A DNA stretch of 64,000 nucleotides from the human T2T-CHM13v2.0 reference genome, Homo sapiens. Shown here piece by piece: positions 1 through 64,000 of this stretch; position 1 is the first letter of the stretch, and the number at the start of each line of letters is the position of its first letter. Position numbers and translations under genes: made by a program. The stretch lies in NCBI RefSeq assembly GCF_009914755.1, contig NC_060930.1. One strand, 5' to 3'. The notes under the pieces were generated by a model, which did not search any database, had not been told where the DNA came from, and saw only the letters and a program-made list of their open reading frames with translations.

Positions 1-1562
1 GACTAGCCCCAGTATCGATACCTCCACCAACCCTAAAGGGAGGGAGGTGGCACATTTTAGCAGAGAATACTGGATTTGGAATTAGAAGCCTTTTGTTTTT
101 GCCTAGGTCCCTGCCCCTGGGACACTGGCCAACTCATTTAACCTTTCTTGATTTTCTAACTTCCCCATTTCTTTATTTGCGAGAGAAGTGTAACACTTCA
201 ACTCAATGTTTGATGAAAAATTGAGGTATGGAAAGACTCCACTGACTGCAAAGCACTGTTCAAAAGATACTACAATATATAAATAAAAATACTATTGTCA
301 GTGTGATCATGAGGGGCAGGTGATGCCAGCCACCATTTATGGCTGAAAGAATACTGGTTGACAGATGTAAAAGGTTTGGGAAAGTTCCAGGTAGCAAAGC
401 CAGGACACCTACATGTGATAGCAACTCTGGTAACAAGTCCACAGCCTTCCTTAGACACAACTAGGACAACCACCAGACACCTCAACAAAAGCCAGAGGTT
501 CAAATTGATAACGTAGTGTCCTTTCCAACAGGTCAGATCAGATTTTAGTGTTAAAAGATTTCTTGCTTTTTCCCACATGCTTATAAATAAGCTTTATCCT
601 TTTTTTTTTTTTTTTTTTTTTAAATTCAGATGAGAGCCTACCCTTCTCAGTCATACTGAAACTCCTGATACATTCTTCACATGGCTTCAGGATACTGGTT
701 GTATTTCCCCATTCTCTCAAAAACATGGGATCCAAATTGTGCAGAGGTGATTTCTGGAAATGATATGGAGCCACCTGGATCTGATTTCCTTCATTTTCCC
801 CTAAGACTTTAACACATTAACCATCACGACCACTGAAGGATTCAGATTCTTTTGTTGCTTTCCTTAGCACAGGAATATCCTTCCAGCGCTTCACACAGAA
901 TGACATGGCAAAATCTACAATTTATGTAAAGTTAACAGCCAGTTGTGAAGCTATACATCATTTTGCAGCAAGGTCTCCTTTCCTGGTGTCACTAGAGAAT
1001 GGTGCGCACCTGAAAGGCCAGCACCCTGGAGACATGTTAGCCTGTGGCTCTCCACAGTACCCAAGTGTTTTTCTATTCTCTAATACAAAGGGGTGGAGGA
1101 GCACAATTCAGATGCCCCACAATCAGCTAACGCAATTTCCTTTGCTCAGTGATCTCTTGAAAGGAAGCAGGTCACAGCTGGCAGGAGAGACTGCATGTTA
1201 ACTAGGTCAACCCCTGGGTTACTTTTGGGGAATCTGACCCGCTGTGAAGCTGGGGGCAGAGTTAAAGAGTTCTCCCCTCTGAAATCACAGTAAAGGGAAT
1301 CCTAAACCATTGATTTCCAACCTAAGATGTTTTCTTGGGTAATTCCAAGTATTTATACTTCAAGTATTATATCTTTCCTTTTTTAGTGAGATTCGTTATC
1401 TTTAAAGATGTTGGTTACTTTGGAGATGCTTACGAAAGTCATGGGAGTAGGATTTTCTGCCCTGGTCAGCTGAGTAAAAAAAAAAATGCAAATAAAAATG
1501 ATTGTTCACTGAGAAGGCAGGATTTCCTGACTTCTTCAGCAGAGCTAGGTGGGGAGGATACA

Positions 1563-2167
<605 letters not shown>

Positions 2168-2249
2168 TTCCCTCTCAGGCAGAGGGATAGGGCCTACCTC
2201 CATATATGATTACTGATTACTGAGTAGAAAATTTGTAAGACTTTAAAAG

Positions 2250-4900
2250 TCCAACAAGCTATTTACATTTCTGGACAAAATTGCAATAGGGACTGGTTTT
2301 TCCTCACTTGTTTTAAATAACAAAAAGGCAGACAAAATGATTGAAAAAAGTTTCCAGACATTGGAAAAGAGGCACATGAGACAGAGATCTCTGAGAAAAG
2401 AGAAATGTGACCCCTACAACTGCCCCAGCTTCCTGCCTGAAGTATGTTTTCAGGCTACACCACAGGGAGGGGAACCCGGAAAGCTCTGCAGTCCCCTTGA
2501 ATTGAGGAAACAACTGAGAATTTGAGGAGGCCAAGACAACTAGGATATGCAGGGTGGAGTACTAGAGAAGGAAGAACTCTGCTGATCTGTAGACAGCTCT
2601 CCTCAACTCTTCAACTGAGTATGAAGAGCAAATGCTCACACAACTACCTCAGGCCAGGTACAGAACCACTGGCAAGGAGCAGGTGAATCAATTACTGGAG
2701 GGGACTAGTTCCCATTCTCAGTAGCCAGAGTGGAGCTACCTAGTAACAGCTGGAGCACCTGGAGGAGAACTTGGAAGGTTATCGTGCCTGTTGTAAGGTC
2801 AAATTGATTAGCCCTAAACTAGAGGCTGAGATGGTTTTGCCTAACAAACTTCAAAAGCAAGCCTGGAAAGGATCAAAATGTTTCCAAGTTAACTCAGTTG
2901 TGTCCCAGTACAAAGCTCAAGAATACATATGTATTTATAATATAGTATAACATTACATATATATGTGTTTTTATGTATGGTTGTGTGTATACATATATGT
3001 CTCTCTCATCCAGTATCTAGCAACATAAAATTCAAAATGCCTGATGCCCAAGACACCTCAGTGATGAAAAATACAATGTCTGAGATGAAAAATACATTGG
3101 ATGGGATTAGCAGCAGAGGAGACACTGCAGAATAAAAGTTGAGTAAACTCGAACACATAATGATAGAAACTACCAAAATGAAACAGAAAAGGCAAGACCA
3201 ACACACACACACCGTACAGAGTCACAGGAACAGAGTCAAAGGTGAATGAATGAGGGAGACAGGGAAAAAAATTTGAAGAAATGACGACTGAAAAATTTAC
3301 AAACTTGAAAACTCAGGAAAGATATGTAAGACTTAAATAACATTTTCAACTACACCTAAATGACATTTATAGAACACTCCACCCAACAACAGCAGAATAC
3401 AATCTTTTAAAGTACACATGGAACATTATCACGATAGTTAGACCATAGTCTGGGCCATAAATCTGTCTCAATACATTTAAAATAATTTAAATTGTACAAA
3501 ATATGTTTTCTGACTACAGTGGAATTAAAATAGATATCAGTAAATACAAAGATACCTGGAAAATATCCCAAATATTTGGAAACTAAACAATATAATTCTA
3601 AGCAAAATACAAACCAAAGAAGAAATCAAAAGGGAAATGATAAAGTGGTTAACTGAATGAAAATGAAAACAAGACATATCAAAATGTGTAGGATACATCT
3701 AAAGGAGTGTTTAGATGGGAAACTAGTTTTTAGAAAACATTAAGCACTTACTGGATAAGAAAGGTCTGAATTCAATAACCTAAGCTCCTACCTTTATAAA
3801 TTAGAAAAAGAAAGCAAATGAAGCCCAAAGTAAATGGAGAAAACGACTATACTAATAGATATGAGAGCAGAAACGACTAAAGTAGAAATAGAAAACAATT
3901 GAGAAGATAAGTGAAATAAAAACCTAGTCATTTAGGAAAAAAAAGTTAATAAAATTGATAAACTCTACCCATGCTTATCAGGAAAAAGAGAAGATATAAA
4001 TTACCAGCCTCAGAAATGAAAGAGATAGGTTCTACAAACCTTAAAATGATAATATGGGGCTATTATAAGCAACTTTTTATGATAGTAAATTTGACAACTT
4101 AGATCAAAATAGAAAAAGTCCTTGAAAGACAAGCTACAAGGCTCACTCATGAAGAAATAGATAATGTGAAATAGCCCTGTATCAAATAAATTAAGTTTAT
4201 AATTAAAATCTTCCACACACATACACACAACCCTCCAGGACCAGAGAGCTTCACTGGTAAATTCTACCAAGCATTTAAGGAAGAAATGACAGCAATTCTA
4301 CATGAATTTTTCTAGAAAATAGAAAAGGAGGAAATCTTTCTCAAGTTATCCTGTAAGACCAGCATTGCCCTGATACCAAAACCAGACAAAAACATTACAA
4401 GAAAACTACAGACTAATAATCCTCATGATCACAGAAAAATTCTCAAAATTTTAGCAAATCAAATTCAACAATAAAAAGACAATAAATCATGACCACTTGA
4501 GGATTATCTCCAGATTGCAATGTTGGTTTAAAATTTCAAAATCAATCAATGTAATTCACCATATTAGCAGACTAAAAAAAAAAATCTGACTATCACAATA
4601 GCTGGAGAAAATGCTTTGACAAAATCTAACATCTAGTCATAATGAAAAGAAGAAATAAAAGCCTCTCAGCAAACTAAGACTAGAAGTGAACTTTCTCAAC
4701 TTAATAAGGACATCTACAAAAATACCTAATGCCAACATTATACTTAATTGGTGAAAGACTGAGTGTTAAATCCCTGAAGATTGGAATGAGGCAAGGATGG
4801 CTGCTCTTGACTTTTATTCAACAAAGTCCTGGAGATCCTGGCCATTTAAATAAGGCTCCCACCCCCACAAAAAAGGCAGAAATATTGGAAAGGAAGAAGT
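2250..4900 (+). mobile_element. Old L1M fragments (5' region, ORF1 and ORF2 remnants)
   Basis: A-rich degenerate L1 ORF2 sequence, e.g. acatttatagaacactccacccaacaacagcagaatac and ccagcattgccctgataccaaaaccagac. Confidence 0.8.
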
Positions 4901-5734
4901 ACAGCAAGCCTCCTCTTCTTCCTTCAGCCACAGTTAACAGTATCAATAGTGCTTCTCAGTTCTTCTATTGTGTAAGTATCAATTTAGCCTCACCTCCATA
5001 GGCTCATCCCACTGCCACATTCTCTCTTCTCCAACTATACATCATCTAATCTCAGCAAGGCTGTTACAAATAAGAACTAGTTCCAGTTTCTAAACGATGA
5101 CTTTTGGCAACAAGACTTTTATAGTTTGGCCACAAGAAAGATACTAACAGCTTTTTCTGTGTAATAATCACTCTGGGTAGTTGTCCTAGAGTATTGGGCT
5201 CTTGACACATGTTTAGTGTTACCAATAGCTATCAGGTAATTTCAAAAGCCTCTCTTTCCCCCCCCACGTTAAACAATAAGAAAAAGAGATTTCAACTTTC
5301 ATATTAAAAAGTATATACACACAGTGCAGTCATGGAACTTGCTGGAGAAAGAAAGATATGTGTGGGACCTCCTCTAATTCTGAGCCGGCCAACTCTCCTT
5401 TCATACCTCTTCCCAGCAAAGCATACACTGCCTTTTGGAATGTTGTGTGTTTCCACCTTTCCTGCCCACCACCCCTCCTTATTGAGATATAATTCACATA
5501 TATTAAAACTTGTCCTTTTATATGGTATGATTAAGGGCGGTTTTAGCATATTCATAACTCTGGGAACCAATTTTTGAGAAGACTTTTTTTCCCATTGAAC
5601 TGTCTTAGAACCTTTGGCAAAAATCAACTGACCATAAATGATTTATTTCTACACTGTCAGTTCTATTTCATTAATCTATATGGCTATCCTTATGTCAGTA
5701 CCACACTGTATTACTGTAGTTTGCTTTCTTTAAG

Positions 5735-5851
5735 TTGAGACAGGGTCTTCCTATGTTGTCCAGGCTGGTCTCAAACTCCTGGGCTCGAGGGATGCTCCTG
5801 CCTCAGCCTCCTGAGTAGCTGGGACTATAAGGTGCATGTCGCTCCATCTGG
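5735..5851 (-). mobile_element. FLAM / Alu monomer
   Basis: gagacagggtcttcctatgttgtccaggctggtctcaaactcctgggctc...gtagctgggacta. Confidence 0.8.
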
Positions 5852-6334
5852 TGATGACATTATTGTAGTTTTATAAGTTTTCAAATTGGGAAGTATAAAT
5901 CCCCTAACTTCTTTCTGAGTTCATCACTTTCCATATCAATTTTAGAAACAAATACCTTGTCAATTTTTACAAAAAGGGCAGCCAGAATTTTGATAAAGAT
6001 TGCATTGAATCTGTAGATTAATTGGGGGAATATTGCCATTTTAGCAATATTAAGTCTTCTGACCCATAACAATATTAAGTCTTCTAATCCATGAACATAT
6101 CTTTCCACTTATTTAGTTCTTCATTTCAGTGATATTTTATAGTTTCCTGTGTAAGTCATACTTTATTACTAAGCATTTTATTATTTCTGACACTATTGTG
6201 AATGAAATTTTCTTAGTTTAATTTTCAGATTGTTCATTGCTAGTGTATATAAATACAATTGATTTTCATATATTGATTTTGTATCAATGCAGTCTTGCTA
6301 AACTCATTTAATTAGCATTAACAGTTGTGTGTGT

Positions 6335-7103
6335 TCATCACTGGCCATCAGAGAAATGCAAATCAAAACCACAATGAGATACCATCTCACACCAGTTAGA
6401 ATGGTGATCATTAAAAAGTCAGGAAACAACAGGTGCTGGAGAGGATGTGGAGAAATAGGAACACTTTTACACTGTTGGTGGGACTGTAAACTAGTAAAAC
6501 CATTGTGGAAGTCAGTGTGGCGATTCCTCAGGGATCTAGAACTAGAAATACCATTTGACCCAGCCATCCCATTACTGGGTATATACCCAAAGGATTATAA
6601 ATCATGCTGCTAGAAAGACACATGCACACGTATGTTTATTGCGGCACTATTCACAATAGCAAAGACTTGGAACCAACCCAAATATCCAACAACGATAGAC
6701 TGGATTAAGAAAATGTGGCACATATACACCATGGAATACTATGCAGCCATCAAAAATGATGAGTTCATGTCCTTTGTAGGGACATGGATGAAGCTGGAAA
6801 CCATCATTCTCAGCAAACTATCGCAAGGACAAAGAACCAAACACCGCATGTTCTCACTCATAGGTGGGAATTGAACGATGAGAACACATGGACACAGGAA
6901 GGGGAACATCACACACCAGGGACTGTTGTGGGGTGGGGGGAGGGGGGAGGGATAGCATTAGGAGATATACCTAATGCTAAATGACGAGTTAATGGGTGCA
7001 GCACACCAGCATGGCACATGTATACATATGTAACAAACCTGCACGTTGTGCACATGTACCCTAAAACTTAAAGTATAATAATAATAAAAAAAAGAAAAAA
7101 AAA
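6335..7103 (+). mobile_element. 5'-truncated young L1 (L1PA3-like): ORF2 C-terminus, 3'UTR and poly(A)
   Basis: [18 protein letters not shown]...[11 protein letters not shown]; 3'UTR G-tract and cattaggagatatacctaatgctaaatgacgagttaatggg; TSD aacagtt(g/a)tgtgtgt at 6320-6334 and 7195-7209. Confidence 0.93.
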
Positions 7104-7194
7104 GAGTTTTCCTTTTCAACAGAGATGTCCAAACAGCCATGTAAATAAACCCTCAAGAAAATCTCTTAAAAACAAACAAACAAACAAACAAAAA
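7104..7194 (+). other. L1 3' transduction (about 64 bp non-L1 sequence plus a second A-rich tail)
   Basis: Lies between the L1 poly(A) and the 3' TSD; AATAAA at 7144-7149, then an (AAAC)n/A tail from 7168. Confidence 0.8.
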
Positions 7195-10100
7195 AACAGT
7201 TATGTGTGTGTGTTCCTTAGGATTTTTCTATGTAAAAGATCATGTCATTGATAAATGGAGATAGTTTTACTAATGCCTTTACAATCTGGATGCCTTTTAT
7301 AAGCTATAGTGCAATGGTGTATACAAATGGGTAGAGGGGTCATCTTGTCTTATTCTTGATCTTAGGGAAAAAGCTTTCGGCATTCAACTATTAAAAATGT
7401 TAGCTGTGAATTTTTCATAGATATGCTTTATCAAATAAATGAAGTTCCCTCCTATTCCTAGTTTATTGATCTTCTCTCTAGTGTTTTTATCATGAAAGAA
7501 TGCTGAATTTTGTCAGGTGCTTTTTCTGCATCTACTGATATAATTGTGCAGCTTTTGTTCTTTATTGTATTGATATGGTGTGTTACATTGATTTACTTTT
7601 ATATTTGAAATAATCTTATATTCCAGGGATAAATCTTACCTGCTCATGGTGTATAATCCTTTCTATATGTTGCTCAATTCACTTTACTAGTATTTTTTTT
7701 TTAAGGATTTTTGCATCTGTATTCAAAAGGGATATAGGTCTGTCTGTTTTTTTTTTTTTGTTTTTTTTTTTTCTTCGTGATGTCTTTGGTTTTGGTATCA
7801 GGGTAACATTGGCTTGGTAGAATTCCTTCAAAAGTGTTCCCTTCTATTTTTTGGAGGATTTGTGAAGAATTGGTAATTCTTTAAATGTTTGGTAGAAGTC
7901 ACCAGTAAAGCCATCTGAAAATGGGCTTTTCTCTGAGGGAAGTTTTGTTGATTATTAATTCAATCTCTCTGTTATAGGCCTATTTAGATTTTTTTGAGAC
8001 AGTTTTAATAGTCATTCCAATAATTTGTCCATTTTCATATAGGTTATCTAATTTGTTGCAATACAATTTTTTAAAGTATTCTCATAAAATTTATGTAAGG
8101 TTGGTATTAATATTCGTGCTTTCATTCCTGATTTTAGTAATGTGAGGCTTCTCTCCTTTTTCTTGACAGTCTAAGTAAAGGTTTCCCAATTTGTTGGTTT
8201 TTAAAAAACATTTTTATGGATTTTCTTATATTGTTTTTATATTCTGTATTTTTCTCTAATCTAATAACTTCCTTCTGCTTATTTTGAGTTTACTCTTCTT
8301 TTTCTGTTTTTTTATGGCAGAAGGTTAGGTTATTGATTTGAGATCTTTCTTCTTTTTAATGGAGGTATGTGAAGCTATAAATGTCCTGCTAAGCACTACT
8401 CTGGCTGTACCCCCATAGGTTTTCATATGTTGTTTTTCCATTTTCATTCTCTTCAAAATATTTCCCAATTTTCCTTGTGATTTCTTAACAAATTGATTTT
8501 TTTTAGGAGTGTGTGTATAATTTCCATATATTTGTGAATTTCACAAACTCCTTTCTGGTATTAATTTCTGATTTCATTCCAGTATAAACCAAGACCATAC
8601 TTTGTGTAATTTTAGTTATTTTAAATTGTGTCCTGCTTTATGGCCTAAGATGGTATATAATCTTGGAGAATGTTCCATTGTGCCTTTGAGAAGAAAGCGT
8701 ATTCCATTCTTGTTGGGTGGAGTGTTCTATAGATGTTTGTTACATCTAATTGATTTACAGTGTTTTTCAAGTCTTCTATCCCAGTTGATCTATCTAGTTG
8801 TTCTGTCTAGTATTGAAAGTGGGATGTTGATAGTTGCAATGATTATTGATGAATTATTTTTTCCTTCAGTTTTGTCATTTTTACTTTGTGTATTTTGGAG
8901 CTCTGCTGTAAGTCACGTATATGTTTATAGTTATATCTTCTTGACAGAGTGACCCTTTTCTCATTATAACTTTTTTTTGGTCTCTAGTAACAGTTCGTCT
9001 TAAAGTCTATTTTGTCTGGTGTTCATATAATCATTCCCGTTCTTTTTTTTTTTTTTTTTGGTTCCTGTTAGCATGATATATACTTTTTTCTCTTCTCTTG
9101 CTTTCAATTTATTTGTGTCTTTGAATCTAACATGTTTGTCTTGTAGACAGCATATAGTTGGATCATTTTTATACATCCTGTCCATCTGCCTTTTGATTGG
9201 GTTTTTTATCCAGTTACGTTTAATGTAATTACCAATAAATTGATTTACATTTGTCTTTTTGAAGTTTGTTTTCTACATGTCTAATGTTATTTTATTCCTC
9301 TATTTCTCTATTACTGCCTTCTTTATTATTAAACAAATATTTCCTAGTGTATGATTTTAATTCTCTTGTCATTTATCATTTGAGTTATTTTCTTAGAGGT
9401 TGCCATGGGGATTATAATTAACATTTCAATTTCTAACAGTTTAGTTCAGATTAATACCAACTTAATTTCAACAGGATAAAAAAACTTTGCCCCTACACAG
9501 ATCCATTCTTTGCCCCTCATTTGTGCTATTATTGTCATAAAAATTATATCTTTATACATTTTGTGCTCCTCAAACCAGATTTCTGATGACTGGTTTATGT
9601 AGCTGTTTTTCAAAACAGGAGAAAAGAGCTATAAAGATTACATTTATACTGCCTTTCAAAATTACCTATGTAGTTACTTTTACTAGTGTTCTTATTTGTT
9701 CATGTGGATTACAGTTCCCGTCTAGCATCCTTTCACTTTTGCCTAAAGGACTCCTTTGAGTATTTCTTGTAGGGCACATGTGCTAGCAATGAATTTTCAT
9801 GGTGTTTGTTAATTGGGAATATTTTCATTTCTCCTTCATTTTTGAAGGATAGTTTTGCTGGATACAGAATTCTTGGTTGATCTTTCTTTTTTTCCTTCCA
9901 GTACTTTGAATCTGTCATCCCACTGCCTTCTAGCTTCTGTGGTTTCTGATAAGAAATCAGTCTTTGTTAATAAACAATGGCTTATTAAAGAGCCTTTGTT
10001 AATCATATTCAGTTTTCTTTTGTTACTCTCAAGATTCTCTTCATGTTTGGTTTTCAACTGATTATGATGTGTCTAGGTATGAATCTCTGAGTTTATCCTA

Positions 10101-12944
10101 CTTGGAATCCACTGAGCTTCCTCGATGTTTAATGTTTTTCATACAGATTTGGGAAGTTCTAACATTTTTTTTCAAATATTCTTTTTGTCCCTTTTTCTCT
10201 CTTTTTCTATGACTCATAATATGTATATTAGTATATGTGAATAATAAGACTATGAGGTCCTGTTCATTTTTCGTCATTCTTTTTTCTGTTCCTTAAACTG
10301 GATCATATCAATTTATCTATGTTTCAAATTCACTAATTCTTCTGCCTGCTGAAACTGCTTTGAGCCCCTCTATTGAATTTTTTGTTTTTATTAGTGTACA
10401 TTTCAACTCCAGCATTTCTATTTGGTTCTTTTTAAAAAATATATAATTTCTATCTCTTTATTGATCTCTATTTGTGAGACATCATTCTCCCATTTTTCTT
10501 TAGCTATTTAGACATGGTTATCTTTAGTGGACTCCATATATTTAAAATATCTGATTTAAAGTTTTTACCTACCAAATATAATGTCCAGACATTTTCAGGG
10601 ACAGTTTCTATCAACTGCTTTCTTTTTTGTGTATTGGTCATGCTTTCTTGTTTATTTGCATGTCTTGTACTCTTTTGCTGAAAACTGAACATTTGAAATA
10701 ATATAATGTGACAACTCTGGAAATCAGATTCTCTAAGGTTAGTTGTTCTTTTATTGTTGTCATTATCGTTTTAGTGACTTCCTTGAACTAACTTTGTAAA
10801 GTCTGTGTTCTTTGCTGAGTGTGGGCAATGAAGTCTGTGTTCAGTTAGCTTAAGAGGTCAACTAAATATTGGACACAGATTTCCTTAAATGCCTGGAACC
10901 AGAGTCTCTCAGTCTTTGCCAAGATGCTCTGTGTCCATTTGGGCATGCTTTCAACACTCAGCCAGGCAATGTACAACTGCTTTAGTTTTCACTTCTTGAT
11001 TGCACAGGGGCTCACAGTACTAAGAGGGGGAAGACTGAGGACTTTGTAAGGATTTTCTTGAACAAGCACATAGCCCTGGGCATGCATATAGTCCTACACA
11101 TCCACAAGGCCTTCCAGAAATATGTCAGAGCTTTTCAAATGCCCCTACGGAATGAAGTTTTTTGCTTAGCTTGTTTGCCACAACTGTTATTGCCTCAGGG
11201 AGCTGTGATGGTAAACAATCACCACAAGCTGTTTTTGACAAACGCCCCCAGGGAAAAGCCTGTTTGCTCTAGTGAATGAGGTCAAATAAAGACAAGCCTT
11301 GTGAACAGGGTTTTCTAGGGAATTGCTGGACAGATCACATAATGACAATTCTCTTAAAATGGAGCTCTGAATGAGTTCCAACCCTGTTCTGCCCTTCTAG
11401 TAACTGCTATGCTGCTGGTTTTCACCACAATTACAGGGCTGTTGGTTTTCAAAGCTACCATGGAGGAAATGGAGAGAAGGGGATGGAAATAGGGCAAATT
11501 GATATACTACAATACTGCTCTTACCAAGATTTAGCCTTTTTTAAAAAAAAAAAAACAAAACTCCCCAGATTCTTGCATACTTTTAGCTAATTTCCATAGT
11601 TCTTAAGAAGTTGACTTTGACAAATTTTGCCAGTGTTCTCACTGTTTTTATGGATGAGAATATTCAGAAGTCCTTACTCTGTCATTCCCAATGACATTAC
11701 TCTTTTTGCAACCCCAAATCCCAGTACCACATTATAGGTAAGTATAGAAGAAAAACAAAATACTGTAATGTAGGGTTTGATGATTGAAAACAGAAAACTG
11801 CTACTTAACTACTTTTTTTTCCCCTGGCCCTGTACTTTCCAGCCCTGGCATCTCAAAACTATCCAAGTGAGAAACAAATGTGTTAGTAAAATTGATTTAG
11901 GAATCATTTCCACTAGATTTAAATCAAATATAGAAAGCAGAAAAGAAGGCTATATAAAGGAATGTTTCCTTTGCTTATTTACTATCCCAAATTGCCACTG
12001 TTTCCTGCAAGTGTTCCTTTATAATTTTCATGGCTCTAAGACTGAATGCTCATATGTCATGAAGTGTTCTTTCACAGCCATGATAGATTTTCTTCCAAAT
12101 CTACCCTTTCCTACTGAGTAAACAGAACCATAGCTTCCCGCATTTACTTCCAATTATAATTTAGAATTATTTTCTTCTGGTGTGGAAGAAGAATGAAAAA
12201 GCATGCCTTGGTTGTTAAACAGGTCTGTTAATCTGCTGACTACTGACTGAAACTTTATAATTGCTTCAAGGTGAAACTTAAGTAAAAGTCTAATTTTAAA
12301 AATTCCTCAAAAGGTATTTAGCAGTCATTATTTTCCATGGAAAAAAGTGAAACACTCTGCATTTCCAAGAAGTGTTCTTTATTTAATCTATAAACAATTC
12401 ATTTAAATCTCTACTCTGAAAAAACCATCATAGAAAACTGAATCTTCTAAGGAAACAATCAGGATGCTGAGCAAGGATGGAAAATCTGATCCTAATAACC
12501 AAACATAATATAAAGGGGTTTAATTAACTGAATACGGAAAATATCCATGAATTATTTTTTAGTGGGCACAACTAACACTGAAGTTTAGAACCAAAAAGAC
12601 TCTGATGGGAAATAAACCCTTCAGAGTTTACTTGTATATGCTGGGCATGGCAGAGTCAACATGCTTGACATGGCCTGGGTAAGAGGCCATGGTACTACTG
12701 AATTGGTCAAACTAAGCCACTCTAGTCCAACCCAGAAAATATAGCAGAGCATGGTGAAGAAGGTACTTATTCCCCAATCCTAGTGAAATAATTTTTTAAA
12801 TGGTAGCTCTTCAGGGATTCACTAATGAAGCTATTACATCACCTCCTAGTTTCACATGGAAGCTATGTTGGTTTCTGACTGGAAATCTTCAGAGTTTCCT
12901 AAAGACCTATTTTAATGAAATAGTGTGGCGGGGAAGGACGGTAG

Positions 12945-13165
12945 TTGAGTAAAGGCTTGTAACTTGGAGGGCTTGAATTCAAATCCTTACTCTGCCATCT
13001 ACTATTAAAGTGACTCAGGAAGGTACTTTCACTGTTCTGTGCCTTGGTTTACACAAATGTAAAATGCAGATAGCTATCATCTTATACGGTTATTGTAAAT
13101 CTTAAATGAATATATGTAAACAAATATTTACCTGGAAACATAGTAAGCATTCTTTGTTAAGCATA
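12945..13165 (+). mobile_element. MIR
   Basis: ttcaaatccttactctgcca...ctgtgccttggtttacacaaatgtaaaatg core. Confidence 0.7.
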
Positions 13166-13239
13166 ATCATTAAAAAAGAGCATTCTTATTCACCAATCTA
13201 AAGGATGTTATCTTTCATTTTTCATCTTCCTTTTGATAT

Positions 13240-13740
13240 TATTCACTCATTCAGAAGCTCTTTAGGGGCCCATTGCTGGTTTTCAGTATTGGTAACACAA
13301 TACTGAATGTGGTCTCTGCCCTCTGGCAACTCCTAGTTTAATTAGAAGAACAGATATGGGCACAGCTGTGCCACAGATGCTATAAAAGGTGTAAGTAGAG
13401 AGCTTTGGGAGCACAGGAGTTGGAGAAGCAAATGCTATCTGACTAGAATGAGTAAGGGCTTTGGAGACACTGAAATCTGAGAGGGACTTTGAAGCATCCA
13501 TGTAGAGGAAGGGAGACCTGTGAGGCCAAGTCTTAGGCTGGAGCAGCAATGATGGGTGACAAGGCTGTCAAGTTGCTTGTGCCCAGGACTCTGCACCCTA
13601 CTCTGTGGCAGGCAACCTTGGCTCCAGATTGTAATCAAAAGTCAATTTTAGGAAAATTTCTCTGGCAGCAGTATGGTAACTGCCTGAGGTAGAGAGACCA
13701 GCAAAGTGTCTGCTGCACTAGATGGTTCAGGTAAGAGCAG
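13240..13740 (-). mobile_element. L2 fragment
   Basis: attcactcattca terminus followed by degenerate L2 3' sequence. Confidence 0.55.
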
Positions 13741-14559
13741 ACAGATGGGCCCCACCGGGGGTGTTCAGCACAGGTACAGAGAGTGCTGGAGAAGGTCACC
13801 AGTGCAGGCCTGGACACTGGGACAAAGAAGGAGCTTACATCAGAACCTGGAAGGCATTTCACTCTTTCACCCAAGACACAAAAGAGAAGGAGCAGGATTG
13901 GGGTGGTCCAACTCTCACTCCATGGCCAGGCAGTTTTCCCCCGACCCTCTGCCTCTTCTGCAGAGCTATGGGTTCTTCCTGGACATTTCCTGTAGGCTCT
14001 CTTACCATCAAGTCCTGGTCTTAAGTACCTAGAGTAACCTGTACGCTCTCCTCTGTACAGGTTTTTCTCCTTCTCACTCCTTCAAAGGGGCTTCTAACAG
14101 CGCTGATGGTTTCTGCATGCAAAATCCTGTAGCCAAATCTTACCTTACATTGGCTTTGAACCTTGGTGTAGCCTGAAGATATGTTCAGGCCAAGACTGAC
14201 ATGAATGTGGTGGCGGCGGGGGTGGAGCTGCTCAAGGCACCTGCCTGTAAGACTGTCCACGCTTCCCCACTTTAAAAAGAACTGTGGGTAAAACACACTG
14301 TCCTAAGGTACAAAGGCATAGATACCTGAGATTCAATTTCAGCTTGTGTTTCCATAAGCCAGCCATGACCTTTGTAATCCTGTGTTCCTCCCTGCAAATG
14401 CTGATGGGGAAGCACAGGGAGAGACTGGCCAGGGACCAGGCTTCTGAGCAAGGATCAAACCATCCATGCTTCTCCAGCCCTGCTGTCAGTTTACCTCTGG
14501 TCATCTACTTGTCAACAGATCTAACTCCACTTTTTAATTATCATTATTATGTAATTTAT

Positions 14560-15950
14560 TATTTGTTAGTTTCTAGTGTAGTGCTTTGAGCCTATACAAG
14601 CACTTTTTTAAGGTTTTATGGCCTGATACAGTTTCAATTTTTATAAATGTTTCATGAACACTTGAAATAAAGGTATATTCTGTGTCTATTGAGTACAGTG
14701 TTTTATATATAATTATTAGATCAAGTTTTTTATATATTCCATTTTCTACAGCCTTTTGTCTACTTAAATCTGTCAGATTTAGATAAGTGTGTTAAACATG
14801 TCTACTATGATTATGGTTTTGTCAAATTTTCTATTTTTATCTATGTCTGCCTTTAGTTTTTGGACTCATTGATAACTCATACACAATGGCTGATGAATGC
14901 TGTACTTTTGTAGTATACATAGTTTCCGTCAATACAAAATGTTCCTCTCCTTCTCATTCAATATTTTTGTCCTTGACTTCTGCCTTGTTCAACACGAATG
15001 TGAACACTCCTGCTCTTTTGTTGTCTGTCCTTCCTTAGGATACTATAGTTTATCTCTTTATTGTCCATCTCCATCACATTTTTACATGTCTTTTATATGA
15101 GATATAGCTTTGCTGCTGTGTTTTATTTAGAGCAATTTAATTTTTTTCACACTTAGTGTGGTTATCATGTTTGGTTTTATCTTAGGTGCATTACATACTT
15201 TTTTTTTTTTGCTTTTTTCCCTTCTTCTTTTTGAATTCATTTTGGTTTCTCTTCTTCCTCTAATTGTTGAAAAGGTTTTGTTTTATATGTATTCTACTGT
15301 GGTTACCTTTAAAATTCCTTATTTAAAATATTTTTAACTGTTTAAGGAGCTTTTAAGGAACTGATATTTCTCTTATCATCATGAATTAAAGCCTCTCTCT
15401 GCCCCCCCTCCCCCTTACCTTTTTGAATGAGACTACATCTGCTAGTGGGCACCTATTCTCCCATTTCCTATCCTCTCCGTCACCAGCAGGCATTGAAATA
15501 TACCAACGTTTTTATTTGAAAACTTCATTTTCACTTTGCTTCTCCTATTTCCAGATTCCAACAAACAGCTTTAAACTTCACAGTCATGTTAGTTACTATC
15601 CACTTTTAATTGTTAAAATTGCCACTTTTGTTGCTTACTACTTTATCTGGTACAGCAATCTTCCTATTTTTTAGTTTCTTATTCTAATTCACTTTGGCTA
15701 AAGCGCTTTCCTTAAGTGACTTTGTTTTTGTTGTTGTTGTTGTTTGTTTTTTGAGAAAAATATTTGAAATGTCTCTTTTGCCCTCACACAGACATAATGA
15801 TTTCACGGGGTACAAAAAATCCTAGGATCCATTTCTTTTCTTCAGAACTCTAAACACCTTTCTCCATTATTCTGTATCATTCAGTGTTACAGAAAAAAAC
15901 CTGATGCTAGTCTGATTTTTCCCTCCTTCATAGAGAAGCAGTTTTCCCCC
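14560..15950 (-). mobile_element. Ancient L1ME-like fragments
   Basis: T-rich degenerate L1 reverse-strand sequence. Confidence 0.5.
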
Positions 15951-16018
15951 TGACCCCCTGTGAATACCCTTGGGATTGTTTTATTATTAAATCCTGGCAC
16001 AGTTGTTCTAAACTTAGG

Positions 16019-16700
16019 ATTCATTCATTCATTCATTCATTCATTCAACAAAAACATACATACCAGGCAAACTGCCAGGGACTGGGGAGAAGGTGGTAAG
16101 CAAAATCAGTCATGATCTGCATCTTAGAGTCATTATAGCCCAGGTGCAGGCTTGTCAGGGAGGTGGAATGTTGGCTAATAGTGCAGGTGCACACACGGTG
16201 GTGAGTGCTATGAAGGAAGGGTGCGGGTGCTATGTGAAGAAATCTGACCCTCCAGGGTGGACCAAGGATGATTAAGCTGGACTCTGAAGGATGGTGTGGG
16301 AGAGGCAGGTGGGTTGAGGAAAGAGCCTTCCAGGCAGAGACAAGTACACGTGATGGCGGGATTGTGAGATGGGACAGCAAGCCACTGAAGCTGAGTGCAC
16401 AGAGAACACAAGGAAAATAACTTGAGCGAGGCTCGGGGGTGGGGATGCCCAACCATGCAGGGCCTGGGAGGCCATGGAGAAACGAAGTGCAAGGGGAGCT
16501 GCAGAAATGTTTTAACCTGGAGCCTAACGGGTCAGGGAGCATATTATTGGGGATAAGAAATGAAGCTGTGGAGCTAGTTAGGAGGTTACTGCTGGTCCAG
16601 GTAAGAGATGACGGGGCGTGGGGGTGGGGGTGGGGGTGGAGGTGGCAATGCGGCAGAGGAGGTAGAGAGAGAGACTGGAGTGGTAAACCGGACCGACTGT
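16019..16700 (-). mobile_element. L2 with (ATTC)n tail
   Basis: (TTCA)n at 16019-16047; ggaggttactgctggtccaggtaagagatga. Confidence 0.7.
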
Positions 16701-16774
16701 GAAGCTTTCACAGGGCAGCCGCATACCTGTACATTCTAAGAACTAAGAGTAGTGGTGGCAGTGACGGTTGGCTT

Positions 16775-16990
16775 AACAGCAGCTACATTTTAGGAAACAT
16801 TCACAGTGAACCAGGCCTTGTCCTAGGTGCTCTGTCTGTATTAACCTGCTTAATCCTCACAGTGACCCCACTAGGTAGATACTATTACTACCATAATTTA
16901 CAAATGAAGAAATGGAGGCACAGAGAGGCTAAGTAACTTGCTTAAAAGCTTACTCTGAGGAAGTAGCAGAGCCCAAATTCAAACCTGGCA
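16775..16990 (-). mobile_element. MIR
   Basis: ttaatcctcac...aatgaagaaatggaggcacagagaggctaagtaacttgc core. Confidence 0.85.
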
Positions 16991-17048
16991 ATGGAATCAC
17001 TCTCAAAACTCAAGTATTATAGGAACTTGTATCCTGTTTCTTTCTGAT

Positions 17049-17543
<495 letters not shown>

Positions 17544-18757
17544 TAATTCTGAAACTCTTACTGAACATGCTGGATTTATAAGTCTCCTTCCACTGACATT
17601 TCTATTTCTTTGTACTTTTGCTCCTATTTTGGAAGAATTCCTGGAGGATTCTTCCAGGAGGGCTTTGGGATCCACTCCTCTGCATTGCAACCCTAACAGT
17701 ATCACTGACACTTAGAGCCTCGATGCTGTCACCCTCTCACATGAGGTTATTCCAGCAGTCATGCCTTTTATTTACAGGAATCCTTGCTCTCCAATGACTC
17801 TTTCCTCACAGCTGCTGGCTCTTGTTTTATGATGCCACATCTTTTAAAATCTGAGAATGAACTCTAGAAATTTTAAAAGCCCTCTCTTGATTCCTATACT
17901 CTTTCAGTGGGAACTCCTGTGTCTTGGTTTACTTTTTTTAATTATCTACTCATATTTGCAAACAGAAGTCAAGGCTGAACAGCATTGATGGCTTGTATTG
18001 GTCTTTGTTAGCAATTGTGAGAGGCTTTATTTTAGGTACACCTGTGGCCACTTTGAGCGGTTTCCACAGAAAAACCAGGGAGTTACTCAGGGAAACTCAA
18101 CACTTCAGAGGCGGCTTCACCAGTGGGCTGTGATAGAGCCTTTCCCTCCATGTTAATGGGAGGAAACTGCCCAGAAGTCAGGCAGAACCAGGAGCTTACC
18201 ACACAACCCCCACCTGATGTGGGGGCATTCTCTGCCATGCGAGGAAGCTGTGTAGGGGCTTGATGGCATGTGTCTGAGGCACGGCCCCCTTCAGCCCACT
18301 GGATCTCTGCACTCTGAGAATAGGGGTGTCCAGGGGCTCCCATGAGGACACCATCCTCTTACTTCTCATATGATCCCCCTCCTCTGTCTGTCTGTCCATC
18401 CAAACTTAGCCTCACATTTCTCCCAGAAGCTTCATTGTACATGTCCTTTTCTGTTTTCCAGCATGGTTTTAGATATTTTCCTACTTTCTAATCCTGATCT
18501 TTTTAATGGATGGAGGAATGTAGAAATGGTAAAATTTATTACAGTTAATTATAAAAAAGACCATACTCTGCCCCCAACCCTCAACCATTCTGGATAAATG
18601 AAGGTTTGTTATTCTTTCTCTAACAGCAGACTAAAGCTAAAGAACTCAAACTATAAAACTCTTGGAAGACAACGAGGAAAGCTTCATGAGATTGGATTCA
18701 GCAGTGACTTCTTAGATATGACACCAAAAGCACAGACGACAAAAGATCAAATAGGTA

Positions 18758-19103
<346 letters not shown>

Positions 19104-19268
19104 TTAGTGCATTAAAGAACAGTATTAACAGAGTGGGAAAGGTAACCCATAGAATGGGAAAAATATTTGTAAATAGCATATCTGATAAAGGATTAATACC
19201 CAAAATATAAAGAATTTCTACAGCTCAGCAAGAATAAACCAAACAACTCAATTCAAAAATGGGCAAAG

Positions 19269-19459
19269 TCCAATATGACTGATATAAAAAGAGGAGAGAG
19301 TGGAGAATGCATGCCGCAGAGGAAAGGCCATCTGTGAGCAAGGAGAGGCCTCAAGGGAACTCACATGCTGACACCCTGACCTTGGACCTCCAGCCTCCAG
19401 AACTGTGAGAAAATCCATTTCTGTTGGTGAAGTCAAATAAATACATAAACATTTTATAG
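19269..19459 (+). mobile_element. MLT1A/B (MaLR LTR) 3' fragment with A-rich tail, inserted in L1MB
   Basis: ccttggacctccagcctccagaactgtgagaaaatccatttctgttg. Confidence 0.8.
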
Positions 19460-20589
19460 AAATGTATAAAGGACTTGAATAGACATTTCTCTAAGAAGGA
19501 AGTACAAATGGCCACGAAGCACATGAAGTGCAAATCAAAACCAGAATGAGATACCACTTCATCCCCATTAGGTGGCTATTATTAAAAAAACTAATACAAC
19601 AAAACAGAAGCAAATAAGTATTAGTGAGGATATGGAGAATCTGGAACCTTCCTGCATTGCTGTGGAGAGTGTAAAATGATGCAGCTGCTGTAGAAAATAG
19701 TATGGTGATTCTTCAAAAAATTCAAACAAAAAATTACCTGTGATCCAACAGTTCTACTTTGGACATCCAAAAGAATCTAAAGCAGGGACTCGAACAGATA
19801 TCTGTGCACCAATGTTTATAGCAACATTATTCACAGTAGCCAAAAGGTGGAAACAACCCAAACGTCCATGGCTGTATGCATGGATAAACGAAATGTGGAC
19901 TATACGTAACAATGGAATATTAGTAGCCTTAAAAAGGAATGAAATTCTGATACATAATATAATATGAATGAACCTTAAAGATATTATGCTCAATAAGCAA
20001 AAAAAAAAAAAAAGGGACAAATATGATTCCACTTATATGAGGTACCTAGAATAGTCTAATTAATCGAGACAGAAAGTAGAATTGTGGTAACCAGGGGCTG
20101 AGGGGAGGGGCAAGTCAGGAGTTATTGTTTAGTGAGCATAGAATTTTGGTTCAGTGATGGAAAAGGTGTGGAGTTGGACAGTGGTTATGGTTGCACAACA
20201 ATGTGAATGAATTGAATACCACTGAACTGTCCACTTCAAAATGGTTAAAATGGTAAATTTTATGTTACGTATATTTCACCACAATCAAAACACAGATAAA
20301 ACTTGCATTCCCAATGAATACAGGCAATCTTTTTGTTTATATTGTTGCTGGTGTTTTTCAGTTATTATGATTAAAATATTCCTGTCCTATGCTCAAATTC
20401 TCTTCTTGCTTGAGCAATGGAAGACGTATTTTCTATGGAAGTGACTCTATTGAGCGTTCCCAAACTCTGTCATGAGGTTATCCCACCTGAGATGGACACA
20501 GGGGGTGGCCTGGGAAAGGACTGTGACCACTGAGAGACGATAACGAGCCACAGGAAGGAAATAGGAGTCGCTTCTGATCACTTTCGCCC

Positions 20590-20800
20590 GCCTCTCTTAC
20601 TCCTGGGTGCACTTCGGGATCACCTCAAGACTCAAAAAAAAAAAAAAAAACAAAAAAAACCCGCAACCACACAAATACCAGGCCTCACCCTCAGAGACTA
20701 TATGGTCTCTTTGCTCCTAGGTGGAGCTCAAGTGTGGGTGTTTTTTCAAAGCCCCTTGCCATTTTGATGCGAAGCCATGGGGAGACCCGCTGAATTAGAC
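20590..20800. mobile_element. MER5-like (hAT-Charlie) remnant
   Basis: gatcacct...aaataccaggcctcaccctcagagac...ttttcaaagcccc...attttgatgc pattern. Confidence 0.5.
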
Positions 20801-21084
20801 CCTCCTCAGAGAGCTCTGGAGTATACAGCTCGGCATCCCCCTTTACACCTCCACCATTAAATAATGGCAATGTTGTCTCAGAAGCGAGAAGCTTTAAATC
20901 TTAATTTTGATAATCCTTACACTAGAAAAGGAAAACATGTTAAAATTCATGAATTCAGCAAACATTTGTTCAAGCTATTACCATCAGAGACTGTGCCCGG
21001 CCTGGAGATGCAGGCAGACCCGAGCGCCCTCCTAGTGTACTCCCGGGCTAGCAAGGCGGCCAGGGGCAGGGAGGACACTGACAT

Positions 21085-21103
21085 GAGCGCCACCTTGTGG
21101 AAA
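21085..21103 (-). promoter_or_regulatory. Candidate CTCF site
   Basis: Minus strand TTTCCACAAGGTGGCGCTC versus core consensus CCACYAGRKGGCRCT (one mismatch); local CpG retention. Confidence 0.5.
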
Positions 21104-22297
21104 TATTCATAACTGCATAAGCCAAGGATTCTAGGGGAAAAGGTAGAAAGGGGCATCCACGTGTGATGGAAAATCAGGAAAAACTTCCCAGAAAAAGCGA
21201 TTCCTGCCTCATCAATGAGTCTGGAAGAGTAACTGGAAATTAGCTAGGCAAACGTGAGAAGAAAAGTGACATTGCATATCCTAGGCTGGAGGGCAGTGTG
21301 TGCCACTCTTGGTTTAATCAGGCCCATCAGCTTAGGGCAATGCCGACTGACCACAGCGGTTGGCCTGAGGGATTTAAAATTGAGGTGAACTGATGTGCAG
21401 AGTGTTTGGGGTCAGGGTGATTACAGCTGCTCAGGGAGCCCAGGAAGAATGCCTGCAAGGCTTAACTTCTGAAGCCAGTGCAGAAAAATGTGTAGTAGTC
21501 ACAGCAAACAACCTGCATGCCAAAGAGAGAAGTGGTCTGCACCCCGGCCCCCACGTTAGCAGTGCAGGGCAACAACCCTTAATCCTAACTATTTACATGA
21601 GTAAAATAAATAATACCTATTTAACAGATTCTAGATGAAAACTATTACCTACAGATGCTCTCCTAGGGACTCTTAGGAAAGTCGAGGTGGTGAAAAAGGA
21701 CATTTGCCCCCTTGTGACTTGATTAGAAAGCATGAGAATCATTCTTTTAAATCCTTCCCTATGTGCCATCAGGAATTTGCATATTGAATACTTGTCTCGT
21801 GGTCTACATAGACTCACCTACAGGGGCAAGCGGCACTCACATGGCACCAAATGCCTTGCAAATCTCAATGTTACAAATGGCATTTTCTTCTGAAAGCTCA
21901 AGTGCTGTTTGTTTAGATTTTCAGCTGGGAAATTTTAACAATGAACACGTATCTGCTCCTAAACAACTCTTTAATGATCTTTTTTGGCTTCGATTTTCTC
22001 CTGTTGATCACTCTCTTTTGGGGGTATTTAATCTAAAGTAAGGGCTAGCGTTTATCTCAGCATGCCATCCTGCATGCTGAGCCAATTCATTGAATGATAA
22101 TGAGCACAGGTCCACCCGCCAGAAGAGAAATGAAGTTCATCATGAGCCCACAGCGGAGTTCAAATGTTCTTAAATACTACCGTTAAGAGTGATCTCACAA
22201 AGCTACAAGTGGGTGCAGATTCAAATATTCACAGAACAGCAGGAACTTCTGTATGTATTCGTTTTACTTCAACCTCAACACAACCCAGAAAGCTGGT

Positions 22298-22365
22298 GCA
22301 ATGATCCCTAATCTACAGGTATTAGGAAGAAGCAATGATCCCTAATCTACAGGTATTAGGAAGAA
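22298..22365. repeat. Perfect 34-bp tandem duplication inside a MIR
   Basis: gcaatgatccctaatctacaggtattaggaagaa x2. Confidence 0.95.
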
Positions 22366-24149
22366 ACAGATATTCCCCTAGATCTTCAGGCTGCACAGCC
22401 TGTATGTGTCAGAGCAGGACCCAAGGATGAGTGATTCTTCCACCCTACAGCTACCTGCATGGACCTCACCACTGTGATAATCAAACAAAACACTGACCTA
22501 ATTCATCAAAATAAATGTGTGAGCCAGCTGAACCCAAAGGCACAGTCTTGTTTCTTGGTTAAGAGTGACATTCACCAAGTGTCTACAATGTTCTACTCCT
22601 GGCTGCTTTGCACGTGATGTCTGATTTTGTGAAAAATTTCATTTTCCCTGTTCTGCAGATGAAGAAACCAAGAAACTGTTCTGCAGGCTCAGAGACCAAG
22701 AACTCAGTGACTTGGCTGTAGGTGGGTGAGTTGGAGACCATCTCTGTAGACACACTGACCTGACTCTGAATCCCAGACAACTCACTTAGCATACCTAGGC
22801 CTCGGGCTCCTTATATGTAAGTGGGGATAATAAAACTAGCATATCCCTTGCACAGCTAAGTGAGGATTCATGAAGAAAGAACACAGAATGCTTCCAAATG
22901 CCTGATGCTTGGTAAATGCTAAGCAAACAATATATAATTATTGAGTCTGCTGGACATCCTGATAGAAAGGAAAACTTCAGGTTTTCAAAATTTTTAGTCC
23001 TGGAATGAATGTTTTATTCCATTGAAATCTTGAGGGGATCTCCAATATGTAAATGCAGAGCTGCTAGAATTGAGGTGGACAGAGGCCTGGAAACCCGTCT
23101 CCCCACTTCCCCTTCAGCCCTGAAAGGCCTCTGCAGAGCCCTCCCTCTCCACGTCCACCCCACCTGACCCCACTACCAGCTGCTCCAGAGCAAGCACCCT
23201 GAGTATGAGCACACAGATGCACATGTGCTCCTTGCCCCACACGCCCACCTCTACCCAGCACAGCCCTGGCCACAGCACATGCAGACAGGACCAGACACAG
23301 TACTGTGGGCATCAAATCCCTGCAAGTCTCTAGACTGCACCATGTTCTAGAAATAGATTAAAAACTGAGTGGCAGGCTGCCTATTGCCCCAACACTCTGC
23401 CACCTGTCCCTGTGGTTCTATAAGTTGTTGGGACAGAATTACCACCCCCTGGCAGCTGCAGTCCTCTCCCGGTGACAATCACACTGTACCAACCCAAGGA
23501 CAAAGTCCCAAGCTGGTCCCTAGATCCTGCACTAAAAGGTACCACATGACACATCAAGTCACTCTACTGAGAAGATTCAGTAACTTTATAGTTCTCATAG
23601 AAAACATTCATGCATGGAAAACAGCACACTTAAATCACGAATGACTCCAAAGTGGCAGGAAGACAATTCCCTCCATTTTCTTGCAGTATTTATATTCATG
23701 AAGCAAAGCAAAACGTCATTAATTTTGACTGCTCATTTGGCTTTGATGATCATCTGATCCGGGCTGGGCTGAAGCTGATCACAGCATTATCTACTGAGAA
23801 AAGGTCTGCCAAATAAATTAACCCAGGCAAAATTCCTTGTTGACAAACATTGAGATGAAGGAGACCCAGAATAACTGTCATTCCCACGTCCCTGCAGAGA
23901 GCCCACAGAAAGCAGCCTTCAGCAACCTGCCCAGAGTGATCCCTCGACCCCCTCCAGTTTCATGGTCATCATTTATAATAATTTTTTAAAGGTTTGCCTG
24001 GTAAACTTGTAGCGGGGACAGCTGCTCTGGGATAGTGCCGTCACTCAGCCCCACTCACAGGCTGGGGCTAGGGGAAACCTGGGGCTGGGATTGGGCAAGG
24101 AGTGGAGGGCAGGATAGTCCGGCTTCTGCCTACAGGAAGGATGCATTCT

Positions 24150-24700
24150 GGGAGTCGGGGTGGCGGAGCCTCAACAATTATAATGAGAGATGTACAACCA
24201 CTGTGACAAGGTGCAGAGGTATGGGAGGCTGAGAGAACAGCACATTATAACACGGGAGGAGCTATCTTAATTGAAGCATCAGCAAAACCTTCCCCAAGAA
24301 GGCAGCCTTTAAGCTGAGATTTGAAGGATGAGTAGGGCTGAACGAGGAAGGAGCATTTCCAGGCAGGGGCATCAGTGCAGGCCCCAAAGGGAAGGGTAGA
24401 ATGTGCTGGAGGAAGTGATCTCTGCCCGCAAAGATTGAGTAGAGGGGAACAAGAATAGTAAGGTGGGCAGGGGTGGGCCGGGCAGGGCCTGGCAGGTGCC
24501 AGTGACAAGGAATTGTTTATTCCAAGAGCATGAGTAGCCCCTGAAGAGCTATGAGCAAGGGACTGCCAAGAATCTGGTTTGCATTCCTGAAAGATTCCTC
24601 CTGCTTCGAGGTGGAGTGGACACGGGAGAGGGCAGGTATGGATACAGGAGGCCCAGCCAGGCGTGATCACTGTCTTCCTCACTTTCAGCCTCGACACCCT
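24150..24700 (-). mobile_element. L2 fragment
   Basis: tttaagctgagatttgaaggatgagtagg...gagcatttccaggcagggg. Confidence 0.65.
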
Positions 24701-25089
24701 CCACTGGGACAACACACCCACAGTGAATCCTGAGCTTGAAAACTTCAGTCAGGTGATGTGATTTTTTTTTTTTTTCCTAATATGCAGACTCCTATTTTAC
24801 ACAAAATAGGTGTTCTGGTTAAAAGAATGTTTTAATTACCCAACATCACTGTATTTTCTACACATAAATTACGACTCAAAGGATAATACAAATTACACCA
24901 ATTAAAATTAACCAAACTTAAATTTAATACATCATTTATCACCATACCATACAACAGAAAAAGGTGTTAAAAAGATCTAAGTGTCTGCTGATTTAGAGTA
25001 TAATCTGAAAAGGCTGTTAAAATTTTATAAGTCCCCAATAGCTGTGGTATTTAAGACCTCCTCTCACCTCCCAGCCCGCTACGGGCTCA

Positions 25090-25600
25090 TTACCCAGATG
25101 GCTGCCTGAGCCTCCAGGCCCAGCCCTCCTCCCCCATTCATCCCACACTGCCAACATGTGGTTCTCAAACTGTATTTCTAATCACATCAGTCCCCTACTT
25201 GAAAAATGTCAGACTCTCCAATGTCCACAGAAATGAAGAAAAACTTCTCATCTTAGCACTCAGTCCTCACTATCTGACCCCAGCTTGCCCTTCCCAAGAG
25301 CTACACATACCCTGGGATAACTTGTTCCAAAAACACACCCTGCCCATGATCCCTCCCTACCCTGGCCTGGGCCTAGCACGGAAGGTGCCTCTCAGATGTC
25401 ACCTCTTCCCAAGACCTTTCCCGAAACTCCCCCAGTGGCTGTGGTTTTCTCTTTAAATGTAACCCCCAATCATTCCACTTGTACTCATTTTCGACCCCAC
25501 GATGTATCTGCCATGCTCTTGTAGACATTCTCTCTCTGCTAGATACAAAACTCCTTGAGGCGAGGGGCTGCTACATTCAGTGTGTGTGGAATTCAGCCAA
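25090..25600 (+). mobile_element. L2 fragment
   Basis: ctcagatgtcacctcttcccaagacctttcc...ctagatacaaaactccttgaggc. Confidence 0.6.
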
Positions 25601-26323
25601 ATGTCACTTCTCCCTCTATTAACATTTGGCGGACGGTCAATTCCAACAACTGGCCCCTCCACCTTCCCAGCCCTTGGCTTCCTTACTTATCTCACCTTTT
25701 TTCTGGGAGTCAGAGGTGACTCTATCTAGGTGAACCTGTCCATCTAAGGTCTTGATCTCCCCTCATTTCCTCTCCTTTGGGACTTTCAACACTTATCACT
25801 TCTTAAAACTTCAATTTCTCCCCCTCCATCATTAAAGAAAGAGGAAAAAGCTGTTATACCCCTTGAAACTGCCACCATCTGTCTTTCCTACTCATTTGCT
25901 GCCGCATTTCTTAAGAGTTGTCTCCTGGCCCTCCTGCCTCCTAGTCATGCTCCCCACCCCCACTGTCCACCCACTCGCCACAAAAGTCAGGGCTTTTAAG
26001 CCTCCATTGAATAGAAACTACCACCAGCTGGAAAGCTGGTGATAGGCCGTAGGCGAGGAGGAGTTGGCTGCCGACAGAAGACAAGTATAACCAGGTGCAC
26101 CGCCTTACACAACCTCAGTCCTTAGAATCAGAACTTGTCAAAATCACACAACCCTCGAGTTGGAGGGGACCTCAGTGGCCATTGCACCCTTCCTCTTCCT
26201 AACCCATACCTCCTGGCCACTCATCATCACAACATCCTTTCAAATCCCTGTCCAGCCAAGACAGAACCTCCCCAAGCCTTTCCCAGATCAAATCTCTCCC
26301 CCTCTGCTCCATTAGAAACCTAA

Positions 26324-26618
26324 TTTTTTTTTTTTTTTTGAAACAGTCTCCCTGTGTCTCCCAGGCTGGAGTGCAGAGGTGCAATCTCGGCTCACTGCAA
26401 CCTCCACCTCCTGGTTCAAGTGATTCTCATGTCTCAGCCTCCTGAGTAGCTGGGATTATAGGCATTTGCCACCACGCCCAGCTAATTTTTGTATTTGTAG
26501 TAGAGACGGGGTTTCACCATGTTGGCCAGGCTGGTCTTGAACTCCTGACCTCAGGTGATTCACCTGCCTCAGCCTCCCAAAGTGCCGAGATTATAGGTGT
26601 TAGCTACCATGCCCGTCC
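26324..26618 (-). mobile_element. AluSx-like
   Basis: Full dimer; TSD agaaacctaa at 26314-26323 and 26619-26628. Confidence 0.93.
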
Positions 26619-26949
26619 AGAAACCTAACTTTGCTCAGACCATTCTGCTTCCAGCGGTCTTTCTCCCATACTCACCAAGGGTCCTCCTCTTCCCACATCC
26701 AATAACGGAATTCATCATTCATCCACCCCTTCTCTCCAGTGACCTCGCCACTGTCCACCCTAACACCCTCTTGCTGGGCCTTGTCTCTTTCCCTGGCTCC
26801 CCCCCTGCAGTCACTTTAAATGCCTGCCCCCAGGATGCAATCCGAGGCTGCCACAGAGTCTCCCTGTGGGAGCACATCCATCCCCAGGGCTTCGACACAC
26901 CCTGGTCCACAGGACTCCAGACCAGAAAACTAAGCTTTCCTAGACTTCA

Positions 26950-27326
26950 CCTGTATGAGGAAAAGGCACAGAAGACCTGTATGCTCCCAGCCTGCTCCTT
27001 CCACCTGGCTCTGCTGGCCTGTGTGTCACTTCATTTGGCTGGTCCTGACTTGTATTCTTTATAACACTGATTACAATGATAATTTGTATAATTACAGCAC
27101 TCTCCTGAGTTCTGTGAGTCATTCTAGCAAATTAGCAAACCTGAGGAGATTGTGGGAAACATCCAGTGTAGTCAGTTGATCAGAAGTGCAGGTGGCCTGG
27201 GACTCTCCAGCGCGTGGGGGGCATGTGAAATAAGGGCAGTCTTGTTGGAGACTGTGCCCTCTAACCTGTGGGGTCTGCACCAACTCCAGGTGGTGTCAGA
27301 ATCTAATTGCAGTACACCTAGTTGTG
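26950..27326 (+). mobile_element. MER21-family LTR, 3' part
   Basis: cctgagttctgtgagtcattctagcaaattagcaaacctgagg...gccctctaacctgtggggtctgcaccaactccagg. Confidence 0.65.
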
Positions 27327-28282
27327 TTTTTAGCAGAATAAAGTACCTACTGTGTGCCAGCAACTCAACTGGGAACTGCATATACTGTCATTAATGGAGC
27401 ACCGTGTCCCACGGGCCACATCCTAGAATTAATAATAAGGCACATGCCAATGTTGAAAATTCCTAATAAATATCTGTTTTAAGTTCTCAACTTGAACAAA
27501 TCTACACCTCCTGGTGAGGGTGAAGATTGATTTAAGCTCAGTTCTTTCAAGCAGTCGTTCTTACTGACACCTCCCTGGAAGTGGCTGAAGTGAGTCTGTC
27601 ACTTGAAATTAACTGCCTCCCTTCAAAACAGAGCTAAAACCTTTGGTGGACTTCCTCACTTTTAGCCAATCCTCAGATTCCTGAGGTGTAAGAATTGAAT
27701 TCTGAGGCACAGAACAGTAGAAACCCCCCAGGGCCTCACTGGCTTGGCAGAGCTATGTGGCTACTGGTCAGCTTTGAAGCCAACTGCACACCACCAGTGG
27801 GGCTGCCTCCAGTGTTTTCTTTCCATCTTGTGGGCAGGCATATTAATTTTTTTAAGTAGTAATCATTATTTTAAAAAATATCCTCCAATGGAACAGAAAT
27901 AATCTTAATTCTGCCATTATGGTTGTAAACATAAGATTATTTCAAGAACAATGTTTCATGTCACCTGAGAGCAAAATTTCAGTATCAGGCAAGTTCAACA
28001 TGGCAATAAAATGACAGTGTAAGAACTACTAGAATGACATGAAACATCGCAGTTTCAATGTTTGATACTCAAATGAGTTTCCAGTGATGGGCTATGTGAT
28101 GACCTCACAGAGATACAAACAGGACAGGCTCTGAGGGGCTTCTACTGAATGTGCTCAAACCCACAAATGTTCCATTTGGGCTCTTAATCCGCTTTGCAAA
28201 TGCAAGACAGACCCAGGCTCCAATATGGTGCTCTCACTTGACTATCACAGAGCATTTTCAAAGTAGAGCTCCTCAGAGCTCA

Positions 28283-28285
<3 letters not shown>

Positions 28286-28324
<39 letters not shown>
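28286..28324. repeat. (TG)n microsatellite, about 19 units
   Basis: Direct observation. Confidence 0.97.
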
Positions 28325-28326
<2 letters not shown>

Positions 28327-30667
28327 ATGTAACTTGGAAATGAGGTGGGAAGCACCAATTGAACATGAAGGCCTAAAAGGTCTTTTCCCTCTTCCCAGAG
28401 AATAAATGAATTGTATGTGGAATCTAAACAAAGCCACAAATTTTTAAGTTAGAATTAGAACAAACTGCCTCAAAAACAGAATAACTATCCTATCGACCAA
28501 ATTACTTACACTTAAAGACTTCCAAAAATATCAATAATTTACTGAAAGCTAAGATGCAAAGCAAGTTCATGTGTGAAGTGAAAAAAATTATTTAGTGTGA
28601 CAAAAGTTGTCTCCTTAGAGACACTTTATTCCTATTTTAAAACCATGATAATGAATACAGAGCAAGGAAATAATTCATATCTTATTATGATGGGTGTTTT
28701 TAATATGCTTTGAAAATATACTGAAATGCTTAGAAAAATCCAAACATTGGTCTTGTCATGGAAAAAAGAATTCCCACAGAATTTGGCAGTCCTAGATAGG
28801 CCAGCCCTAATGCACAAACACATACATCTTTAATTTTAGAAATATCAATGTGACCCAAATTCTAGGGGAACCAATGCAAATATTCAACAAGTCTATTTGA
28901 TACCTGATCATCTACATAAAGTTCCTAGATTAAAATCCAGGAAGAGTTACCCAAGTTGCCCTCACCTTGCATGATCCATGCAAGGAAATGGGCAGACATC
29001 CCACGTGTTAAGGAGATATGTCTGGGAAGTCCGTGTTGAAACAAGGCTCTGGGAAAATCTGAAGCAAAAGTCTGTCTGCGGCTGCTTGAGCAGTCACAAT
29101 CCTCACTTAGAAGCCCAAGCTTGGGCTCTTACTTGAGAGTTCCAAGGTGGGAGGCCAGGAAAGGAGGGCTGCACTGGAGGGCCCTGGTGGTCATCTCCGG
29201 CAGCTGCCTCACTTTACACAAGAAAACTACATCCCAGAGAAGCAGAAGGACTTTCCCTAATGTTGTCTAAATTTTCTGCTCTAAGGTACACTTCTGGTCA
29301 GCAAGAAGCCCGATTTTCAAAAGATACACTATGCCCCATGTTTTCAGGGCCATGCACTCTGAGCGGGTCGAGGGCAGGCCTCTTTCGAGGGTCCTCAGGA
29401 CCGTCCAAGATGGCTCAGCTGCCTCTCCTTCTGCCTCCAGGTGGAGACCTAGACTGAGATGCCAGCTCAGTTCTGGAGCTGCAAGAACTGAAGACCAAAG
29501 CAAACAGCTGGAGTAACAGAGGGATGGAGAGGTCAGGGGCCTGAGACATGGCCTGGCTGAGGGCTGGTGCTGTGGAGATGTGTGTTAAATGTTGAGTAAA
29601 AATCTCCTATTTGTCCTCTCCCACGATGCCATGTGACAAGACCCACCACACAGCTGTCCATGAGCGCTGTGCCCCTCAGATGACTCCTGGTATTCTTCGT
29701 CCTCTGGCTCCCTCAGATTTATAGTATTGTCAGAATAAAAGTGATGAATCCAGTTCAGAAGACAGCCTCCATCCCATCAGAATTCTGAACGCGGAGATCT
29801 TGACTACGGCTGGGAAATATGCACAGAAGATGGGGCAAGCACAGGCTGGCAGCCCGACAGAGCTGTGCTTCAGAGCTCAAGATTGATGAGATCAATTTTG
29901 AAGCCTTTCTGCCTTCATTTTTAAGAGTATAGATGTCACCGAATTTTTTTTTTTTTTTGCCTCTGAGCCTCATGTTTCAAACTCCATCCTTCCACAGTTA
30001 TCACAGGCATCATTTTCTATAACCCATAGAAAATGAGTTGTTTTATGATAAAGTAGCATTTTAGAACGTGTGGTCCTACTGCAGGGCTAATTCAATTCAG
30101 TTGGTTGTTCAGGGAATAAAAACTTTAAGACAGTTATACTCAATAAATTCTTGAAATACCAGAAATCTAAGTTTATATTTTAGTATTAAATATATCAATA
30201 AAGCACTAAACCTATCAATAAGCATTAAAATGACTTGTCAATTTTTATATCATTGTTAAATTTATCAATAAACATGATATATTTTAATATATCAGTCTTC
30301 TAGAAAAGGGAGTCAAAAGGTTCCAGCTAACAGACCCCTGGAAGGCAGGAGCCAGGTCTAGCTCTCACCACCGAATCCCCAGTGGCCAACCCAGTAGCTG
30401 CCATGTAGACGCTTGTGGGATAAAGGCACAGACAGGGGACAAAATGGAACAGAAAGGGCATTTTCTAATCACCCTCCAAATCAATTTCCACTTGATCTAA
30501 CCAAAGAGCCTATTTTGAAGGTTTAAATATTTCATCTCCTGAATATGATATGATGTAGGGTTTTATCCAAATTTGTCTTTTAAAGCTTCCTTCATCTAGT
30601 GCATCGTTATAAACAAGAGCATAAGAACAGTCCAGCAGGAACAAATGTCATCACCCACACTGCTCAC

Positions 30668-30812
30668 CTGCCATGTCGATGGCAAAAGGCCTGTCTGCTC
30701 TCCAGCCGGTGTACCAGCCAACAACTTTGCCGTTTTCCACCAGCGGACGTTCGTAGCGCCGCCCACCAACCAGGCCCACAGGCCAGACGGAGACCTTGCG
30801 GGTGGTTCGCAT
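30668..30812 (-). CDS. B3GAT2: Internal coding exon (exon 2) of beta-1,3-glucuronyltransferase 2 (GlcAT-S), GT43 catalytic domain
   Basis: Minus strand reads cttttccctttttatag|ATGCGAACC...GACATGGCAG|gtgagca, with canonical AG/GT sites. 145 bp, phase 0 to phase 1. Translates to [48 protein letters not shown](G), including the GT43 motifs WPVGLVGG and RPFAIDMAG. CpG-rich relative to flanks. Confidence 0.96.
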
Positions 30813-31970
30813 CTATAAAAAGGGAAAAGACATGTGTTTTAAGTTTCCTTAGGAAAAAGAGGGAGGAAATGAATGTGATCTATGTAGAAGAAGTAGGGCT
30901 GGTAGTGGTGTAAGATTTCAAAAGCTGAAGGTTTCAAAACAGAATCCTTCTGCTGCTAGAGTATGGCCCCCATCTGTTAGGCTGGCTGCTGTGCCATGAT
31001 CTCTACTCGGTCATAAATTGGGCTAGGGCTCAAGGTTTAGGAGAAATAAAATGGTTGTCAATATCTGGACATCGCTGATTTGAAGCTAAGTTGCAACTAT
31101 CAGATATTTTCCTATTTGTTTCAAAGTTGAATCTTTAAACAATACTTCTATCTTCCGAGGTGAGAAAGTTTAATTCCCCTTTAGGAAACTTCATTACTCA
31201 GGAAGAACAAAAACTTCAGAGAAGTCACAGGAGCGTCCTTTCTCTGACTTTTCTATTGCTATACATACACAGAATTCTTGGCTGGGGACATTAATAATGG
31301 GATCCAGATACAGACCTGAACCTGGCTTCTTCCAGAGTGATAAAAAGAAACACATACCCTAAACATTTGCCTGCCTTTTAAGGGCAATTGGGCCAAACTA
31401 GAGACCGTTGGAATCGCTTGTCCTTGTTACACACAGTGGAATCCTGGTTAAACATGACGCTCAACTGAAAGTTACTAGCTGGATTTCTTTAAGGGGAAAG
31501 AGATGCCCACAAGAAAGCTTGCTGATATTAGGCAGCACTGTAGGAGAAAATCGCTACCACCACCTTTTTCCAGGGCTCATGCTGAACAGCTCAAAAGGCA
31601 TCTTAGCATAAACTAGAAAAAGGTGCCCCTTTCTCGGGCAGACACACCCCATGCTGGAGCCCATAGCTTGGCAAAGTACAAGCTGGACTTAAGCTCCACG
31701 CACCCTCACAGCTGGGTGTGCCTTGGACGAGGTATAACCTGCACAACTGCATGAGGTGGTCTTGTTGTTGAGGTAATTATAATTTCAACAGCAGTGCTTT
31801 ATCTTTTATTTGCTATAGAACTGAACTGGGTCATAATCAGTTAACCAGTGGTTAAATAATGAACATCAACCAAGGAATTTTTTATGAAAGGAAAAAAATG
31901 ATATACCTTGGAAAGATTTTCAAATACAATAGAAATGAAAGTCACAATATTAAAGAGTAAAAATAATTAG

Positions 31971-32216
<246 letters not shown>

Positions 32217-32411
32217 TTCCAAAGAGGGGATTTAAGGGTATGAAGCATTCCAGGTAATGAGGTTCTCACTGCATTGGTCTGCCTCAAATCTAAAGTTACT
32301 ATTTTTTATAATCTCTTATCATTTTTTCAATAAATGAACTGCAACTGTCTTGTGCTAACTCACACTAACTTTTACAACTTTTTTTTTTTTTAACAAGCTG
32401 AGGTATAAGTG

Positions 32412-32935
32412 ACTGCAGAAAAGTGTTAACAAGCCTGAGACTTTATCTAAAGCCTTATCTTTAGAAAGGTCTGCTTGCAAGGCTTGCCCTTGGCTAGTGT
32501 CCGGGAACACAGCTTTTGAAACATTTCCTACCCTTATAAGGTTATTTTATCTGTCTGGGGCACTGAACAACTGCTTTCCTTTCAGGAATATGAAATATTG
32601 GTGGGCAAGAGTGCCTATGTGACAAGCCCTGAACAAAAACCCTGAACTCTTGAATCTTAAGTGGGTTTCCCTGGGTATAATCATTGTACGCCTGTGACTA
32701 CATTTTCACTACTGGAGAGGTGGTATGCTGTGTGTGATCTCAGAGGGAGGGAGGGAACACAGAAAACCCACACATGGATTCCTCTGGACCCTGCCTGATG
32801 TCATTTCCCCTTACTGATCCACCTGTGTATCCTTCTACGTCAGTGTAATAAGTCTTAGCCCTAAGAACGACTATATGCTGAGTGCTACAGGTCCTAGTAA
32901 ACCACCAAACAGGGTTGTCTTGGGATCCCTGAAAT
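32412..32935 (+). mobile_element. ERVL-type solo LTR (MER68/MER77 family)
   Basis: Starts tgcagaaaagtgttaac...ttagaaaggtctgcttgcaaggcttgcccttggct; ends gactatatgctgagt...gtcttgggatccctgaaata. Confidence 0.7.
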
Positions 32936-33998
32936 ACTAATATAGAATAAAATGCGCTTTTTAAAGTCTAAAATTAGACACATTTTGACATATGTATATA
33001 GCCATGAAGCCATCACCACAATGAATATAATTAACACACCCAGCACCCCCAAAAATTTCCTTGTGCTTTTAATCCATTTCTCCAATCCCTTTTTATATCA
33101 CCCATCGCCAGGAAACCCCAATCTCCTTTCTATAACTATACATTAGTTTGCATCCTCTAGAATTTTGTATGAATGTAATAATTCAGCATGTGGGGTGTAT
33201 GTGAATGTGTGTATGTGTAAATATAGCTTCTTTCATTTGGCATAGTTATAAAGAGATTCATCTACTTGTAATGTACATTAATAGTTCCCTCCTTTATTTT
33301 ACTGGATGGTATTCTATTGCGTAGTTCATACCACAGTTTACACATTCACCTGCTGAGGGACATTTGGGTTGTTTCAAGCTTTTGGCTATTACAGATGAAG
33401 CTGCTACAAACTAAATACGTGTTTACAAGTTTATGCGAATTTCTTTCTCTTTTTTTTAAGATAAATACATAGAAGTGGAATGGCTGGATCATGCACTAGG
33501 TATACATTTAACTTTTTCAGAAACTGTCAGATTATTTTCCAAAGTGCTTCTGCCATTTTACATTCTCATCAGCAGTGTAAGAGACGTCTAGTTCCTCCAC
33601 ATCCTCACCAACACTTGGTATTGTCGATCTTCAATTTCAGTAATTCTAATACATACTACTAATAGTGGTATCCCATTATAGTTTTAATTTGCATTATTTT
33701 AATGACTAATATGCTTACTGCTATCTGTATCTCTTCCTTGGCAAAAAGTCAGTTCAAATCTTTCGCACATTCAAAAAAAAAAAGGTTTTCTTACTATTGA
33801 CTTTTGAGAGTTATTTATATATTCTGCACACAAATCTTTTATATGATGTATAAATATTTTCTCCCACTCCGTGGCTCATCTTTTCATTCTTATAACAGTG
33901 TCTTTTGAAAAACAGAAGTTTTAATCTTAATGAAGTCCAATTCATCTATTTGTTATTTTATGGATCATGCTTTTGATGTTCTACTTAAAATATTTTTG

Positions 33999-34215
33999 TG
34001 GCTCTGCACGGTGGCTCATGCCTGTAATTCCAGCACACTTTGGGAGGTCGAGGTGGGCGGATCACTTGAGGTCAGGAGTTCGAGACCAGCCTGGCCAACA
34101 TGGTGAAACCCCGTCTCTACTAAAAATACAAAAATTAGCCAGGTGTGGTGGGGAACACCTGTAACAACAGCTATTCAGGAGGGTGAGGCATGAGAACTGC
34201 TTGAAAAAAAAAAAA
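33999..34215 (+). mobile_element. AluS truncated at its 3' end, followed by A-tract and (TA)n
   Basis: Alu sequence stops at gagaactgcttga in the middle of the right arm. Confidence 0.88.
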
Positions 34216-35338
34216 ATATATATATATATATATATTTGCCTAATTCAAGGTTACAAGGGTTTTCTCCTCCTTTCTACAAGTATTATAGTTTTAGGTAATA
34301 TATTTAGACTATGATCCATTTTCAGTTAATTTTTATATATGGTATGAGGAACTGATTGAAGTTCTTTTCTTTTTTTGTATATGGATAACTAATTGTTCCA
34401 ACTATATCTAATTGTCCTGGAACAACTGAGCCGCCATTACAACTTTTTCAAAAATCAGCTATGCATATATGTATGGGTTTATTTCTGGATGCTCTAATCT
34501 GGTCCATTGGTCTCTTCAGTGATCTTAATACCAATGCCACAATATCCTGATTTACCATAGCTTTATAATAAGTCTTATAATCAGATAGTATTACTCCTCC
34601 AACTTTATCCTTCATTTTCAAGGTTGTTTTGACTGTTATAGATCCTTTTTATTTCCACATGAATTTCAGAGTCAGTTGGTCAATTTCAGCAAATTCCGAT
34701 AGAGATTGCATTGAATCTATATATTAATTTGGTGACATCTTAACAATATTGAGTTTTCTAGCCCATAAACATGATCTCTCTACATTTATTTAGGTCTTTA
34801 ATTTCTCCCAGCAATGTTTTGATGATTTAATTCTTGAATCAATATTAACATTTAATGCTTTTGTATCCTAGATCTTCCCCATAGGTGGGACAAAAACCCA
34901 GGAAATTTACTAAAATTTTCATAAAAATATAGTCCCCCCCACCTCCCCAACTCACTCCAGCTTCAGACTCCTCTTTCCTGACATACTCAGAAAGTAAAAA
35001 TATTTCAAATTTTTGGCCTTAGATGTTAAACATGGCAAACACAGAGAAACCAGGTTAAACCTAATACATACTTTTAAAAAATTAACAGAATGGCTTTATA
35101 TATAAGGCAATAACAATAGTACTGTGGGTTTTTGGGTAAGATAATCTTCTTAAAATGGCCATGATTTTTCAGCTCCTAAACTGCTTTTGCCCAGAACGCT
35201 AAATATTCAAATCTGTGAAAAACTGGTGGGCAGACCCCATCTGACACCTCTGTGCTCCCTTAAGAATGTATAAGATTGTGCCCTGCACACAGCAGGTATT
35301 AAACAACTCTTGGCAAGTGTTTAAATACTAATTAGTCA

Positions 35339-35683
<345 letters not shown>

Positions 35684-36953
35684 TTAAAAAAGGAAAAGAG
35701 AAATTGCCATTAAAGGGAATTAAAAAGAATAATAAACTATACCTGTGGGACCACTAGAACAATTAAATATGGCCACAGAAATTCAGCATGTTTTGCATTA
35801 GACTTTTCATTTAAGCTGGGTCATGAAAGGTATATAGGGTTTTGTCCACAGAATACAGAATGGCCTCAGGTTCTAGGTAACCAGATGAATCAAAGAAGCA
35901 AAACTTTGCATGCATTCCTGTGCCAATTTCATGCTAGAAAATGTAGGTTTTGCTTAGCACACTCCAAATTACTGAGAGCAGCTCAGAGCTAACATTTGTT
36001 CATGCTTTATTTTTCTAGAGGCTGGGTGTTAAAGGTGAGGCAATGATTATTTAAATGCAGATGACGTGGCGGGATGATGTTTCCAGGTATGCTACATTTT
36101 AAAAAGTTTGTCATATAATTAGTTTAAAAACTCAAACAGATCCAGATGCCCTCACCATCTATGCCCTGCTGAAATTCCATGCAGAATGCTTCATCACAGA
36201 ATTAGCCCCTCTATCCTCGACCACTGTACTATATAGAGTGTGCCAGACATTTCAAAGGAAAACGGCACAGCTATTTACAGAACTTCTTCATTTCACTCCT
36301 GGGATCTGTCCTTTGTTCTGTGTCATTTTCACTCAATCTATGCTCTTTGAGGATTCCTTAACAGCCCTGTTATTTTCTGAGGGGTAGGGGGAATGTAACA
36401 ACAACAGTGACTACTAAAAGTATCTTCATGTAACTAAAATATTCTCAGTATTTAAAAGCTTTGCTACTTTCTCAACATGAAATAGCAGTTACATAACAAA
36501 CACAATCTCAGGTGTCTGGTGTGAACTCCAATCTAAAACAGAGCATTAAAGCAATGGATATTATGATAAAGGGGCAGCAATTCATGTATTTATAGGAGTT
36601 ATAATATTACAAACAGTTCTGGCCCCCAAAAGCACTCTCTTCCCATTTATTCAATGCCAAAGTCATATTCTGTGGTTTATTCCTCCTGTGATAACCTCCA
36701 GCTAAATGGACAGGGCTTGCATAGCAATGTTAATCAACCAAACTCACAGCCAGAGTAATCTCCATAGACCCAATGGCTACAAAGGACACACAAGATATAT
36801 TTGGTGCATGTGCACACTCCTCCAGGCTGAATGCCATTTAAACTATTCCAGGGTAGTGGTGCTTGTTCATCACGTTGTCATCTTCTCCAGGAAAGGAGGG
36901 AGGCAGGTGACTACCATGCACTCCAGTCTGGTGGCCCTTAACAACAACCGGCT

Positions 36954-37143
36954 CTTTTTTTTTTTTTGAGTCAGGGTCTCCTCTGTCACCCAGGCTGGAA
37001 GTACTCACTGCAGCCCCCAACTCCTGGGATCAAGTGATCCTCCCACCTCAGCCTTCTGAGTAGCTAAGATTACAGGCATGCCATGCCAGGACAGCTTTTT
37101 AAATTTTCTATAGAGTTGGGGTCTCACTATGTTGCCCTGGCTG
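36954..37143 (-). mobile_element. Partially deleted AluJ
   Basis: gagtcagggtctcctctgtcacccaggctgg...caagtgatcctcccacctcagcc. Confidence 0.8.
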
Positions 37144-37784
37144 GCAGCTCCTGTTTCTTTAGCCAGCTTTTCTTTCTGCAGCTTTCTGCTACGTTCTTTT
37201 CGACCCTCCTTGGGAGATGGCTAACAGCCAGCTCCAGGGACTGGAACACTCAGAAGATCACATTCAGGCAATCATCAGAATGCCCTTAGAGCAAAACAGA
37301 AAAAGTTAAATGTCTTTAGCTTCCTTGAAGACATGCCACTAGTTAAAATCTTGTTTTATTTTTTCCAAAGGGAAATGAATAAAGTTATCGATCTTCTGAA
37401 ATTTAAAATGCTATAGGCAACTTCAAGAAAGTGGAGTTACAATAAAAAATGTGACACTCTGTATCCTGTTTTTTTAAACTAACAATTTCAGTAGCAAAAA
37501 GTAAACGAAACCCATCAAATCCAATGGGACCCATGAACTAAGAACACAAAGGAAAGGGCAGTGCAAATATGATGAAGATTTGAACACAGAGGTGATTTGG
37601 AAGCAAGGATTCTTTCCATTTTTATTGTCCCTAAACGTGATTTTCCAAAACAAAACGATATTTATATGATCAAATACACCTATAACTTTCCTTTGGAACA
37701 AGCTTGAAAATGAACATAAAGTCTGCTTTTCTTCCTCTTTATTGCATCCCCCTCCTAATGATTTCACCATCCATCTTGGCTAGA

Positions 37785-38130
37785 TGATTAAGGGTAACAT
37801 CGATAGTCATAAATCGTGTTGATAGTATGTACCCTTGCTATGATGTGATGGGAATGACACTTAACCTCTGTGGCATTTTCTAATGCCATTCTCTTATAAA
37901 AGAAACCAGGGATTCTTAGAGAAATGGCTGATTCTAGGACTGGGATGGGAAATACACAAGATAAGCCTGGAGGAGCCAGAAAGGAAAGAAGCATTCAAAT
38001 AAGACAAAAAACCGAACAAACCCACATTGGTGTGTGTGTCAAAGGGACATAGCCAATTGAAACAGCTCCTAGTGGACAAAGCTGGAATAATTTGAGCAAC
38101 AAAATAAATAATGGTGAATTTGTGTACATT
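37785..38130 (+). mobile_element. L1MC3/4-like 3' fragments
   Basis: aaaagaaaccagggattcttagagaaatggctgattctagg. Confidence 0.6.
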
Positions 38131-38679
38131 TGACATGATGTTATGAAAGTGGCGTAGAGTGGCTGTGCCCCTCTCAGCAGTGCCAGCCCTCCCCCGTTTG
38201 CCACAGTGTCCCCATCATTCCCCACTGCAGTCTCAATGCTGAGTCTGCATGCCAATCACCATTCATTAACCAGCTGATGCTGTCATGGGAGATACTGTAT
38301 TCCTCTCTTTGAAGTGGGAAACTGAAAAACAGATCAAATGGGCCACGCATTTCAAAAATGTATGGAGGCAGTATTGTTCTATGTATGAAAACAGGGAATG
38401 TTCCTAAATATTTAGTGTGAAAAGTATGTGTATAAAGATATCATTAGAAATAAACCATAATAAGAACCATGAGACATGTGAGAAAGGGACATGACTCAAA
38501 ACATTAATAAATGAAAATGAACCACGTTGAAATTTTAGCCCGTTAGATTTTAATATAAATAAAGTAATACTGCTTATACAAGAACAGCTTCACTTAATTA
38601 TGTTACTTGCTTTAGGTCATATGTATTTGTGAATTCTGGTATGGACTGTCTAGGAGGGGCCTGACTGGGCTCTGCTTAT

Positions 38680-39161
38680 TATAAAGCTATATAAATCAAG
38701 ACAATGTGGCATTAGTGTAAGGATAAATATATAGATAAATGGAAGAGACTAGAGAATTTAGAAATAGTTCCTCCTACATATAGTCAGTCGATTTCTGGCT
38801 AAGATGCCAAGGCAGTTCAATGGGGGAAAAGGACAGTCTCTTCAGCAATCAGGGCTGGAATGAATGGACATCCATGCTAAAAAAAAAAAGTAGATGTGGA
38901 GAAAGAGGGACCCTTGTACATGGTTGGTAGAAATGTAAATTGGCATAGCCATTGTAGAGAACAGTATGGAGGCTCTTCAAAATATTAAAAATAGAGCTAC
39001 CAAATGATGCAGCAATTCCATTATTGAACATATATATCCAAAGGATATGAAATCAGTATGTCAAAGAGAATGCCCATGTTTATTGCAGCACTATTCACAA
39101 TAGCCAAGATACAAAATCAACCTAAGTGCCTATCAACAGATGAATGGATTAAGAAAATGGG

Positions 39162-39226
<65 letters not shown>

Positions 39227-41600
39227 CACATAAACACAATAGGGTACTATTCTGCCTTAGAAAAGAAGGAAATCCTGTAATTTGCAACAACATAAAAAAA
39301 CTGGGAAGACATTACGCTAAGTAAAATTCACCAGGCTAAGAAACACAAATACCAATGGTCTCACTGATAAATGGAATCTTAAAAAGTCAAACTCATAGAA
39401 ACAGAAAGTAAAATGGTGGTATCAGAGGTTGGACAGGGAGTGAGGGGTGGCAGGGGGGCTGGTGGTCAAAGGACAAATTTTTACTTAGAAGGAATAAGTT
39501 CAAGAGATCTATTGTATATCATGGTGACTATAGTTAATATATTATATAGTTAAAAATTGCTGAGACAGATTTTTAAGTGTTCTTATCACAAAAAAATGAT
39601 AACCATGTGAGGTAATATGTATTCCACAATGTATACATGTATCAAATCATCATGTTATACAATATAAATATATACCATTTTTATTAACTAAAAAATTAAA
39701 AAAGAAAGAAAAAGAACAACACCTATATCTCACAAAATTCATAAAAATTAAATTAAAATGGGACCATGAACCCAAACACAAAAGCTAAAGTTTTTAAGTT
39801 TACAAACTTCTAGAAGAAAATACAGGAGAAAATCTTTGAGGTCTTAGGGTAGGCAAAACTTCCTTAAACACGACATAAATAATAGGAACCTTAAATAAAT
39901 CTATAAATTGGACTTCATCAAAATTAAAATTTTCTACTCTCCAAAAGATACTATTAGGAAAATTTTTAAAGTAATCTGTAGACTGGGAGAACATATCCTA
40001 ATACATACATCTGACAAAACACTAGTATTCAGAATGCATAGAACTTCATAGCTCAAGAAAAAAGACAACCCAATTAAAAAAGTCAGTGAAAGATATGAAT
40101 GGACATTTCATCAAGATATATGAATGACCAATTATCACACAAAAAGATGCTCTGTGTCATCACCCATTACAGAAATGGAAATTAAAACCACAATAAAATT
40201 AAAATTTCAGAAATTAAACAAAATTAAAAAACAGAAATTAAAGCCACTACTGACCCACCAGAATGGCTAAAATGAAAAGATTGGCAATACCAAGAGTTGA
40301 TGACAATGTGGAATAATTAGGTCTCATATACATTCTTGGTGGTAGTAAAAAATGGTAACAACTACTTGGGAAAAAAAATTGGTAGTTTCCTATAAAGTTA
40401 AAAAACATGACACAGCAATTCCTTTCCTAGGTATTTACTGCAGAGAAATGAAAGCTCATGTCCATACAAAACCTTGTGCCTGAATGTTCAAACAGCTTCA
40501 CTCATAATATCCATAAGCTGGAAATGGTCCAAATGTTCATCAACTTGTAAATAGATAAACAAATAGATAAGCAAAACATACATACAATGGACTGCTATTC
40601 AGTAAGAGACAGTAATGAATAATTGGTATGCATAATACCATGTACCAATTTCCAAAACATAATGCTGAGTAAAAGTAGCCAGAGAAAAGGCCTCATATAG
40701 TGTTATTCCACTTACATGAAATTCTAGAATAGGTACACTAATCTACAGTGACACAAAGCAGGTCAGAGGCTGAAAGAGGGCTGACTGCAAAAGGTCATAG
40801 GTGACAGGGTGACAGTTCAGGGTATATGAATTTGCTAACATGAAGCAAACTCAGCACTTCAAATGAGTACACTTTCGTTTAGGTAAACTATACCTCAAGA
40901 AAGGTAATTCAAAATAAAAACAAAATAATTAGGTGGTTTCAATATGAACTCACGATTAAAGAGCCTAGAAAAATTAACACCCCAGTAGCAGTAAAACACA
41001 AACACCCAACTCTTGGTTTGTAAATATTATTTTCCACTAAAGGGAAACAGGTCTCCTTGGAGAAGAGGCTGATTTCAGGTCTGACACACGTCCAGAGTAC
41101 TGAAAGTACGAGATAAGCCTAAGATATCTTGGGCCAAAAACGCCAAGAAGTGCTCAAAGCTAAACAAGGACAAGTTCAATGAAGACAGAAGCTGGTCTGA
41201 AGGGTTCCTGGCCAATCTGTGAACGATTTTAAATATCAGAAAGAATGACATCGATGGATTAAAACACATGGTGAGAAAAACTGACCCATAAGTCTATAAT
41301 TACAGGGGGTGTGTGTAGCTATTCTTGGGTAAAAGTTATTGGAAAACAAAATATTCTCATTGTCTCAAGGTATCACCCCTGGGGTTACTTGTTAATTACA
41401 GGAGGAAAATGTGCCTTCACAATAAGAGGTATGGCAGTCACTCCCTTGGCCAAGTGGTCAAGTTTGGCATCACCATAAAAAAAAATGACCTGGCAATATA
41501 TGCTGCTTCATTGGATGCAAAGAGGAAGACAATATAACCTATGTGGTGTCCTTGACAAAGAGGTTCAGACTAAATATAGTTATCAGGAAACAAATAAAGG
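38680..41600 (+). mobile_element. Nested old L1 3' ends (L1MA-like at about 38890-39715 inside L1MC/MD-like sequence)
   Basis: PMFIAALFTIAKIQNQPKCLSTDEWIKKM remnant; several successive L1 3' termini. Confidence 0.78.
39162..39231. repeat. Compound (TA)n(CA)n(TA)n microsatellite
   Basis: Direct observation. Confidence 0.95.
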
Positions 41601-42433
41601 TTGGGGAAACTAAACTGCCAAATGCAATTTTGTCTTTGTGTGAACTTATCATAGCCAAATCTATGAGCTATTTAAATTTCTATTTTCCCCAAGGTTTCCA
41701 GGAAAGCAGCAACTGCTGTAGAATAGAACCACAGCTAGGAGTATAATTATTGTGTATAGTGGTGTAATTATGATGATGCTGCTGAGGAAACGCAAGAGTT
41801 ACTGCTTTGGAAGTCCCCCTAACCACAGGAGCCACCAATGTTAAAATGCATTCCTTCTGGAAAAGTCAAATGAGCTTTGTCTATTTCACTATCCCTTGCA
41901 TAGATCTGTATACTTCAGTAAAATGTGATGTTTATTGAAAATACAAATATAATTGCCAATGACTATGTTAATCTTTATCTGGATATCAAAAGGAAAACTT
42001 AATACAAAATTAAATTATACTTAGGTTTGCACAAAACTGCTGCAGATTAGCATGTCTAATGTACTCCGATAACCTACGTTTTTGCCCCTTTTAAAATTGG
42101 ATTATTTGCTACATATATTCCCCAAAATGGGTTTCAAGGGTCCCGAGTTCTTTAATGGCAGACAGCATGTTGCTCGCCTCTGTGGCAGTGTGTCCAACAG
42201 GTAACAGAAGGTTTGTGTAGCTGTATAGTCCACTTGGCATGGGGATCTGCAGCTTTTTGTAACATAGGATAGCTGGTATCATTATCCACTAGTCTTTTCA
42301 TGTAATAGGCAAACTCAGATACAAAGGAGCTACTCTACATCTCAAAAAAGGAATAAATTAACATAACTGACTTGAAAGCATAATAATACTTTTTCTTCTT
42401 AAAAAAATATGGTCCCGGAATGTCTCCTGGCAC

Positions 42434-42474
42434 TGTGTGTGTGTGTGTGTATGTGTGTGTGTGTGCAGTGTGTG
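42434..42474. repeat. Interrupted (TG)n microsatellite
   Basis: Direct observation. Confidence 0.9.
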
Positions 42475-42890
42475 TAGAGAGAGAGGGACTGGGGCATGTA
42501 TTGGATTGTTCAACTATTTATCTTCACTACATAAAAGGGAGCTGAGTTCACTACAGGAATGGTTGCCTTGGCCACACTCAATCTATTTTCCCAAATGAGT
42601 TCTAACCCAAAGACCTCTGCTCTAGTTTACTTAATACCATGATAATGTGAGGAAATTTAAACTGCTTCATTTCTCTTTCTTAATTTTTCCACACGAAAAC
42701 CAACGATCTATCTCCTATTCTTCTCACGGAGAATGGGGGAAAAGAAGTCTCTAAAGCACTTAGACATTCTTAAAAGATGTTATTAACCATGCAGTTTCAA
42801 AATTAGGTACTATTCCAGCACATTACAGTGATCGTACACCCCTATACTCTACCACGACCACACACATACCTAGAGCATTCTCTCATAGCA

Positions 42891-43183
42891 ATTTTTTTTT
42901 AAGACAGAGTCTCACTCTGTCACCCAGACTGGAGTTCAGTGGCATGATCACAGCTCACTGCAAGCTTGACCTCCTCCTGGGCTCAAGCAATCCTCCTGCC
43001 TCAGCCTCCCAGCTAGCTGGGGACTGCAGGCGTGCACCACCACTCTCAGCTAATTTTTTATTTTTTGTAGATACAGGGCTTTACTAGATTTCCCAGGCTG
43101 GTCTCAAACTCCTGGGCTCAAGCAATCCTCCTGCCTTGGCCACCTAAAGTGCTGATTATAGGCATGAGCCACTGCACCCAGCC
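42891..43183 (-). mobile_element. AluJ
   Basis: Dimer with ctcctgggctcaagcaatcctcctgcc in both arms; TSD-like atagcaa. Confidence 0.9.
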
Positions 43184-43596
43184 TTATAGCAAGTTTTGAG
43201 AAAAGCACACACTCCTACTTTTTCCTCATGCAAGGAAATGTAACCTCTCTTTTCACAGAAATGAAATACAGTATTCTTTGCTTTCTTATTCTTTAATCCG
43301 ATCCCCTGCTCCACTTAAGATCCTTCCACCTCTGGGTTTCTCAGTCTCTAATTAACATCTAATACTGCTTGAAAAAAGAATTTAAGGCAATTACACAGAC
43401 ACATAGATAAAAGAAAACTGAACAAAGGTGAGTGAAAAATCAATGACAATCCTATACACAAGCAACTATCATGGAAACAGCATTACAATAGCAAAAGAAA
43501 ATATGCAATGCTAGGCATCAACTTACTGAGAATGGTGCAGGAACATGATGAAAACCACAAACTTTACCATGAAACCTCAGCGAGTCCAGGGATGGG

Positions 43597-44530
43597 CTAT
43601 AGCAGATACTGTTCGTTGCCTACTCAACATCTACTTTCTTCTCTTCCTTATTGGCTAAGCTTCATTTTGGTTCAAATGGTAACCAGCCCTTCCCCCACAT
43701 GACTGCCAAGAGGGTGATGGTCTCTCAATGCCAGGGATAAATCTTGAGTTGTCAGTGATTAGTTTGGGCCTGGCAGTCCTGGCCATCAGAGGAAGTGTGC
43801 TGGGCTGCTTCTGGGAAAAGTGCCCTCACTCCTAAGGATGGTCCCTTTCTGTCCCAGCACATTGCCATGTCTGGTTGTGATGGCTGAACTACAGCAGCCA
43901 CCTTGCAACCAGGAAGAGAACCAGCCTGAAGACAAAGCTGACATTGTGAGGACGGCAGGGTGGAGAGCATTGGAAAGACTTCAGGACGGTGATGACACCA
44001 CTGAGTCACTAAGTCATCCATCCCTAAAACCTGCTGTATATCTGGACTTCCTGTTATGGAATGTGGCTTCTTGCTCAACACTTTTCCTCTTCCTAAGTTC
44101 ACAGGAAGACTCCATGTTTCTGCATCCTTTGCAGTTAGGATGGGGTCATATGACTGATGACGGATTTATGCACACTGGAGCATGGGCAAAATTCATATAA
44201 GTCAATTTCCAGCCTGGTCCTTAAAAACAATCTATGTGATCCACCAGTCCTCTTCCCTTGCAGGGGTGACTTTACAAGTCATGTGTTGCTTATAAAGCGA
44301 CATATCTGAGTCACTAACTGCCCAGGAGAGTCACCAACCCCTGGCAAACTTTGTGAGACCAAGCAATAAGCTTTTACTGTATCAAGCCTCTCAGTAGTCA
44401 GGGTTTGCCTCTGCAGCTGCCAATATTTAGTTATTCTGCTAATATAGTGAGATAATATATGTGCTTAGCGTTGAAGCCAGTTTGAGTTGGGGTTTTTGTC
44501 ACCTGTACCCAAAAGCTTCCTATTTGGCAC
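43597..44530 (+). mobile_element. Old MLT1 LTRs, apparently nested (MLT1K-like interrupted at about 44060-44445 by MLT1I/J-like)
   Basis: tatagcagatactgttcgttgcctactcaaca start; cagcagccaccttgcaacca; ttgcagttaggatggggtcatatgact; aagccagtttgagttgggg end. Confidence 0.6.
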
Positions 44531-46019
44531 ACTTTCCATTCTGTTGGACCAGAAGTTTCAACAATATACAAGATTCTTCATATTAATGCCCAAACCTTGC
44601 TGACAATATCTCCCTGGCATGTAGCTATTCTGGGCTGTTGGTTTGGTGCAAGGCCATAAAAACTTTAACCACAGTATCAGGGAGAAGTGCAGCATGATTT
44701 TACGTAAATAAACCTAAGGCATCTAACAAAGATGAGTGCCTAAATGGAAGAGAGTCAGGGGCACCAAGGACATTGCCTCCAGGGAGTTAGTGCTAGGAGC
44801 TATAACTAATCATCTCTGTGTAAGATTCACATTTACTAGGACCTGACTCACAGGAAAGTGGAAGCTTTCCATCTTGGCCATCTTTGACTAAATAGGCTCT
44901 TTGAACAGTAGGACTGAAGTTTAATTTTTCCACCCATTAGTAAAGCGCTAAAATGCTATGGTGTTGAATACAGAGAAGTACCTTGTGCTGAATTCTAATT
45001 TCCAAAATAAGTACAGCATTTATGAGAATTTGAATTTGAAAAAAATGTTTCACAGTTAGAAGCAGTAGACTAGAGGTATACATAGCAATATAAATAAACC
45101 TCAAAAACATGGTACAACATGAAAAAATGTTTTAATCTATAATGCCATTTATGTACATTTAAAATATTGCACATAAAGCACTCTACATTTCACAAGGATA
45201 CATGAAAATATAATAATGCACAGCATAAACATTGGAATAGATGACTAAGGATAAGGATAAAGGGAAATAAACACAACAAGAGAGGAAACTTGCATAGAAT
45301 TATATTAACAGGTTGGAACTGGATGCAGGATAAAATCTTATCTCTATACTCAAAATCTAAGAGAAAAAAAAATTCTCAGGTTCTCCTGGTGGAAAACATA
45401 CTCAGAATATGTGACAGCTGGATAAAAGTAAAATGGAGAGAACCTTTTAAGATCATAGAAGTAATTAAACACTCTCAGAAAATATTTTAAAAGGTAGACA
45501 CTTCCCAAATTTGAAAAAACTTTTCCTAGAACAGTAAGTAGACATGGACTCTTTGTAGCTTCAGAAAAAGATTAATATTTTACACAGTTAACATGACCAA
45601 CCATTACTTAGGCCAAAAGTAAAGATGTAGGTGGATCTTGAAAGAAAATCTAATTCAGAAAGCCCAAACACACACACATTCACACACTCTCTCTCTCACA
45701 CACACACACACACATGCTAGGGCTGTTTATTTGGTATAAGATCACAGCAGTGTTTATGTAAATAAGGCTTTGCTTACAGATTATTACCTCCTTAATTGGG
45801 AAAAGAGTATCAGGAAAACAAAATGAATAAAGAAACAAGAACAAACTATATACTATTGACAAGACACATTTTAATAACATAGATGGGATAAAAGAATATG
45901 GGAAATCATATGTAAACAAGAAGGTGTATGAAAGCTACTGTGGCTTTATTAATATCAGACAAAGTAGTTTTCAAGACAGTGATTACCAGAGATAATAAGG
46001 GGCTTTTAAAAATATATAC

Positions 46020-46220
46020 ACTGGAGTCAGACCCTCTAATATTTTTAACAGCTTTGTAACTCTGGATGTATTACTTACCCTCTTTGATCCTCAGTTTCCT
46101 GATAAAAGTGGGAATTGACAGCTGTATCAGAAGGTAATTGGGATGTACAAATAAGATGATGTATGTAAAGTGCTTAGCACACTGCTTGGCATCAGATAAT
46201 ACAGAATAAATGATGTGTAT
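46020..46220 (+). mobile_element. MIR
   Basis: ctggagtcagac...ttacttaccctctttgatcctcagtttcct...gtaaagtgcttagcaca. Confidence 0.75.
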
Positions 46221-46324
46221 TTATGCTGATATCTTTTGTGATCCACTGCCCAACCTTCTCTATCCTGCTTTGAGTCCAAGGTGCGTGATATAATTAGAAC
46301 CACAGCAGTTAAACAAATATCTGA

Positions 46325-46708
<384 letters not shown>

Positions 46709-49154
46709 CCTCTTCTTTTTTTAAGACTTTATTTTAGGTTCAGGGGTCCATGTGCAGGTTTGTTATCAATAAATTGCATGTTGTGGGGGTTTGGTGTACA
46801 GATTTTCATCACCCAGGTAATAAGCATATTAGGTCATTTTTTCTCTCCTCATCCTCCTCCTACCCTCCACCCTCAAGTAGGTCCAGTGTCCATTATTCCC
46901 TTCTTTGTATCCATGTGTTCTCAATGTTTAGCTTCCACTTATAAGTTAGAACATGCAGCATTTGGTTTTCTGTTCCTACATTAGTTCGCTTAGAGTATTG
47001 ACCTCCAGCACTATCCATGTTGCTGCAAAGGACATCATCTTATTCTTTTTTTATGGTTACGTAGTATTACATGGTGTATATGTACCACATTTTCTTTATC
47101 CAATCTACCAGTGATGGAAATTTAAGTTGGTTCCATGTCTTTCCTACTGTGAATAGTGCTGCGATGAACGTGTGTGTGCATGTGTCTTTATGGTAGAATG
47201 ATTTCTATTCCTTTGGGCATATACCCAATAAGTGGATGGCTGGGTAAAATGGTAGTTCTGTTTTAAGTACTTTGAGAAATTGCCACCCTGTTTTCCACAA
47301 TGGCTGAACTAATTTACATTTCCACCAGCAGCGTATAGGCATTCCCTTTTCTCCATAACCTCGTCAACATCTGCTATTTTATAACTTTTTAATAATACCC
47401 ATTCTGACTGGTGTGAGATGGTATCTCACTGTGGTTTTAATTTGTATTTCTCTAATGATTAGTGATGTTGGGCATTTTTTCATATGCTTGTTGGTCACAT
47501 GTATGTCATCTTTTGAAAAGTGTCTGTTCATTTACTTTAGCTACTTTAAAAATTTTTTTTTCTTGTAAACTTGTTTAAGTTCCTTATAGATTCTGGATAT
47601 TAGACCTTTGTCAGATGCATACTTTACAAATACTTTCTCCCATTCTATAGGTTGTCTGTTTACTCTCTTGATAGTTTCTTTTTGTTGTGCAGAAGATCTT
47701 TAATTAGGTCCCACTTGCCGTTTTTTTGTTGCAATTGCTTTTGGCATCTTCATCATGAAATCTTTGCCAGGGACTATGTCCAGAATGGTATTTCCTAGGT
47801 TTTCCTCTAGGGTTTTATAGTTTTTACAGTTAAGTCTTTAATACATCTTGAGTTGATTTTATATATGGTGATAGGAAGTGGTCTAGTTTTAATCTTCTGC
47901 ATATGGGTAGCGATCCATCCCGAATCACTTATTGACTAGCAGGTCCTTTCCCCATTGTTTGTTTTTGTCAATTTTGTCAAAGATCAGATGGTTCTGAGTA
48001 CACAGCTTTATTTCTGGGCTCTCTATTCCATTGGTTTATGTGTCTGTTTTTGTACAAGTACCATGCTGTTTTTGTTACTGTAAGCTTGCAGTACAGTTTG
48101 AATTTTGGTAATGTGATGCCTCCAGTTTTGTTCTTTTTGCTCAGGATTGATTTGGCTATTCAGGCTCTTTTTTGGTTCCACCTGAATTTTAGAATAGTTT
48201 TTTCTAATTCTGTGAAAAATATCACTGGTAGTTTGAAAGGAATAGCATTGAATCTGTAAATTGCTTTGGGCAGTATGGCCACTTTAACAACATTGATTCT
48301 TCCTATCCACGAGCATGGAATGAATGTTTTCTCGTTTGTTTGTGTTGTCTGATTTCTTTCAGCACTGTTTTGTAATTCTCAATCTAGAAATATTTTGCCT
48401 CTCTGGTTAGCTGTATGCGTAGGTATTTTATTTTTTGTGTGGCTATTATGAATGGGATTGTGTCCTTGATTGGCTCTCAGCTTGGATGTTGTTAGTGTAA
48501 AGGAATGCAACTTATTTTTGCACAGTGATTTTGTACACTGCAACTTTGCTGAAGTTGTTTGTCAGATCTAGGAGCTTTTGGGCAGACACTATGGAATTTT
48601 CTAGGTATAAAATCATATTGTCTGACTTCCTCTCTTCCTATTTGGATGCCTTTTCTTTATTTGTCTTGCTTGACTGCTCTGCCTAGGACTTCCAGTAGTA
48701 TATTGAATATGAGTGGTGATAGTGGGCATCCTTGTCTTATTCCACAAGGGGAATGCTTCCAGCTTTTGCTCTTTCAGTATGATGCTGGCTGTGATTTTTT
48801 CACAGATAGCTCTTATTATTTTGAGGTATGTTCCTTTGATGCCTAGTTTGTTGAGGGTTTCTAACATGAAGGGGTACTGAATTTTGCATTCAATAGATGT
48901 ATCTGCATCTATTGAGATTATCATTTGGTTTTTCTTTTTAGTTCTGTTCATGTGATGAATCATATTTATTGATTTGTATATGGTGAACCAATCTCACATG
49001 CCAAGTATAAAGCCTACTTGGATCATGGTGGATTAGTTTTTTGATGTGCTGCTGAATTCAGATTGCTAGTATTTTATTGAGAATTTTTGCATCTATGTTT
49101 GTCCAGGATATTGACTTGAGGTTTTCTTTTTATGTTGTCTCTCCCAGTTTTCGT

Positions 49155-49220
49155 TATCAGGATGAAGCTGGCCTTATATCAGGATGATGCTGGCCTTATA
49201 TCAGGATGATGCTGGCCTTA
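49155..49220. repeat. 22-bp unit x3 inside L1 ORF2
   Basis: tatcaggatga(a/t)gctggcctta three times. Confidence 0.95.
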
Positions 49221-49862
49221 TAGAATGAGTTAGGGAGGGGTCCCTCCTCCTTAATTTTTTGGAATAGTTTCAGTAGGAATGGTACCAGCTCTTCTTTATA
49301 CATCTGGCAGAATTTGGTCGTGGATCCATCTGGTCCAGGGCTTTTTTGGTTGGTAGGCTTTTTACTACTGATTCAATTTTGGAACTTGTTATTGGTCTGT
49401 TCAGGGTTTCAATTTCTTCCTTGTTCAGTCTTGGGAGACTGTATGTTTCCAAGAATTTATCGTTTCTTGTAGGTTTTTTAGTTTGTCTGCATAGAGGTGT
49501 TTGTAATAGTCTTTTAAGGTTTTTTATATTTCTGTTGGGTTGATGGTAATGTCCTCTTTGTCATTTCTGATTAAGTTTATTTGGATCTGCTCTGTTTTTT
49601 GATTAGTATAATCAGTGGTCTATCCATCTTATTTATTGTTTCAAAGAACCAGCTTCTGGTTTCACTGGTCTTTTATATCATTTTCCTGTCTCAATTTCAT
49701 TCAGTTCAGTTCTTGTTTTGGTTCTTTTCTTCTGCTAGCTTTGCAGTTGGTTTGCTCTTGTTTTTCTAGTTCCTCTAGGTGCAATGTTAGGCTGTTAATT
49801 TGAGATCTTTCTAACTTTTTGATAGGGGTGTTTAGTGCTATAAACTTCCCTCTTAATACTGC

Positions 49863-49944
49863 TTTAGCTGTGTCGCAGAGATTTTGGTATATTTTATCTT
49901 TATTTTAGCTGTGTCTCAGATATTTTCGTATATTTTATCTTTAT
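49863..49944. repeat. 41-bp tandem duplication (3 mismatches)
   Basis: tttagctgtgtc(g/t)caga(g/t)atttt(g/c)gtatattttatctttat x2. Confidence 0.9.
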
Positions 49945-50668
49945 TTTCAATAGTTTCAAAAAATGTCTTGATTTCTGCCTTAATTTCATTGTTTACCCAA
50001 AAGTCATTCAGGAGCAGGTTGTTTGATTTGCATGTAGCTGTATGTTTTGAATGATCTTCTTGGGGCTGATTTCTACTTTTGTTGCGCCATGGTCCAAGAG
50101 TGTGGTTAGTGTGATTCTTGTGTTTTTAATTTGCTAAGAATTGACTTATGGCCGATTGTGTGGTCGACTTTAGAGTATGTGCCATGTGGCGATGAGAAGA
50201 ATGTATATTCTGTTGTTTTGGAGTGCAGAGTTCTGTAGATGTCTGTTGGGTCCATTTAGTCAAATACTGAGTTCAGGTCCCAAGTATCTTTGTTAGTGTT
50301 CTGCCTTGATGATTGAATACTGTTAGTGGGGTGCTGAAGTCTCCCAATATTACCGTGTGGTTATCCATGTCTCTTTGTAGGTCTCTAAGAATTTGTTCTA
50401 TGAATCTGCAAGCTCCTGTGTTGGGTACATATATTTAGGATATTTAAGTCTTCTTGTTGAATTGAACCCTTTATGATTATGTCATGCCCTTGTCTTTTTT
50501 GATCATTGTTGCTTTAAAGTCTGCTTTGTCTAAAATTAGAATGGTAACTCCTGTTTTCTTTTCCCATTTACTTGGTAGATTTTTCTTTAAACCTTTATTT
50601 TGAGCCTATGGGTAGCTCTGCATGAGATGGGTCTCTTGAAGACAGCATACAATTGTGACTTATTTCTT

Positions 50669-53600
50669 CTTCTTTTTTTAAATTATACTTTAAATTCAAG
50701 GGTACATGTGCACAACATGCAGGTTTGTTACGTGGTTATACATGTGCCATGCTGGTATGCTGCACCCATCAACTCGTCATTTACATTAGGTATTTCTCCT
50801 AACACTACCTCTCCCCCAGTCCCCCACCCTCTGACAGGCCCCGGTGTGTGATGTTCCCCTCTCTGTGTCCACGTGTTCCCATAGTTCAGCTCCCACTTAT
50901 GAGTGAGAACATGCGGTGTTTGGTTTTCTGTCCTTGTGATAGTTTGCTGAGAACGATGATTTCCAGCTTCATCCATGTACCTACAAAGGATATGAACTCA
51001 TCCTTTTTTATGGCTGCATAGTATTCCATGGTATATATGTGCCACATTTTCTTTATCCAGTCTATTATTATTATTTTTTTTAACAAAGACATTTATTTTG
51101 GAGAAAGCATTGATTGTAGATTTTGAAACTATTTTTATGATGTTTTCCCCTCTTGGTGCCAGCAAAAAATGCAACTTTTCTAAGACTTTGAAAAGTTACT
51201 AGTAAACTGCCTGACATTCCTTCTTGATATCCTTATAGGTGTAAATATTTACAGAAATGGGAATGATCCTAATCCAAATCCATAAAATTGAATAACTTTT
51301 TTTTTAACCAGACATAGAATACTATATATCCAGTCTATTATTGATGGACATCTGGGTTGGTTCCAAGTCTTTGCTATTGTAAATAGTGCTGCAATAAACA
51401 TATGTGTGCATGTGTCCTTATAGTAGAATGCTTTATAATCCTTTGGGTATATACCCACAAATGGGATTGCTGGGTCAAATGGTATTTATAGTTGTAGATC
51501 CTTGAGGAATCGCCACACTGTCTTCCACAATGGTTGCACTAATTTACACTCCCACCAACAGTGTAAAAGTGTTCCTATTTCTCCACATCCTCTCCAGCAT
51601 CTGTGGTTTCCTGGCTTTTTAATGATCGCCATTCTAACTGGCATGAGATGGTATCTCATTGTGGTTTTGACTTGCATTTCTCTGATGACCAGTGATGATG
51701 GACATTTTTTCATATGTCTGTTGGCTGCATAACTGTCTTCTTTTGAGAAGTGTCTGTTCATATCCTTTGCCCACTTTTTGATGCAGTGGTTTTTTTTTTC
51801 TTGTAAATTTGTTTAGGTTCTTTGTACATTCTGAATATTAGCCCTTTGTCAGATGGATAGATTGAAAAATTTTTCTCCCATTCTGTAGGTTGCCTATTCA
51901 CTCTGATGGTAGTTTATTTTGCTGTGCAGAAGCTGTTTAGTTTAATTAGATGCCATTTGTCAATTTTGGCTTTTGTTGCCACTGCTTTTGGTGTTTTAGT
52001 CATAAAGTCTTTGCCCATGCCTATGCACTGAAGGGTATTGCCTAGGTTTTTTTGTAGGGTTTTTATGGTTTTAGGTATTACATTCAAGTCTTTTATCCAT
52101 CTTGAGTTAATTTTTGTATAAGGTGTAAGGAAGGGATCCAGTTTCAGCTTTCTACATATGGCTAGCCTGTTTTCCCAGCACCATTTATTAAATAGGGAAT
52201 CCTTTCCCGATTTGTTTTTGTCAGGTTTGTCAAATATCAGATGGTTGTAGATGTGTGGTGTTATTTCTGAGGCCTCTGTTCTATTCCGTTGGTCTACATG
52301 TCTGTTTTGGTACCAGTAACATGCTGTTTTGGTTACTGTAGCCTTGTAGTGTAGTTTGAAGTCAGGTAGTGTGATGCCTCCAGCTTTGTTCTTTTTGCCC
52401 AGGATTGTCTTGGCTATGTGGGCTCTTTTTTGGTTCCATATGAGCTTTAAAGTAGTTTTTTTCCAATTCTGTGAAGTCAGTGATAGCTTGATAGGGATAG
52501 CATTGAATCTTTAAATTACCTTGGGCAGTATGGCCATTTTCATGATAGTGATTCTCCCTATCCATGAGCATGGAATGTTCTTCCATTTGTTTGTATCCTC
52601 TTTTATTTCATTGAGCAGTGGTTTGTAGTTCTCCTTGAAGAGGTCCTTCACATCCCTTGTAAGTTGGATTCCTAGGTATTTTATTCTCTTTGAGGCAGTT
52701 GGGAATGGGAGTTCACTCATGATTTGGCTCTCTGTTTGTCTGTTCTTGGTGGATAGGAATGCTTGTGATTTTTGTACATTGATTTTGTATCCTGATACTT
52801 TGCTGAAGTTGTTTATCAGCTTAAGGAGATTTGGAGCTGAGACGATGAGGTTTTCTACATATATAATCATGTCATCTACAAACAGACTATTTGACTTCCT
52901 CTTTTCCTAATTGAATACCATTTATTTATTTCTCTTGCCTTATTGCCCTGGCCAGAACTTCCAACACGATGTTGAATAGGAGTGGTGAGAGAGAGCATCC
53001 TTGTCTTGTGCCAGTTTTCAAAGGGAATGCTTCCAGTTTTTGCCCATTCAGTATATTGGCTGTGGGTGTGTCATAAATAACTCTTACTGTTTTGAGATAC
53101 ATTCTATCAATACCTAGTTTATTGAGAGTTTTTAGCATGAAAGGCTGTTGAATTTTGTTGAAGGCCTTTGCTGCATGTATTGAGATAATCATGTGGTTTT
53201 TGTCGTTGGTTCTGTTTATGTGATGGATTACATTTATTGATTTGCCTATGTTGAACCAGCCTTCCATCCCAGGGATGAAGTCGACTTGATCGTAGTGGAT
53301 AAGCTTTTTGATGGGCTGCTGGATTCGGTTTGCCAGTATTTTTTTTTGAAAATTTTCATATCGATGTTCATCAGGGATGTTGGCCTAAAATTATCTTTTT
53401 TTGTTGTGTCTCTGTGAGGCTTTGTTATCAGGATGATGTTGGCCTTATAAAATGAGTTAGGGAAGATTCCCTCTTTTTCTATTGATTGGAATAGTTTCAG
53501 AAGGAATGGTACTAGCTCCTCTTTGTGCCCCTGGTAGAATTTGGCTGTGAGTCTGTCTGGTCCTGGACTTTTTTTGGTTGGTTGGCTATTAATTATTGCC

Positions 53601-56600
53601 TCAATTTCAGAAGCTGTCACTGAACTATTTAGAGATTCAACTTCTTCCTGGTTTAGTCTTGGGAGGGTGTATGTGTCAAGGAATTTTTCCATTTCTTCTA
53701 GATTTTCTATTTTATTTGCGTAGAGGTGTTTATAGTATTGTCTGATGATAGTTTGTATTTCCGTGGGATCGGTGGTGATATCCCCTTTATCATTTTTTAT
53801 TGCGTCTATTTGATTCTTCTCTCTTTTCTTCCTTATTAGTCTTGCTTGTCATGTAATTATTTTGTTGCTCTTTTCAGAAAACCAGCTCCTGGGTTCATTG
53901 ATTTTTTTTAAGGGTTTTTTGTGTCTCTCTCTCCTTTAGTTCTGCTCTGATTTATTTCTTGTCTTCTGCTAGCTTTTGAATTCATTTGCTCTTGCTTCTG
54001 TAGTTCTTTTATAATTGCAATGTTAGGGTGTCGATTTTAGATCTTTCCTGTTTTCTCCTGTGGACACTTAGTGCTGTAAATTTCTCTCTACACACTGCTT
54101 TAAATGTTTCTCAGAGATTCTTGAACGTTGTATCTTTGTTCTTATTGGCTTCACAGAACATTGTTATTTATGCCTTCATTTCGTTATTTACCCAGTAGTC
54201 ATTCAGGAGCAGGTTGTTCAGTTTCCATGCAGTTGTGCAGTTTTGAGTGAGTTTCTTAATCCTGAGTTCTAATTTGATTGCATTGCGGTCTGAGAGACAG
54301 TTTGATGTAATTTCTGTTCTTTTATATTTGCTGAGCAGTGTTTTGCTTCCAATTATGTGGTCAATTTTAGAATAAGTGTGATGTGGGGCTGAGGAGAATG
54401 TATATTCTGTTGATTTGGGAAGAAGAGTTCTGTAGATGTCCATTAGTTCTGCTTGCTCTAGAGCTGAGTTCAAGTCCTGGATATCCTTGTTAACTTTCTG
54501 TCTCGTTGATCCATCTAATATTGACAGTGGGGTGTTAAAGTCTCCCATTATTATTGTGTGGGAGTCTAAGTCTCTTTGTAGACTTAGTCTCTAAGAACTT
54601 GCTTTATGAATCTGGGTGCTCCTGTATTGGGTGCATATATATTTAGGATAGTTAGCTCTTCTTGTTGAATTGATCCCTTTACCATTATGTTAACGGCCTT
54701 CTTTGTCTCTTTTGATCTTTGTTGCTTTAAAGTCTGTTTCATCAGAGACCAGGATGGCAAACCCTTTTTTTTGCTTTCCATTTGCTTGGTAGATCTTCTT
54801 CCATCACTTTATTTGAGCCTATGTGTGTCTTTGCATGTGAGATAGGTCTCCTGAATACAGTCAAGGGTCTTGTCTCTTTATCCAATTTGCCAGTCTGTGT
54901 CTTTTAATTGGGGCATTTAGCCCACTTACATTGAAGGTTAATATTGTTATGTGTGAATTTGATCCTGTCATTATGATGTTAGCTGGTTATTTTGCCCATC
55001 AATTGATGCAGTTTCTTCATAGCATCGATGGTCTTTACAATTTGTCATGTTTTTGTAGTGGCTGGTACCGGTTGTTCCTTTCCATGTTTAGTTCTTCCTT
55101 CAGGAGCTTTTGTAAGGCAGGCCTGGTGGTGACAAAATCTCTCAGCATTTGCTTGTCTGTAAAGGATTTTATTTCTCCTTCACTTATGAAGCTTAGTTTG
55201 GCTGGATATGAAATTCTGGGTTAAAAATTCTTTTCTTTAAGCATGTTGAATATCGGCCCCCTCTCTCTTCTGGCTTGTAGTGTTTCTGCTGAGAGATCTG
55301 CTGTTAGTCTGATGGGCTTCCCTTTGTGGGTAACCCGACCTTTCTCTCTGGCTGCCCTTAACATTTTTTCCTTCATTTCAACCTTGGTGAATCTGACAAT
55401 TATGTGTCTTGGGGTTGCTCTTCTCGAGGAGTATCTTTGTGGTGTTCTCTGTATTTCCTGAATTTGAATGTTGGCCTGCCTTGCTAGGTTGGGGAAGTTC
55501 TCCTGCATAATATCCTGAAGAGTGTTTTATAACCTGGTTCCATTCTCCCTGTCACTTTCAGGTACACCAATCAAACGTAGATTTGGTCTTTTCACATAGT
55601 CCCGTATTTCTTGGAGGCTTTATTCGTTTCTTTTCACTCTTTTTTCTCTAATCTTGTCTTCTTGCTTTATTTCATTAATTTGATCTTCAATCACTGATAT
55701 CCTTTCTTTCGCTTGATTGAATCAGCTATTGAAGCTTGTGTATGTTTCATAAAGTTCTTGTACTATGGTTTTAAGCTCTATCATGTCATTTATATTCTTC
55801 TCTACACTGGTTATTGTATTCTAGTTAGCCATTCATCTAGCATTTTTTCAAGGTTTTTAGCTTCCTCGCGATTGGTTAGAACATGCTCCTTTAGCTTGGA
55901 GAAGTTTGTTATTACCGACCTTCTGAAGCCTACTTCTGTCAACTCATCAAATTCATTCTCTGTCCAGTTTTGTTCCCTTGCTGGCGAGGAGTTGTGATCC
56001 TTGGAGAAGAAAGGCGTTCTGGTTTTGGAATTTTCAGCCTTTCTTCTCTGGTTTCTCCCCATCTTTGTGGTTTTATCTACCTTTGGTCTTTGATGTTGGT
56101 GACCTACGGATGGGGTTTTCGTGTGGATGTCCTTTTTGCTGATGTTGATGCTATTCCTCTTTGTTAGTTTTCCTTCTAACAGACAGTCCCCTCAGCTGCA
56201 GGTCTGTTGGAGTTTGCTGGAGTTCCACTCCAGACCGTTTGCCTCGGTATCACCAATGGAGGCTGCAGAACAGCAGATATTGCTGCCTGATCCTTCCTCT
56301 GGAAGCTTCGTCCTAGAGGGGCACCCGCCTGTATGAGATGTCTGTTGGCCCCTACTGGGAGGTATCCCCCAATCAGGCTACACAGGGGTCAGGGACCCAC
56401 TTGAGGAGGTAGTCTGTCCGTTATCAGAGCTTGAACGCCCCCGTGCTGGGAGAACCACTGCTTTCTTCAGAGCTGTCAGGCAGGGATGTTTAAGTCTGCA
56501 GAAGCTGTCTGCGGCATTTTTTTCAGATATGCCCTGCCCCCGAGGTAGAATCTACAGAGGCAGTAGGCCTTGCTGAGCTGCAGTGGGCTCCGTCCAGTTC

Positions 56601-57101
56601 AAGCTTCCCTGCTGCTTTGTTTACGCCGTGAGCATAGAACCGCTTACTCAAGCCTCAGCAATGGTGGACGCCGCTCCCCACCCACCAAGCTCCAGCATCC
56701 CAGGTCGATCTCAGACTGCTGTGCTAGCAGTGAGCAAGGCACCATGAGCGTGGGACCCACCGAGCAGGCATGGGAGGGAATCTTCCGGTCTGCCTGTTGC
56801 GAATACCGTGGGAAAAGTGCAGTATTTGAGCAGGAGTGTACTTTTCCTCTAGGTACAGTCACTCATGGCTTCCCTTGGATAGGAAAGGGAAATCCCCTGA
56901 CCCCTTGCACTTCCTCGGTGAGGGATGCCCCGCCCTGCTTCGGCTTGCCCTCCATGGGCTGCACCCACTGTCCAACCAATCCCAATGAGATGAACCAGGT
57001 ACCTCAGTTGGAAATGCAGAAATTACCTGTCTTCTGCATTGATCTTGCTGGGAGCTGTAGACCAGAACTGTTCCTATCCTGCCATTTGGAGCAACTCTCC
57101 A
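50669..57101 (-). mobile_element. Full-length inactive L1 (L1PA7-like) nested in the older L1
   Basis: 5'UTR, ORF1 (MGRNQRRKAENSK), ORF2 pieces ([30 protein letters not shown]) with stops and frameshifts, 3'UTR; TSD tgtg(a/t)cttatttctt at 50654-50668 and 57102-57116. Confidence 0.93.
51070..51326 (-). pseudogene. Retroposed polyadenylated non-L1 fragment (truncated processed pseudogene 3'UTR or orphan transduction)
   Basis: Perfect 16-bp TSD tatccagtctattatt (51054-51069 and 51327-51342); minus-strand AATAAA at 51092-51097 and short A tail at 51070-51081. Confidence 0.8.
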
Positions 57102-57116
57102 TGTGTCTTATTTCTT

Positions 57117-58660
57117 TATCAAATTTGCCATTCTGTACTTTTTAAGTCAGGCATTTTGCATGTTTACTTTTAAGGATAATACTTATATGTGTTGATTTGA
57201 TCCTGTCATCATGATGTCAGCTGGATATTATGCAGACTTGATAGCGTAATTGCTTTATAGTGTTCAGAGGTCTAGTCCTTAAGTATATTTTTGTGGTGGC
57301 CAGTAACAGTCTTTTGTTTCCATATTTGGCACTCACTTAAGGACCTCTTGTAAGGCATGTCTGGTGGTAATGAATTCTCTTAGCATTTGCTTGTCTGAAA
57401 AGGATCTTGTTTCTCCTTTGCTTATTAAGCTTAGTCTTGCTGCACAGGAAATACTTGGTTGGAATTTTTTTTGCTGAACATAGGTCTCCAAATCTCTCCT
57501 GGCTTGTAGTGCTTTTGCTGAAAGGTCTTCTGTTAGCCTCATCGGAATCCCTTTGTAGGTGACCTGCCCCTTTTCTCTAGCTGCCTTAGTATTTTTTCTT
57601 TGATGTTGACGTTGGAGAATCTGATGCCTACATGTCTTGGGGATGGTTGTCTTGTATAGTATCTCACAGGGGTTTTCTGCATTTCCTGAATTTGAATTTT
57701 GGCCTCTCTAGCAAGGCTGGAAAAATTGCTTTTTCTCTCTCTCTTTCAGGGATGTCAATGAGTCACAGATTTGGTCTCTACCTAATCTCATATTTCTCAG
57801 TGGTTTTGTTCACTCTTTTTAATTATCTGTTCATTATTTTTGTCTGAGTTGATTTGAGGAACCAGTCTTCAAGCTCTGAGATTCTTTCCTCAGCTTGGTC
57901 TATTCTGATGTTAGTAGTCTATTCTGATGTTAACAATGCTTGTGATTGCATTATGAAATTCTTGTAGTGAGTTTTTCAGCTCTATCAGTTCAGTTTGGTT
58001 CTTTCTTAAAATGGCTATTTCGTTTCATCTCTTGTATTGTTTTATTGGATTCCTTAGATTCCTTGGATTGGGTTTCAACTTTCTCCTGAATCTCAATGAT
58101 CTTTTTTCTATCCAGATTCTCAATTCTATCTCTGTCATTTCAGTTTTGTTAAGAACCATTGCTAGGGAACCAGTGGGGTTGTCTGGAGGTAAGAAGGCAC
58201 TCTAGTTTTTTGAATTGCCAGAGTTCTTGCATTGATTCTTTCTCATCTGTGTGGGCTGACATTCCTTTAATCTTTGAAGTTGCTATCCTTTGGATAGGGC
58301 TTTTTACTTTTATATTCTTTGATATTCTTGAGGGTTTGATTGTGGTATAATGTCGGTTCAGTTGACTGGCTTCATTCTGGATGCTTTCAGGGCACCAAGG
58401 CTCAGCTCATCACTCATGGGCTATGTGATGTAACGCTGATGGGCTGGTACTGGGCCCCCCAACTTTGTTCTCTGCCCCATAGAGGTTAGAAAGCTGCTGC
58501 ACTCTGGGGGCAAGGTATTCCCAGTATGCTGGTAACAGTACTCTGATGGGGGTGCTGGCCACACACTTCATCAAGGTGGTGGCAGCAGGATCCATGCCTG
58601 TGCATTTGTGCCAGCAGAAGCAGGGGTACAGCAAGATGCATACATCTGTGGGAGCAGGGT
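57117..58660 (-). mobile_element. 5' continuation of the older L1 (ORF2 start, ORF1, 5' region)
   Basis: Collinear with the sequence ending at 50653; ORF1 remnant RLTEDLSAKALQARRD...FSDKQMLREFITTR. Confidence 0.85.
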
Positions 58661-58664
58661 GCCT

Positions 58665-59400
58665 GAAGGATATTTCATAATGATAAAGGATCAATTCCTC
58701 AAGAAAAAAATCTAAGTGTATAGGCACCAAATAACATAGTTTCAAAATACATAAAATAAAAAATATATTTAAAAGGTAAAAGAAAAGTCTTCTAGTCCTA
58801 ATCAGAAACATTAACAATTTGTATTTTATAGAATAAGCACATGAAATATCTGTAGGAATATAGAACATCTGAGCAGCACTCAATCTAATTGACAAATATA
58901 GAACACTGTATCCAACAATCGCAGAATAAATGTTATTTAAGTGTACATGCAACATGCACCAGTATCAACCATATGCAGGAATATAAAGTAAATCAATAAA
59001 TTTCAATTGAGTGAAACTATATTTTAAAACCACATAGAATTAAATTAGAAATCAAAACCAAATGTAAGAAAATCCTAAGTATTTCAAAATTAGCATTTTA
59101 TATTATTTAGTAAAATTATTTTTAAAATGAACAAATAAATATAAATTAGAAAATATTCTGAATATAAAAATACAGCATCAAAATATGTGGGATGCAACAA
59201 AAACAATGCCTAGGGTGAAGTGTAAAGCTTTAAGCATAATAAATATTGAAAAGAAGAGAGGTAGAAAAATCAAAGATCTAAGTTTTCATCTCAAGAAACT
59301 AAAAAAAGAAGAGAAAATTAAACCAAAAATAAAGGAAGGAAATAAAATTGAGAATAAAAAAATCAATGAGCGATAGACAATAGAGAAAAAGCAAAGTGCA
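58665..59400 (+). mobile_element. Old L1M ORF2 endonuclease-region fragment
   Basis: atttcataatgataaaggatcaattc; MWDATKTMPRVKCKALS remnant. Confidence 0.7.
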
Positions 59401-59409
59401 GTGTTGGAT

Positions 59410-59625
59410 TTGTGAATCTGGCTCCTAGAAATCCAACCTCAGATCCACCACTAATTAGCTGTGTGGCCTCAGGCAAATTAATAAGACACTGTATGACCAT
59501 TTCCACACATATAAATGGGTATAACAACATCAATGTACCATGTCATAGGGTTGTTTTGAATATTAAATGAGTTAAAACATATAAAGGACTATGGTTCTGC
59601 TACATAAATAAGTACCATATAAGTG
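59410..59625 (+). mobile_element. MIR
   Basis: ccaccactaattagctgtgtggcctcaggcaaatta...catagggttgttttgaatattaaatgag. Confidence 0.7.
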
Positions 59626-59930
59626 TCTTCTGTCATCATTGTCATCAGCATCATCATCAACATAGGCTGCTCAGAGGATGTGATTCTCCAAACTTGGTTT
59701 AGACATTGGGACCTAGTACCAGGTAAACAGTGGAAACTCTTTTCTTATATGTTTAAAACAAAAAGACACATATCTTTCTATGAAAAACTGCATCAAGTAA
59801 ATTCTATCATCAGCCCAGCCCTGAAATAAGGGCTGCCCTTCTTTCTGTGTTCCAGAATTTAGAAGGTTAATCTTTGATGCATGTTTAGTGTCAACATAAA
59901 CAAGAACCAAGTCACTTAAAACCCTGCTTA

Positions 59931-60216
59931 GTCCAGGTGCAACGGCTCACACCCGTAATCCCTGCACTTTGGGAGGCTGAGGTGTCAGAATTGCTTGAGC
60001 CCAAGAGCTTGAGACCACCTGAGCAGTGTAGTGAGACTCTCTACAAAAATTTTTTTAAAGAAGTAGCCAGGCATGGTTGTGTGAACCTATAGTCCCAGCT
60101 GCTTGGGATGCTGAGGTGGAAGGATTACTTGAGCCAGGAGGTCAAGCCAGGATTGCACCACTGTACTCCAATCTGGGCGACAGAGTCAGACCCTGTCTCA
60201 ATCAATCAATCAATAA
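59931..60216 (+). mobile_element. AluJ
   Basis: TSD taaaaccctgcttag at 59917-59931 and 60217-60231; (AATC)n tail. Confidence 0.9.
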
Positions 60217-60534
60217 TAAAACCCTGCTTAGAAACATCTCACAGGTAGACAATTCAGAAAACCCTGTATTATTTTGTTGATAATTTGTGTGTGCTATTCT
60301 TATACATTTTTGTGAAATGTATAACACTTTCTGTGTAGTAATTTAAAAGTACTGAATGACATTGTGGAATATGTTTTGGTTTCCATTTTTCTATGCTGTA
60401 TCATATTTTTAAGATCTGTTTATATTGTTGTATGTACTTAAAGTTTCTCTCAGTCCTGGATTTTTTAGTTCTGTTAGTAGTATCTGACATTTTTCAGAGA
60501 CAGAACAGAGACTAAACCAACTTATTAAAACTTA

Positions 60535-61137
60535 ACAGGTGGGAGTGGGGTGTACTTAATGGGTACAATGGAAGTTATTTGAGTGATGGATACCATAAAA
60601 GTCCTGACATCACCACTATACAATCTATACATGTAACAAAATTGCACTTGTAACCCATACATTTGTATTAATAAAACACTTCCCCCAAAATTTAAAAAAT
60701 AAAACCTACCAGCATAAAAAATCATAAATAAACTTAACCAAGGAGGCAAAAACCATATACACTAAAAACTATGAAACACTGGTGAAAGAAATTAAAGACC
60801 ACAAAGATAAATGGAACAAAATTCCATATTTATGGATTGGAAGAGTTAATATTGCTAAATGTCAAAACTACTAAAGAAGATCTACAGAGTCAATGCAATC
60901 TCTATCAAAATCCCAATGATGTTTTTTGCAGTAACAGAATAATAATACATCTTAAAATTCACATGGAATCTCAAGGCACCCTGAATAGCCAAAAGAATCT
61001 TGAAAAGAATAAGTAAGTCACACTTTCCAATTTCAAAACTTATAACAAAGCTACATTAATCAAAGCAATGTGGTACTGGCATAAAGACAGAAATATAGAC
61101 CAATGGACTAGAATAGAGAGCCCAGAAATAAACCCTA
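60535..61137 (+). mobile_element. L1 fragments (3'UTR piece, then L1M ORF2 piece)
   Basis: catgtaacaaaattgcacttgtaacc; gtggtactggcataaagacagaaatatagaccaatgg. Confidence 0.75.
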
Positions 61138-61705
61138 TGCAACCACCCTTGCAAAACTTAAAACAGTGAGAAAATTATGACAGTGAAGGAGATCTGATCC
61201 AACCAGCCTGCATCTTGCCTTTACCCTCCAAATGCCCTTAGTCATTCCTGGGATTGGGTCAAGCTAACTTTGGAAGAAATTTAGTTTGTAGTTTAAATGA
61301 TAATAGCCCTTCCCCCAAACTAAACTACTTTCGTAAAACTAATGAAAGACCACCAGAATGGGAGAATGAGAGGAGCCTCAATTCTACTAAGACATAGATG
61401 TGAACAATTACCAGTCATTATTCTGCAAATCACAAGATTCGCAACTTCCTCAATTACTCCTGCAGGTAATATCACTATTATAGATCCTGAGGTTGGCCTT
61501 TTGAGATGTCTTTTCAGGCTTTTGCAATTCTGACAACCAGATGGCACCACCTGACCTGCCAACCAGTCCTGCGGCCTTCGCCCAGAAGTGGACTCAGCAT
61601 AAGGATCATTTCCCACACCTCTGTGATTGCACCGCCAACCAATCAGCAGCACTCATTCCTTTGTCATCTCTCTCCCTGCCAAACTATCCTTGAAAAAACC
61701 CTAGC
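61138..61705 (+). mobile_element. LTR8-family (LTR8A/B-like) ERV1 LTR, interrupted by L1
   Basis: tgcaaccacccttgcaaaac...gagaaaattatgacagtgaaggagatctga; caaccaatcagcagcac; breaks at ttgaaaaaaccctagc. Confidence 0.8.
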
Positions 61706-64000
61706 AGGATCGTTACAAGATGGCCGAAGAGGAACAGCTCTAGTCTACAGCTCATGCATCTGCGTGAGTGACGCAGAAGACAGGAGATTTCTGCATTTCC
61801 AACTAAGGTACTGGGTTCATCTTACTGGGACTTGTTGGACAGTGGGTGCAGGCCATGGAGTGTGAGCCAAAGTAGGGCGGGGCATCACCTCACCCTGGAA
61901 GCACAAGGGGTCAGGGAATTCCCTTTCCTAGCCAAGGGAAGCCGTGACAGATGGTACCTGGAAACTCGGGACACTCCCGCCCTAATACTGCGCTTTTCCA
62001 ATGGTCTTAGCAAACGGCACACCAGGAGATTATAACCCGTGCCTGGCTCGGCGGTTCCCACACCTATGGAGCCTTGCTTACTGCTAGCACAGCAGTCCGA
62101 GATCAAACTGCAAGACGGCCCCAAGACTGGGGGAGGGGCGTCTGCCATTGCTGAGGCTTGACTAGGTAAACGAAGCGGCCAGAAAGCTCAAACTGGGTGG
62201 AGCCCACCAGAGCTCAACCAGGCCTGCCTGCCTCTGTAGACTCCACTTCTGGGGGCAGGGCATAACTTAACAAAAGGCAGCAGAAACCTGCAGACTTAAA
62301 CGTCCCTGTCTGACAGCTTTGAAGAGAGCAGTGGTCCTCCCAGCACAGAGTCTGAGATCTGGGAATGGACAGACTGCCTCCTCAAGTGGGTCCCTGACCC
62401 CTGAGTAGCCCAGTGGGAGACACCTCCCAGTAGGGGCCGACTGACACGTCATACAGCCAGGTGCCCCTCTGAGATGAAGGTTCCAGAGGAAGGATCAGGC
62501 AGCAACATTTGCCGTTCTGCAATATTTGTTGTTCTGCAGCCTCTGCTGGTGACACCCAGGCAAACAGCGTCTGGAGTAGACCTCCAGCAAACTCCAAAAG
62601 ACCTGCAGCTGAGGGTCCTGAATGTTAGAAGGAAAACTAACAAAGCATCAACAAAACTAGCATCAACATCAACAAAAAGGACATCCACACCAAAACCCCA
62701 TCTGTAGGTCACCATCATCAAAGACCAAAGTTTGATAAAACCACAAAGATGCGGAGAAAACAGAGTAGAAAAGCCAAAAATTTTAAAAATCAGAGCGACT
62801 CTTCTCCAAAGGATCGCAGCTCCTCGCCAGCAAAGGAAGAAAGCTGGATGGAGAATGACTTTAATGAGTTGACAGAAGTAGGCTTCAGAAGATTGGTAAT
62901 AACAAACTTCTCCGAGCTAAAGGAGGGTGTTCGAACCCATCTCAAAGAAGCTAAAAACCTGGAAAAACGATTAGACAAATGGCTAATTACAATAAACAGC
63001 ATAGAGAAGATCTTAAATGACCTGATGGAGCTGAAAACCATGGCATGAGAAATACGTGACGAATGCACAAGCTTCAGTAGCTGACTCGATCAACTGGAAG
63101 AAAGGGTATCAGAGATTGAAGATCAAATGAATGAAATGAAGTGAGAAGAGAAGTTTAGAGACAAAAGAGTAAAAAGAAATGAACAAAGTCTCCAAGAAAT
63201 ATGGGACTATGTGAAAAGACCAAATCTACGTTTCATTGGTGTACCTGAAAGTGACGGGGAGAATGGAACCAAGTTGGAAAACACTCTTCAGGATATTATG
63301 CAGGAGAACTTCCCCAACCTAGCAAGGCAGGCCAACATTCAAATTCAGGAAATACACAGAACGCCACAAAGATACTCCTCCAGAAGGGGAATCCCAAGAC
63401 ACATAATTGTCAGATTCACCAAGGTTGAAATGAAGGAAAAAATGGTAAGGGCAGCCAGAGAGAAAGGTCGGGTTACCCACAAAGGGAAGCCCATCAGACT
63501 AACAGCAGATCTCTCAGCAGAAACACTACAAGCCAGAAGAGAGAGGGGGCCGATATTCAACATGCTTAAAGAAAAGAATTTTTAACCCAGAATTTCATAT
63601 CCAGCCAAACTAAGCTTCATAAGTGAAGGAGAAATAAAATCCTTTACAGACAAGCAAATGCTGAGAGATTTTGTCACCACCAGGCCTGCCTTACAAGAGC
63701 TCCTGAAGGAAGAACTAAACATGGAAAGGAACAACCAGTACCAGCCACTGCAAAAATAGGCCAAATTGTAAAGACCATCGATGCTATGAAGAAACTGCAT
63801 CAACTAATGAGCAAAATAACCAGCTAACATCATGATGACAGGATCAAATTCACACATAACAATATTAACCTTCAATGTAAATGGGCTAAAAGCCCCAATT
63901 AAAAGACACAGACTGGCAAATTGGATAAAGAGTCAAGACCCATCAGTGTGCTGTATTCAGGAGACCCATCTCACATGCAGAGACACACATAGGCTCAAAA
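61706..64000 (+). mobile_element. L1 (L1PA5/6-like): intact 5'UTR, disrupted ORF1, start of ORF2; runs off the window
   Basis: caagatggccgaa YY1-site start; ORF1 MRRKQSRKA with internal stops; ORF2 start atgacaggatcaaattcacacataac. Confidence 0.93.
61885..62148 (-). CDS. L1 antisense ORF0 homologue (87 aa), open reading frame only; expression unknown
   Basis: MADAPPPVLGPSCSLISDCCAS...EPGTGYNLLV resembles primate L1 ORF0 (MAGAPPPASLPPCSLISDCCAS); true ATG in gcaATGG context. Confidence 0.55.
   Translation of the reverse strand: MADAPPPVLGPSCSLISDCCASSKQGSIGVGTAEPGTGYNLLVCRLLRPLEKRSIRAGVSRVSRYHLSRLPLARKGNSLTPCASRVR

What the first reader, a model, noticed from the sequence alone, without database searches (positions are those of the whole stretch)
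55110..63696. Inverted L1s of different subfamilies share a perfect 251-bp ORF1 tract with the same nonsense mutation
Seen: by hand alignment, the reverse complement of 55110-55360 is identical to 63446-63696 (251/251). Adjacent 60-bp blocks show 2-5 mismatches each (about 6%), so roughly 15 differences would be expected. The two 5'UTRs are visibly different (L1PA7-like versus L1PA5/6-like). Both copies read ERGPIFNMLKEKNF-stop (TAA at 55221-55223 and 63583-63585), where the L1 ORF1 consensus as I recall it is EWGPIFNILKEKNFQP. That is three shared derived changes. Other apparently shared variants outside the tract (attatgcagg, gaagaactaaac, ccttcaatgt) hint at an older, longer exchange. Inference: recent ectopic gene conversion between inverted repeats about 8 kb apart, the expected footprint of an NAHR-prone, possibly polymorphic inversion in a B3GAT2 intron. 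The left L1 still has matching TSDs and a collinear host L1, so this haplotype is in ancestral orientation.
Basis: partly seen in the sequence, partly recalled or inferred. Interest (0 to 1): 0.8.

Follow-up and report, generated by a model that had tools for sequence, protein, structure and literature searches.

The report
Gene conversion between neighbouring inverted L1s
Two old, dead L1 retrotransposons lying head-to-head in a B3GAT2 intron have copied a 251-base stretch from one to the other, which is an ordinary repeat-to-repeat gene conversion; nothing here shows an inversion.

Summary
The reverse complement of 55110-55360 equals 63446-63696, 251 of 251. Both copies read ...ERGPIFNMLKEKNF-stop.

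The two full-length L1s inserted independently. Each keeps its own target-site duplications. Their closest genomic relatives are disjoint sets.

The tract is far beyond chance. Among 378 unlinked pairs of copies from the same two L1 groups, the longest perfect run is 121 bp, and tract divergence is never below 3.7%. The tract carries 5 variants that are rare in 53 unlinked copies. No other copy among the 40 scored genome-wide exceeds 97% identity.

The best explanation is non-allelic gene conversion between inverted repeats 8.1 kb apart. It is the latest event in a roughly 1-kb zone of older, patchy exchange (63203 to about 64214). That zone is 5.3% diverged, against at least 6.0% in all 378 control pairs, and it has extra shared rare variants.

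The direction of transfer is unresolved. The age is roughly under 6-12 My. The proposed polymorphic NAHR inversion is untested: this haplotype is in the ancestral orientation and shows no reciprocal swap. This is a known phenomenon at a locus I did not find described in print.

The parts
50669..57101 (-). Left full-length L1 (5' end at 57101, poly-A end near 50669). It carries a 245-bp nested retrocopy at 51078-51322.
   Evidence: BLAST and global alignment to the right L1. Junctions read directly. The ORF1 piece hits Pfam Transposase_22 at 6.3e-49 and Tnp_22_dsRBD at 2.5e-09.
57102..57116 (-). 5' target-site duplication of the left L1 (15 nt).
   Evidence: Read directly. It matches 50654-50668 with 1 mismatch.
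50654..50668 (-). 3' target-site duplication of the left L1.
   Evidence: Read directly.
57113..57720 (-). Older host L1, upstream half. It is interrupted by the left L1 and is collinear with 49910-50650.
   Evidence: 73-75% matches to consecutive positions of the right L1 (3314-3931 and 3946-4711 in L031 coordinates). The sequence continuity across the TSD was read.
61707..64000 (+). Right full-length L1. It runs beyond the window to about 67891.
   Evidence: The ORF1 piece hits Pfam Transposase_22 at 1.9e-60, Tnp_22_trimer at 1.7e-11 and Tnp_22_dsRBD at 4.2e-09.
61695..61706 (+). 5' target-site duplication of the right L1 (12 nt). Its perfect partner is at 67892-67903, outside the window.
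   Evidence: Read directly.
55110..55360 (-). Left copy of the 251-bp identical tract (end of the ORF1 RRM domain and start of the C-terminal domain).
63446..63696 (+). Right copy of the 251-bp identical tract.
63525..63585 (+). Core of 5 shared rare variants (63525, 63544, 63552, 63564, 63583), including the shared TAA at 63583-63585. The mirror sites are 55281, 55262, 55254, 55242 and 55223.
   Evidence: each state is found in at most 3 of 53 unlinked copies. One search gives the same result with 41 copies.
63203..64000 (+). Wider zone of lowered divergence and older patchy exchange. It runs to about 64214, outside the window. The mirror is about 54600-55603.
   Evidence: 5.3% divergence outside the tract, against at least 6.0% in 378 of 378 unlinked pairs. 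Shared rare sites lie at 63300, 63713, 63873, 64120 and 64123.

Best explanation
Two full-length L1 retrotransposons of different subfamilies inserted independently, head-to-head, with 4.6 kb between their 5' ends. They lie in the B3GAT2 intron upstream of the exon at 30668-30812.

Later, a DNA break in one element was repaired using the other as template. This non-allelic, non-crossover gene conversion most likely went by synthesis-dependent strand annealing, within one chromatid or between sisters. It overwrote about 250 bp of ORF1, carrying across the donor's private mutations, including a nonsense codon.

This was the latest of several short exchanges. They cluster in the roughly 1-kb stretch (ORF1 3' half to ORF2 start) where the two subfamilies were most alike to begin with. 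Each exchange raises local identity and so favours the next.

Shown: independent insertion, the identity, the shared private variants, and the wider zone of lowered divergence. Inferred: the repair pathway, the timing, and the self-reinforcing clustering. Unresolved: which copy was the donor.
For: (1) Independent origin. Each L1 is flanked by its own TSD. A 301-bp coiled-coil query from the right copy finds 39 unlinked copies at 91-92% identity. The same query from the left copy finds 39 unlinked copies at 88-90%. The two lists share no place, and neither lists the local partner (40 scored of 4020 and 4013 candidates). In that region the pair is 18.6% diverged, more than all 378 unlinked control pairs.

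(2) The tract. It is 251/251 identical. P = 2e-5 to 1.9e-4 under uniform models. 0 of 378 control pairs have a perfect run above 121 bp.

(3) Shared private variants. There are 5 rare states inside the tract. In total 8 shared-rare sites lie in the 1151-bp region, against a control mean of 0.63 and a maximum of 3 in 378 pairs. Genome-wide, only the two local copies are 100% identical to the tract; the other 38 scored copies are 96-97% (40 scored of 1554 candidates).

(4) Wider zone. Outside the tract, 63203-64005 is 5.3% diverged (29/546), lower than all 378 control pairs (median 9.1%, minimum 6.0%). Three shared-rare sites lie outside the tract; only 2 of 378 control pairs reach 3. For 64090-64205 the local partner is the best non-self hit at 99%, and the other 38 scored are 97-98%. 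Four of the six longest remaining perfect runs (79, 63, 51 and 46 nt) lie on or directly beside a shared-rare site. The 52-nt run (63393-63444) holds none, and the 77-nt run could not be tested.

(5) Literature. Tract size and repeat spacing fit what is in print. Mammalian conversion tracts are a few hundred bp and rarely above 1 kb (passage in PMC3961182). Non-allelic conversion between transposable elements is elevated for copies less than 10 kb apart (passage in PMC6598467, citing Aleshin and Zhi 2010).
Against: - No outgroup or second human haplotype could be examined, so the pre-conversion state of neither copy was seen. Donor and date are therefore inferred.
- One marker of the older exchange is weak. 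The 79-bp run with 63300 G is also 100% identical in an unlinked copy at C6:84514846.
- Six sites in the 1-kb zone (63256, 63276, 63363, 63804, 63810, 63980) still differ according to subfamily type. The older exchange therefore cannot be one clean long tract. It must be patchy or multiple.
- The control panels were chosen as nearest neighbours of short queries and are mixed. The R panel is polymorphic at several 'diagnostic' sites.
- Only 40 best candidates per genome search are scored, so 'no third copy' is a lower-bound statement.
Confidence: 0.88

Rival explanations
1. The tract is the by-product of crossover events. The roughly 8.1-8.6-kb segment between the two tracts flips by NAHR between the inverted L1s, perhaps recurrently and still polymorphically in humans. 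The conversion accompanies those crossovers.
For: The inverted arrangement and a 251-bp uninterrupted identity are at about the minimal homology for efficient mammalian recombination (threshold recalled, not tested). Small polymorphic inversions between inverted TEs exist, for example HsInv0341 with 6.2-kb L1PA3 repeats and HsInv0347 with 1.6-kb THE1C repeats (table passage of PMC3961182). In 1,019 long-read genomes, 45 of 257 balanced inversions are bordered by inverted repeats (passage of PMC12350158).
Against: Both TSD pairs are intact and in cis, so this haplotype has seen zero or an even number of flips. No subfamily-diagnostic site is swapped between the copies, as two flips with different crossover points would leave. 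Every site classed DIFF_subfam has the left type on the left and the right type on the right; only one polymorphic CpG-like site, 63737, is ambiguous. Overall identity of the repeats is only 85-90%, far below the repeats of known inversions. The search for 'B3GAT2' plus 'inversion' gave 5 papers, of which 3 were listed and none was relevant.
Confidence: 0.07
2. Assembly or polishing artefact. One copy was overwritten with reads from the other in T2T-CHM13.
For: None found. It cannot be excluded without reads or a second assembly.
Against: The patch is 251 bp inside 6-kb repeats that differ by 10-15% and lie 8 kb apart, well within single long reads (general knowledge of the assembly, not tested). 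Shared rare variants interleaved with private differences continue for about 800 bp around the tract, which polishing errors would not produce.
Confidence: 0.03
3. Both copies were converted from, or descend from, a third L1 carrying the same haplotype (a sub-subfamily trait).
For: Single tract variants do occur sporadically elsewhere, in 1-3 of 53 panel copies each.
Against: No third copy above 97% identity over the tract was found among 40 scored of 1554 candidates. The nearest copies lack the five-variant combination. The two elements belong to different subfamilies.
Confidence: 0.02

Closest known systems
Non-allelic (interlocus) gene conversion between neighbouring transposable elements, best documented for Alu (Aleshin and Zhi 2010, as summarised in Fawcett and Innan 2019, PMC6598467; passages seen)
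   Same: Independent insertions less than 10 kb apart show a short tract of homogenised sequence. Subfamily-diagnostic sites form a mosaic, and private mutations are transferred together.
   Different: Here the partners are 6-kb L1s of different subfamilies in inverted orientation. The exchange is confined to about 1 kb of ORF1/ORF2, with a 251-bp perfect core. I saw no paper describing this locus.
Polymorphic human inversions mediated by inverted repeats (Aguado et al. 2014, PMC3961182; table and discussion passages seen)
   Same: Inverted TE copies flank a segment of a few kb. Gene conversion between the repeats is reported there too.
   Different: Known cases have kb-long, highly identical repeats (for example 6.2-kb L1PA3) and both orientations observed. 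Here identity is 85-90% overall, uninterrupted homology is 251 bp, and only one orientation has been seen.
L1-L1 homology-mediated structural variants (Schloissnig et al. 2025, PMC12350158; passages seen)
   Same: L1PA pairs serve as recombination substrates; they take part in 76.4% of L1-L1-mediated SVs there.
   Different: Those are crossover products between directly oriented L1s (219 deletions and 1 insertion). Here there is a non-crossover patch with no rearrangement.

Membership tests
Non-allelic gene conversion tract between dispersed repeats | The two repeats are paralogues of independent origin, not one duplication. | tested here: met
   They have separate TSD pairs and disjoint nearest-neighbour sets. 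Divergence in the coiled-coil segment is 18.6%.
Non-allelic gene conversion tract between dispersed repeats | A segment whose identity is significantly above that of its flanks and of unlinked pairs. | tested here: met
   251/251 identity, with P = 2e-5 to 1.9e-4. 0 of 378 control pairs have a run above 121 bp or tract divergence below 3.7%.
Non-allelic gene conversion tract between dispersed repeats | Shared derived variants private to the pair lie inside the segment. | tested here: met
   Five sites, each in at most 3 of 53 unlinked copies. The best third copy is 97% identical.
Non-allelic gene conversion tract between dispersed repeats | The transfer is non-reciprocal (copies made alike, not swapped). 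| tested here: met
   The copies are identical in the tract, and no swapped diagnostic sites are seen.
Non-allelic gene conversion tract between dispersed repeats | The pre-conversion state is visible in an outgroup or another haplotype, which gives donor and date. | not testable with these tools
   Only the window's own genome is held. No primate orthologues or other human haplotypes are available.
NAHR inversion polymorphism between inverted repeats | Inverted repeats flank the segment. | tested here: met
NAHR inversion polymorphism between inverted repeats | Both orientations are observed among haplotypes or species. | not testable with these tools
   No other haplotype is held. The literature search found nothing relevant. 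The supplements seen held no usable inversion list for this place.
NAHR inversion polymorphism between inverted repeats | Chimeric repeats or mispaired TSDs as a trace of a flip in this haplotype. | tested here: not met
   Both TSD pairs are correctly paired, the host L1 is collinear, and no reciprocal swap is seen.
Full-length primate L1 (LINE-1) element | ORF1p domains, a length of about 6.1-6.4 kb, an A-rich 3' end and TSDs. | tested here: met
   Pfam Transposase_22, Tnp_22_trimer and Tnp_22_dsRBD. Spans 50669-57101 and 61707-67891 with A-rich ends and TSDs. ORF2 domains were not scanned. Subfamily names (L1PA5/6/7) were not tested.

The most novel reading that the evidence does not exclude
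The perfect 251-bp tract is the current crossover substrate of a recurrent, still-segregating inversion of about 8.1-8.6 kb in a B3GAT2 intron. Under this reading, the roughly 1-kb zone of patchy homogenisation records repeated flip-associated exchange between two L1s of different subfamilies. It would be an example of old, diverged transposons being 'rejuvenated' by conversion into an NAHR hotspot.
Probability: 0.06. Interest if true: 0.4.

Novelty: new member of a known kind. Interest (0 to 1): 0.2.

Why it matters
This is a clean, well-controlled example of non-allelic gene conversion between old L1s of different subfamilies, and it bears on three practical points.

- Conversion can copy disabling mutations between repeats.
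- It can make repeat copies look younger or more closely related than they are, which biases divergence-based dating and subfamily calls.
- It can create a stretch of perfect homology that could in principle seed rearrangement.

It does not change what is known about the mechanism. It lies deep in an intron, with no sign of an effect on B3GAT2.

Tried and rejected
- Donor direction could not be resolved. The tract has no clean subfamily-diagnostic site. At 63525 the left type is C, the right type is T, and both copies have A. Private-mutation densities in the flanks are similar: about 15 left-private and 11 right-private events in about 550 bp. Only the small patch 63762-63803 points left-to-right: at 63787 both copies have T, which is found in 11 of 14 left-type but 1 of 27 right-type copies.
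- PRDM9-type 13-mer (motif recalled): 4 hits in the 64-kb window, none in 49000-64000. There is no support for a motif-driven hotspot.
- The 77-bp perfect run at 66156-66232 could not be tested. The genome search returned nothing because the words are too common, so it is inconclusive.
- Inversion catalogues gave no real negative. The supplement of PMC12350158 has no inversion table in its index. The supplement search of PMC12350169 showed no chr6 row among the places displayed, but the file is cut and only the first two places per term were shown. PMC9563103 (Porubsky 2022) and PMC2950799 (Aleshin and Zhi 2010) are not held.
- Subfamily naming was not possible because no Dfam or RepeatMasker library is available.
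- Rows dropped before counting:
  - Of the 28 unlinked loci, I used 12 and dropped 16 of the 17 copies of one chr11 tandem array.
  - Of 29 right-type loci I dropped L051 and L052, leaving 27.
  - Of 16 left-type loci I dropped L067 and L068, leaving 14.
  - Those four were truncated or interrupted.
  - One search used 41 copies (12 + 29) and no left-type panel.
Full report
**1.

The reverse complement of 55110-55360 is identical to 63446-63696 (251/251). The run is bounded by mismatches at 63445 and 63697.

- The ungapped arm 62988-63949 has 69 mismatches in 962 nt, and the next longest perfect run is 79 nt.
- Outside the tract, 63203-63949 has 28 mismatches in 496 bp (5.6%), so about 14 differences would be expected in 251 bp.
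- Placing 28 mismatches uniformly in 747 bp gives P(run >= 251) = 1.9e-4. Using the outside rate gives 2e-5.
- Both copies translate to ...RRERGPIFNMLKEKNF*, with TAA at 63583-63585 and rc(55221-55223).
- Pfam places the tract at the end of the L1 ORF1p RRM domain (Transposase_22) and the start of the C-terminal domain (Tnp_22_dsRBD).

**2. Anatomy**

The left L1 lies on the minus strand, 50669-57101. It is flanked by a 15-nt target-site duplication with one mismatch (57102-57116 and 50654-50668). It sits inside an older L1 whose two halves (57113-57720 and 49910-50650) are collinear.

The right L1 lies on the plus strand from 61707. It runs past the window end to about 67891 (locus L031). It has a perfect 12-nt duplication at 61695-61706 and 67892-67903.

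The elements are head-to-head with 4605 bp between their 5' ends, and the two tract copies are 8085 bp apart. Overall they are 85-90% identical.

Both ORF1s carry other, independent in-frame stops. The shared stop is therefore a passenger marker and has no functional meaning.

**3. Different subfamilies and independent insertions**

I queried the genome with a 301-bp coiled-coil segment from each copy.

- The right copy's query finds 39 unlinked copies at 91-92% identity.
- The left copy's query finds 39 unlinked copies at 88-90% identity.
- The two lists share no place, and neither lists the local partner.
- In that segment the pair is 18.6% diverged (60/323), more than all 378 unlinked left-type x right-type control pairs (median 12.6%, maximum 17.6%).

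I could not assign Dfam names. The left copy is the more diverged of the two.

**4. The tract is a transfer of private mutations**

I built a panel of 53 unlinked copies:

- 12 nearest to the tract;
- 27 nearest to the right coiled coil;
- 14 nearest to the left coiled coil.

The rows dropped are listed under Tried and rejected. Against this panel, five sites inside the tract carry a state shared by the two local copies but rare elsewhere:

| Site | Shared state | Panel copies with that state | Effect |
|---|---|---|---|
| 63525 | A | 2 of 53 | |
| 63544 | A | 3 of 53 | W to R |
| 63552 | G | 1 of 53 | |
| 63564 | G | 1 of 53 | I to M |
| 63583 | T | 2 of 53 | Q to stop |

Genome-wide, only the two local copies are 100% identical to the tract. 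The other 38 scored copies are 96-97% identical (40 scored of 1554 candidates, 17 of them from one tandem array on chr11).

Empirical control, over 378 unlinked left-type x right-type pairs:

- The longest perfect run has median 52 and maximum 121.
- The number of shared-rare sites has mean 0.63 and maximum 3, against 8 observed.
- Divergence in the tract interval has median 7.4% and minimum 3.7%, against 0 observed.

Chance, a subfamily trait and a third donor are thereby very unlikely.

**5. The tract is the core of a wider, older zone of exchange**

- Outside the tract, 63203-64005 is 5.3% diverged (29/546). That is lower than every one of the 378 control pairs (median 9.1%, minimum 6.0%), even though the same two copies are more diverged than every control pair in the adjoining coiled-coil segment.
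- The profile puts the low-divergence zone at about 63203-64214.
- Shared-rare sites outside the tract are 63300 G, 63713 A and 63873 C, and 64120 G plus a 1-nt insertion at 64123.
- For 64090-64205 the local partner is the best non-self hit at 99%; the other 38 scored are 97-98%.
- Four of the six next-longest perfect runs (79, 63, 51 and 46 nt) lie on or directly beside such a site. The 52-nt run (63393-63444) holds none, and the 77-nt run at 66156-66232 could not be tested.

There are caveats. The 79-nt run is also 100% identical in an unlinked copy, so 63300 alone is weak. Six subfamily-type differences persist inside the zone, so the older exchange was patchy or multiple rather than one clean tract. 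At 63787 the right copy carries the left-type base (11 of 14 left-type against 1 of 27 right-type copies), which suggests left-to-right transfer for that patch only.

**6. Mechanism**

The best explanation is non-allelic, non-crossover gene conversion. A break in one L1 is repaired from the nearby inverted L1, probably by synthesis-dependent strand annealing (pathway inferred).

- The tract length fits the few-hundred-bp norm for mammals (passage in PMC3961182).
- The 8-kb spacing fits the elevated rate reported for transposable elements less than 10 kb apart (passage in PMC6598467).
- Clustering in the ORF1 3' half and ORF2 start is expected, because that is where unlinked copies of the two types are most alike: median divergence 7-9% there against 12.6% in the coiled coil. 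Each exchange then raises local identity further (inference).

Timing: zero differences in 251 bp give a 95% upper bound of about 6-12 My, with a median of about 1.4-2.8 My, for rates of 1.0 to 0.5e-9 per site per year (rates recalled). If 63697 is a later mutation, the tract was 291 bp long with one subsequent change.

The donor is unresolved.

**7. The inversion idea**

Both TSD pairs are intact and no reciprocal swap of diagnostic sites is seen. This haplotype is therefore in the ancestral orientation, or has flipped an even number of times leaving no trace.

A conversion tract does not require or demonstrate an inversion. The 251-bp perfect homology is near the minimal length for efficient recombination (recalled), so a flip is possible but unshown. 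Known repeat-mediated polymorphic inversions use kb-long, highly identical repeats.

I found no paper on an inversion at this place. I could not consult an inversion call set for it.

**8. Verdict**

This is a real and well-supported instance of a known process at a locus I did not find described. Specialist surprise is low. The inversion reading remains a low-probability extension that pangenome data could settle quickly.

Noticed in passing
L031:5326-5890 (= window coordinates 65326-65890, beyond the window end): The right L1 carries a nested, 5'-truncated L1 3' end of about 570 bp in the same orientation. It has an A-rich tail and a possible 12-nt duplication. It is 91.8% identical to the host element's own 3' end and 93.7% identical to another L1 3' end at window 6513-7086. 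It sits where about 583 bp of ORF2, present in the left L1 at 52931-53514, are missing.
   Followed up: partly
window 51078-51322 (minus strand): A 245-bp insert lies in the 3' part of the left L1. It ends in AATAAA plus a poly-A run and is flanked by a repeat of about 15 nt (read directly). Most of it (51111-51325) falls in a gap between stretches in NCBI's listed repeat mask. Its only other match in the genome is C1:89985609-89985834 at 98% identity over 226 nt. It looks like a young retrocopy of a transcript 3' end; the parent gene was not identified.
   Followed up: partly
G000:C11:94153598-94243975 (loci L008-L024): Seventeen hits to the L1 ORF1 tract are spaced exactly 5633 bp apart on chr11, all 97% identical to the query. 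This is a tandem array whose unit contains an L1 ORF1 segment.
   Followed up: no
window 63381-63392: Four right-copy-private substitutions fall within 12 bp (63381, 63387, 63389, 63392), each rare or absent in the panels. They may be one clustered mutation event next to the conversion zone.
   Followed up: no
L031:6156-6232 (= 66156-66232) and window 52596-52673: A 77-nt perfect run lies between the two L1s in ORF2, within 100 alignment columns that have no mismatch. It could be a further conversion patch. The genome search for it returned nothing usable.
   Followed up: partly
window 61600-61706 and L031:7904-8020: The right L1 is inserted into sequence that reads like an LTR-type repeat continuing on both sides of the TSD (read directly). 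I did not identify it.
   Followed up: no
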